NCBI GenBank assembly: GCA_030704615.1
Contig: CM060732.1
Location: 57,350,001 to 57,414,000, forward strand
Direction: 5' to 3'
Origin: Takakia lepidozioides
Taxonomy: Eukaryota; Plantae; Bryophyta
Length of the DNA stretch: 64,000 nucleotides
Positions within the stretch are counted from its first letter, which is position 1, and every line of letters begins with the position of its first letter. The notes beneath the pieces were generated by a model. The model did not search any database. It worked only from the letters and a program-made list of their open reading frames with translations, and had not been told where the DNA came from. The position numbers and the translations under genes are program-made. Positions 1 to 64,000 of the stretch are shown in pieces.

Positions 1-430
1 AAGGTCTTCTATGTATCCCACTACGTCTCCTATGTCGAGGCCCAAGTGCGATCTCTAGGGTAGCATGTGCCATTGGCCCATGTGTGAAGAATTGAAATCT
101 AAAGTGCAATCTCCTATACATCCAAGCGCTTCTCCCCTGTATAGGCCAAAGTGCAACCTCTACTGTCCAATGTCATCTAAGTCCAAGTGCAATCCCAAAG
201 CCCACTTTGCTATTTTTGCAATCTCCCCTGTCCAGTGTTGACATATTGACATCCCAGTTTGCTATTTTTCATGAATTTCCAGTGACCAAAAATACTTAAA
301 ATTTCAAATCTCCCACATGAAGGGCCAATCATTGCTCCAGGTAAGCCCACTTTGCCATTTTTCACGAATTTCCAACGACCAAAAGTACTTGAAATTCGAC
401 ATCTCCCACACCGCAGGTCCAAAAATCATA
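1..430 (-). repeat. Fragment of the non-autonomous Helitron-like repeat family also found at 47.8-49.0 kb and 50.3-51.6 kb
   Basis: Reverse complement shares blocks with 50450-50640 and 48300-48470, e.g. gatttttggacctgcggtgtgggagatgt, aaaaatggcaaagtgggc, catgctaccctagag. Confidence 0.7.
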
Positions 431-599
431 ACTACGTGGGATCTTACCTTCACCTAAATTTCATGGTATTTTGCCGTCGGAATGAAAGTCTTATAATTTT
501 TTTTCTTCTAATTGTTTTGTGAGCATGAAATGTTTTTGCAACCTCTCCAAAGTAGGAAACAAATTCACAAATCTGTTCAAATATGGTCAAACCAATTGA

Positions 600-1634
600 A
601 ACCCCATTCAACGTGGTTTGAATGTCACACGACTCTGTTGACCAACTTCTCTTGATTTTTCAGAGTTTTTGGGTCGATTGTGTAACATTTTATGAAATTG
701 TCAAGAACCCTGAGCAATTAACTGCACATTATATTGACTTTGCAACTAGCCTAGACCATAGCAATCAGGCTTATAATGGTCATGAGGATTTCTTGCTGTT
801 CAACACCACAATTGCAGGGTGATCAGTTGGAAATGTGCCTGGATCTCTGCAAAGTATCTCAAGCTTACCCTTGAAGTTGTTGTCTCTCTACAGCTGCGGC
901 TATGGCAGCCAGCTCGATAAAGGCTCTACTCATCCTGGTGGGCCCACCAACAGCACAACTGCAGCCGCAGGCGACTCGGGACCGGTTTCTCCCACTCAAC
1001 AGTTGCAGTCACCTCGTGGAAGGCAGTCGCCGCTTAGACCACAGTCACCATCTGTGTCTCTTGCGCGCCCTCAATCACCGGCTGCATCCGTCCCAAGTGG
1101 ATCTGCTCGATACCCCTCACCTAAGAAGGCCCACAATCCCTCAGCCCCTCGGTCTCCTCGTGATGCACAAACATGCAGTAAAGGACACGGCCGAGCTACT
1201 CCAAGGACGTCCCCCACTCGATTGCCATCTCAGTCCCCCACCTGCACTTGCACACCCTTCCAAGCATTGCTCACCTTCTTTCGACAAATCGCTTCTCTCA
1301 CTTTTAAAACAAAAACCACAAGTGCTAAAACTAAACTCACCTCTGGCACTCATAGATGCAAGATCATCTCTCTCGAGTGATAGAAAACTAAAACCCACAA
1401 CAACCTATTCTCCCTACATAGCACACTCAGATTCTAAAGCGTGAAGGAGCTCGGTCATGCAGGCTCAACTCGAGAGAGATGAGCCACACGGCTGACGCTC
1501 TCGTGAAGATAAGACGGTTCAGGTGTCAAACTAAACTTGACACCTGACTTAACACTTGAACTAAATCCAAGTGTTAAATACAAATAACTAGCTTTATTCT
1601 AGTTAGTTTCACACTGTGTTTATTTAACTTGACA
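600..1634 (-). mobile_element. 5' portion of the DNMT-bearing Gypsy-like element, now inverted relative to its gag-pol
   Basis: Starts TGTCAAGTT at 1634 on the minus strand, next to TSD ACGG (1635-1638, reverse complement). 1394-1634 matches 21010-21250. The inner boundary (~600) is approximate. Confidence 0.75.
1394..1634 (-). repeat. Terminal repeat B1 (241 bp) of the retroelement
   Basis: Reverse complement equals 21010-21250, with 3 mismatches seen. Contains three adjacent hairpins. Confidence 0.95.
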
Positions 1635-4600
1635 CCGTTCAGCAGACTGCTGACGACGCCATTACTCAGCAGACTGACCCACTGCAACAAAAAGAGCATG
1701 GACAGACTGTCAACACTATCCCAACCACTGTTCAAGAGAGTGGGCGCACTATAGGCCACACCGAGGACGAGGAGACTCATGAGCAGACCGGCGAGCAAAC
1801 TGAAGGACTGCCTCTGCACCAGACCGTGCAACATACCGATGACGTCGCGGTCAAGCAGACCGTCCACCATACCAATGAGCAGACCGGGCTGCAGACGGAT
1901 GACCTGGCTGTGCACCAGCAGACTGTGCAGCATACCATTGAGCAGACCGTCCAGCAAACTGAAAGCAGTCACCACAATGACAGTGCCCTGCAGACTGTCC
2001 AGCAGATTCACGATCACACTGACTCGGAGGACCCAACTACACTTCCTGTCCACCAGTCTGGATCCTGGCTCGTTGAACAGAGTCGGCTGCACTGGCCTCA
2101 ACGGGACCTTGTCTCTGAATTTGTGGGGAGTTCTATCAGTGCATTGACGGAGTCTTCTTTTCCCGCCCGGCCATCTTCACATATTGACGCATCGTTTGAG
2201 GATATAAGCCGGGCACCGGTAAACCATTCTTCTCCAGTGACCCATGGCCTGCCAACTATTTGCATTCAGCTCAGCCCGGTTTTGGTTCGTTCGCTTGCGA
2301 AAGCTATAGATGATTGTTACGCGATTGATCGCAATATGGGAACTCAACCCCGTATCATTGACCTTACTGAAGAACTAGACGATGTAGTTGCCGCGGATAA
2401 TTTAGATGTCGGCGGTAGTCAAGGTTTTTCTACATCAGACCCTGAAGACACAGTTGACTTGCAAGTTGATAGATTGATCCCCTCCCTGCAAGAGCAGACC
2501 GACCACAAGAGTGACCACCAGGCTGAGCAACAGACTGACCAGAACAAAAAGCAGACAAAGCACCAGACTGACCAGACTGAGGACAATGAGCAACAGACTG
2601 ACCAGAACAAAAAGCAGACAAAGCACCAGACTGACCAGACTGAGGACAATGAGCAACAGACTGACGCTGAACATGGTCCTCTGAAGGAGGGCCAACATGC
2701 CGTTCGCCCCGCCCACGAGAGTGTCTACCAGACTCGACAGCAGACTGACCAGAGCGGCGAGCAGACTAAGCAGCAAACTGGCCAGACTGAGGACACTGAG
2801 CAGCAGACCGATGCCGAACATGGACAGACTAAGGGCCAAGATGCCGTTCCCCCCGCACACGAGAGTGTCCACCAGACTTGACAGCAGACTGACCATAGTG
2901 GTGAGCAGACTGAGCATCAGGCTAACCGCTCTGAGCAGCACAGTCAGACTGTCGTTCAAGCAGGGGAGCAGTCTGCCCAGTCGCTTCCTTCCAATGACGC
3001 CGTACAGGTTGTGCCCTGCCGTCTTCCACCTCTGTGATTTCAGATTTATGTTCAATTTCTGTGTATTTGACAGGATCTATTGTACCTACAGGACTTGAGG
3101 ACACTGTTTCCCTCCCAGGCAATGCCACAACCCGCCAATGTTGCTCACGTTGGCTCCACAACCAGAAAAGGTGGCTTACTTATAACGCCAACAGATGCAC
3201 GGATAAGTTCAACGCATGCAACCCGTGAGGCTGCCAATACAGGTCCTGCAAGTGTGAACAAGCCTGCAGACACAGTCATCTTGCGAAGCAGGACTGCATC
3301 ACTTCGTCAGTCTGCTGAATCAAACCAGGCCACAGTAGTCGCCGAATCCCTGGGCACAAGTAGAGCGAAGAAGCGGACTGTCGTGGAGCAGACTCTGGAA
3401 ATTCGGGAGGGTCCTATTGCCTAGAAACCTGCGAAGAAAGGCAAGTCCGTTGTCTTCATGAACAAGGACCGCAAAATGGCATTGGATACGGACAAGGAAG
3501 TGGTTCTTCAGCGAGAAATGCACCAGTGAGTAGTCCTCCCAGTTTGCTGAGTCTGGTAACTCCAGTTTGCTCAAAAGTGCGAGTCTGCTCAGTCCGCTCG
3601 GTATGGGCAGTCTGTTGAATGGAGTCAGTCCGCTTAGACTGTTGCGTACATGGGTTTTCACACAAGACCGTGGTCTGTGTGCATGTTGGGTTCTCGTTTT
3701 GCCGCGGCCCTGCGACGGAATGTCGCGGCCGGCAATTGCATGGTTCACTTTTATGAAGGCGACCCCCGGTATGAGTGCTCCATCGGGCCTCCGGACTTGA
3801 AGCCACTTGAGAAGGTGGAGTCGGAGTGCACAGATAGAATGCTGGAGCTGTGGTGTCGTTTCTATGAGAAGACGGTTGAAGACAAGTACTCAAGTATTGT
3901 TGCTCTTCTGCCAGCCTCAACGTGGTATCGTATGATGACACATTGGGATGAGCCATGGGAAAGGCTAGTGGAGTATCTGCATTCTTGCTGGAGCGTCCCT
4001 CGGCTCGGCAAAGACATAATCGTTCCGATTGTGGAGGAGTAAGATCTCGCATACCCAGTCTGTTCTGTCTTTTGAATGAAGACAGTCTGCTCGGTCTGCC
4101 CACTCAGCCCTGAGTCTGCTCAATTTGCCGAGTCTGCTGAGTCTGCTCATTATGCCGAGTCTGCTGGGTGATGAGTCTTCTGAGTCTGCTGAGTCGTGAC
4201 TCTGCCGAGTCGGCTGAGTGTAGTGGGACCCGTGCAGTGTGGGAGTCTATAGAGTCTGTTGGAGAGGCAATTGGAGTCGTTTGCTGGGTGGACTGCTGTC
4301 GTGAGACTCATGAGATTCGTCTTGCAGGGCGCACCGGAGTGTTGTTGTCATCGACGTGCGGAAAGGCTGATACACTCACATGAACTCCATCGAGTCTTTG
4401 CATGGTTGCCCATATGTTTTGTCATGGATACGGAAGCTGCATGCGGAGTGTTTAGGCTACAGTGTTGATTCACCGGGTTGGGAGGAAGTTAAGGCATTTC
4501 AGTTCAACCAGCCTGAAGTGCCCCAACAGCCATTCAGCTGGGAATGCGGGTTTTACCTCATGTCCTTCATCCAAGGTTATTATGAATGGCTACAAACTGG

Positions 4601-4751
4601 GCATACTCGAACCTCTTCTAAAAGGGCAGAGAGAGGAGTACCTTTCACAAAACACTGGTTTACGTTCAAGTTTGCACTTGGCCAACGGATGCAGTGTCTT
4701 AAGTACATCTTGACTGGTTTGAGTGCTGCTGAGAAAGCAATATCCTCATAG
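1635..4751 (+). pseudogene. 3' part of the MULE accessory gene: Q/T-rich low-complexity region plus Ulp1-like (peptidase C48) domain
   Basis: STWYRMM..KDIIVPIVEE exon (3650-4040), then HRSVVVIDVRKG*YTHMNS and VPQQPFSWECGFY. These match the Ulp1 H/D/Q/C motifs, with D as N and an in-frame TGA. GT-AG introns. Confidence 0.75.
2525..2665 (+). repeat. 63-bp tandem repeat encoding EQQTDQNKKQTKHQTDQTEDN
   Basis: gagcaacagactgac recurs at 2525, 2588 and 2651. Confidence 0.9.
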
Positions 4752-5375
4752 ATATCCATCTGGGTCCGAGATTAGAGGTGCACCATAGGACGCATTTGTC
4801 ATGTAAGCATGCTTTTGAACATTTGCAACGAAATGAAATATGACTTTGTATACACATCCTATTGGTCGCATATGAGTGTAGTGTGGAGTCGTCGCTATAG
4901 ATTTGTGACCAATTCACTGCATGTTGTTAAGCGGACTTACCTCTGCACACACAATCATTTTGTTTAACATACCAAGGGAGTCCACTGGTCAGCAAACAGC
5001 CACCGAGAGTCAGCAGACTGCCAAAGTACGGGAAGAGGGTATGCCTAGGCTTATGAGCAGACAGATGGCAATGTCGCCAGACTGACGAGAGTCCGACAGA
5101 CTGAGGAGTTGGGACCGGTCCGGCAGACTGGCAGATGCGATTGGGAACCATGAGTCTGCACTAGTGAGCAGACTGTCGAGAGTCACCGGAGTGGTATAGT
5201 ACAGGCGGATGGCATTGGCCAGTAGACTGCCAAGTCTGGTCAGCAGAGTAATGAGAGTCCACCGTGCTGAGAATGGCCAGTCTGATGGGCAGACCGCATG
5301 AGGCTCACTGGTCAGCCAGGTGCAGGCACGTTCAAAACCGGGAGACTGGTCTGCTCAGGAGAAGTCTGGCACATC

Positions 5376-5500
5376 AGACTGGTTCAGATACCAGAAGAGT
5401 GGGTGAGCAGACTGGTTCAGACACCAGAAGACTGGTTGAGCAGACTGGATCAGACGGTAGAAGACTGATTGAGCAGACTGGTTTAGACGCCAAAAGATTG
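5376..5500 (+). repeat. 33-bp tandem repeat between the two convergent MULE genes
   Basis: About 4 units of agactggttcagacaccagaagactggttgagc. Confidence 0.85.
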
Positions 5501-5565
5501 GTTTACCAGGCTGGTTGGCAGGCAGGTTGGACATCTGGTGCACATGCAATCGTACTGCCGAAATT

Positions 5566-8500
5566 TTATTTCATGGGGAGAATGATACTGTACCATTTCT
5601 TACATTTCCTACTCTTCTTTAAATCTGGTATACGGTCTGCGACTCTCCGGATTGTGGAGTATATGTGTGCTACAGGTGTTGGGGCACCAACCCTCTTCCC
5701 TATGTTGCGTAAGACCCTGGGTCGCGTTTTCCATGCCTCAACGAAATCTCGTTTCCTTTTCAGCGACATATTGTTGTTGTCATTTACAGGACGGAAGTTC
5801 TTTGCTGCCGCAGGGTGCAGCATTCCTGCAACACTCTTGGCGAGAATATCAACAAGCTGTCCCCTACAGATACGAAGAGAAGACAACACATGTTTCTGCA
5901 GGTATTTGTCGTCTCCAACAATGCGAAGTATGTCTGCAAATTCTTCATCAATGGAGGATGGTACGAGGACAGGCTCCGCATCATAGGGGAAGTCATCTGT
6001 GGAAGGGTCCTCTGTTGCATTTCCCAACCCTCTTCGTCGCTGACACTTGCATGAACCCTAAACACACTATGCAATCCTCCATGAATGGTTCCCAGCATCG
6101 TGCCACAAGCGCGCACTATGAGTCCATCCTGCACGTGTGGATGAAGCAACTTCAGGACTCGGACTTGATGCTTGCACAAATTGCCCTTCATTGCCAATGG
6201 GCAAGTGCAAAAAGCTCATTCGCATCCGGGGTTGTAAGCAATGTAAATTGTGTTTGGGTGATTGGTGCTTAGAACATAGGCTGGTTGCCCAGGATGGAAC
6301 GGAAGAGTGACATTGCAAGCTGGGATATCGCGTGCCGCAAGCACAGAACTGGACATGTACTTATCCTGTTTGTCATTCCTTATGAATCCGTGCGTCTTCA
6401 GGTGAATTGCATACCAGTAGTGTGTTAGCACACGGCTTGTGAGTTCCCATATGAGCCAATCCACTCTACGCCTAGTCATTTTGCCTTTCCCCATCCTCAG
6501 TCTTGCCTTCAAGTTTCCATGGTATGCCTCAATGCTAGCATTGGTGTCTTGACTGGCATGCGGAACATGGCCAGTTGCTGTACACCACATTGCTATTTTA
6601 GGACGCCATTCCTTATCGATGTAGTCCAGAAATTCATGCCCATTCGGATATTTCTTTCTCATGCGTCGGAGCGTTGTTGCTACCCATGCAAGACCTTCTT
6701 TGGGATTGATTGGTCCACCTCTACAGTACATGAGGTCTCCCATATCTTTCAGCAAATTTGCGGCAGTGATAGGATCTTTGGTTTTCGCGCATGATTGCTT
6801 CACCCAAGCCCGCCGGACATGCCAAAGGCACAGGAAAATGAGCACTTCTCAAAAAACAGCCCTGCAAAGTACACATGCCCACATGAGAGACTTCAAAGAG
6901 GACTTCGTCGATGGACTTGGGCACTAACCCAGTAGACTGTCTAGTTGACTGGTCTGCCCGTATGTTCCAAACGGATTCAGGCAGCAGACTCGCCCACTCT
7001 GACCTGCCATGAGTGTTGTCCTCACGGCACCGGACTTGCCTGCGAGCGGACTTGCTCGACCAGACTGAGGTCGCAGCAGACTCGCGCACATGTCTTGCAG
7101 CGGACTACTTGCAAACAATCCGCTCCGACGGCCTCGCCTGCAAGCGGACTTGCTCGACCAGACTGAGGTCGCAGCAGACTCGCGCACATGAGTCTTGCAG
7201 CGGACTGCTTGCGAACAGTCCCCTCCGGCGGACTTGCCTGCCAGCGGACTTGCTCGACCAGACTGAGGTCGCAGCAGACTCGCGCACGTGAGTCTTTGCA
7301 GCGGACTGCTTGCGAACAGTACCCTCTGGCGGACCTGCCTGCCAGCGGACTTGCTCAACCAGACTGAGGTCGCAGCAGACTCACGCACGTGAGTCTTGCA
7401 GCGGATTGCTTGCAAATAGTCCCCTCCGGCGGACTGGCCTGCCAGCGGACTTGCCCTTAGGAGACCGGCAGCAGACTTACCCAGACGTTGCTAGCAGCAC
7501 ACCCGAGCAGACTGACCTTGCAACATATTTGCACAAGTGAGTCTTCCAGCGGACTTCGCTAGAGGACATTATCAGCGGACTGGTTTGCCAGCAGACTTGC
7601 AGAAATGAATGGGCCGGACTTGCAGCCAGGACTGCGTTGTATGGCAGGGGACTTGCCGAAGAGACAGACAATGGACGCAGACGATGGACTTGCACGCGAG
7701 TGTACAGGAGGGTACGTGAAACTTTAATGGCGTTTATTTCGGCGTCGGCATCGTCCACAATGAAGGCATTGGGTCGCCAGTCCGACATTTCTGCGATGAG
7801 AGAGTCTCGCAAGGCTGCCATCCACGGCACCAGGTCTGTTGTCCGCTCACGGGCGCATATGATGTACGCAACTGGTATACCGTTAAGCCACTCGTCGAAG
7901 ACCATCAACATGTACAATGGGAACTGTTCAAATGCAGAATGTCAGATGCTGCAAGTGTGCGTACATCCACTACTTCTGCAAGTGGATAAATTATGAAAGG
8001 GATGAAGAGTACCTTGTGGTGATTTGTCCCGAAGGTTGCATCGCATGCAACGATACGGGCATGGCCTAATTGAAGCATTTGCTTCTTCTGCCACTCAGTC
8101 TGTATGCCGATTATGAATGTTAAGTCGCCATCGTAGTGCTTGAATGTTGGCGCCAATTTCTCCTCTTGATAGAAGAAGACCGATTTCGGGTTCTGGTCTT
8201 TCCACATGCGGACACTCTCCGCATCGTTGGCATGTTTTTTGAACGTTTGCCACGCCCGTTTCTCGGCCAAGTTGTGCACATCCTGCTCCAGCAAAAAATC
8301 GTCCCGTGTCCATGCATCCCCCAACCCGGTGTTGTTCATGACGTGCTCTTTATGTTCCATCATGATTTGGGTGACTGACAGGCCTTGGCACAGACACCCC
8401 ATGACCTACGCTTTCAATTCCTCGCTAATGTGTGGTGCATAGGCGTGGCGAGTGTTCCTGAACTCAACGGACTTCCCATGACAGGCGTTCTCTTTCGCGT

Positions 8501-9196
8501 CTGTATGCTCCATATTGTTGTAGTACGTGAGGACACAAATGTCGGGGGCGAGATAGCATTGCTGGACCTTGAAACAGCACTGGTAACCACGCTTGTAAGA
8601 CTCTCCATATTCCGACTTCTTTCTCCTTGGGCCTTTATGAGGGTGAGATGTTCCAACACCCACAAGAGGTCCTCCACGTTTCAGTTTGGGATCCTCCACT
8701 ATCGCATTGTTGGTGCGCTTGTCATCTAGACCGTAGCAGCATTGATACCTGGACATAAAAATCACAATGGATATCCATCGACTTCTGGAAGCATGAAATC
8801 ACAGAACATGGGTACGAAAAATGGCAACAGACATGCAATCATACTACAAAAGGACGATGAGGATGGAGCACACATGACACATTTCAGAGAACTGCTGGCT
8901 CTCGGCTCTTTTAGCATGCCAGGTTGCACTTTAGTATGGACATTCACCCAAAACTGAGTGGGGTAGTCCACCAAACTCTCCTCTCCAAGGAGAAAGTCAT
9001 CAACTCTATCCCACGGTATGCAGGCCTTCAGAACATTCTGTCTGGCACCCACATAACCATATTGCGTGTCTCTCTTCTATTGGAGGTCCTTCGTGTTGAA
9101 GGGTCCTGGTTTGGGTGTTTGCAAACTTTGTTGAAGAGGCCGTATAATCCAGCATCCCGTTTTCAGTATATCATCACCTTCTGCTTCCACGTCCAT
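5566..9196 (-). pseudogene. MULE (MuDRA-like) DDE transposase with SWIM zinc finger; multi-exon, with premature stops
   Basis: Motifs IVACDATFGTN (D1), FIVDDADAEINAI (D2), LCLWHVRRAW (CxxH), TNASIEAYHGNLK (E) and CTCPLAMKGNLCKH (SWIM). In-frame stops at 9077-9079 and 6216-6218. Confidence 0.92.
7032..7455. repeat. ~100-bp tandem array (4+ copies) in a transposase intron
   Basis: gcggacttgctc(g/a)accagactgaggtcgcagcagactc at ~7046, 7144, 7244 and 7345. Confidence 0.92.
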
Positions 9197-9332
9197 GCCC
9201 TGTATAGTACAGAGCACACGCTTCAGAACCTGCAAGAAACGTGCCGCAATACACTGGACACGATGGACAACGTGCAAGGAGCATCAGTGCGCACGTTCGC
9301 AGCTGCTGGCAAGTGGCAGGTGGCTTAGAATT

Positions 9333-9866
9333 CATGCCCTAAAAATGGAGGGCTCAGATGGCATTTGCGAACGGACGGTCCAGATGCGGCATCATCAGTG
9401 GACTGGAGGAAAGCGGACTCATGGGCGGCGGACTGGCGGGCAGACTGTTGGGTGGACTGGCCGGGACTGGCACAACGGACTGGCATGGATGGCACGGATG
9501 GGTTTCTCAGAATGGACGATCCAGATCCTTCGGCCGGCACGGATTGGCAGACTGGCAGACTGGGGGGGGCAGCAGACGGGCACAACGGACTGTTGGGTGG
9601 ACTTGCGGGGACTGGCACAACGAACTGGCGTGCAGACTGGCGGTTTGGCGGACTGAGGGGAACTGGACTCACGGGCAGCGGACTGGCGGGTGGACTGGCC
9701 GCGCCGGACGGGGGGGCGCGGCTGGTGGGGCCGCGGCAGCAGGTGGGCGACCGCGCACAGCGGCGGGCGGGGGGGTCCGGGTGGGGGAGCCGGGCGTCCG
9801 TGCGCGGGGCCCACCGGTCAGCTCGCGCGTGCGCCACAACGTCCCAATTATTGTAAAATGAGAGGC
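9333..9866. repeat. MULE left TIR (GC-rich, ~530 bp)
   Basis: Colinear with 26079-26490, with indels. Both end gtcccaattattgtaaaatgagaggc. Confidence 0.9.
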
Positions 9867-11467
9867 GTTTATTAGCTATTACTATTATTTTATTTTATAT
9901 ATATATGTACTATTTGAGACTTTCCTCACCATAAGACCAAAAAGTTGAGCTTATGAGGGTTTTGAAAACTGGATAAGCCATTAATTATTTGTTTGATGGT
10001 TTTATCATATTTAATATATAAAACTGCTTTAATTTTTTATTTTTTTTATTTTTTTATTTTTGAGAAAGGGGAGGTAGCCCCTGAGAGTTTTATTGAGGAT
10101 TGTTAAAGGGAAAAAATTAAACCCTTATTGACATTGATTTTGTGAAGAAACAACAGAAATGAAGAGAGTAATAAGGTACTAGAGTACATTCGCACAAAAG
10201 ATTTTCAAAATTCTGTTATTTTTGGATCTCACGCAGCTGAAAATGACGACAATGATGGCATGGTTGACGATGGTGTGGCGACGATAATATTATTCAAAAT
10301 TCAGTTTTTCTTTTCGAGACAGCTGAAAAAATACTACACGAACAATGATGATCTTGGTATGACGATGACGTAACGCTATAGCACCCTATTCTTGCTCTAC
10401 ACTAAAACTAGTCTCCGACCTTCAGTTGTCACTAGAATTTCTAGGTCTATGGATGTTTAGGTAGGGAGATACACCCTCAAAATGGTATATCAAAATATGG
10501 AGGCAATTTGTTTGTTTGTTTTGTTTTGTTTTGTAGTGTCGTTGAGATCTCCGAAACCGCGGAGTCCGAGCCCCGGTGCTTGCATCGGTCATGCTTACGG
10601 GTCTGGACTTTCCAATGGAAACATTTGGGCTGGACAAAGAAAAGGAGTCAGACCTGTCGATAAAGGAAAGCTGCGGTCGTGGTAATACACTCTGCTTTGA
10701 ACCCCAGGATCCACAATCGTCCCATGAGTTCAAGACCGAGTTATCCATCGGCATTTGATCGCTAGCATAGGGGTACTGATTGCAGCCCACATACACTGAA
10801 GGCATCCCAAGCTTTGGCTTGTACTGCACTTTGGTCGAAGATTGAATGGAGGTTTTGGCAACTGACAAATTCATTGAGCTGCGCTGACTCCCAGCCAGCG
10901 ATGGTGTCAAGCAGAGACCGCCAATGCTGCTTTGTTGAGGCTTCGTAGGGATAATGGAAACACCTATGAAGGGGGTTGCTGAGGATGACAAGTAGGGCAC
11001 TGTCATTGCGAACTGGTTCTTGAAGGCATTCGATGTGGACATCCCAACCAAGGAGCTGTTGGATGAGAGTGGGGTGGTTGCATCAACAGGTCTGTTGCCG
11101 ATGAGACAGGTGCTTGTGGAGTAGTTGTCCAGAGCCCCTGTGGGGGTGAATGTATTGGAACGGGACGATGCTGTGCTGCCTAGCTTCCCCAGTTGGACTT
11201 CCGTCAGTTGCTGGTTCAACCACCTGCACCCAATACCAGGAACACCTCTATCAAGACTCCTGGGCGTTCAAAATTGCACTGGCAAGTTTTCTTGAGCAGC
11301 ATTTGTGGGGTTCTTTCAATCTGTCCTCCCCAGTTCATTTCATTTCCCTGGAGTCCCTGCACACCGAAGTGAAACTGAAGGCATAGTCACAACACGGAAT
11401 ATATAAATGCAGACTTTCTACTGGCGCTAAAGGCATCTCAAACAGGACTGAGAACTGAAAGCACAGC

Positions 11468-11560
11468 TGAAGAAGAGTTGCATCCCGCACCCTTCTCCTT
11501 AGCTCCTCATCCAATATCCCGTACCAGAATTGGACTACTTGAGCTTCCGTAACCAACTGG
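11468..11560 (-). pseudogene. Short gag relic from a relative of the DNMT retroelement
   Basis: VTEAQVVQFWYGILDEELRRRVRDATLLQ is near-identical to the gag at 14150-14240. Confidence 0.85.
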
Positions 11561-13547
11561 GGCAAAAAGTGTGAAAGAGCAGCCCTGACGCTAGAGGCAT
11601 GGCAGACCCGGGGTGCAGGACGAGCAGGGGCTGCCAAGCGTGTGCCTGCGAAGGAGGATCCCAGCACTGCAACCTCTGTTGGTAGATTGCAATTCCACCA
11701 TTTTGGGCACTTGCAGGGCACGGTATTTTGACCTTGATGGGAACCTGCAGTGAATCGCAAAAACGTGGGAATAGTTTTTAATGGCGAGAACGTTGTGGTG
11801 TTAAAAAATAAAAATAAAAAACCTTTTTTTTAATCTAATTTAAATGATTTAGAGCCTAATTGGTCATATCTTTGTCAAATGGACTCCGTTTGACTCAGTT
11901 TTTGGGGGGATAGCTGCAGAAAAGGGAAATCTACCTATCTAGATGTGGTTTTAGTTTTTTTTGGACTCTGCTAAAAATCTATGGAATTTTTTGAGTGTGA
12001 GTGTGCTATGAAAGATCCACAATTCTTTTTCTAGAACCTGTTGTGGTCTACATGAGAGACAAATCTGGGGATGCCCTCCTTGTATGGATGGGGGCAATGA
12101 GGACGTAATTGAAGGGCAGGTCTTTTCTCTTTAGCCTGTGCAAGATTTATGTTTCTCAAGGAACTCAGACTGATTTGAGTGGAGAGCAGTTGGACGAGTT
12201 GATTGCATACTGGGAGTCAGGCATTAGCAGTAGACAACAAACTGCTGTAGTTGGCGTTGAGGGCCTCAATATTGCTTTGGACAGTCAGAACTCTGTTGGA
12301 GCCAGCAGTTCTGCAGCTGTAGGTGAAATACCAAAGTGGGTGAAAGCTAGGCTTGGAACACAGCCAAAGACAGCCCCAGGGACCAAGGTGTTCAGCCACA
12401 AGGCCGTGGTGTATTGGAGCAGAGGAGCAGGAGCAGGAGCTACACAAGTTCTTGCAATCAGACATGGTTGCAGCCGGACACGCTCTGCACAAGGCAACCA
12501 TGAGCGGGGGTTCATTAGCAATGACAAGTTTGTTTTGCTTGAAGGAGATGCAGTCATTCGCAATGAGGACACCCCCAACCGTCTCAAAGCTTTCGAGTTG
12601 AGAGACTGTCAGACCCTACCTTTATTTTCTTTAGTGTTCAGTGAGCGGGAGATAGGGAGTATTGCTTTGTCTCTACATGGCAGAAAGAGGAGGAGGGTTC
12701 GTTAGAGCGAGCTACTGTAGCTTGGGACAAGGTTAGTGGCAGGTTTCTGGACATAGATATACCTCCTACACCTTACCATTATGCAGAGCGAGGCACTTTG
12801 AGAGAAGTCTGGCAGTTGATAGCATAGATCAGGATTAGATCTTGCTTGGTCGGGCTTCTATTCTTCCCCTCCATCTCTTTACTATTTTCATTACTTTGTA
12901 CTTGTAGTTGCCAAAGCCTCTCTTGGTGGAGGCCAGTCAGTCCGGGGTTTTGGGCTGGGATATTCTGCAGGATCAACATTGCAGATGGATTTTGGTGTGG
13001 GGGTGTTGATGTTTTGATTTCTTGTGTTTGGATCCCCCCCAACACCTGCATGCTTGACTGTGCGCCATGTTGGTTTTGTGTGGGCGCTTGCTTTCATAGG
13101 GATTAGGCCGGATTTGATCACCGGTCAATCCTAGAGTATGCTGTCGGTGGTGAGGCTGGAGTGATGACCAGCAAGACCACCAGTGTTTCTTCTATGGTGA
13201 GACTGGGTTGATGACCAGCCAACCATAGGAGTTCGTGCGGTGGATGCAGGTGCAGGTGCCCTGAGCCACTAGGATATGACCCTTAAACTGCAACAGGTGC
13301 CCACCCGTGTCACTATTAGAATTAGTACTAGAGCCTTATACTGTCACGTGTGGAGGTGCACATTGTGAGTGTCATCACGGAGTTACCCAAGGGTTTTGAG
13401 GGGAGTACGGCTACAGGCAGTATCAGTGAGAGTGGGTTCACAAGACGAGGTATTCGGTTCAGACCACCTTCACCTCCACCCTCAACTAGTGCAGAGTCAG
13501 ACACAGACTCGGAGGCTTCATCAACAGGTGTGTAGTTTCATTCACCA

Positions 13548-14850
13548 TTGTTGTGGGACGACATGGAGGAGATGTATGGAGCTACCAAGGGGCCTCGTAG
13601 GTACTCTGGAGCTATGGGCACAACTGAGCTGGATGACTTTATCCAGGAGTTCGACAGCTGGTGTGATTTGCAGCAGATGTGCGCAATCCACAGCTGTTCA
13701 CCCCATTTATGGCGTGGAAGGGACTGTTCCAGCATTTGGAAGGCCCGCCTATGGACGATTACCACGAGTTCAGGCGAGGACATGAAGCAGAGATTGAGAA
13801 GTGGAGGATGTATTGGTCACCTGACTACGTCTCCATTACTCGAGGCATGGCGCGACCAGTAGCTGCATCAGCACCAATATCTCCCACTGCCAGCACTAGT
13901 AGTGGAACAAGTAGTGCCGGTACTTCTGCAGGTGGTACCAGTTCAAAAGGTGTTACTACTCCTCCTGCCACAACTACAACACATGTGCCTAGATTCAACC
14001 CGGTGGTGGAGTTCTTCCAGGAGTTGCGGACGAACTACCAAGGCGTACGGACAGAGAAGCTGCAAAGTTTGCAAGACTTCCAGCGCAAATCCAGTGAGAG
14101 CTTGCGAGAGGCCTATACTCGTATGAGGCGCTTGATAAGTGTGACCCAAGGGGTTACTGAAGCTCAGGCAGTCCAGTTCTGGTATGGAATTTTGGACAAG
14201 GAGCTCAGGAGAAGGGTGCGGGATGCAACCTTGTTACAAGCGGCCCAACCCACATTAGCAGATGTGTTTCTGCTGGCTGAGCGGATTGAGCTCAACATGG
14301 TGGAGGAGCGAGTTATTACCATTGGATTTGGCAAGGACATGCCTGCACGAGGCGCAGTTGCCAGCCAACAGGTACAAGGGACTGCCCAACAGCGTGGTCA
14401 GGGGGGCAAGGTTGCCCAACCCAAATTCCATGGAGCTTACAGGGGACCTCAGGTATAGAGGCCAGTAGCTTCTTTTGCAGGCCAACAGAACCAGGGGTGG
14501 TATGTTGGACATGTCGAGGACCCCATGTCAAGAAAGATTGCCCAGAGAGTGGCAAAAGGCCAGCACAAGCACAGCCTGCACAGTTGCAGTGTGGGCATTG
14601 TGGCAAGTATGGGCATGGAGATGCCCAGTGTTATGACTTGCACCCTGAGTTGCAGCAAGGCCAGTTCCAAGGGAACAATGGTGGCCGAGGGCGAGCTGGA
14701 GCACCTCAGAGAGGACAAGGTGGTCAGGCACGAGGCGAGGACAAGCACAGTATGGCCAAGGACATGGAGGTCAGGGCATTGACCAAGGCATGGCCAACCG
14801 GCTTCAGCAACTAGAGCAAAGGCTTGCTGCCATGGCCACAGCTCAGGTGG
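13548..14850 (+). pseudogene. gag with two zinc knuckles (frameshifted)
   Basis: FQRKSSESLREAYTRMRRL resembles the major homology region. Knuckles CWTCRGPHVKKDC and CGHCGKYGHGDAQC. Confidence 0.85.
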
Positions 14851-15479
14851 TACCGGCTCCCAGGCGGGATGGTCCACCTCCTGCTCCTGAGGGAGGAGAT
14901 ATGGGAGGCATGGGATTCATGTGCGGAGTAGCACTACCACCAGAGTAGGTGGAGTCTGCTGCAGCCGTGACTCGAGGAGCATCACGAGTTCCTGAGCCAC
15001 GAGGTGCAGAGGTGGAATTGGATCCACAGCGTGGGGAGGCAAGCCGTCAGGCAAGGCTTCCTCAGTCATTCACATTGGCGGAGAGAGTGTCGACGCCATC
15101 CATGGCACCTAGTTCTCGCCCGACTGTTACCAAGGTGGAGGATACTATGCCATTGGGGAGAGCTACACGTGCAGCACTGACACCTGCTGCCAAGGCTAGT
15201 ACAGCCGGTGTGTTGTTGGGGGCAGCCACCTCTATGTGTCAAGCCCCACTGTTCTCGGCAACCATGATTGCGACGCCGGGGGTAAGACCAGCTGCAATGT
15301 TCAGACTAGCAACAACACTCTGTGAGAGTGGGGATGTCACTTCATCTTCTGCGAAGTTAGTGAAAGGTGTAGTGGCAGAGGGATCCTCGGATTTGAGGGT
15401 CAAGACTGCCACGGCTGCGCCATGGCAAGCTGCAGCTGCCAAGCTGACGGAGCTGCGAGCTAGGCCAGCCTTTGAGCGC

Positions 15480-15900
15480 GCCATGGTGACACCTGGAGTT
15501 GTCTTGTTAGACAATCAGGATGACATTTTCTTTTTGAGTGGACCGGCAGGCAAGAAGTACCGGCCACTGTGGGTCTTGTTGGACTCGGGAGCTCAGCCAC
15601 TGATGTTGGGCAGAGCTGCTGTTGCAGGTTTGGGCCTCATGGAGGCGGATATGGAGCCTTGCCCTTTCCAGATACAGACATCTCTGGGAGGAGCAGGCTC
15701 GAGGCATGACACGGCGTGAGTTGGCCATTAGACTGCAACTGGATCATCCTATAGATGGCTCAGTGATGCGAGCCAAGGCCATTATGACAGACGCGGTCTC
15801 TTACGATGTCCTCGTTGGTGGGGCAGTGTTATATCCCATGGGCTTCACCCTGGACTTTTGGGAGGAGTCAGCATCCTACAGGCCTGGATGGCAGTCAGGG
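15480..15900 (+). pseudogene. Aspartic protease domain
   Basis: VLLDSGA catalytic motif and YDVLVGGAVL C-terminal motif, with a frameshift near 15700. Confidence 0.85.
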
Positions 15901-16284
15901 GATGGTCGTCGTGCACAGCTCCTTGTGACATTCATTGGGGGTATTGCGGCTGCCCAGCGGGGCAAGATGCCAACACTAGCCGCCTTTACAGCTGCAGTTA
16001 GTTGGCTTGGAGAGTTGCTGGAAGGCAATGCCCATGCAAAGGATGTGCCACCTCTAGCAGAGCAGGATGACATGCATGGTACGGCGGAATTGCCTGCCAT
16101 GGTTGCTCACACTCCATTGTGGGATACGAGCAAGGATTTGCAGCAGACTGCTGATGGACGGGTACAACAAGCCTGGGTAGAGGCCTTCGTACCGTCAAGA
16201 GAAGAGGAGAGTGCGGTGATTGCACCAGGACCACCTCACTTGTCGCCATTGGACACCACACCTCTTGTGTGGCAGTGCCCGGAT

Positions 16285-17225
16285 GAAGGCATATGCCTTC
16301 TGGACTTGTTTGGCGGGATCAGCACTGGATTGGCTGCAGTACTGCAAGCAGGTGTACGAGTTCGACGTTACCTGTATGTAGAGAGGGATGAGACTGCACG
16401 ACGCGTCTCACTGCGCCATGTTGCTCAGTTGGTACAGCAGTACCCTGTTTTGTTGCCAGTGTATGCAGTTCGTGGATACCAACAAGCCTTGACAGCAGAC
16501 ATTTCGTTGCTGGGGGCGCAGGATTTGGAGCAGGTTGGCTCCATTGATCTGGTAGTGGCAGGTTGGCCCTGCCAAGGGCATTCATCAGCCGGGCATGGCA
16601 ATGGATTACGAAACTCGAGGACGGGTCTGTTTTGGGAGATGGTGCGGGTTTTGCGCCACTTGCAGCTTCATCAAGCTGTATCTCCAGCATACATCTTGGA
16701 GAATGTGCCACTGATGGGTGATTCTCAGGCTAGGGTGATGGCCAGTGTGCATCAAGTCCGGTCGTGGCTTGGGTCAGCAGTGTTGCTGGATGCAGCTGTA
16801 GTGGAGTCACAGGCTCATCGTCCACGGCTATGGTGGACTAACTTGATGCCACCCGCACTGCTCAAGCGTGCATTTGATGGGGTGCAGCGGCCAGCACACC
16901 TCACAGTGGATAGCATTTTGGACACAGGGAGGCAGTCTCAACGTGTGAGACACGATGACCGTTCGCCTAGGCAGTGGTCAACAGGGTGAATCAACCACGA
17001 GCAACATTACCTACACTGCTCAGCTTCCCAGGATCCCATGCTTTTCGGGATGGTGGACTTGGCCTCTTGTGGGATAGCCAATTGCAACAATTAGTGGAGC
17101 CCAATGCTGACGAGTGAGCGAGCGATGGGTTTTACCACTAGTACCACGGCGGTGCCATCTCTTTCAGAGGCATCACGTCGTCAGGTGTTGGGGCAAGCAA
17201 TGGATCTCAATTGCTTGACCTGGAT
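16285..17225 (+). pseudogene. C5 cytosine DNA methyltransferase (DNMT3-like) domain inside pol
   Basis: Motif I LLDLFGGI, II/III YVERD, IV VAGWPCQ, VI ILENV, VIII AHRPRLWWTN, IX ERAMGF, X RRQVLGQAM. Frameshifts near 16970 and 17105. Confidence 0.93.
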
Positions 17226-17664
17226 TATCAGCTTGGCTATGGCTGTGCAGCGCAGAGTACAGAGTACACTTCCCTTCATGGTTTCCCTGCCTACCGAGAC
17301 GGTACAAGCAGCGAGTGGGGGCGAGCAGGTGAGGACCACGAGGTGCAGGCCACATCTATGGCACACGTGGGAGGTGCTCGAGGTTCAGAAGGAGTTGGCA
17401 GCCAAGGCGGCGGTGATAGATCAGGTTGGGGATTTTTCTCGGATTGAGGAGATCCTCAAGAATGGGATGATGGGGCAGGATGAGACATTGTCACTGACAG
17501 AGGAGGCAGTGGTCACTGCTCAAGAGGTTGCAACATAGCAACCACAGGACGCGTCTTCTACCTCTAAGCCTGCTAGACTCAAGGTTGCAGTCACGGAGGA
17601 CAACTGGGAGCCTGATGTTGGACCTATAGTCACCGGAGGAGAGAGACGACGTATACGGCGGTTC

Positions 17665-19050
17665 TTGAGGGCTTACAAGAACTGCTTTGCCTTTAGTTTG
17701 AAGGATTTAGGAGCACTGAAGGGTCAAGAGATTCGCATTGAATTGGCTACTGACACGCCAATCTTTCGGAGACCCTATAGATACAGTGACATGGAGAGGT
17801 CCTTGATTCAGATGAGAACTCAGGACCTTTGGGAGGCTGGTTTGGTGGAGCTATCTGGGGGAGAGTATGCTTCAGTCACAGTGATGCCAGCCAAGAAGGA
17901 TGTCTATGACAATTGGACGGAGAGACGTATGTGCGGTGATTACCGGCCTGTAAATCATCAGACCAAGTCCGATAGGTATGCTATGCCGACACCAGAGGAG
18001 ATCTTTGATGCCATTGGGCATGCCAAGGTCTCTAGCACTTTGGATTTACGATCCGAATATCACCAGTTGCCGATCAAGGAGGCGGATAAGCAGAAGACGA
18101 CATTCTCGGGGATCAATGAGCACGGGAAGGATTGCCTATACCAGTGGCGGTTCTTACCATTTGGGCTTAAAAACGCTCCTGCAGAGCTTCAGAGAATCAT
18201 GGACAAGATTCTAGCAGGGGTGGAGTTTGCTCGGTGCTACATAGATGACATCATCATCTTTAGTGCTACGGTGGAGGAGCATGAGAGACACCTTCAGGTG
18301 GTATTTGAGCGCTTGAGGGCGCACGGATTGAAGTTACATCCGGGGAAGTGCAAGTTTTTCCACAACCAGATTGAGTATCTGGGTCACTTGATATATCCTG
18401 GAGGATTGGGGGTACAACAGACTAAGGTAGAGGCCATTGCACAGATTCCACGCCCCACGGATGTGAGTCGAGTTCGAGCTTTCATGGGGTTGACAAATTT
18501 TTATAGACGGTTTGTCAAGGGATTGAGTGCCATTGCAAAGGCTCTAACCAATCTGACCAAGGTGGACCAGGAGTGGTAGTGGGAAGATGAGCAAGAACGA
18601 GCTTTCCAAGAGCTCAAGGCGAGGTTGACCTCGGCGCCTATCTTGAGACAACCTATTAGGGGGCGTCCTTTTCAGCTGCATACAGATTGGAGCATGCTGG
18701 GGCTTGGAGCAGTGCTCACACAGGTGGATGATGAGGGAAGAGAGTTCGTAGTGGCTTATGCTAGCCGCTCGAACAACGTTGCAGAGTCTAAGTATAGCTC
18801 ATATGAGGGAGAATGCTTGGCTGCAGTGTGGGCCGTGGCACACTTCAGGTGCTATCTATACGGCAATCTCTTCACCCTTGTCACGGATCACCAGCCACTC
18901 AAGTGGTTGATGGAGTCAGACAAGCTTACGGGGAAGCTTGCACAGTGGGCACTCATCCTTCAAGAGTATGACTTTCAGGTTGTGCATCGACCAGGTTTGG
19001 TCAATCGCAATGCAGATGGGTTGAGTCGCAATCCATGCACGAGCCAGCAG
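17665..19050 (+). pseudogene. Reverse transcriptase and RNase H
   Basis: RMCGDYRPVN, PFGLKNAP, YIDDIIIF; LHTDWS, EGECLA, TDHQPL, NADGLSR. Stop at 18577-18579. Confidence 0.97.
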
Positions 19051-19351
19051 GATGACACTGGAGCTCGGTGGCATGGTGAGATGGATGAGGAGATGGTGCC
19101 CGGATGGCATGCATCTGTTGGCAGCGGAAGGCCAGGTTGGACCTGCAACAGGGATGACTGTAGATCAAGTGTCTGAGGACCCTGAGGCCAACAATGAGCA
19201 AGGTGACGCCAAAGATATACATGAGGATTCAGCTGTGTTGGACTATCTCCGCACTGGAGACACGACAGCCACTGTGACTGCCAAGGAGAGGGATCGGATC
19301 CTACAATGAGCCAAGAGGTTCAAGTGGGAGGGGACACACCTGCTGCTCCGA

Positions 19352-20662
19352 GTGTGGGAGGATGGTCGAGTGAGGATTGTGCTTCACCCAACACAGCGGG
19401 CACGGTTAGTGCGGCATGCCCATGAGGAGTTGGGGCATTTTGGGGTGCGACGCATTCATAGTCTACTGCAGGGGCAGTATTGGTGGCGTGGTATGCACAC
19501 AGAGGTGCAACAATTTGTGGCTAGGTGCATGGTGTGTGACAGGGTGCGTGCTTCATTCAACGCCCCTACTCCACAATTGCACCCTCTTCCGATCATGGGA
19601 TTGGGCTACAGGTGGAGTCTTGACTTCGCAGGGCCGTTGCCACTGACCATGCGCCACAACAAATATGTGTTGGTGATGGTGGAGCACTTCTCCAAGTGGA
19701 TCGAGTTGGTTCCATTGCCTGATAAGGCTAGTGAGGGAGCTGCGTATGCATTCTTGGATTGTGTACTTAGCCGATTCGGTGCTCCAGCTGAGGTACTCAC
19801 GGACCAAGGGAGAGAGTTCTTGGGGGAGTTTCAGGCATTGTGTGACAAGGCCTTGATAGACCACCGCACCACTTCTCGGGATCATCCTGAGGCCGATGGC
19901 TTGGCAGAGAGAGTTGTTCAGACAGTAAAGAGGGGTTTGCGCAAGTATGGCTTACAGAAGGGACACCTAGGAGATTGGGACCTTCAGTTACCCTGGTTAG
20001 CCATGGGCTACAGGTTCAGCAAGCAAGCATCACTTGCCTCCTTCTCACCATACTTTCTTCTCTTTGGCCGAGAGCCGGATTTGCCTACATCCATTCGTAG
20101 AGAAGCTGCTACAGTTCTTAACCTTAACGATCCGGACGTTTGGGCACGTGCATGTGATCAGCGTGCAGAGTTGTTCAAGAAAGTCATGCCCATGGCTTTC
20201 GAGAACCTTGCCATTGCCCAACATCATTATACGTTGAGGTATGCTACCATACGTGGTGGGGGCTATCGTCCTGGGGTTTGGAGATTCAACCCTGGTGACT
20301 ATGTCTATCTGCAGCAGACTGCTCCTACGACCTTGGATGTGACTGCAGGACGTGTTATTTTGAGGGTTCGAGAGGTCTTGCCCTCAGGCGTCTTGATCTT
20401 GGAGGGTCGGGATGGCATAACTTGGAAGGACCATGTGCGTAATTGTGCGCCATGTCACCTTCCGAATGTCGATGGCAGGATTGACCCAAACCTGGCAGTG
20501 GTATCTGCAAGTTTGAGGTGCATGTTGTGTGGGTCTGCTAGAGGGGCAGCCACCATGCTGGTATGTGATCGATGCTCTAGAGGTTGGCATATGGGATGCT
20601 TGACTCCACCTCTTGAGATGGTTCCGGATGGGGATTGGTTATGTCCACATTGCATTGGATAG
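19352..20662 (+). CDS. DDE integrase with C-terminal PHD finger
   Basis: HHCC (HEELGH..CMVC), SLDFAGPLP, LTDQGREF, GLAERVVQT. PHD C4HC3: CMLC..CDRCSRGWHMGC..WLCPHC. Confidence 0.96.
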   Translation: MWEDGRVRIVLHPTQRARLVRHAHEELGHFGVRRIHSLLQGQYWWRGMHTEVQQFVARCMVCDRVRASFNAPTPQLHPLPIMGLGYRWSLDFAGPLPLTMRHNKYVLVMVEHFSKWIELVPLPDKASEGAAYAFLDCVLSRFGAPAEVLTDQGREFLGEFQALCDKALIDHRTTSRDHPEADGLAERVVQTVKRGLRKYGLQKGHLGDWDLQLPWLAMGYRFSKQASLASFSPYFLLFGREPDLPTSIRREAATVLNLNDPDVWARACDQRAELFKKVMPMAFENLAIAQHHYTLRYATIRGGGYRPGVWRFNPGDYVYLQQTAPTTLDVTAGRVILRVREVLPSGVLILEGRDGITWKDHVRNCAPCHLPNVDGRIDPNLAVVSASLRCMLCGSARGAATMLVCDRCSRGWHMGCLTPPLEMVPDGDWLCPHCIG

Positions 20663-20919
20663 TGGGAGTGGATACAACCATGGAAGGCTAACAAGAAACG
20701 CAAGGCCAAGCTACTAGGAGACCTTGAACACACAAGATCCTGGCTCAAGTTCACAGATTGCAAGATGACGACTAATGATGGGGCTACTCTTGTACCCGGC
20801 CTCTTGGTCTATAGAGTTTGAGTACAATAGGGACAGTGATAGAGGACTTAGTACGGCTATGGCTATTACATCTTGTAGCTATCTGGAGTTAGAGGGACCT
20901 ATCCACCAGCTAGGGGGGC

Positions 20920-21007
20920 GATTGTGGCAGACTACTTTATTGTGCATATATGCGTAGTGTGGTTTGGACAGCGATGTAGTTGTGTAGCGATATGTATGCG
21001 CACGACA
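20920..21007 (+). repeat. Repeat A1 (88 bp)
   Basis: Matches 21365-21452 with 1 mismatch. Preceded by the purine run tagggggg. Confidence 0.95.
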
Positions 21008-21009
21008 GC

Positions 21010-21250
21010 TGTCAAGTTAAATAAACACAGTGTGAAACTAACTAGAATAAAGCTAGTTATTTGTATTTAACACTTGGATTTAGTTCAAGTGTTAAGTCAG
21101 GTGTCAAGTTTAGTTTGACACCTGAACCGTCTTATCTTCACGAGAGCGTCAGTCGTGCGGCTCATCTCTCTCGAGTTGAGCCTGCACGACCGAGCTCCTT
21201 CACGCTTTAGAATCTGAGTGTGCTATGTAGGGAGAATAGGTTGTTGTGGG
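21010..21250 (+). repeat. Repeat B2 (241 bp)
   Basis: Matches the reverse complement of 1394-1634. Confidence 0.95.
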
Positions 21251-21364
21251 GTGGAGTCCCCATAGCTTGGGGTGCCCCTGGCTCGACTTCTATTTTAAAG
21301 AGTGATGAGTGATGGTGTTGGTTTTCATGTTTCTTGTGTCAACAGTGTGTTTTTAGTTTTCTAT

Positions 21365-21452
21365 GATTGTGGCAGACTACTTTATTGTGCATATATGCGT
21401 GGTGTGGTTTGGACAGCGATGTAGTTGTGTAGCGATATGTATGCGCACGACA
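21365..21452 (+). repeat. Repeat A2 (88 bp), 3' terminus of the retroelement
   Basis: Copy of A1. Ends GACA, followed by ACGG and resumption of MULE sequence. Confidence 0.95.
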
Positions 21453-21456
21453 ACGG

Positions 21457-24113
21457 TGTCATGGAGTCCCTGTAACGCCAGCACAACATCTCGTGCACCT
21501 CTGGCAAGGGAATCGAAAGCACACTACACGTGCTCGTCTAAATCGGACATTCCTGAAACAGATGAGTTGGACAAAGTGAGTCTGACAGGATGGTGGAAGA
21601 AAAGACCATGAACTTCACAACGGTCCAGAAGAAGTCAGCATTACCTTCTAGGAGGTTGCCAATGAGACCAATATCTTGGATTTGGCGTCCCAAGCATGCT
21701 CCATCAAGATGGCGAATCGCTGGCATGCGGTTTTCAAATGGAGAGCCGCACCATAGGATTTTGAATACATCCGGTCTGTTCAACACAATATCGAACACTG
21801 CTCGCTCCATTACCGCAGTATACCATTGCAACGCCTCATCCACAACACTCTTCTTACCCGCATCCGAATCTGAATGAAACAAATACTTCCTCAATTTTTG
21901 CAGGTCCTTTACCAATTTACTGTATGAACGGAAATTGCCGAACTGCATCCATCGATGGTGAAGGAAAGAATTAGCAATGCGATCAAAGTACTCTTCAGTA
22001 ATTCCAAGCAAGTGCTTTCCCCGCACCCCAAAGGTGGGATGTGCCATGGGCATATGTCTGAGTTCCTGAGGCCGTGGGTCATCCATGAGGATTAATTGGA
22101 CAAGCAGTGGCGGGGCATTTTGGACCTTTGTGGCAGCCAGGGCCACAGAATGTGCGCTTTCGAGGACTTCATTCGCTTCTGCCATAATAAATTCCATGGA
22201 ATAATGAAAGGGAACAAAAGGCCACCGTCCGTCCGTGACAATGCGATGGAGCTCATTATACCAATCCACATTGTCATTGATTTCCCCCACCCTCAGACGG
22301 GCAAGTGTCAGGTCCACAGCTTCGGTATGAGCGGCAATGGCGAGCGCCAAACTCCAAAAAGTCCCGTGGTGGTCGTGACAATGAGACTCTGCTGGCTGGG
22401 AGTCCGCTGGACAATAGTGTGGTGGATGGGCATCTTCTGGGTGGCAGTCTGCGGGCTGGGAGTTTGCAAAGCAGTCTGCTGGATGGGAGTATGCTGGACG
22501 AGAGTCTGGTACATGGGAGTGTGCTGGACAAGACTGCGCTGACTGTGAGTCTGGTGGGAAAGAGTCTGCTGGGCAAGAGTCTGGTGGATGCCAGATTGGG
22601 TGAGGTTTGTGTCCACCGAGTCTGCAGTGAGTATGGTGTTGACCGGGGAGTTGGCGAGTGCTTTGTCTGCAGAGTCTAGTGCTGCTATGGTGTCTGCTGA
22701 GCCAAGGTACTTAAACAAGATGTACTCCCGCACCCGCTCCACTTCCTGGCGCACCGCATTCACTACTAAAGGAGGGTCGGAGCTCACCGTCCGCCAAGCA
22801 CACAAGGCCTCCCGAATACTGGCTTGTTCATCCTAGTATATGACAGAAAACCCAAAAACTCAACATCGGACTCACTAGCAGCATACTCACTAGCAGACTC
22901 ATGAGCAGACTCACCAGCATCGTGGCACAGAACAAAGGAACCAGCGGACTCCAGGGACTGACGAGCAAGTCCACAAGCAGGGGACTGACCAGCAAGTCCA
23001 CAAGCAGACTGACGCGTCAAACCGAGCAGGTAGACTGAACCAGCAGACTCTATGACAACAGACACCAACTGTAGGGACAAACTGGGCATTACCTCGTCAT
23101 CGTCATCATCGACACAGACGTCCTCCTAATCTTCAAGGGAGCTCAACCAATTTTCCTCCGCTGCTCGGATGGTTCTGTTGAGCTGTCCGGACTGGGCGAA
23201 ACTCTAGAAAAAATGGAAGAAGTCTGGATCGTCCACTGGTGGGCACACCGATGGGAGAAGCCCAAATGGTATCAGGCGCAAATGTGCCAGGATAGACTCC
23301 ACTGCTAGTCTCTTTCGACTGGACTTCGTCCACGTGAACCCTCGACTGGTCAAGCAAGACAATGTCGAAGGGAGATGAGACACCTCCCAGATGTGCGAAT
23401 TCATCATTCCGAATGATGTCTGCAGACGGCTCAGCAGACTGGCTCTCACTCGAAGTACTGATGGTCTGCGTCTGTTGCATAGACCGTCTCCCTGGCACAG
23501 CCCGTGACACTTCCCGACTGCCTTGGGGACGAGTCTGCTGTTGAGATTTCGCCCTCGCCTCCCGAGCAGACCTTGCAGCCTTTTCTCTTTCTTTCTTCTG
23601 GGCCCCATCACTAAGTTTCCTTTTTCTGGGAGCCACAGGTGATGGCGATGTCAGGTCATGCATATCTTGCATTGAAACATCTGAACCCACCCCATACCGT
23701 GCGCGCACCTCCGCCAAAGTGCGGGCCTTTGGGTTTGCGCCACGGAGTCTGGCCGTGGCCGCATTCACCACCCTCATTGAACTTTGAACTGGCCACGGCT
23801 TGAAGCCAGGTGGGATATAGCGCTTGTTTTTGCAACCCGTGTCAACACAATGGCGGTTTAGCTGCACTTTGTCCTTGATAATTTCACTACAGAAGGGACA
23901 TTGGAGCTTATCCTTCTGCCAGTTGGAGTCTGCAGGCTTGATTGCGCGGAGGTCTAAGAATGCTTCGACTATTTTTGCATCATACTCCTCAGGTGAATAC
24001 CAGTACCTTCGCTCCTTTAGCCTGGACTTGTGCATGAAATGCAACCAGTCTACTCCACCCTTTGCACAAGCATCCTCCATGGCTGCAGAATCAGACAAGA
24101 GCTGCAGCGGCAA
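21457..24113 (-). pseudogene. 5' part of the MULE accessory gene (Zn-finger-like N-terminus plus helical domain); continues into 1635-4751
   Basis: ORFs 23133-24113 (CPFC..LNRHCVDTGC), 22308-22805 and 21538-22350. After removing the retroelement, ...DVVLALQGLHD joins TVQQTADD... in frame with ORF 1826-2881. Confidence 0.7.
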
Positions 24114-26078
24114 TGAGCGAAAGACAGACTAAGAATAAGAAAGCAGAGAAGAGCCTCAAAGAGAATGGAAAGAAACCAAAGCACAAAGCACAAAGAGGAA
24201 AGCTCACCGGGCAACAGGCGACGGTTGTTGCGATGATTCGGTGCTCACGTGACTATCCTCGCCTCGAAAACCTAACACGCACAAAAGACCAATGGGAGGT
24301 GGACAGTGCGAAAGAAGTCCAGCGGGAAGTGGACCCTGCATGTGCGGAGTGACGTGGCGAGATTTCACTGGCGCCCCTTTTTGGCCGCCATCGCATTAAA
24401 TAGTTGCAGACCCCTCACACGTGCTGGTGGTATGCCACTGCACGGACAGTACAACAGACGGGATGAGTGGGACTATCGTCAGTCTGCCGTCGTCGCATTC
24501 ATCAAGTCCAGTAGACTTACTCCTGATGACAAAGACGGCCGAACAGACCCAGTACCCTCCACAACAAACTCATATGCCACCGCAAGGACAGACTGACGAC
24601 TGAGGTTAAGCGGACTGACGAAGAGACTAAGGCGAGTGCAGAGTCTGGTGCGGAGTCTGATGACGTGCCGTGACGTGACTGGGCCTCCTTACCACCGTCA
24701 CTGCATTTATTGCGTCCAGCAGACAACAGACTCGTATGCCATTGCACGGACAGTCTAGCAGACGGAAGGTTCAACAGACTGACGAAGAGACTGACACAGA
24801 GTAATTTGCGCAGCAACAGACTGATTTCTAACAGACTAATATCCCAAAAGACAAAGTATCCCCTAGGCGGCCGGGTGATACAGGAGTAAACCGTAAACCG
24901 CGTCCAGCAGACTTACACGTGATAATAATCACGGCTCAACAGACCCAGCGCAAACAGACTTGCGCCACAGTAGACTGACTTTGTGACAGCCCAGCTGACT
25001 GATATCAGAAGAGACAGACAGACCAGCAGTCCGACGGCTCAGCAGACTCACGACAATGCGGATAATTAAAATGTAGTAGTTAAACGGACTCATATCCGAA
25101 GAGACGGACTTCCAGCTGACCAACGGTTCAACAGACTGACGAGAGAAGACACTTCGGGGATAAGACGAGAGAAGACACTTCGGAATTTGGCAGGCAGTGA
25201 CGGCCCAGTAGTCCAGTGAAGAACAGACTCACGCCACACCAGACTTGTATCCTTACAGACCAACAGTCCAACAGACCAGACTGATATCCCATCAGAACCA
25301 CGCTTGGCGTCGTCGTCATGCCGTGGTTGCATTTCATCCGTCCAGCAGACTTGCATATGCCCATACTCATGGCACAACACACTGCTTAGAGAAAGTACTG
25401 ACAAAGACGCAGTCGAAGAGCCTATTGATCCGCGCGCATTTGCAGTCGTAAGGACCTCGAACATCCACAAGCAACGTGAATCCACATCTCTTTGGCTACG
25501 TCTCCTTTCCCATTGTCCAGTTTTCAAGGAGACGGTAATGATTGAGATGTGATGTTTCAGGAGGTGCATCTAGATGTTTGAGGACCTTCGGACTGGATCC
25601 TGTTCCGTTCACACTCTCCGCAGTTCCCAGACATGTGGTGGCAGAGACGTCCTCCCCTGAACAGTCTCATCGGTGGACATAAATTCCGCAATGTATACAC
25701 GCCCCCACGTGCATATGCTTCTGCGTTTTCCGCTATCGTGTTACCAATGGTTTCCTGCTCCATACGAAGGAGCTCGGACTCGGAGACACACCACAAACCA
25801 TAAACGCATGCAATTTTTCCACATATCGTCCTAAAAAATAAGCACGTCAGCACAAAACGAAGGCGAAAATAGTGGAAGCATATGCACGATGGTGGCTGTA
25901 GAGCCCCGCCAGCCCTCTCATGTTCAGGCACACCCTTCATCGTCACTAAAATCGCCATAAACAAGAACAACAGCCGCATGCGTGCAAAGTCACCTCCGCA
26001 ACATTGGACAACAAAGAGCCGCAAGAACGAGACAACAACAACGAGTGGGCGAGTTCGTGGCAGGGTGTTACGATCTTC

Positions 26079-26490
26079 CATGCCCTAAACATGGATGGCG
26101 CGGATGGGTTTCTCAGAATGGACGATCCAGATCCTTCAGCCGGCGCGGACTGGCAGACTGGGGGCAGCAGACGGGCACAACAAACTGTTGGGTGGACTTG
26201 CGGGGACTGGCACAGCGGACTGGCGTGCACAACAGACTGGCCGGCAGACTGGCGGTTTGGCGGACTGAGGGGAACTGGACTCACGGGCAGCGGAGTCACG
26301 GCCACGCCAGACTGGGGACGCGGTGGAGTGTGGGCGGGGCTGCCGCGGGCACGGCTGGTGGGGCCGCGGCAGCAGGTGGGCGACCGCGCGCAGGGGGGGT
26401 CCGGGTGGGGGAGTCGGGCGTCCGTGCGCGGGGCCCACCGGTCAGCTCGCACTTGCGCCATAACGTCCCAATTATTGTAAAATGAGAGGC
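26079..26490. repeat. MULE right TIR
   Basis: Colinear with 9333-9866. Confidence 0.9.
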
Positions 26491-28372
26491 CTAATAAACT
26501 ATCAAAATTATTAATATTGTATTGTTATCTCCTTTCTGTATTTTAAGCAATTAAGATATAGATCCTAGTTAACTCAGCTCTCACTTTCGTTGGGATCCAT
26601 CTTGGTGAAAGTTTTAAATGTACTTCAATTCATGTTATATTCTTGTAAGTACAGTCTCTCATAATTGAGACAATGGCCTACTTTCTTGGGGAGGCGTCAA
26701 TTTTATTGGCTCTCTTGTACGGAGAGAGAATATGCATCATGTTCAAGTCGACTCGACGGAGGAAATCGAGGACTTTACGCCATGTCAAGGCTCCCATTGG
26801 TGTGTTGTGCTGAGTCATGCTCCCTACTCTTACCTTCCTCTCATGTTTTGCCAAAGCAAGAGAGTTGAGGTTTGTTTGTTTATTTATTGACTCTCGTGGC
26901 GGACTCGCAACAGACTAGGGCGTTTTTGGGGGGCTAGCTAGTGTACAAGTGTCAAGTGATGGGAGAAGGGGTTTGTGGGATTGACACGCCGGACAGCTTT
27001 CTAGAAGGCTTGACCTCCTCTTGAGAGGGTTGGGCCCGCCGCAGTGAGAGGATACTTACACGGAGGGGATGGTCCTACAACCCAGTACTTACTAGTAACT
27101 AGTTTACAAGAAAGGCCCCACCCCCACGGAAAAAAAAAGTGCAAACATGAAAGAGACCATAACTATACTACTTAATGGGGTTAACCCCTAAACGCCTAAG
27201 TTTTTTTTCACAAAAAACTGCAAAAATCTGAACCTTGTGCTATCTTTTTATTTATTGCAAATAATTTCCTCAGATCAAAATTTCAAAATCTCACCGTTCA
27301 TCATGCTGCTAGCTACATCCCCGACCTAAATTTTGGTGACATATGGCGGTAGGGATTGGAATCTTATAAGTGTTTTGTGAGCATGAAAAGCTTCTACATC
27401 CTCTTCAATCTTGCACCAATCTCACGAGCGACTCTAGAAAGTTTTAGTTTCCTTCACTCACATGAGCTTCCCTTAAGTTGTGTACGTCTTATGGCTTTAC
27501 AATCTTTTTCTTATACTTCTCTTAAATCTGATTCACTGGGCGTTGAACAAACTTTACTTTTACTTTACTTTTACTTTACTTTCACTTCAATTTGATTGTC
27601 GGTTTTATCCCCCTTCCAGTTACTGAAAAGCAAAACTACGAGAAAAAGTTAAGGCTCCATGCGACATGTGACCTGAATGAAGTGGCATGGGGGACACTGT
27701 GGTGTTGCTTGTTTAAGTTACGTCTCTCTTGGATGGGACAAACCCCCGTGTCTTTCTATGTCCTGTCCTGGCTGCCTCCCAGTACAATCAACTTTCATAC
27801 ATAGGATCCATGTAAATCAGCAAGTAGCGTCTGGGAACCTAGGCCAGGGCATGGTAAATATCTTTTACAGGAATCTACTCTAGGCTAGAAAGACTCCTTA
27901 CAGACCCTTTAGACACCTGGACCAGAAACAGAATCTTCACCCTGTGCTACAACACATTTACCCAGCATATTCAAATCTTCCCAAGGCATGGGGTCGTGGG
28001 ACAAGCCTGGGCCCTTTCCTGTATGCTATGACTGGACATGGATTGGAAGCTGTATCATTGAGTTGCGTATGCCCTTTGGGTCTTGTCTGATGAAATCCTG
28101 CACAGCTTCTTGTGTGAGGTGACTTTACTTGTCTGGATTGTTGTGCAATTTGTGGACCTTCTTCTGAAACTGCTGGAAGCAGAGGTAATTGCAATTTGGG
28201 AAGGTCATTTTACAGTACAACACAGAGCAAGCTCGGGAGTAAGGGTCGAGGGGGGAGGGAGGCAGTAGAAGGTCCCCTCACAGTGAATACACAACTTGTA
28301 CTGTGTGGAAAGCTGTACAAGCATTCGCTCTCATTTACCGGATAATTCAGACGAGGACCTGCTCTGGTCAAG

Positions 28373-30346
28373 ATGGTGATTTCAGCCTCAGCGTTTGATC
28401 ACGTGGTGATGTTTCCCTTCCCGGCGCAAGGCCACATTGCCCCATTTGTTCAATTGTCAAAGCGCTTGGCGAGCTATGGTGTCACTATCACCTTCGTCAC
28501 CATGACCCCCAATTTGTCTAGCCTGCAAAAAGCTCTCGCCGAAGATCCAGGATTCGCAGCACGCGACAACATCCGGGTGGTGGTTTTTGATGTCCCTAAG
28601 GGTTATGAGGAGCTCAGTCCTGGAAAATTTGATGACTTAAAAGTGATCACAATGAACATGAACAGAACGTTCGAAGAGCTCATTGAATCATTGGTGGAGT
28701 CGGCTGGTCCAAGCGCTGAGTCGGCCGAAGCTGCACGCATAGGCCCTCCTCTTTGCATTATCTCTGATTTCTATCTGGGGTGGACTCAGGTATCGCCCGT
28801 TAACCATCTAGCCTTTGATCTCAAGTACATTTCTTTAGTTTTTCTTTCAGGTTTTACTTGCAATGCATCGGACTCTTGTCAGGTCGGACTCTTTGATGCA
28901 CACATTACATTCTCTCCCTCGCCCTCTCTCGTTATATACTGAAGTACTCGCTCTCGCTCTCATACGTCATAGCTAGTGTAATTAGCAGCAAAGCGGTTGG
29001 TGACTACATCTCTCTCACAAATTGATGGTAAGTACTCCATGGGGTGCAGGATGTCGCCAACAAGTTCCAAGTACCCAGATACTGTTTCTTTCCATCGCCA
29101 GCGTATTTTCTTTCCTTCGTGTGTCACATGCGCGGTTTCGTAGAACAGGGCCGCATCCCCGCAAGGCCGCATGCCGAGCCTTTTCTCATCCCAGGTTTCC
29201 CTCCAATTGCATATGGCGATTTGCCGGTTGCGTTTTGGGAGAGTGGCGCTGCAGCGGATGCAGGGTTTACCGTGTACCACTCAGTTCGTGTATTGGAAGT
29301 TGCTGGAATGCTCGTGAATAGTGTTTACGAGTTGGAATCTGAAGCCATTGAAGGCTTGCGGGACAAACTCAAAAGAGAATCCAAGAGCACTCAGGTAGGT
29401 TGACATCCCCACTCCCCAGAAGCCACGTTACCTTGATTAAACTTGTATTCTCAAATTATTGCGACTACGAATGGATGCTTGGCATATGACATTTGTGGGG
29501 ACCCAGAAGTGAGGAGGCATGTATGAACTTCCATGACAGAAAGCTCAGAGATATCTGACACACTCAATTTTTATTCAAGACTTAAGTAAGCCAGGCTGCT
29601 TGCAGGTGCCGAGTGTCTTGACAATTGGCCCTCTCATGGATGGCATGGACGACCTGGACAATCTAAAGAACAAACTAAGGGCGCCTCCAGATGAAGACGA
29701 GTGCCTCCAATGGTTGGAAAGACAGCCAGCGGCTTCTGTTCTCTATGTCTCATTTGGAAGCGTAGCTGTCCTCACTGCTACACAGATTGATGGACTAGCT
29801 CGGGGGCTTGAGGCTAGCGGGCAACGTTTTCTTTGGGTTGTGAGAGTCCCTGCAGATGTGAAAGCTGGGCCCGGGACTGACATTTCGCACTTCCTCCCCA
29901 AAGGCTTCATGGAAAGAACAAAGGATAGGGGTTTAGTGTTCACTGCCTGGGCACCACAGCTCCACATCTTGGCCCATCCTGCTGTTGGAGGTTTTATGAC
30001 CCACTGTGGGTGGAACTCCGCCATAGAGAGCATTGTCATGGGTGTGCCAATGATAGCATGGCCACTGCAAGCTGACCAGAAAACAAATGCGCTGCTCATA
30101 AGTGATCTTCTCAGGACTGGAGTCAGTGTTCACAGGCAAGGAGATGGACCAGATGCACCAGTTGCAAAGGAGGAGGTCGAGAGGGTGATTAGGCTTTTGA
30201 TGCAAGATGAGGATGGACAGGTGGTGAGGAAGAAAGTAGAAGAGGTGAGCGCAATGGTAGGGAAAGCTGCAGCTGCTGGTGGATCTTCCCAAATTAACTT
30301 GAACTTGTTTCTGAGTTCCCTCAAATCTTGCAAGGTTGCACATTAA
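28373..30346 (+). CDS. UDP-glycosyltransferase (family 1), 3 exons: 28373-28789, 29050-29394, 29606-30346 (500 aa)
   Basis: HVVMFPFPAQGHI N-terminus and PSPG box WAPQLHILAHPAVGGFMTHCGWNS..DQ. GT-AG junctions give an open frame of 1503 nt. Confidence 0.95.
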
Positions 30347-31026
30347 CAAATTTGTCATACAACTTTTCCAACCTGATTACATCTTACTACCTGATTCAGG
30401 TATTGCATGATAATTTGTAATCCAGAAGGCAGTAGGTCTGCGTATTAATATATGGTTAGCTTCAGCAATAACAATTTCTCTATGGGAATGCACCTTGTGA
30501 AATCATCCTTTTGAGCCCATTGGGCTTGGTAAACATCTCCTCAATCTGGAACTTCAAACATAAACAAGGAAAAGTGATCCATACATTACACCAAACTGTT
30601 CCAACAATAATCTAAACATGTCAAGAAGGTACATGTAAAGAAAGACAGTGGGCAAAATCACATACAACAAGAACTTTGATGGGAATATACAGGCAAGAAA
30701 ACATCCGGGCGGTACTTTTTGTTGAGGTAGTTGTATTCGATATTATATCATATGAACGGTAACAAAGATAATTCCCTTATAACACATATCAGGTCCACAA
30801 TCTTCTCCGGGAGCCCTGCGCAAGAACTTGTAAAGTTAATCATCAATCATGTTCGATGATTGATCACTACCTCCACTGTGCGCTCTTCCCCGCATGGGCA
30901 GCTTCCTCGAGGTGTCCTAGTGAGGACAGTCTCAATGTTCTTCACAAAACATACAAACATCGCCAATCTAAAAACATATCTCTACGAAGTAGTGGCATTG
31001 GAGTATATTACTCCTTTAGGAGAAAT

Positions 31027-33359
31027 CTACAACCATCTATACTGATTTCCACTGGATCCCTGCTGTGCGGAAGCTGCAGCTGCACTTTGCCCACTGGAGC
31101 CCTGAGTGGGAGAATACGAAGGCTGGGAAGAAGTTCCAGCAAACCCAGATTGCTGCTGCCCTGTTGGCGAGTATGGAGTACCTTGTGGACCAGTAGTCAC
31201 CTGTCCTTGTGTCTGCACAGCCTCCTGCATATTCTTCACTCCTTTATCATAGTTCACAAATCCCATGAACCAAAATTCATGACCGTCCTTTGTCACCACT
31301 TGGATGTATTTTTCGGTTGGTTTTTTCTGATTCATTGAAGGAAGCACTTCCTGCACTTTATCTAATGGCACAATCACCTGCACCCAGAAAACCCCAGAAA
31401 ATGTTAAAGACAAGAAGAAAGTAGATCAACTGAACTTTTAAACTAGAGGTGTACAAAAATAACCAACTTAGTTTAACCTGTCAATGGAAGGTAAGAAAGA
31501 TGAACCTTGTAATAGCTCCAGGCTTGTTGACCAGGAGTGGGTGCATATGAGAGCGGCCGATCACTGCAGAAGGCGAACTTCTGATTGGTGATATACAGAG
31601 TACCACCAACAGGACCAGTTGAAGTCGACAGGTAGCATGCATAGGTCTTGCGAAGCTGCTCATTAGGTGCGAAGCCGAAAGTTTGTTTGTACACTCCTTC
31701 AAAACCTCCTCCAGTCAGTAATCTAGACCCATGACTCATCCTGCCCCATGCAGAGTCAGTCACAGAAGAACCGACTTTCACTGCAACACAGGCACCAACA
31801 GATAATTCATCATGAGAATGAACACATTAGCTTGAAACCCTTCTTCCACACATGGAGAGAGAACTTAACGCAGTTACAATATTGTGCTCTGGACAGTAGA
31901 CCTCTTTCCCCCTTTTTCCAAACTAAACCATTCGCTAGGCATAGGCAAAACACGGATGAAAAGCTTCTCTGTGTTTTCTGCATTACCATTATGACATCTC
32001 TCTCTCTCTCTCTCCCTCTCCTGCTTAGCTCCTCTATGCTTTCTTCTCTATGTCTGAATGCTGTGTATTACAAATGAAGGTTGAATACATTTACACTCAT
32101 GTATCCTTGCCAATGAGTGCAGATACATAATCAACCAATGGCAACCAGCATACATTCCACTAACCCAAGACTCTTAGAGACCTGCAAATAAAGACACGCA
32201 TGGGAAAAACCCTTTCAGAATCCCCGCTTCTCTCTTTTTGAGTAGGTTCCTGCAGCTACTCTACCCGAATTTAGAGTGGACATCCCCAAAATCAAAAAGT
32301 CTCACAGCCTCAAATATGTGCTAACTCAACCTGACACGAGAGATACTACCTCCTCAACAAGAGAGAGAGAGAGAGAGAGAGATCTTACAGTGACTCCAGA
32401 CATTCCCTGCAATACCCTCTGCTTGCTTTCCCAACTTATTCAAATTGTTAACGATGTAATCCATTGGACCTATACCCACACCCACAAACGAATCAGCGCT
32501 CTAAACCTCGTCGTTCTCTTTTCTCTGACATGTTCCAGCTCTCGCTAGCACAATTTTTTTTGAAAAATCTAGACATTAAATGTATATCTCTGCTTACTGA
32601 AATTCCTCCATAGCTACCGCCGCTGCAGATACCCACCTGTGTCTCGCAGAAAGCTTGATGTGTTTACTCAAGAGTACTATAGCATCCCTAAGAATACTAA
32701 AACTAGACAAGCATTTGCAAAGAACAATTGAAGATCACCCTCAACACAGTAAGAAAAAAGAAAAACTCAGACCGACAGATACCACATATAGCTACGAATA
32801 TTGGAACGAAGCAAATGATACAATTAAAGAGCCACCTGAAAGCTGCTGGCGAACACAGGCACAGCAATTCAGTAAAAACCAGGGCAAAACGGATGAGAGC
32901 CATCCAATATGCAATGCTGAGCAGAGAAGGAAGTTTTATTTGCAGCGTACTCTTTCCAGTTTCACCCACATCTGATGTCTGCATGTAAGGATTTTCCGGC
33001 TGCTGATAACTGGTTGTGGGCTGTCCTGGAGATTGCTTCGCGTAGTTTGCCCCAGATTCAGAAAATCCCGGATTTGTTTTTGCCCCATTGGCGTCAAACC
33101 CTCCACTAGGTTGACTCCTTAAGCCGCCTGAGGAAGGTCCAGCTTGACCTCCCGAAGGACCTTTGTAAGTCTGCCTGGCTGCCTCCTGATTAGCGGTGTG
33201 AGAACTGGGATTAGCCGGCTCTCCAAAAACTGGAGCTCCGAAATTCCCATTATCAGTGTTGGGTGTTGGGTATGAAGCATAGTCACTCGACTGCTGATGG
33301 TTTTGCGCTTGATCGTAAGATGGAGGGGCCATTTGCGTCTGACCGCTTTGGTAGTTCAT
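31027..33359 (-). CDS. GRAM-domain GEM-like protein; exons ~33359-32951, 32469-32389, 31780-31506, 31377-31027
   Basis: EQLRKTYACYLSTSTGPVGGTLY..FAFCSDRP and EKYIQVVTKDGHEFWFMGFVNYD. Splice phases are consistent. Confidence 0.92.
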
Positions 33360-34539
33360 CCTCCTTGAAAACCAGTCTCTCCTTGCCTCCTGCTCTGTCA
33401 CTCTCCCTCCTCAGTCCCAGCCTCTGCTTCTGTTAACTGTCTCTGTAGTGAATCTGTGAATTGAGTCTCTATCTCTCTTTTCCTCTCTGTCTCTCTCGCT
33501 GTCTGTGGAGTAGAGGCATCCCTCACAGACAGATCGTCTCTAAGTATCAATTCCGCCTCCTCACGCTAGCTACCACCCCACGTGTCATTGAGCTGTCACG
33601 ACTACGACAACACGCGTCGGACACTCTCTGGACAACCGCAGTCGGTTTTATTTTTTTTTTAGCCGTTTTTTTTCATCAATGGAATTTCGACCAGAGAGCA
33701 GTTTTTTTTTTTTTAAGAGAAATCAGTTACTGGAAGTTTCCTTTTTCTTTTTCTTTTTCTTGATGTGGGCCGTCAATATCTTAGGTTTAGGGCAGCCACT
33801 TAGTTTGCTACAGGTGTCCCAGGCTGTGACCCGCGGTTAGGGTATAATATTGATGTGGGCCGTCTTCTCATGTGTACATACGTACATAGTGTGAGCTTTG
33901 TGATGGCTTGGATGTTGGATTCATGTTGTTAATTTGCTCATCTATCTTACCCCGCAGGTACCACTTTGCATAGCCAAGCCATGTTCTTTCCTGACGAGTA
34001 GGCTCTGGTGGGTGCCAAGCAAGTCTTTTGAAATTTGGAAAATAATAGGAGTGGCTATTGAGTTTTGCAGGAAATAGCCATATTTTCTGTTCATCCACTG
34101 AAATTTGGATAGAATCATCCTCCTCTGTACTTTCATCCATGTATATATCATCCATATTTGGCAAATTCATCCAAGATTTGTAGAGAGAGAACCGGCCAAA
34201 GCCGGCATAACTAAGAGCCATTTCGCCTTTCGGCTACTGCCCCTGTCGGGGGTGGGCCCTATACCAAGATTTGTATTTTATTTGGAGAAGTTTGGCGATT
34301 TCATCCATGAGAAAACAGGGAATTTACAACAGAATATTCTTATTTTTTGAGGTGGGAATAGTGCGAAATTTTGCCACAAGTATTAAAGCCTCCAAAAGTT
34401 GAACTGGTGCCAAGGTTACTCAAATGCAAGTTACAAGTTACCTATCACATTTTATCATGAAGATGGTGAAGGCAAATTGTTCAAGAGGCTTATCTTGGAA
34501 GGTCACACTCATGCTATGGAGGTTTGCTGTAGGAGTTTC

Positions 34540-35380
34540 GGTGCCAACTTTGCTTGAACTATTTCATGCTTGAACATGCGGGTCACTTAGGTGTGACACG
34601 AACGGTTGAACGGTTACAGGATGAATATCTTGGAAGGGCGTGACTAGTCATGTCTCTCAATTTATCGCTAAATGTGTCGAATGCCACGCAAAAAATTTGT
34701 TCCCTAGAGGCGCTCGTTCTTCAAATCCTTTGCAGTCCATTCTTGTAAGTGAACCATTTGCTTGAGTGGGCTTAGTTGGACCCTTGCAAACCACTGTTAA
34801 GGGCCATTCTTACTTTGTTGTAGCGACAGATTACCTAACAAAGTGGGTTAAGTCCAACCCTTGGTGGCTAGGATGCAGATGTGGTGGCCCAGTTTTTTTT
34901 CAATGAGATTGACCTACGATATGGATGCCCTTACAGATCAGGGGACATAATTCTGTAACAAATGGATGCAGGTTGTGTATTTCAATATGGGGGTGAAGCA
35001 TTGCATTACGGCGCCATATCATCCCCAATGCAATGGGTTAACTGAAAGGTTCAAGTGCAAGACCATAAGCTTGTATGCTCGAAAAAAATGGTTTGCTCTT
35101 GGGGGAATGGGACACTTCTCTATCTATGCTTATCTTTGTCTATCGGACTTCTGTGCATTCTAGCAGTAAAATCTCTCATTTCCAATTGTTGTTTGGAAGG
35201 TTGGCAGCTTGTACCCCTATACAAGATATTCCTTTGCTGATTTTTGTTTCTGATCCCATATATTGGGACTTGTTTCTTACTAACATGTATGCCAAGCACA
35301 GACGCTTGGAAACCCACGCCAGCTCTCATATCAATGCTTCTCAGCTAGTTCAGGCTCGCAACTATAGCCGCTAGGTTTGA
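34540..35380 (+). pseudogene. Highly decayed retroviral-type integrase relic
   Basis: HAGHLG, LVGPL, TDYLTKWV and APYHPQCNGLTERF, across many frameshifts. Confidence 0.75.
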
Positions 35381-35989
35381 TATTTGGAGGAGTTCCTACA
35401 GCGTTAGACGGTATGTGTACGCATGCAGCAAGGGAAGATTGTGTCAGCTAAGATTGCTAAGCGGATTGAGGTCCTTACCCGATTGCAGAGAAGCTAAGGG
35501 CCTTATCACACAAGCGGCAGCGAGAGGCAATGACGTGGAAGTCCCTCGCTAAGGATATAACGGGCAATGGTAATAGAACATAGGTACATGTCAGCAAAAC
35601 CATTTTACGGCTACCACATGACCGGCAATCCAGTGTGTGTAAGGATCTAGCGTGAAAACTGATGAGAAGAAGACGGTCGCTCTTCTTTGATGCCAACTGT
35701 TTTTGGTCCTACGAGACAGAGTAAGTGAAGAGGTTTGCTGCCAACCGCTTTGGTCCTTCGAGACATATGCAAGTGAAGATGTTGTGAGTGAAGGGAGTGA
35801 AGAGATGAATTGGGAAGCAGCCATGGACAATCGAAGAAGAACCCTGATTGTCGCTCTCATCTGCCAGATAACCATGTATGTAATGCGTGAAGTGAACTCT
35901 TACCTCCAAGAAGCTCAGATCGTATTGCATCATCAGAGAATTTCTTATCTGGTTCTGGCTTTCCATGTCGTAGAAACTCTTCAGGGGCA

Positions 35990-36330
35990 TCCTCCACGAG
36001 CATTGTGGGCACACGAGAGGGTCTAAGGCTTCATGAACCAAAACCTACTAGGTTCCTTCAATCATCGTGGTTCAGAAACCGTATGAGAATGAACAGAGAG
36101 ACTTTTGATTATATTTGTTCATGTGTTGCACTTTTCATGAAGAGGTCTGATATGAACATGCGGTCTGCAATCCCTCTTGAAACTCGTGTTGCAATCTCAA
36201 TCTCTAGGCTTGCAACTAGACATGGGATGCAAATTATAGTTGATTTGTATGGGGTAGGGTTATCTACGAGCAAACTAGTAGTCATGAATTTTCTTGGTGC
36301 TCTCAAACTTGCGTTACGAAGAGTTTTGAT
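35990..36330 (+). pseudogene. PIF/Harbinger transposase N-terminal relic
   Basis: FRNRMRMNRETFDYIC..MRSAIPLETRVAISISRLAT..IVDLYGVGLST matches the Harbinger HTH pattern. Confidence 0.75.
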
Positions 36331-38344
36331 TTACGGTTTGTATCAGCCCTATATCAGCAGGCTTGGAGCGATTGTTCTCCAGCCAATGACACAAAGAGTT
36401 TTGGGTTAGTAGATTAGTCATATCATGTTTGACCACAAAGTGTCTGCAACATTGTCGAGGTTAACCACATTTTGAGAGTTCTCATTCTCATCAACACTAT
36501 TATGCGATTCCATCGTAATCTAGTACGGGAGACGAGAAGGGAGAGAAGAAGCGACGATCTATTAAAGGGTAAACGAGAGAGACGAGCTCCGTGGTGGGAA
36601 GGAGCGAAACACGACAAAGACATTCCCTAACATTTCGCATTTCTAGGCGGTCGTCCGTGGAAATCCGACTTCCGCGGACAAGCTCCACGTACGCACCACG
36701 TCGGCCATATTTTCCCTTGCCGTTCCTCTCATGTGGTAGGTGAAGGTGCTGCTTTGTGATAAAGCGACCAATCATATTATCAAGTTTGCTTCCAGTGTCC
36801 CCCCCCCCTGCCGCTCGCGTGGTAACGTTCTAAGGGGGGGGGACAATACCTGTTGCAGCCTCAACATGATTATGTTTCAGCTATTGCTCATACAGTTCAT
36901 GTTGATTGCTTGCTACATTACAAGTTAGTCTTTGACTTGACTTGTTTGAATGTTAAAGGCAGATCAGTTAACCCCTTGACAACAATTGAGTGTAGATAAA
37001 GCTTTCATGGTACCTTGAAGTGCATTTGGATTTTTACTGGCCCCATTCCTGGACTGCTTTTGGGATGCCTAGGCTAATCGCAAGCTTTCAGCCTACAGTC
37101 TAAAGCCCCGAATTCGACCTCGTGAAGGATTCCCTTCTGCTCCTGTGTTTAATGATAAAGTGCCTAGACCGTTGAGGAGGCATGTCAATTGGCTGTCTTA
37201 TTTTAGCCAGTAAGGGTTCACGATAACCTCATCACAGTTGGTGCTCAGGTTTGATAAGGGTAAGCTTGCAATTGACAGAACCTGGGGGGTTGGTACCGCA
37301 TGAGCACAAATGGCGTGAGCAGAAAAATCGCCGCGTGAGCAGGATCCACGGTTATAGGGGTGATATGTATGTCAACGGAAATACATATAATAAACTGACA
37401 TAGGATTTTTCTGCGTTAATAGGGTCTCCATAGTGTCTAAATATAATGTTAAACATATAGAATGAGCTTGAAAAGTAGAAACCTTTAAAAAAAAAAAAAA
37501 AAAACAAAATCAAACCCCAATTTCGTCAACGGAAAGCAAAAACCGTTTGCGTTTCACTGGCAAAACCCTTTTTGGGTGGTTCTTGCCACTTTGTTTGCGG
37601 GCGCTGATCTTTGAGTTCTGGCAAATATTTGGGGTCTTTGTGCTCACGTGAGTGAAGCTTTGGACGATTAATTTCATGATTTTTTTTCGTGTGAGCAAGG
37701 TTTTCAGATAGTTCGTATTTCTTACCGCATGAGCGCATTTTGGTTTCGCAAAAGCATATTCTCCAGAATCTTTTGGAATATGCCTTTGTGCTCGCCCACT
37801 GGCGTGAGCCTACCCAACCTCCAGAGCCTGTAACAGATGGCCACCTGGATGATGAGATTAGCTTGATTTGCATATTTAATGGAAAGAGGACGTAAGCTCT
37901 CCTCACTATGAGTATGCTCAAACTGTGTACACCAAAGTGCTAAATACTAGATGAAAGGTGTGGATGTTGTGTTATGTCTTGTGAGTAGATGTTGGGAGAA
38001 CATCCTCCAGAGTGAGATTCCCACGTTAAGCAAGCCTATAGAGGCGGGAGGATATTACAGGCTTAGAAAAATAAGCTCTACAGTGTAAGCTCGAGTTGGA
38101 TATCCAATGGAAGCCATAAGTAGATCCTTTCTTTCCTCTCTCTCTCTACTTCATGATGTGAAGTACTTTCCTTAAGATGCCTTGCTTCAAGGAACTACCT
38201 CACACATTCCCTGCTAATGTGTGCGGCTGGAGTGAATAGCGCAATGACATGAAGGCAAAGTAGATTCAGGGTTGCGATCCTTGCTTTGGCGGTGAAGGAA
38301 AAGAAGAAATGGACTCAAGTGTTGGTAGGACGATGATGCATCGC

Positions 38345-38636
38345 TGTTGCAGAAATATACCTACAGCGCATATACGGTATGAGGTTGGTAGTGTACCGAC
38401 TTGTAATTGGGTAGCTTCTTGGCATAGCAAGATAACGATGAGCTTAGCTGAGCTCGTGCAGAGAGTTCTGATCATTGTGCTTAGGTGGTGCAGCGGGTGT
38501 GAGAGAAAGTGAGCGATAGCAGTGTACACTTGGATTGTGAAGCTATGTGTATACTTTCACAATCAGTATTAATACAATCTCTTTGCTATATTATTGTGCA
38601 TAATTCTTGGAGTCAATTCACTGCACTACTTCAACA
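38345..38636 (+). repeat. Copia 5' LTR
   Basis: TGTTGCAG...TTCAACA; a few percent divergent from the 3' LTR. Confidence 0.96.
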
Positions 38637-41600
38637 GGTTATGGGCCCACGAATCTCTTCCGGGATAAGTGCGCTGGTCTAAAAGTGGTATTGCATTGAT
38701 TTAGTTTCTCTCTCGTTTATGTTACGTTAGATATTGTGTCTAAAGTATCTGTCGTCAAACGTAGCAAGCATGGCTGATCTTCAAGATCTGGGCAATATTA
38801 TGAGGTTCTCAGGACAAAATTTCCATATGTGGCAGTTTCAGATTAGAGCTCTCTTTCTTGGAAAGGAGCTGATGGACGTAGTTGATGGCATCACAACGAG
38901 ACCTTCCAATGATGCCGAGGGTATAGCTGCATGGATCAAGAAAGATAATCAGGCAATTTTTCTTTTGTGCCAAGCCGTGGAGGAGAAGGTATCCAAATAT
39001 ATCATGGGATGCAAGACCTCCAAGGCGATCTGGGATAAATTGAGGGAGGTACACGATCAGCATTCGTATGAAAGCATTCACCATGTTCAACAACATTTCT
39101 TTGATATTACCATGGATGAAGGTGATAGTATTGCAGATTTCTTGGGTAAGATCGAGGAGGCACGATGTGAGCTCACAAATCTTGGAGATGATACATTCAC
39201 TAACAACACAGTCATGGCCAAGATTTTAAGTCGGCTGCCAGCAACATATGGATCGTTTCAATCATCATGGGAAAACGTCCCTGCAATTGAGCGAACGATA
39301 AGTATATATCATGACTGGGAGGCTGATCAGAGAAGAATCAAGAATGCGGGACCAAGAAAGCAGAGCCAATGGCAAAAGTGCAAGTGTATGCAGCATCGTT
39401 CAAAGGAAAAGGTGGCTCACAGTCAGGAAAACCACCGCTCACGCTTGAGCAACGTGAACAACGCAGGAAAAAAATAGCAGAGCGAAAGAAAACAACAGAA
39501 TGCAGGAACTGTGGAGCCACTTGACATTGGGGCAGGGAATGTACAAAGCCAAGAAAGTCGCTGGAAAATAAAGAAGTACCAAAGACTGACACTGGCTCAT
39601 CGAAGGTGCATCGGGCCTTCATGGCTTCAGAGTCAGGACCCTGCTCACAGCATTGGTACATGGACAATTGCTGCTCATAACACATGTGCCAGAATTGAAG
39701 TTGGTTCTCAACTTACAGCGATATCTCAGAAGAGAAGCAAACGGTGGAAGAGATCGGAGGTGTGGTGCTGTATGCACAAGGGATAGGTGACATTATTTTC
39801 CACACCTGGGTTGATGGAAAACAGACCAAAGGAATTCTCAAAGATGTTGTCCATGTGCCCAAGCTTGGCAGAAACTTATTCTCTACCTCTCGAGGAGCCC
39901 AGAAAGGAATTGATACCCTACACACCAAAGGAGGATGTTGTCTTATGGCTGATGGAGAAGTCGTGATGAAGGGAGTGGAAGAGTATGGAATCTATAGACT
40001 TTCAATGACGGTGGTATCCTCGTTGGAGTCCTTAGGAAACACCGCATTCTCCGCCAGTACAATTGGTGTACAGAGCAAAAAGGGTTGCACTCAGAGCTTG
40101 GACGTTTGGCACAAAAGACTTGGTCATGTCCATCATGGAATGATCAAGCATATGGAGAATAGAGACATGGTTGATGGATTGTTTATTTCAGGGCGAAGGG
40201 AGGACCTCCTTTTTGCGTGGGTTGTGCTTATGGAAAAAGCCACAGAGAGCTTTTTCCTTGGAATGAACACAGGGAGAAGACCACAGAGATCGGAGATTTG
40301 GTGCATTGTGACCTGTGTGGCCCAATCAACGTGATCAGCATTGGTGGCGCAAGATATTTCGCATTATTTAAGGATGATCACAGTGGGTTTAGGGTCATTT
40401 TTTGCATCACACATAAAACAGCCACACTGGATTGTCTGCATCGTTTATATGGACAGATGCAACGTGAGACAGGCAGGACCATCAAGATCCTCCGATCAGA
40501 TAAAGGAACAGAGTTTTGCAATGGAAAATTTGAAGAGTTCATGAGCCAGAAAGATATTGATGGTCCTTGCGTGAGCTCACTTGCGTTTACTCCCCTGAGC
40601 AAAATGGGGTGGCGGAAAGAGACAACCGTACTATTATTGAGTCTGTGCGCAACATGATACACGCTAGCAATGTTCACCCACGGTTTTGGGGGGAGGCTGC
40701 GTACACTGCAGTGTATTTGCTCAATCGAACCGGAAGTCGTTTGCTGGACAACGTAACACCATACCAGCTATGGTATGGCGTCAAGCCCTCTATTGCTCAT
40801 GTGTGAGTTTTTGGCTCCAGTGCATATGTTCACATACCTTCTGAGCTCAGGAAGAAGTTGGACCGGAAAAGCAAATATTGCATCTTGATGGGTTAGAGTG
40901 AGACAAGCAAAGCTTATCGTTTGTGGGATAATGAGTCCCGTCGCATTATTGAAAGCCGTGATGTGCTATTCGATGAGCTCAGTCATGAGAGTGGCTGATC
41001 TAGAGAGGCCCCATCTAACAGCTCTTATGCCCATTTGAGCGGCATTTTATTTGATCCACAGGCGCCAGTAGCATTGGGACCAGTGGGAGGTGCTGATGTT
41101 GATCCATTGCCCCATGTGCTTCAACCAGTGGGAGACATCATCGCCAGCAGCCCCGAACTGCTCACTCCTCTTGAGCTCACCCACTCTGGGGACGACGAGT
41201 GTGACCAGCAGAAGGCAACAGACCCCACAGGTACCGGAGTTTTGAATGAGCAACAAGTTTTTGCTTCTTGGATGACACAAGTGGCGATCCCTCCAGTAGC
41301 CTTCCAGAATTTTGGGTGTCAGAACCCGCACACCCTGGTGGCTCGTCCAGCCATGTTGAGCCTCGCATGCAGCCCGTGCAACTCGAAAGTCACGTATTTC
41401 CTGAGGAACGCGCCACTCGATCTAGGCATCCCCCGGAACGCTATGGCGATTGGGTTGTCCCGATTGGACATGGTAGCTACACTTACAAAGTTGCCACCAC
41501 CCAACTACCTACTGGATACTTGCCAGTCGAACCTGTGACGATTGATGCAGCCCTCAAGTCTCCGGAATGCCAGCAATGGATCGAAGCAATGCAGGAAGAA

Positions 41601-43118
41601 TATGATTCATTAATAGAAAATGGAACCTGGCTCTTGCAAGATTTGCCAACAGGAAGAAAGTTTGTGCGTTCCAAATGGGTCTATAAGGTCAAGCTTGCAG
41701 CTGATGGAAGCGTGTCCCGTTTTAAGGCTCGTCTCGTCGCAAAGGGGTTCGCCCTAAAGAAGGTTTGGACTACACTGAAACTTTCAGCCTAGTGGCCAAG
41801 TTTGATTCGATTTGCACCATTCTCTCTATAGCTGCAGCGGAAGACATGGAGATCACTCAATTTGACATACGAACAGCCTTTCTGTATGGCGAAATTGATG
41901 AGGAGATATACCTTGAGTAGCCTGCAGGTTTTATTGATGTCAACCATCCCACAAAGGTCTGCCGCCTCATGAAGGCCCTCTACGGGCTGAAACAATCTTC
42001 ATGAGTTTGGAACCGCAAATTCCATAGCTTCATCACTGATCACAATCTCTCTCAATCGACTGCAGATCCTTGCGTCTATGTGAGCACGGCTGATCCTCGC
42101 CTCATTGTTGCTATTTGGGTGGATGACGAGCAGCAACCAAGCCCCTTGCATCACTTATGTCCTTGGCTCCATGAAAGGAGCTTTCAGCATCACCGCAGGA
42201 AACCCTGAAATTTGTGTCGGTCTTCATATTACCAGGGACAGATTCCATCGCCCCATTCAGCTGGACCAAGAGCGCTACATTCAACGTATCCTGGCACGTT
42301 TTGGCTTCACCGACTGCACCCCTATCACCGTCCCTGCCGACCCCCATAGCTCTCTGGAGTAGCCATAGCCATAGCCATGACAGAGCCAACTGAAACCAAA
42401 TTTCTATACCGGGAGTGTGTTGGCAGTTTGCATTTTGCTGCTCAAGGAACCCGAGTGGACATCTCCTACTCTGTAAGTCATGCAGCCAAGTACTCTGAGT
42501 CTCCAAAGCTTTCCCATGTTGGTGGTGTCAAACGCATTCTAAAATATTTACGTGGATTTCCGGCTTTGCGGATCACATACACTGCACAGTCTACGTTTCA
42601 AAATCAGCTTGTGGCATATTGTGATGCTGATTATGCTGGTGACATGGATGACCACAAAAGCAGATCTGGGTATGTTTTAATGCTCAATGGAGGCCCGATG
42701 GCATGGGGCAGCCGCAAACAATCTTGCACAGTTACCAGCACCACTGAAGCCGAGTACATAGCTGCTCATCTCGCCACCCAGGAACTCATTCGGATGCGCC
42801 GCCTCTTGCATGATTTACGCTACACACAAACTAGCCCTACAGTTTTGTATAGCGACAATCAAGCCGCAATTCGTTTGGTACGAAATCCAGAGTTTCATAA
42901 ACGCACCAAACACATGGACCTGAAGTATCACAAGATCAGAGAAGTTTAAGAGAGTGGCGAGATTCTTATCACGTATGTTTCTACTGCTGACAATGTGGCT
43001 GATATCCTCACCAAAGCCCTCCCTCGTGACAAGTTCTGCCGCTTCAAGACTCTACTCGGTCTCACTTCCACCGTTGCTGCCGATAGTGTTGATAGTTCAA
43101 CCTCATCCCCAGTGGGAG

Positions 43119-43404
43119 TGTTGTAGAAATATACCTACAACGCATATACGGTATAAGGTTGGTAGTGTACCGACGTGTAGTTGGGTAGCTTCTTGGCATA
43201 GCAAGATAACGATGAGCTTAGCTGAGCTCGCGCAGAGAGTTCTGATCACTGTGCTTAGGTGGTGCAGCGGGTGTGAGAGAAAGTGGGCGATAGCAGTGTA
43301 CACTTGGAAGCTATGTGTATACTTTCACAATCAGTGTTAATACAATCTCTTTGCTATATCGTTGTGCATATTTCTTGGAGTCAATTCACTGCACTACTTC
43401 AACA
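43119..43404 (+). repeat. Copia 3' LTR
   Basis: TGTTGTAG...TTCAACA, after the purine-rich agtgggag. Confidence 0.96.
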
Positions 43405-43680
43405 ATCGCATCTGGTGTTATCAAAACATTGCTTTGCTACACAAGCACGTGGGTAGCTTCAAGTCAGACTTGTGGAGAATTGACACGACGGTGTGGGAGA
43501 CGACACATCACAGTTGGTGGCAGCTATCAATTTTTCCTTGTGGGTAGCTCCAACTTGTTTTAGACATCAAGCTCATTCACAGAGTAGAGCCCAATGTTTT
43601 CCAGACACGGCAGAAATGGGCTAGGTTTTAGATCCGTCGGCCCCGCATGTAGAAATGGAGCCCTTTTCATCAGGACAACT

Positions 43681-43778
43681 AGCCCACACTACCCGTCTCT
43701 CTATCTCTGCCGAAGCCTGAAAAAGAGCAGCCCACACTACCCGTCTCTCTATCTCAACCGAAGCCTGAAAAAGAGCAA
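43681..43778. repeat. ~48-bp tandem duplication
   Basis: agcccacactacccgtctctctatctc..ccgaagcctgaaaaagagc occurs twice. Confidence 0.9.
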
Positions 43779-45623
43779 CATCAAGGCACAGCTCGATTGA
43801 CTTGGAGGCAAAGACTGGCTTTTGACTGACAATGGCACCGAGAGGCAAGGCGGATTGGATGAAGGATGCAGGGAGTATGGCATAAGGCATGAGCGTACAG
43901 CTCCCTATAGGTTGCCAGGGAATGGTGGAGAGAGTGATCAAGTCACTCGAGCCTCAGAACTCCAACCCCTGGAGAAGAAAGTGAACTAGGTGAGCAGCGC
44001 AAAACTTGCAGGAGTGTGAGAAGGAACATCAGCACGGCCTTCCAGCAAACATCATGAGATATATCTGACATTGTCAACTGTCACTGGATTGAAAAAGGGA
44101 TATGTCTATTGCATCAGTGATGTACTTCTTTGCAAGGAACACACTTGATTATAGAGAATGATGGGTGGTGACGGAATGTTGTACTTCAGCACTCGGTAGG
44201 CCTCAGGAGTCCAAACAACAACAGACATCTGACAATTATATCTCTCTCCTCGTCCCACCTTATTTGTTCGCTCTCTCTGTCTCGCTTTCCATCTTCTTTA
44301 TTTGGCTAAAGCCATGGAGGCGCAGCAATCGGGGCCAGGCTCTTGGGTCTCATGTGGAGGTGGGTATATTTCCTTCCTTCCTCCGTCTCTTGAACCTCGT
44401 CGACCAAGATTACAGGCGAGATAGTAAAAATACGGAAGAGACGCCACCCCATACTGCATGTCATGCTAAGTTACTTCGTATCCGTTCGGAAACTGGAATT
44501 CTATAGCTTGGCAATTTCAAACTAAGCTGTAGATCCACATGCATAGACAATCTAGTTTTGCAAGCGTCAAACAGACTGTTGGGTCACCTCCTCCCTATCT
44601 TTTCAAGCACAGGCAGCTCGAGATAGCCTCCCGATGTATAAACCAATGATACTTCCCTTTTCTGCTCGTTCGAAACTGGTGCCGTGTCTATGACCAGGCC
44701 AACACCACCCTCATGAGCACATGCATCTCTCTCTCTTCCACAGGAATCACAACTATCCGCGCCTTTCGGTCACAAAATCACTTCCATGGCTACGAACTCA
44801 CATCTGCCCTACGAAAGCAGAGTACAGCAGCATTACTGCAATCAACAACAAACACCACCAACTCCTCTGGTGTGAGAGCATCCATAAAACAGGATGTGAG
44901 TGTTTGCCAGGCTTTCCAGATCCGTGACATTGTCAGAGGCCTCTTCATGGTCACCGCGCAACCTTTATGAGGCGCTTCATTGCTCACATGCTGCATACCT
45001 CGTCGTATCGGTACGAGGAAGCCACGTGTTTGTCGCTCTTAATGCACCGAGCATGCACGACATAAATGTATGTTGAGCTGCTTCCAGTCCGAAACTGCTT
45101 TTAATAAGAAGCCATTGACGATTGCGCATTGGATAGCCCTCTTGGAAACGAGGTAACAATTTCTTGGTAAGTAGATCAAATAAGCCGCGCTTTCATGAGC
45201 CGCGCTTTCCTAGGACTGAGATCCGGTGTTGAGGTGCTGTGCTAGATCAAGTGTTATGTCATTATAGCTCATAGTCCTAGATTTTGAAGCCTATTGATGA
45301 GATCTTCTGCAGGACGTTGAGGCTACATTTTCACACGAAGGTTTCCAAGTCTTCGGACTTGTGTTGCAAGCTGGCGTATTCAATGCTGCTGTTGCTCTGT
45401 GGACACGCCAGAAAGCGCTACCCACCCACTGAGAGCAAGCTGCTTTCTCTGGCCGCCATTACTACCACCTTCGTGCCGAGCAACAAGTATCCTATCAGTC
45501 TTCAGACTGCAGGTTGAGCTGCCTACATCTTATTTTCGAGAGCTCGTCCCAAGCATCGTCTGTCTTTCAGCACGCAGTTGTCCAGCAGCCTACCTCTTTC
45601 CATCCCCCAACACGCGGTTCGCC

Positions 45624-47071
45624 ATGGGCAAGTGCGTGCATCTCAGCGTGATGGGCATTGTGCTTCTGGTGTCCCTTTTGGCTATGCCTTCTCTCTCTGT
45701 AGCAGGTGCGTGCTTCTCTCGACCTTCTCTGTCTGAAAGAACATAGCTAGATACAAACATGCGACGAGTGCGACTCTCGCACTCAGGCATTGTTCAAGAA
45801 GCACTTTACGCAATACTTGTAACTAGGTGTTATGTGTGAGTAAGCCGTATAGATGTTCTTGTGATGATCTGTGACTAGTAGCATTGAGAATTGACACGCC
45901 AATGCTTGCTCTTAAAACTCATGCTTCGTCCTTGACGTGCTGCTTGTCTGCGGTGTGCTCCTCGCAAGCTCGAGCAAGTTCCTGCATGAGCATGCGTGCT
46001 GGAGGTTGAATGAATTGTTGTCGTACCATGGTTGGTCCTTGGCTGCATCTCTACTTGGGGCACAGTCGCCGACGAATCGTGATTCTCGCCGACAACATTC
46101 GTCTGGCGATAGTTAGAGTGATGTCGTATTTTCTGGATTGATCTATCTATAAAATACGTTTGAGCAGGAGATAGCAGGTGCATTCTTTGTTGGGAGAGCT
46201 GCCTCTTCCATTCTGTTCCTTCAGATTGTACTGAGCTCCTAGAAGGAGCGACGTTATTTCAATGTCCGTCGACTGCAGGAGAGTACGCTACAATTGAAGG
46301 ATACAAGATTCATACTACCCTTCTCAGGGTGCTAACAGATAGTGAACATGTAGGTAGTTATACTCAGATGTCCCTGTGCTCTCGCGGACCTTGGATGACA
46401 GCTCTGATATTGGTCTAGTTCGGGGCTGGTTTTTTGTCTTTTGCAGCCCGCCTGAAATATGGATTGAAAACCGATCGATCTGCGCGGCACCTTCTCCAAT
46501 CTTCTGGTGAGCTTCTTTCCCTGGTCATTATCCTTAGCTCTCAGCAGTACGAGAAAGAGCATCCCAAATGCTTCGAGAGACGGTCCACCCAAAGTTGAAG
46601 AGTATATCTACAGTGTAGCAATAGGGGCTGTGCCTTTTACAGATGCCTGTCCACTCGTCCTTTTCGATTCAACATACCATGCATGAAGTCATCACAACAC
46701 TACAGTTATCCTGTCTTGGGTGACTCCTATTTGCTAGATAGACAGGTCAAGGTGGGCTCTATCATTTGATCAAACCAGTATGTCTGATGCATGTGTGGTT
46801 GGATACAGGTTGCGCCAGGGATTTCACCCCGAATGCAGTGAACTATACCCCTGTCACAAGTGTGTGCTCGCCCAGCAGTCCCACAGGCGCAGATGCAACA
46901 TGCTGTGCGGCTTTCAACAAATTGGCATGCGAGTACTCCGGCGATGTGAACAATATGAACTCCGCTTGCCCCTTGACATTCCTGGCCTATTTGAGCAGCG
47001 CTGGTCCCTACCAAACTGGTTACTTCGTGACCACGTGCACCTCCGGCGAAAAGGGCCTCTGCGGCCCCTAG
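45624..47071 (+). CDS. LORELEI-like (LLG) small Cys-rich secreted protein; exons 45624-45705 and 46809-47071 (a middle exon is possible)
   Basis: Signal-peptide exon with a phase-1 splice. Eight Cys in LLG spacing: C..DF..NYT.VTSVC..CCAAF..LAC..NN...C..FLAY...GPY..F...C..G.KGLC. Confidence 0.8.
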
Positions 47072-47765
47072 ACTCCTGCTTGCATCCTCCTTCCGAAGTC
47101 TTGTCTGTCTGTCTTCACTCGCGGACAAGTTCTGGGCATGCATTCAGTTTCCAAAGTGGGTGCATCGTTGTTAATGTCCACGGACCAACACTCACCTTCT
47201 CTTGCGCTGTGCTTGTAGATCCATCTCCTCTCGCTCTCGTGTGTCTCTTCCATCTCTTCTCCTGCAGCAGGCACGGTGGAGGGGCCGAGAGTGTGGAGTC
47301 GATATGTAAACAAAAAAAACCTTTGCAATTATATCTATATATCAGTAAAACTATGGAGGTTAGTGCGGCGAGAAACACAGATTTGAGTTGGATATTTGGT
47401 GGATACATTGGACTGATATATCCAGAATGTTTGGCAGCAATCAGCGCTATGTCCACATACATAAGTGTGCACCCTCCAAACACATTCTTGCTGCTTATCA
47501 CGAAAATGCCTCATATGTTGCGGATTGGAATGTCAAATGCGATATGGTCTACCTTAGTGCCTTCTAATGAACACTACATAGTGGGAAAAAAAATGACTCT
47601 TGGAAGGAAGATATATATGATCAAATTGGTATTCTTAGAGTCTCATGGAACCTATGTCACATTCCAAAAGTGCATTGACCTTTCTTCAAAACTATTCACT
47701 TGCCAACACTTCAACACATATCCCTTATGAACTGTGAAGAAGCTAAAGAAAGAGAAGAAATGTAA

Positions 47766-48959
47766 GCAATATATGAAGCGAGTCTGTAGTTTTGTTTTGA
47801 TTTGTAGAGATCTCCCAAACCGCGGGCCCAGCGCTGGTGCTTGGTGGCGTTGGAAAAGCCCTTGAGGAGAGGAGGGGTACACAGGCTTGGTCTCACAATT
47901 TTTGGACAAGCGTTGAGGGAGATGTGGATGTGGGATTACAAGTGCTTTTTGGTCGCTGGAAGTTCAGAAAATCTAGCAAAAATGGCCAAGCCTTGGAGGA
48001 GGGGTGCACGGGCTTGGTCTCACGATTTTTGGACAACGGCAGAGGAATTCAAAGTACTTTTTGGTCGTTGGAAATTCACAAAAAATAGAAAAAATGGCAA
48101 AGTGGGCCTCCTAGACAATGGTTGGGAGAGATACAAAGGGAAAGGTCTCCGGTTCAAATCTGGCCGCAGGCTCTAAGGAAAAACATGCATTTAGACTTGG
48201 ATGACATTGGACACTTGGGCCAATGGCACCGGCTACCCTAGAGAAGGGAGATATATCAATAATGATTGGATAAACATAGGAGATTGCACTTGGATGTAGG
48301 CAATGCACATGAATACATAGGAAATTGCACTTGGTCTTAGATTTCAATTTCTCACATGTGGGCCAACGGCAAAGGCTACCCTAGAGGTTGCACTTGGGCC
48401 TAGGATATGGGAGACGTACTTGGATACATAGAAGATTGCACTTGGGCCGACGGCACATGCTACCCTAGAGACGGGAGATATATTGATTGGATATTACTAC
48501 TCAATAACTTCATTAAAAAAAAATGGGGCCTTCACATGGGCTAAACTTGGATACATAGGAGATTGCGCAATGGGCTTAGATGGGCCTCGACATAGGAGAC
48601 ACACATGGGAGACGCCCTTGGATACATAAAAGACGCACTTGGATACATAAGATATCGCACTTAGGCTTAGATGACAGTGGACATTTGGGTCTCGACATGG
48701 GAGATGCACTTGGATACATAGAAGATTGCATTTGGGCTTAGATGGACCTAGGAGATGCACAGGAATACATAGGAAATTGCCTTGGTCTTAGATTTCAATT
48801 TTTCACGCATGGGCCAACGGCATAGGCTACCCTAGAGGTTGCACTTGGGCCTAGACATGGGAGACGTACTTGGATACATAGAAGATTGCACTTGGACATA
48901 GAAAACGCACTTGGATACATAGGAGATGGTACTTGGGCCAACGGCACTGGCTACCCTAG
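47766..48959 (+). mobile_element. Non-autonomous Helitron-like element with internally repeated 3' ends
   Basis: Homologous to 50334-51580. Ends gggccaacggcactggctaccCTAG|T. Confidence 0.65.
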
Positions 48960-50333
48960 TGGTGCGTTATAAGAAAGAAAGAAAGAACATTGGAAGTTTG
49001 AACCATGGAGGCAATCTGGCGAAACATCGCCAGATTTCGACCTGGAAAATGGGTCGGCTGATTTTATAAACGAGTCTTGGGAGTAAAAATCGAAAAAATT
49101 GCCAGAAAGCACCAATGGTTAAATATCAGGAGCCAGAATTTTCCTAAGTGGACCTGTTAAAGTGTGACACCTGTTATATAGCCACTTTTCTAAGCCTGCC
49201 ACCTCATTCTTCTTGCCACATGGGCACTGGATAGAATTTACATGTGGCTTTGTGGCGATTTTGGAAAAGTGAAAAAAAAAAACACTGATTAGAAGGCTTG
49301 GTTAGTTGCGCATGATTCTCTACAGACTGACATACCTACTCCCAGTTTCATCTAACAAGCTCGGTAGAAAAAGTAACTTCCCTCAGAGCACAATTTCAAT
49401 GTCATAGCATTATTCACCTGACTTCGATCCCACAATAGCCTAAATGAAATTGTAGCAGTTAGTTGATCTTGGAAGTGTATGACCCAACAATGTAAAATGA
49501 ACTTGTAAAAACAAAAATTATAAAAAAATGAACTTGGTGGCCTCGTGACAGTCACAGGACTCTTGATGAACTGATCCCAGGGACAGTGCCCAAGAGCCCA
49601 AAGCAATGGGCTGTTGTGGTGAAGGGAATTTCGTTTATGACCCTCTACCACAACACGTCATGTAAGGAATTAAAAAAAAGGAATCAACAATCAACCCGGC
49701 TTCCCTCATCTGCCTACAGTTTCTTGCCCTCGGCATAAATTTCCTGTGTTTGTTCAAATGCCCCCTTCGTAGGTACTGATCCATTATGAAAGCCGCGGCG
49801 GTGCTTCCACAGTTCTAGTGCTGGTGGTCTTCCCCATGTGTTCGTTCAGCTCATCAGGCTAGTACCATACCAACTCTACTCTCTGAAATCTTCTTGAGAA
49901 ACTGCCCGAGCATTTTTTGTCCACTTTTATAGCCCTAGAGATATATATTCTGTGGACAACTCATCTGCAACAAACACACTGTGGTCGTTCCCTTGATTGT
50001 GCCATTTATTAAAAGAAGAGAGTGAAAAGATGGTGTATTACCATCAAACATTACTAAAGCCAATCAATGTGTTAGAAGAGTCCTAAAGAAACTAAACTGG
50101 ACTAATGTGGATCATCTATTTGAATAGAAAATCTAATTACCCCCTCTAGGCCCTCTCTGCACTAAAACACCCCAGCTGATGACCTGCTGGGCTTGACATT
50201 GTATCCTATCCCTGTTCCATCCTACCCTGGACGTCTCTAGCCCTCTGTCAACATTATAAACCTTTTTTCCTTTCTTGTGAATACCCTCAGGCCCTGCCAT
50301 TTATGGTAATTACTTGGTGATTTAATCTTGTTA

Positions 50334-51580
50334 TCAACATATGAAGGGAGCCGTTTGTTTTGTTTGTGGCGTCGTTGAGATCTCCCAAAACGCGGGGCTC
50401 CAACCCCGGTGCTTGGTGCCGTTGGAAAGCCCTTGATGAGGAGGGGTGCACCGGCTTGGTCTCATGATTTTGGGACCTGCGGTGTGGGAGATGTGGAAAT
50501 CTGAGTACTTTTGGTCGCTGGAAATTCGAGAAAATAGCAAAGTGGGCTTTCCTAGAGCAGTGATTGGCCCTTCAAGTGGGAGATTTGGAATTTCAAGTAC
50601 TTATGGTCGCTGGAAATCCACAAAAAATAACAAAAATGGCAAAGTGGGCATTCGGGACAATGGTTGGAGCCTCGAGGGAGAGATATAAACGGAAAGGTCT
50701 CCGGTTCAAATCTGGTCATAGGCTATGTGGAAAAAAACTTACTTAGATGACATTGGACACTTGGGCCAACGACAAAGGCTATCCTAGAGGTTGCATTTGG
50801 GCCTCGACATAGGAGACGCACTTTGATACATAGAGGATTGCACTTGGACTTAGATGACAATGGACATTTGGGCCAACGGCACAGGCTACCCCAGTCAACA
50901 TATGAATCGAAACGTTTGTTTTGTTTTGTTTTGTTTGTAACGTCGTTGAGATCTCCCCAACATCGAGGCCGAACGCTGGTGCTTCGTGCCGTTGGAAAGC
51001 CCTCGATCAGGAGGGGAGCACCGGCTTGGTCTCATGATTTTTGGACCAACGGTGTGGGAGATGTGGAATTTCAAGTGCTTTGGGTCGCTGGAAATTCACA
51101 AAAAATAGCAAAGTGGGCTTTCCTGGAGCAATGATTGGCCCTTCACGTGGGAGATTTGGAATTTCAAGTACTTTTGGTCCCTAGAAATTCGCAAAAAAAT
51201 AGCAAAATGGGCATTCCTCGACAATGGTTGGAGCCTCGACAAAAGAGATATCAAGGGGAAAGGTCTCCCATTCAAATCTGATCGTAGGCTCTGGAAAAAA
51301 ATGCATTTGGACTTAGATGACATTGGATATATTACTACTCTATAAATTCATGGAAAAAAATTTAATGGGGCCTTGACATGGCAGACATACTTGGATACAT
51401 AGTAGGAGATTGCACACTAGGCTTAGATGGGCCTCCACATGGGAGACGCACATGAGAGATGCCCTTGGATACATAGGAGATGCACTTGGATACATAAAAG
51501 ATTGCACTTGGATACATAGGAGATTCCACTTGAGCTAAGATGACACTTGACACTTGGGCCATCGGCACAGGCTACCCTAG
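50334..51580 (+). mobile_element. Non-autonomous Helitron-like element, head-to-tail dimer (second unit from 50895)
   Basis: A|TCAACATATG start, GC-rich subterminal motif and CTAG|T end, no TSD. Confidence 0.72.
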
Positions 51581-51699
51581 TATAAGTTATTTTACAGTTA
51601 TACACAAATCACGTTTTTCAACTTTACTGTTTGCTACAAAATAACTGAGGGAAAATAATCAGCGTTCCACTGTCTGACGAGTAAGCCCCAAAGGAACAA

Positions 51700-52325
51700 A
51701 CCCCATGTTGGAAGTGGTGAAATGTTGGTATCTCATACAACAATTTCTCCCTCAACAATCTTTGAGCTGAACTTCATGGCCATGTGGCAGTCACCACACA
51801 CCTGAAGGTTTGTTATGACACGGCGAAGCGTCCCAGGGGATGTGCTGAGCAATTGCTAGCTTTCCACTATGGTAGCAGAGAGAAAATTCCTTTAGCTCCT
51901 CCTCAACATCATGCAATACAAAGCAGGTATAGGCTGACCTGGCAGTTGTCAACAACCTCAATGCAGCTGTGACCAGGCTCCTTTCTGCCACCTGCGTCCT
52001 TCATCATTTTTCTCACCTTTGCAGTGTGTCCCACCTGCCAGCTGCGGCATACACATTCGATAGCAGCACATAAGTTGCAGTATCCTGTGGATTCCACTTG
52101 AGAAGGCATTTTGCTGCACGTTCACCTCCAGGTTGCCATGCATGCTGCAGGCACCAAGCAAGGCCCCCCCACACCCCAGCTGCTGGTCCAATCGGCATTT
52201 TTTTAATGAAGTCCTCTGCCTCATCCAATCTCCCTGCACGGCCAAGAAGGTCCACTATGCAGCCAGAATGCTCCACTGTAGGAGTGAGGCCATGATATTG
52301 ACTCATGGCATCAAAGCATCTGCTG
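51700..52325 (-). pseudogene. PLS-class PPR E/E+/DYW relic
   Basis: CIVDLLGRAGRLDEAEDFIKKMPIGP, TATYVLLSNVYAAAGRWD, YHSGKLAIA, VCGDCH; frameshifted and truncated. Confidence 0.92.
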
Positions 52326-54461
52326 AAATTGCTCCTTTGTCTAATATGCGCAACGCCTCTTTCAGTTTCCTGCCTTACATAGTGTCCTCACAGCCCCACC
52401 AGTGCCAGTTCCTGTTGAATCCCTCTCTTGGTCCTCTTTCAGAATCGGTGGTCATGGTGGAGGTGCCAGATTCAGACACATGTTCCTGATTCAACCCTGC
52501 CATGCTGCAGCATGATTCAAAACTCTTAGTTGAAGATATTGATGCTCAAACTCACATCTCGAAGCTCCTAGACACTCAAAGAAATACACTTTCATAAGGA
52601 CGGGCTCCTTGAGCTCCTTGCAATATGCAATGGGTGGGCTCAAGGTCTTCAGTCCTGAAAACTACAGTGAGAGTACTTTGCAGGATACTAACAGAAAGGC
52701 CAGAACTCCAGGAGGTCAGGATCTGCAAAAGGATTGTCATACTGGAAGCATCCAGACGATCCCCCTCCACCAGGGCTCGCTGCAGACTTTAGCCTAGCTG
52801 CTTCCAGCTTCCCCAAACAACCAGCTCCCCATTCAGTTTTTTTATAGCTATCAATCCGCAGTGCCTTGTTGGTGTTGTGTGCTTGAAATCTGGTCCTCTA
52901 GAGTAAATCTGCACCCAGACTCCATTCTACCTCCCTCAGCTGTCCTGCCTCTACAATAATAAGAAATATATCTTTCCCCTCACATCAAGTAGCTGAAATG
53001 ACAACCCATAATTTACAGAGCACACATTTCACCCCTACCTGCCAGACGTGTGCTGAATTGCTACCAAAGACTAAAGAGAGAGACACAGAGAGTATGCTTG
53101 CAAGTGTTGATTATTCCAAAGCCTTCAGGGTCTGTCATGGGGTCTAAACCCATCAGGACTTGAATACATAGGCACAATTGTCATATCATCTCGCAGTCAA
53201 CACACAATCGGATTACAGAGGAATGAATGCAGATACATTGACTGGCATTGACGTCATGGACGATGTTCATCTTTGCACTGCTACATGGCCCTCCAACTTA
53301 AATAAAAACACATGTGGCTATGATTGCGCTACAACTTGCTCTTCACACTACAGTGCCAAAGGGGAGAGAATGTAGTCTCTGACCATTGCTACGCATCACC
53401 TTGGTCTTCCTTGAGGAAACTGGTGAGGATATCATGCCACCAGGTGATTGAGACAGACTGAAGCTGTTCATCCTTCAGCTACCCATACATCCAACAAAAC
53501 CGCACACATCCCCTGGCAAGAAGTAGCTGACGATCCCAACCCATAATCCACAGAGCAAACCATCCCTTCTGCCTACCAAAGACTAATTCCTATTCTGAAT
53601 CGGTGGCAAGAATCTTCTTAAAAAGGTGTATGAGGGAGACAGACCGATTGAATCCTTGTAAAATGTTGATACAGCTAAATTTCCGAGAGGATTAATCCCC
53701 ACTGGACTCCCAGAGTCGGTCATGGGGTTCCAATCCCCCGGGTACAAAGTAAAACGCCAATCGTCATACTGCTCCTTCACAGTCAGTCAAGCATACGAGT
53801 GCAGGAAATTGACTCCTGAATGTCAGGGTCCTTATTAACATCATCTTGGAAAGAAAAGTGTTCATATCAGCTGAGTTAGCCCATACCTCCAAATATGAGT
53901 CTTCTGGTTGTGGTTTTGCACTGCCCAGTGCAGTTCACACTTCAGTGCAAAAAGGAGAATGTAGTCACTGACATCGCAATCAGTCACCTCATGGGCTGTG
54001 TCCACTGCCCTAGAACGTATGACGATCACTCCAGCGCTGCTCCACTAGCTTAGCTTGCAACAAATGTGACACATTCGAATGCGGTTCAGACCCTCTCACA
54101 CGGAAAAACGGAGCTATCGTTACATCGCCTGAATTTCTTGAAATCATGTTGTTGACAGCCTCTACAGACAGCCAGCAGTCAGACAGCCTGGGTTGGTGGC
54201 TTCTATTTTTTAAAGAATTGTGGGGCTCGAGACAGTTTTCATCCCAGAGATGATGGATGATATCATTGAATCAGGAAATTCCTAAGGAAGCCGCGCAAGG
54301 GAGAAGGAAGAAACCCTAGGAGCTGCAGTGAGAGCGAAGAAGAGAAAAGAGAGAGAGAAGGGAGAGGAGGAGCAAGGTGTGAGGTGCAAGCAGATCGACA
54401 TCGCAGTGCAGAGAGATTTTGCAGACCACGCAGCGAGAGCTGGGCTGAAGGAGAGAGGGAG

Positions 54462-56420
54462 ATGGCGCACAGGCTGTTGCGGGATGTGGAAGCGGATGGG
54501 TGGGAGCGTTCGGATTTTCCCATCATCTGCGAGTCGTGCCTGGGTGATAACCCGTACGTGCGCATGGTATGTCGAGTTCCACGCTCTTTGTGGATTTTAC
54601 AGTGAAGCCTTATGTGATCAATTTTGCTGTGGTCTTGTTGGGATTTGGGTTGGCACAGACGAAGGCGAATTTTGACAAGGAGTGCAAGATATGTACGCGG
54701 CCTTTTACGGTGTTCCGGTGGAGACCTGGACGGGATGCTCGATACAAGAAATCAGAGGTGTGCCAGACGTGTAGCAAGCTGAAAAATGTTTGTCAGGTCT
54801 GCTTGCTTGATCTTGAATATGGCCTTCCCGTTCAAGTGAGAGACACTGCCCTCGGCATCAGCACAAGTGATGCAATCCCAAAGAGCGACGTCAACCGCGA
54901 GTACTTTGCGGAAGAGCAGGATCGCAAGGTACCCCCTGCCCTCGCCCTTATCTCTCCTTTGCACGTTGTTAACCTCCCTCTTTGACTGAACAAGGTGGTC
55001 ACAGCCACAAAAGGAAACTGATAGCTGACATCGAGGAGTGCATGTCTGTCTCAAAGAAGTGCAAATATAGGCAATTACGTACCTTTGGGAAGTACAGTAG
55101 CAGTGTTGGAATCATGCTTCTGGTTGTAATGTTTGCTCTCCTCAGACTGCAGTCTTGCAGGGTAATTGCAGGGTAAGACGCTTAACGAGATTGTTTGCAC
55201 AAAAAGTTCAGAGAAGTCTTCAGATGTATTCTTGGAGCACTCTTTAACCTAACATGATGTATTCAATATGAATTTCCCAGGCAAGAGCAGGTTTGGACTA
55301 TGAATCTTCGTTTGGAAAGGCACGGCCAAATGACACAATTCTGAAGCTTCAACGGACTACACCCTATTACAAGAGAAATCGTGCACATATTTGCAGTTTC
55401 TATGTAAGGGGTGAGTGCACCCGTGGAGCTGAGTGCCCTTATCGCCATGAAATGCCTGTCACAGGGGAGCTGTCTCAACAAAACATCAGGGACCGCTACT
55501 ACGGGTACGAAGTCGTTTTTCTTCTGGTATAGTAAAGATAGTAGATTCAGAAAAACTATGTACTAAACGTTGTTGTTCTAAACGTCAATGGCTGCCTCTA
55601 AAACTATTCATTCTAATGTGCACATTTGGATTGCTTCAGGGTAAACGATCCAGTGGCAGCAAAGCTATTGAGGAAGGCTGGTGACATGCCCTCTTTGGTA
55701 CCACCTGAGGATATGAACATCAGGACACTCTATGTGGGGGGACTTGATGCCCGTGTCTCAGAAGAGGATCTCAAGGACCAGTTTTACAGTTATGGGGAGA
55801 TTGAGTCAATCCGAATGGTGCCACAACGTGCATGTGCATTTGTCACCTACACCAGCAGGGAAGGTGCTGACAAGGCTGCTGACAATCTAGCCAACAAGCT
55901 GGTTATCAAAGGCTTGAGGTTGAAGCTTATGTGGGGGAAACCCCAGGTTGCAAAAACTGAACTTGAGGGAGCGGCTGAAGGAGAAGATAATGCAAAAGAG
56001 AACCTTGGAAGCGGAATTCTATCTCGTACAGGAATGCTTCCACGAGCAGTTATCTCCCAGCAACAACAACAGCATCAGCAAGTTGCTGGCCAAGATCAAG
56101 CTCCACTCAACTATTTCAACTTACCTCCGCCACCGCCCCCATCTCAGAGGCCCTTCTATCCATCAATGGACCCACAACGAATGGGAGCAGTTGCTCCAGG
56201 CCAAGAGTCAAATGCCAACTCTGGTCAAGGTGAGGGTTCAAACCCTGGCCAACCAGGCCAGCCTTCAAATTTTGGTGGCCCTCCCATGGGGCCTCCTCCA
56301 TATGGGTATGTTCCATATCCGCAGCCCCGAGGACCCCCTTCTCATCTGTACCCACACTATCCCCCTCCCCCCTTCCAACCTGGACCTCCACCACAGCAGT
56401 ATTACCATTCTCAGTACTGA
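54462..56420 (+). CDS. RBM22: Pre-mRNA splicing factor RBM22/Cwc2/Slt11-like CCCH-RRM protein; exons 54462-54566, 54659-54928, 55281-55504, 55640-56420
   Basis: [66 protein letters not shown], and a Pro-rich tail. Confidence 0.95.
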
Positions 56421-56825
56421 GGGATCATCCGGCATGTCGAAGAATGGTCCTCCACAGATGCAAACCACTACAAGCATGGACTGAATATGACGAAATCGTG
56501 AATGAGCATTCGTGCAGTCTATGTGACAGGCTCCAGGGATTTCCTCTGCCACCTGTTCCACCAAGAGCAGGTGGTGTCTGAGAGACAAACAACTCAGTGT
56601 TGCAATACAAGTTAGCACATGGATTCCATAGCAGGTCTTGCCAATAGGCAAAGAAGGCATGATGGGAGACTATCTCGTACGGTCCGGAGAGCACTTAGTA
56701 GGCGTGTAGGTGAAGTTTACTGTAGGCTGCATCAGCCCTGTTATAGCTGGTAACCTAAGCTGGCAGGTTTCTGAAACTGGAACTTAGGGCAGGCACATTC
56801 AACTAACACTTCTTCAGCTGCTGGC

Positions 56826-56975
56826 AAGCAACTCTTCCTTGCAGGCAGATTCCTTACAGATATGTGTGAGTTGATCATTTAAAAATGTTTTATCAGTACC
56901 AAGCAACTCTTCCTTGCAGGCAGATTCTTTACAGATATGTGTGAATTGATCATTTAAAAATGTTTTATCAGTACC
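56826..56975. repeat. 75-bp tandem duplication
   Basis: 56826-56900 versus 56901-56975, 2 mismatches. Confidence 0.95.
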
Positions 56976-57063
56976 CTTTGGGATTTAGTCTGTTCTACGT
57001 GCTAGAGGGACGAGTGAGAGTAGCCTATGGAAAAATACTACTGTGTATCCGAGATTTTCTTGT

Positions 57064-57200
57064 CCTAATAACTAGGGAGAGCCCTCTCAACGTGAGTACC
57101 AAAACCCACCGTTGTGCATCATCGCAGAGAGGGTTTGCACCCTCACCCGCTCAGCGTGGACTGCCTGTTACTATGGCAGTCTTAATGAGATGTGTGGCCG
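57064..57200 (-). ncRNA. Candidate Fanzor omegaRNA scaffold
   Basis: A dense run of stems starts right after the Fanzor stop: gactgcc/ggcagtc, gagggt/accctc, caacg-tgggt/actcacgttg, gagag/ctctc, ccta/tagg. The position matches known TnpB/Fanzor loci. Confidence 0.6.
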
Positions 57201-60200
57201 GGCACGCCCCTCTCCCGCCTCTCCACCCTGCAGAATGCCGGGTGGCGAGGCTGGGAGTCCCGCATTTCCAAGAACCTGTGCATGATGTTGACCGCCGCGT
57301 TGACGTCACGGTTCCATGTAGTCCGATAGCAGGCTGTGTTGGGACACAGTCGGACCGCGTATGAGCCGCGACGCCCAGTCTTTCCCGGGAATCAGCATTG
57401 GGGCATGGCCTCCATCCTCTCGCTGCAACCGCAGCATAGTTGGCTGGTTCGAAACTCGTCCACCATCACCACCTCGCCCGCCTTCTCCCGTATCTTCTTC
57501 TACAGCTTGGAGGTTGGTGTGCTCTCCGTCCCGGGGCTGTTGTGCGCGAAAGAGGCGTCCCCGAAGGCCACCACCGTCGTCGGGTCGTTCGCCGTCACCT
57601 CCCTCGCGAGCGTCGCGTAGGCCCATTCCGTCTTTATCCATGTCGCCCACCTCAGCTCCCTCATCCTCTTGTTCACCACGTAGAACTCGTTCAGTGCCCG
57701 GAGATGTGTCAGCACCGACGCCGCATACAGGCTATACCCCGCTACAGTCGCCACCTTAGCGGAGACGGTGTTGAGCCTCGAATTGAACTGCGTCACGGCT
57801 TCGTTCCAGGCCGTCCACCTCTTCGTCAGCTTGGCCCGCCGCCGGTACCCACACATGGTGTAGAACCACGCCTTGCTGCAGCGGATCACTTGGAACCGGT
57901 CTTTTTTGTCCACCCACGGCTCGTTCAGCGCGGCCTCTGCCTTGGGCGAGTACACCACTCCCAGGTAGAGGTACTTTCGGCCGGGGTCGATGGCCACGAC
58001 TCGTTTCGGCAATGGCACGTGGGTGTGCGGAGTCGGTTTGGGCATCTCCTTTTTCTTGCGTCCTTTCACCTGCGAAAAACGACGACACCAACGTCCGTTT
58101 AAGAAACAGGTATGAAGCTTTTACTTCAATACATTTCCCGAACAAAAAGAGAATCTCTCGGGTATGCCAACGCCTTAAATGGGGTCTTTCACCAATACAA
58201 GGTTGCGGCGTCTGGAGGCACTTAACCACACATGTTTGCAGGGGGCATATATGATCATAAACCATTCTGCTGTAGCAACAGATCATGTTGCCATGTTTTT
58301 AACCTTCAGCTAAAACCGATTTTCGATTCATGGAAACGTCACATAAACAACTCATGTAAAGCGACGAGCCTCGCTTTCGGGTTCTGCAAGGAGGGTGGAG
58401 ATACCGCCTTCCTAGCCCTTGACGTTGCACATAATAAGACGATGCTGGTCGTCCAACAAGTTCACCCGCATTTGCGTCAGGAGCCGGTACGCCCGATCAC
58501 TAAAGGCAATAAAAAGCAAACATGGCGAATGAAGCAGTTGTCTTACTCTGGCTGTGACTGTAGGTTGGCGTCGGGGCGAGCCCAACAGCACGCTGACTGC
58601 AACCCCGTCGGTTGTTATAAAATTCTGAAACGTGAGTCCTCTTCCAGGTCGTTCAAACTTCCGGTCGATTTTGAAAAAGCTGTTCCACCCCAACACAATC
58701 CACAATTAGTAAAACGAAATGAACACGAGCTTGGGGCATATGTCAGCAATGGATACGACAACAAAGGGAGCACGAGTGACCTCCCGTCGTTCCGCACGTG
58801 CGGCATACATGTGCTGACCGCATACATGTGCTGACCGCTGGTTCATCCTCTAGTACCCTCATCCTCTCCCCCTCCCCGCGAAAGAAAACAAGGAGGATGC
58901 GGGGGCAAACTTACAATCTCCACAGTTCGTCGTCGCTCAAGCTTTCTAGACCGGGATGATTATGCACTATCGGGGTTGCCTTTGTCGCGAACGACCACAG
59001 GATGGTGTTGGTGATGGCTAACTGGACTGGCCTGACGCGCTTTTGTGGTAGGAGTGAGAAGAGCCGGAGCCCTTTGAGCTTCCTCACACACGTCGGGCGC
59101 CGTCTCGGATGCAGCCTCCCGGCGTTGGCCATATCCTCGTGGTATGCACCGAGGTCTTGCAGGATTTTCCATGTTGTTGCGAGGTAGTCCTGTTTCTTTA
59201 GGTCGAGCGGCAACAGTTCTCCAGGAAGAAGGTTGGTTCTCATGAGGTGGCATATGTGGACCAGACTCTCAATCTGTCCGGCATCTATGTCGCGGAGCGT
59301 GGTGTACCGCGCCTTGCACGCATGAATCGACGCATCCGCGGATCCCTGCTCGTGGGCAAGTGCGGCCGTAATCACCAAAGAGACGGCGACGCGGACGTTT
59401 TTGGCGTGGAAGGAAATAGCGGATTTGGACAGCATCATTCTTGCCCATTTCTTGAGTCGAGGAACCAAATTGACCGCGAGGGAGGTCTTGAAGTTGTCGT
59501 GCATCTCATCGGCTAGCATGCCAGTGAGGTGAGTCCAGTGAGGCTTGCGCATCGATTTCGTGTATCCTGCCGGCCGGAGCAGCTTGAACCGAACATATGA
59601 TGTGATGATTTCGGGGTCCTTGTTTTGGGGGAGCCTCCCGTCGATCAGGACGGCGCACACTGCCCGGTTGAAAAACGTCGACTTGCGTTGTAAGCCGTCG
59701 GGGAGGGCCAGTCCTTCTGCAAGACACCGCATGATATGGTACGACGCAAACAGGGATGCTTCCACAGCCAGCTGTGTCAATTCCTCCACGACTTTTCTCA
59801 TGGCGTCCCTCAGGCAGAAGCTTTTGCCAAAGCTGACCTTCACCGATATGTAGTCAAGGGCCTCCCTTTTGACGGCGCGTTGTTGTCTCCTTTGGCCCGA
59901 AGCCGTCGATGGTGCGGTCGGCTGAGGACTTGCTTGGCCGTTGGATATGCTGTTGCGCTCGCCGGATGGAGGAACCGCCGTCTCAGGCATATGTTGGTGG
60001 CAGACCGTCGTTGATGGCCGGTTCGCAGAGCACCGTTTCCTAGAGGAATCGGTCTCACCAGTTTCAGACTCGGCTGGACGTTTCCTGCTGTCCCTTGAAA
60101 TATCAACTTCCGTCGGACTGGACAGATTGGGACTGTCTTCGATTTTTTGTCGTTTCTTTCCCAATAACTTCTGTCTCGATAATTTGCTGCAATCCGCGGA

Positions 60201-60398
60201 CGTCAATGAAGCATCGTTTGACGGCAAATTTTGAAACTGATCCGCATCGTCGGATTCGCTGGGACATTTCCGTGTACAATGTCGTTCTAGTGTCGATGAA
60301 TTCGGTGTTCCTGTCCGACATTGGCGTGAATGCGTTGATCGATGTTTGCGTGGCGGTGTTGGATGTTGGAAAGCCAGGTGCAAACGTCAACGGAACAT
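57182..60398 (-). pseudogene. Fanzor1 (eukaryotic TnpB-derived RNA-guided endonuclease); exons 60398-58915, 58679-58547, 58069-57182 (~835 codons)
   Basis: FSLLP, ITTDGVAVSV, RuvC-I VVAIDPG, VVAFGDASF, RuvC-II VDEFRTSQLCCGC, CPNTAC, RuvC-III WNRDVNAAVNI. GT-AG introns are in phase. Stops at 60389-60387, 57502-57500 and 57394-57392. Confidence 0.93.
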
Positions 60399-60708
60399 CG
60401 CGTGGCAGCGGATTTTGAATCCTCCTGGTAGAGGATCACTTCCTCATGATGGGGAATCCAATTCTGTATACATATCAAAAAAAATTATTTTCAAAAACCA
60501 AAAAAAAAAAAAAAAAAAAAAACAATGTTGAAATGTTTGGAAATGGAGCATCAATCACTATTGAAAAAAAAAAAAGATCATGAATGACTCAACTGTTCAG
60601 CCGATACTCGCTATATCGATCAATATTTCCGTCGAGAGCTCTTCAAAATTAATCAACTAATAAATCCTATCAATCCTACCTTTCTACATAGGCCCACTCC
60701 TAATTACC

Positions 60709-61482
60709 CTACAGCACCCCAACACTGGCACTAAGTCCTCGGTCTATTACTGCCTTGTCCAGGCGATCGGCTCGATTGGCGATCCACCCTCCAGCCGCTG
60801 GGAGTTGATGAAATCCGTGTAGGTAAAAACAACCTAAAGTTTGAAATAGTTCAGCAAATGCCTTAGACATGTGACCATCTGTCAATTGCACCAGGCCATA
60901 TCCAGCAGAACGGACAGGACGGGGAGGAGACCCTGTACAAACTCCAGAAATAGTGACACTGAGCGAATAACACCAAGGCTAAACACATAGGTATTCGATT
61001 GACGAAACGCCTCTGGACGACGAGGCATTCCACCCTATCGCCGGATACACCAACGGGAATACATGGATCCGATGAACTACGTCGTGCACCGGGTAGGGAA
61101 AGGTAAACCGTTGAAATAAATTTAACATTTTATTATATAAAACAATAAGACAAATATTTATTATAAATGCTTCGTCCTACCCATAGAAAAACATATATAT
61201 ATATATATTCGAATAATATTTCTAAAATAAATAAATTATTAATAACGGAAAAAAATGAACGACGTGTTCAGCCAACACAAACTCAGGAGCTGGGAAACCA
61301 CCGTGTGCATCCAACGATCCACCGTCCACTGATACATTCGAGGTGGACACATCCGACGGTTTGTAAACGACGATGATCACTCCTTCCAAAACAACGTTGT
61401 TTATAAATACCTTGACCATCCTCGAAACGGCGTCATAAGAAACAACGTCGTCGTCGTCCGAGGTGCTCCATGGACGGCGCAT
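60709..61482 (-). pseudogene. Putative BAH-like domain coding segment interrupted by an AT-rich insertion
   Basis: Removing ~61092-61245 gives SRMVKVF..VYKPSDV..GGFPAPEFVLAEHVVHFFPVHDVVHRIHVF, which resembles the BAH consensus by eye. Confidence 0.4.
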
Positions 61483-62711
61483 AGTTCATGGAATTAGCGC
61501 ACATATTTGCAATCGTCGAGTTGTCACACGTCCATACTACGCAACGACAGTGAGGATAGCACATTGACGCCGAATGTCACCGTGCACAAACACCATCGCG
61601 TTAAAAAAACGCAAAGCGTAGGAATGTCAGACGGCGGCTCCCGTGGACTCGAGCGACTCCGATTTTCAAAGACCACCGCCACGCAACCAACGGTCAGAGC
61701 CTCCACGCAAACGTCAGACAGTGACACCGAAGAGAACAAAAGTACAATGGCACAACACACCGGCATGTCCCAGCGAATCCGTCGCCTCGGATCAAGGTAA
61801 TATCTAGCGAAGCCTGCAAATTTCCTAGGAAATCCTCTATCTCTGCCCTACTCATCTGCTTGTCGTATTTTTATTTTATTATTATTATTTTCCCTCTCTC
61901 TCTCTCTTTCTTATCAATTCCCTGCTACTGCCCGTAGCGGCCGCGCTCCAGTGGCTACGTAGTACGTCTCAACTTTGATTCCGGAGAAATGGTTGATGCT
62001 TTAGGGTATGTAGATTTGCTCATAACTTTGGTCTCTTCGTATTTCTCTGAGTTGTATGTTGATATTCACTCATTGAAGGGTCGTTGAAACTGAATATACG
62101 TCCAAGTATATGCATGATCCACCAGTGGCCATGATCACGGAGGTGTGTAGATTTACTGGGCGATTTACTTGGATTTATGTCGCTTAGGGATGGCGTGCAA
62201 GCGGTGGAAAGCATTTCCAGCAACTCCGAATTTATTTATTTTTTATTTTTTTCCCGTTTGTGTGTGCAACCAACTCACGTCGTCCTTCTATGTAACGCGC
62301 ACTAATACGTTGCGCAATGACTTTGCAGACAATGAACGCGCGAGAAACACGTCGTGCGGCAGAGTGAAAAAAAAAATAACTGTATGCATCAATATTGAAA
62401 TTGCTGAGTCGATTCCACAGTTTGGTTGACTATAAACATACAAAGTGGATTATACAAAGTGTGATGTCCCCATGTTGTGGGGCACGGAAACCTCCCCTTG
62501 TTTATGCTTTAGAGAAAGAAGAATGGGAGAAAATTTGTAAAGAAAGAAGAAGAAAAAAACTGTATGGATCTGGATACAGACCCTGTGCTAGCGCCGGGAT
62601 CGCAAGTCCTGAAAAAAACAAAGAAAAAAAATGACTACATGAAGAACGACGAGAAGCGCCGGTCCTTGCACAAGACATTTCCCACCAATACTGATGTGTA
62701 ACTAGAACCGC

Positions 62712-64000
62712 CTAGTTTCTTCGAACGTCCAGCGGGACGAACGGTCTCGGATTTCTGAAACTCGGTTTCCCCTTTTTCTTTGCCGAATGTTGGCAACCGG
62801 GACGTTGAATGTTTACCACGTTAGATCGATCCAGGGGTGGACGTGCTCTGACCATTGCAAAAATCTCCAACGGGACCGGCTTATCAGTCAACTGGATGAC
62901 CTCGGTCTGCACGATCCCCGTTTCCGATGCCGGAGATCCCTCCCGCATGTCGACGGACGGGCCAGCCAGCGGGAAAACCTGTCCAAATGACCGAGCCGCC
63001 GAATCTCGTGACGCGTCCTTGTACGCGCCCAAACAAACCTCTACAACCCGACATTGCAATTTCTGCAACCAACAACGACGTCCTCCGTCAACCCTCGAAT
63101 TGTTTTGTATTTTGTTTTGTTATTTTATTCTATGTCTTGAATGTATTTCCACGATGAACTATGGTTACGCGATGGTGTGGCAGTGCGTACCACCATGACG
63201 TGCGTGGCGTCCCCCCCCCCCCCCGCGAATAAATTGATAGCCGTCATCCCGGAGGCTAGGAACTGGGACAGGGCATCGCTCGTCGTCCTAAGCGGCAGCT
63301 CCTGCTCGTGCACGCGAATCCCATCCAAGTCCCGGTCGTCGTCCGCGTCCTCGTCGAGGAACACGCTCATGATCCGCGCATCGGGTTTGCCGACGACTTT
63401 GGAACGCACCACCTCCGTCGCGTCACGTCCTTCCATAATGTGGAAAACGTAGTTCAACACCTCCACTGGGTCTGTGAGCATACCGCCCCGGAACTGTTCG
63501 GCATGCCGTGCTGGCAGGTAGAACCACTGCTCCATGTGGAATCCAGGCAGGCTCCGAACGTGCGCCACCAGCATGCGCGACGTCGCAGGGTCGGCAATGA
63601 CGCAAACTACCCCCACCCTCGCCGACTGCGTGACCACCAAGAGACTGTCAAAATGCACTGACTCCCAGCGCCCGCCGCCCTTCGCGGTGCTCACGAACAC
63701 TACGGCCGCGCCCGACAGAATTGCGCCCAGGTCCAGCTGATCTAGAGAATCCACCGCCAAAACCCGGAAAGCGTCGGCTGGGGAACGGCCCGCGGCGGCC
63801 GACCCCACGCCATCCATTTTGACGGCCCGCTTCTTCAACTCCAGCAGCCTGACAAACGCCTCCGGCGCGGACTCCTTCGCCACGATCGGCTTGGCCCTTC
63901 CCGCCAGGTACGCCTTCCCCAGCGCGCCCTCCAGCTGCGCCATGTCCGCGCGGTCGAGCTGGTAACGAGCCTTCACGTCCTTCCACTCCCCCAACGTGTA
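62712..64000 (-). CDS. TE-associated protein with a degenerate beta-class N6/N4 methyltransferase-like fold (5' end outside the window)
   Basis: HEQELP..ALSQFLASGMTAINLFAGGGGDATHVMV spliced (GT near 63189, AG near 63063) to KLQCRVVEV parallels H.xKP..L...S..GD.VLDPFAGSGTT..A..LGR.FIG.E. No DPPY seen. Confidence 0.5.

What the first reader, a model, noticed from the sequence alone, without database searches (positions are those of the whole stretch)
57182..60398. Intron-containing Fanzor1 with intact RuvC triad next to a conserved land-plant gene
Seen: three in-phase exons give ~835 codons with D (IDPG), E (VDEFRTS), D (NRDVNAA) and the Cys Zn-ribbon. The only lesions found are three stops, each explicable by one C>T change in a CG or CHG context (CGA>TGA twice, CAG>TAG). 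It lies ~750 bp from the RBM22 stop, which argues against a contaminant contig. Known: Fanzors are omegaRNA-guided DNA nucleases best documented in fungi, algae, protists, molluscs and giant viruses. Inference: a recently inactivated, easily repaired embryophyte Fanzor family.
Basis: partly seen in the sequence, partly recalled or inferred. Interest (0 to 1): 0.88.

Follow-up and report, generated by a model that had tools for sequence, protein, structure and literature searches.

The report
Broken Fanzor1 gene in a bryophyte
A moss-like land-plant genome carries, just past a conserved splicing-factor gene, a complete copy of a Fanzor1 RNA-guided DNA-cutting gene that two stop codons have switched off; it belongs to a young multi-copy family, a kind of mobile gene not explicitly described in land plants in the papers I could search.

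Summary
On the minus strand at 57182-60398 lies a three-exon gene with two GT..AG introns. All five uninterrupted pieces align in order, with no gap, to a Fanzor1 profile (hhalign 96-99.9%). That profile matches solved SpuFz1 at E 9e-63.

The RuvC-I Asp, the Fanzor-type alternative Glu, the RuvC-III Asp and the four Zn-ribbon cysteines are all present. Two in-frame stops (TAG 57502, TGA 57394) break the last exon. Other copies in the same species read C at both first bases (CAG, CGA). The third stop (60389) matters only if the unverified ATG at 60398 is the start.

The neighbouring gene is a land-plant RBM22, 80% identical to Sphagnum over the exon searched. DNA contigs show several paralogs with different flanks. 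Their similarity ends about 95 nt past the stop codon (~57087), where CpG depletion also ends. Differences from one paralog lineage are mostly synonymous (10 of 14, P 0.002).

Closest relatives (41% identity at most) sit on giant-virus-like metagenome contigs. Sense transcription, splicing, an omegaRNA, the element's 5' end and an intact copy were not shown.

Verdict: a recently inactivated member of a known kind. The same scan noted other Fanzor copies elsewhere in this genome.

The parts
57087..60430 (-). Approximate extent of the repeated Fanzor1 unit. The 3' end is fairly well placed; the 5' end is only roughly placed (60290-60485).
   Evidence: Paralog contigs start matching at 57086-57094, with unlike flanks before that. 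Summed depth falls to about single copy beyond ~60430. CpG obs/exp jumps at 57087.
58915..60398 (-). Exon 1. 58917-59879 is the part homologous to Fanzor1 WED/REC. 59880-60383 is an open, unconserved, basic-cluster N-terminal extension.
   Evidence: 490-aa ORF. hhalign residues 169-489 to profile 20-308, 99.8%. AF2 model pLDDT 79, and its top five PDB folds are all Fanzor1. Basic clusters RKHR, KKRQK, RKR, RKR.
58680..58914 (-). Predicted intron 1 (235 nt, GTAAGT..CAG); a TAA overlaps the donor.
   Evidence: Profile positions 308 and 310 are joined across it.
58547..58679 (-). Exon 2, holding the TDG...VSV motif block.
   Evidence: hhalign to profile 310-347, 96%.
58070..58546 (-). Predicted intron 2 (477 nt, GTAAGA..CAG).
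   Evidence: Its lower GC (0.46) contrasts with the exons.
58115..58500 (-). Ribosomal protein S28e mRNA-like fragment inside intron 2, carrying a frameshift and a stop.
   Evidence: Weak Pfam S28e hit. Frames read. An 873-nt high-depth contig of X5/X6 is about 88% alike.
57182..58069 (-). Exon 3: the RuvC I-III motifs and the Zn ribbon, ending in TAA.
   Evidence: hhalign of its three pieces to profile 364-520, 524-553 and 559-609. tblastn with P0001 gives 38% identity.
57986..57988 (-). RuvC-I Asp codon (VAIDPGR).
57560..57562 (-). Gly at the canonical RuvC-II position (AFGD), the Fanzor-type rearrangement.
   Evidence: PMC10530073.
57455..57457 (-). Alternative catalytic Glu codon (MVDEFRT).
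   Evidence: PMC10530073.
57305..57307 (-). RuvC-III Asp codon (WNRDVNA).
57329..57436 (-). Zn ribbon CxxC...CxxxxC (TNB domain).
   Evidence: Partial Pfam PF07282 hits; cysteine codons checked.
57500..57502 (-). In-frame TAG.
   Evidence: Five paralog contigs and the X5 contig read G on the + strand at 57502, which is CAG on the minus strand.
57392..57394 (-). In-frame TGA.
   Evidence: Four paralog contigs and the X5 contig read G on the + strand at 57394, which is CGA on the minus strand.
60387..60389 (-). TGA three codons after ATG 60398; a lesion only if that ATG is the start.
57087..57290 (-). Candidate omegaRNA region: the ORF end plus about 95 nt up to the element end.
   Evidence: RNA fold -96.2 kcal/mol, z -3.2. 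The region is shared with paralogs. No Rfam match and no RNA evidence.
55293..56420 (+). Last exons of the host RBM22 gene, convergent with the Fanzor.
   Evidence: RRM_1 at 1.6e-13. Best named hit Sphagnum fallax at 80%, then gymnosperms and angiosperms.

Best explanation
This is one dead copy of a young, multi-copy Fanzor1 element in a bryophyte-type land-plant genome. It inserted tail-to-tail about 670 nt downstream of the RBM22 stop codon.

Shown: the gene encodes a complete Fanzor1, with WED/REC, a RuvC domain carrying the Fanzor-type rearranged Glu, and a Zn ribbon. It is split by two canonical introns. In this copy two C>T stops in the last exon disable it.

Inferred from the family: intact relatives are transcribed and spliced, and they bind an RNA made from the 3' end of the element. 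The scaffold would span the end of the ORF plus about 95 nt, and the guide would be read from the flank beyond 57087. With it they would cut matching DNA through the single RuvC site, which helps the element persist or spread.

The synonymous-biased divergence between copies suggests the protein was under selection while the family spread. Cytosine deamination is now eroding individual copies.
For: Family identity:
- The profile of 50 full-length relatives matches SpuFz1 (8gkh) at 9e-63, GtFz1 at 2e-49 and Parasitella Fz1 at 3e-46. Fanzor2 and TnpB match only in the Zn-ribbon/RuvC-III part.
- All five window pieces align in order to profile positions 20-609.
- The AF2 model of the N-terminal conserved part finds Fanzor1 as its top five folds, TM 0.48-0.53.
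- The catalytic and Zn residues are present, and the rearranged RuvC-II is as described in PMC10530073.

Gene structure: the splice sites are canonical and the junctions close the profile without gap.

Multi-copy family:
- 209 DNA contigs lie on the stretch, down to under 90% likeness, with differing flanks at 57087.
- C>T and G>A changes dominate (119 and 110 places, against 8-50 for each other type).
- Paralogs read C at both stop positions.
- 10 of 14 non-stop differences are synonymous, against 4.6 expected; P 0.002.

Host: RBM22 is 80% identical to Sphagnum. Overlapping contigs bridge 56400-58099.
Against: No sense-strand spliced contig was seen. The only spliced joints (58107>58562, 59140>59264) are GT..AG on the + strand, which is antisense, and probably come from RBM22 read-through.

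No omegaRNA was detected, and distant relatives share no common 3' structure. The 5' end, a target-site duplication and the carrier transposon were not found, and there is no TIR above shuffles.

No intact paralog was seen directly. The one paralog contig in a possible RNA run lacks 82 nt around the stop codon. The runs covering the locus at full identity may be the assembly's own source, so the junction is not independently confirmed.
Confidence: 0.85

Rival explanations
1. The Fanzor is the terminal gene of the much larger CpG-rich mobile island that continues to the right (ParB/methylase-like, Ulp1 and BRCA2-like cargo beyond 62700). On this reading 57087 is the left end of a compound element of about 25 kb, not the end of a separate 3.3-kb unit.
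For: CpG obs/exp is 0.94 or more from 57001 to 64000, against 0.23-0.91 to the left. The break falls at the Fanzor 3' end. A 125-nt inverted copy of the Fanzor 5' leader lies at 61674-61800. Earlier notes describe the island and Sola-like giant transposons in this genome. Bao and Jurka list Sola among Fanzor1 carriers (PMC3627910).
Against: Summed paralog depth falls to about one copy beyond ~60430, so the Fanzor unit is repeated on its own. The island's ends were not found by the earlier agent, and most of the island lies outside this window.
Confidence: 0.2
2. The block is a remnant of an integrated giant virus (Nucleocytoviricota), not a plant transposon, and the Fanzor came in as a viral gene.
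For: The closest relatives (P0008, P0011, P0014; 36-41% identity on the RuvC piece) lie on dense, intron-free contigs. Those contigs carry mRNA capping enzyme, an Rpb1-like RNA polymerase subunit or an Evr1/Alr oxidase. The tree groups the window weakly (SH-aLRT 80) with P0008. The block shows no CpG depletion.
Against: The gene has two spliceosomal-type introns and GC3 of 0.81. Several copies have different flanks. Identity to the virus-like relatives is low and the branch is long. No viral hallmark gene was seen in the visible part of the block.
Confidence: 0.1
3. The stretch is a contaminant or a chimeric join in the assembly.
For: The runs that hold the locus at full identity come from one sample, which may be the assembly's source.
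Against: Overlapping contigs run 56400-56906, 56675-57187 and 56975-58099. Runs from three studies under the same species label hold parts of the stretch. A host ribosomal-protein fragment sits inside the gene. The C>T decay spectrum and the introns also fit a resident element.
Confidence: 0.03

Closest known systems
Spizellomyces punctatus Fanzor1 (SpuFz1, PDB 8GKH; Saito et al. 2023, PMC10432273)
   Same: Full-length collinear homology through the family profile (9e-63). It is the best structural match of the window's N-terminal conserved part. Same RuvC and Zn-ribbon motifs.
   Different: Fungal and intact, with RNA-guided cleavage shown. Only about 14% identity in the structural alignment of the window's N-terminal part. 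The window copy carries two stops, and no RNA partner was shown for it.
Klebsormidium nitens Fanzor1 (KnFNuc; Jiang et al. 2023, PMC10530073)
   Same: A Fanzor1 in the streptophyte lineage, multi-copy in its genome (5 copies), with the rearranged RuvC-II glutamate.
   Different: It comes from an alga, is reported as lacking introns, and was tested biochemically. The window gene is in a land plant and has two predicted introns.
Chlamydomonas reinhardtii intron-containing Fanzor1c in Helitron2 elements (CRe-1 to 3 / CrFNuc; PMC3627910, PMC10530073)
   Same: An intron-containing, multi-copy green-lineage Fanzor1 with a conserved 3' noncoding region. Copies there are often 5'-truncated with over-represented 3' ends, and summed depth here is also highest near the 3' end.
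   Different: No Helitron ends were identified here, and the carrier transposon is unknown. No RNA partner was detected here, whereas small RNAs map to the 3' UTR of the Chlamydomonas gene.
Fanzor1 genes on giant-virus-like metagenome contigs (P0008, P0011, P0014)
   Same: Nearest sequences found, 36-41% identity on the RuvC piece, with the same domain order.
   Different: They are intron-free and sit in dense virus-like gene arrays. The relation to the window gene is distant and weakly supported.

Membership tests
Fanzor1 (eukaryotic TnpB homologue) | Full-length, collinear similarity to Fanzor1 proteins (WED/REC, RuvC, Zn ribbon), and closer to Fanzor1 than to Fanzor2 or TnpB | tested here: met
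   Pieces align to profile 20-308, 310-347, 364-520, 524-553 and 559-609. The profile matches SpuFz1 at 9e-63, against 6.6e-12 for Fanzor2 L79 and 1e-3 or weaker for TnpB. Fold search agrees.
Fanzor1 (eukaryotic TnpB homologue) | RuvC-I Asp and RuvC-III Asp | tested here: met
   D in VAIDPGR and D in WNRDVNA align with the invariant or near-invariant family columns D399 and D616.
Fanzor1 (eukaryotic TnpB homologue) | Rearranged RuvC-II: an inert residue (Gly or Pro) at the canonical Glu position, and an alternative Glu downstream (PMC10530073) | tested here: met
   Gly in AFGD (57562-57560) aligns with invariant G537. Glu in VDEFRTS lies 35 residues downstream and aligns with E571.
Fanzor1 (eukaryotic TnpB homologue) | C-terminal Zn ribbon (TNB, PF07282) | tested here: met
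   CxxC...CxxxxC is present. Both pieces give partial PF07282 hits below the cut-off, because the domain is split by a stop. 45 of 50 relatives carry PF07282.
Fanzor1 (eukaryotic TnpB homologue) | Uninterrupted reading frame (a functional gene) | tested here: not met
   TAG at 57502 and TGA at 57394 interrupt the last exon. This is a pseudogene copy of the family.
Fanzor1 (eukaryotic TnpB homologue) | Structured guide RNA (omegaRNA/fRNA) encoded at the 3' end, overlapping the ORF end and reaching the element end | tested here: inconclusive
   Paralog similarity runs about 95 nt past the stop. Fold z is -3.2. There was no Rfam match, no structure shared with distant relatives and no small-RNA data.
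Fanzor1 (eukaryotic TnpB homologue) | Residence in a transposon (defined ends, TSD or a known superfamily) | tested here: inconclusive
   The unit is multi-copy with differing flanks. However, the 5' end is not placed, no TIR rises above shuffles, and no transposase was seen in 57000-62700.
Fanzor1 (eukaryotic TnpB homologue) | RNA-guided DNA cleavage | not testable with these tools
   Needs biochemistry on an intact natural copy.
Spliced eukaryotic gene | Introns removed from sense transcripts | tested here: inconclusive
   GT..AG sites and profile continuity support both introns. The laid contigs show only antisense GT..AG joints and unspliced cover of intron 2.

The most novel reading that the evidence does not exclude
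This bryophyte harbours a still-active Fanzor1 family: at least one intact, expressed, spliced copy with its own omegaRNA. The family would have reached land plants by transfer from giant viruses and then gained introns, one of which swallowed a host RPS28 fragment. That would be a native RNA-guided DNA nuclease in a land plant.
Probability: 0.25. Interest if true: 0.7.

Novelty: new member of a known kind. Interest (0 to 1): 0.45.

Why it matters
Fanzors are the eukaryotic RNA-guided nucleases, with proven activity in proteins from fungi, molluscs, a giant virus and a streptophyte alga. The papers I could search speak of 'plants' or 'Streptophyta' only in general terms. None describes a Fanzor in a moss, liverwort or other land plant.

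A young, multi-copy, intron-bearing family in a bryophyte would extend the range to embryophytes. It would offer a natural case for studying how such genes adapt to plant nuclei, through introns, high GC3 and silencing by cytosine deamination. It also points to sister copies that may be intact.

The copy in this window is itself a pseudogene, so its value is as a pointer to the family.

Tried and rejected
- **Single-sequence searches.** Pfam and NCBIfam on the pieces gave only weak TNB/TnpB hits. Single-sequence PDB searches gave nothing useful.
- **Word-indexed protein searches.** Exon 1 found only two relatives. The 189-aa RuvC piece found none.
- **Fragment alignment.** MAFFT of the pieces against P0001 misplaced the fragments and was not used.
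- **Collection scans.** Alignment A3 was too loose for the search for related loci. The metagenome scan with the single piece found no relative. The viral-contig scan found only two distant giant-virus MAG loci, at 23-27% identity.
- **Phylogeny.** The tree places the window on a long branch with no starred clade, so no donor can be named.
- **RNA searches.** Rfam at gathering score on the whole window, Rfam by E-value on 56900-57500, and tRNA scans were all blank. The bacterial promoter/terminator scan was blank and does not apply to a eukaryote.
- **Shared 3' structure.** A consensus fold of the 3' regions of the window and four distant relatives gave no pairs.
- **Element ends.** No terminal inverted repeat or direct repeat between the two end regions rose above shuffles. 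Palindrome tags reported for the neighbouring giant transposons were not seen in 57000-64000.
- **Literature.** Supplementary tables of the two survey papers gave no species list.
- **Joined model.** The joined model was used only inside a script to count its length and stop positions.

Full report
**Anatomy.** Six-frame reading of 57000-60600 shows the coding signal on the minus strand.
- A 490-codon ORF runs 60383..58914 and ends in TAA. The TAA overlaps a GTAAGT donor at 58914.
- The frame resumes after CAG at 58680, in a 133-nt exon (58679..58547).
- A second GTAAGA donor at 58546 and a ..TTTTTCGCAG acceptor at 58070 bound a 477-nt intron.
- The last exon runs 58069..57185 to TAA 57184-57182.
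- From ATG 60398 the model has 834 codons with stops at codons 4, 729 and 765. From ATG 59990 it has 698 codons with two stops.
- Relatives are 560-740 aa long, and the start of P0001 aligns close to the second ATG.
- The 168 residues upstream of the conserved part are open and carry basic clusters, but match nothing. The start codon, and hence the third lesion, is therefore unsettled.

**Is it a Fanzor1?**
- Single-sequence searches were weak.
- Exon 1 found an intact 659-aa metagenomic protein, P0001. It is collinear with all three exons, at 38% identity over the RuvC half, and both window stops fall inside the alignment.
- An exhaustive HMMER search with P0001 gave 1923 relatives.
- A profile of 50 full-length relatives matches the solved Fanzor1 proteins over nearly its whole length: SpuFz1 9e-63, Guillardia Fz1 2e-49, Parasitella Fz1 3e-46. 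Fanzor2 (L79), TnpB and Cas12f match only the C-terminal Zn-ribbon/RuvC-III part.
- 45 of the 50 relatives carry PF07282.
- Each uninterrupted window piece, compared on its own with that profile, aligns in order and without loss. The ranges are 20-308, 310-347, 364-520, 524-553 and 559-609, with probabilities of 96-99.9%.
- An AlphaFold model of the conserved part of exon 1 (pLDDT 79, pTM 0.75) has Fanzor1 structures as its five best PDB matches, TM 0.48-0.53. The next folds score 0.1-0.2.
- The catalytic Asp/Glu/Asp and the four cysteines are in place. The canonical RuvC-II position holds Gly, with the Glu moved downstream. This is the rearrangement described for Fanzors (PMC10530073).

**The lesions and the family.** DNA contigs of the same species (run X3) lay 209 pieces on the stretch, from 99% or more down to under 90% likeness.
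- C>T and G>A changes far outnumber all others.
- At + strand 57502 and 57394, five and four paralog contigs read G. The corresponding minus-strand codons are CAG and CGA, so both stops are private or minority C>T changes.
- Paralog similarity begins at 57086-57094. The flanks before that point differ between contigs, which places the 3' end of the unit about 95 nt after the stop.
- Summed depth is highest near the 3' end and falls to about one copy beyond ~60430.
- Of 14 listed non-stop differences in exon 3, 10 are synonymous. A null matched for mutation type expects 4.6 (P 0.002), and GC3 is 0.81. The copies therefore diverged while the protein was under selection.
- These sites are the best-supported subset of those listed, and they largely reflect one paralog lineage.
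- Earlier first-stage notes of this scan list further Fanzor copies and stand-alone 3' segments elsewhere in the genome. That fits these results but is not independent evidence.

**Host and integration.** The neighbouring exon encodes the RRM and C-terminal part of RBM22. Its best named relative is Sphagnum fallax at 80% identity, followed by gymnosperm and angiosperm proteins. The host is thus a land plant, moss-like but not Sphagnum fallax itself. Its species label is coded.

Contigs at full identity overlap from 56400 to 58099 across the element end. They come from one sample, which may be the assembly's own source. CpG obs/exp is 0.23-0.91 over 1-57000 and 0.94 or more over 57001-64000. 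The break coincides with the element end. The Fanzor unit therefore opens the CpG-rich block that earlier notes describe to the right.

**Expression.** Run X1 is labelled as a guess at DNA but behaves like RNA. Its depth is about 250 on the RBM22 3' UTR, 15 on the Fanzor and 0 beyond 60432. Its two joints (58107>58562, 59140>59264) are canonical GT..AG on the + strand. That indicates antisense, spliced transcripts, plausibly RBM22 read-through.

No sense-strand joint at the predicted introns was listed, and intron 2 is covered unspliced. A 441-nt contig of a paralog in run X5 (possibly RNA) reads sense codons at both stop sites but lacks 82 nt around the stop codon.

**Mechanism.** By homology, an intact member should act as an RNA-guided double-strand DNA endonuclease that uses an RNA from its own 3' end. 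The 3' region folds better than shuffles (z -3.2). No RNA family matches it, and it shares no structure with distant relatives. No terminal inverted repeats were found, so the carrier transposon is unknown.

**Origin.** The nearest proteins (41% identity at most) lie on contigs that look like giant-virus genomes. The tree gives only weak grouping on a long branch.

**Novelty.** The searchable literature reports Fanzor1 in 'plants' (Chlorophyta, Streptophyta) and tests a Klebsormidium enzyme. No paper held describes one in bryophytes or other land plants. The finding is a new, land-plant member of a known kind, and this copy is a pseudogene.

Noticed in passing
58115-58500 (minus), inside predicted intron 2: About 80% of intron 2 is a fragment of ribosomal protein S28e mRNA (most of the coding part, then 3' UTR-like sequence). 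It carries a frameshift and a stop and is about 88% like a highly expressed 873-nt contig. At least one paralog contig shares part of it, so the capture predates this copy.
   Followed up: partly
57087 and 57001-64000: There is a sharp compositional boundary. CpG obs/exp is 0.23-0.91 left of 57000 and 0.94-1.50 from 57001 to the window end. The CpG-rich island noted by others from 62700 therefore really starts at the Fanzor 3' end.
   Followed up: partly
61674-61800 (+) versus 60235-60360 (-): A 125-nt copy (73% identity) of the Fanzor 5' region lies in the opposite orientation. It keeps an ATG reading MSQRIRR and is followed in the upstream copy by an AG|GTAAT donor-like site. It may be a shared leader or first exon of neighbouring element genes.
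   Followed up: partly
58108-58563 and 59141-59264 (+ strand): Two GT..AG joints on the + strand in run X1 indicate spliced antisense transcripts across the Fanzor, probably read-through from RBM22.
   Followed up: partly
56544-56974: A 75-nt tandem duplication lies at 56825-56974. A stretch at 56544-56831 has very high summed depth in the DNA run (737-910 against about 25 for single copy), so a high-copy repeat sits just after the RBM22 3' UTR.
   Followed up: no
L001, L002, L003: The closest Fanzor1 relatives sit on dense, intron-free contigs of up to 395 kb. Among them these carry mRNA capping enzyme, an Rpb1-like polymerase, Evr1/Alr, ATG8 and eIF-1a genes, so they look like giant-virus genomes.
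   Followed up: partly
60491-60523: A long A run on the + strand (T run upstream of the gene on the minus strand) breaks all contigs and lies close to where paralog depth ends.
   Followed up: no
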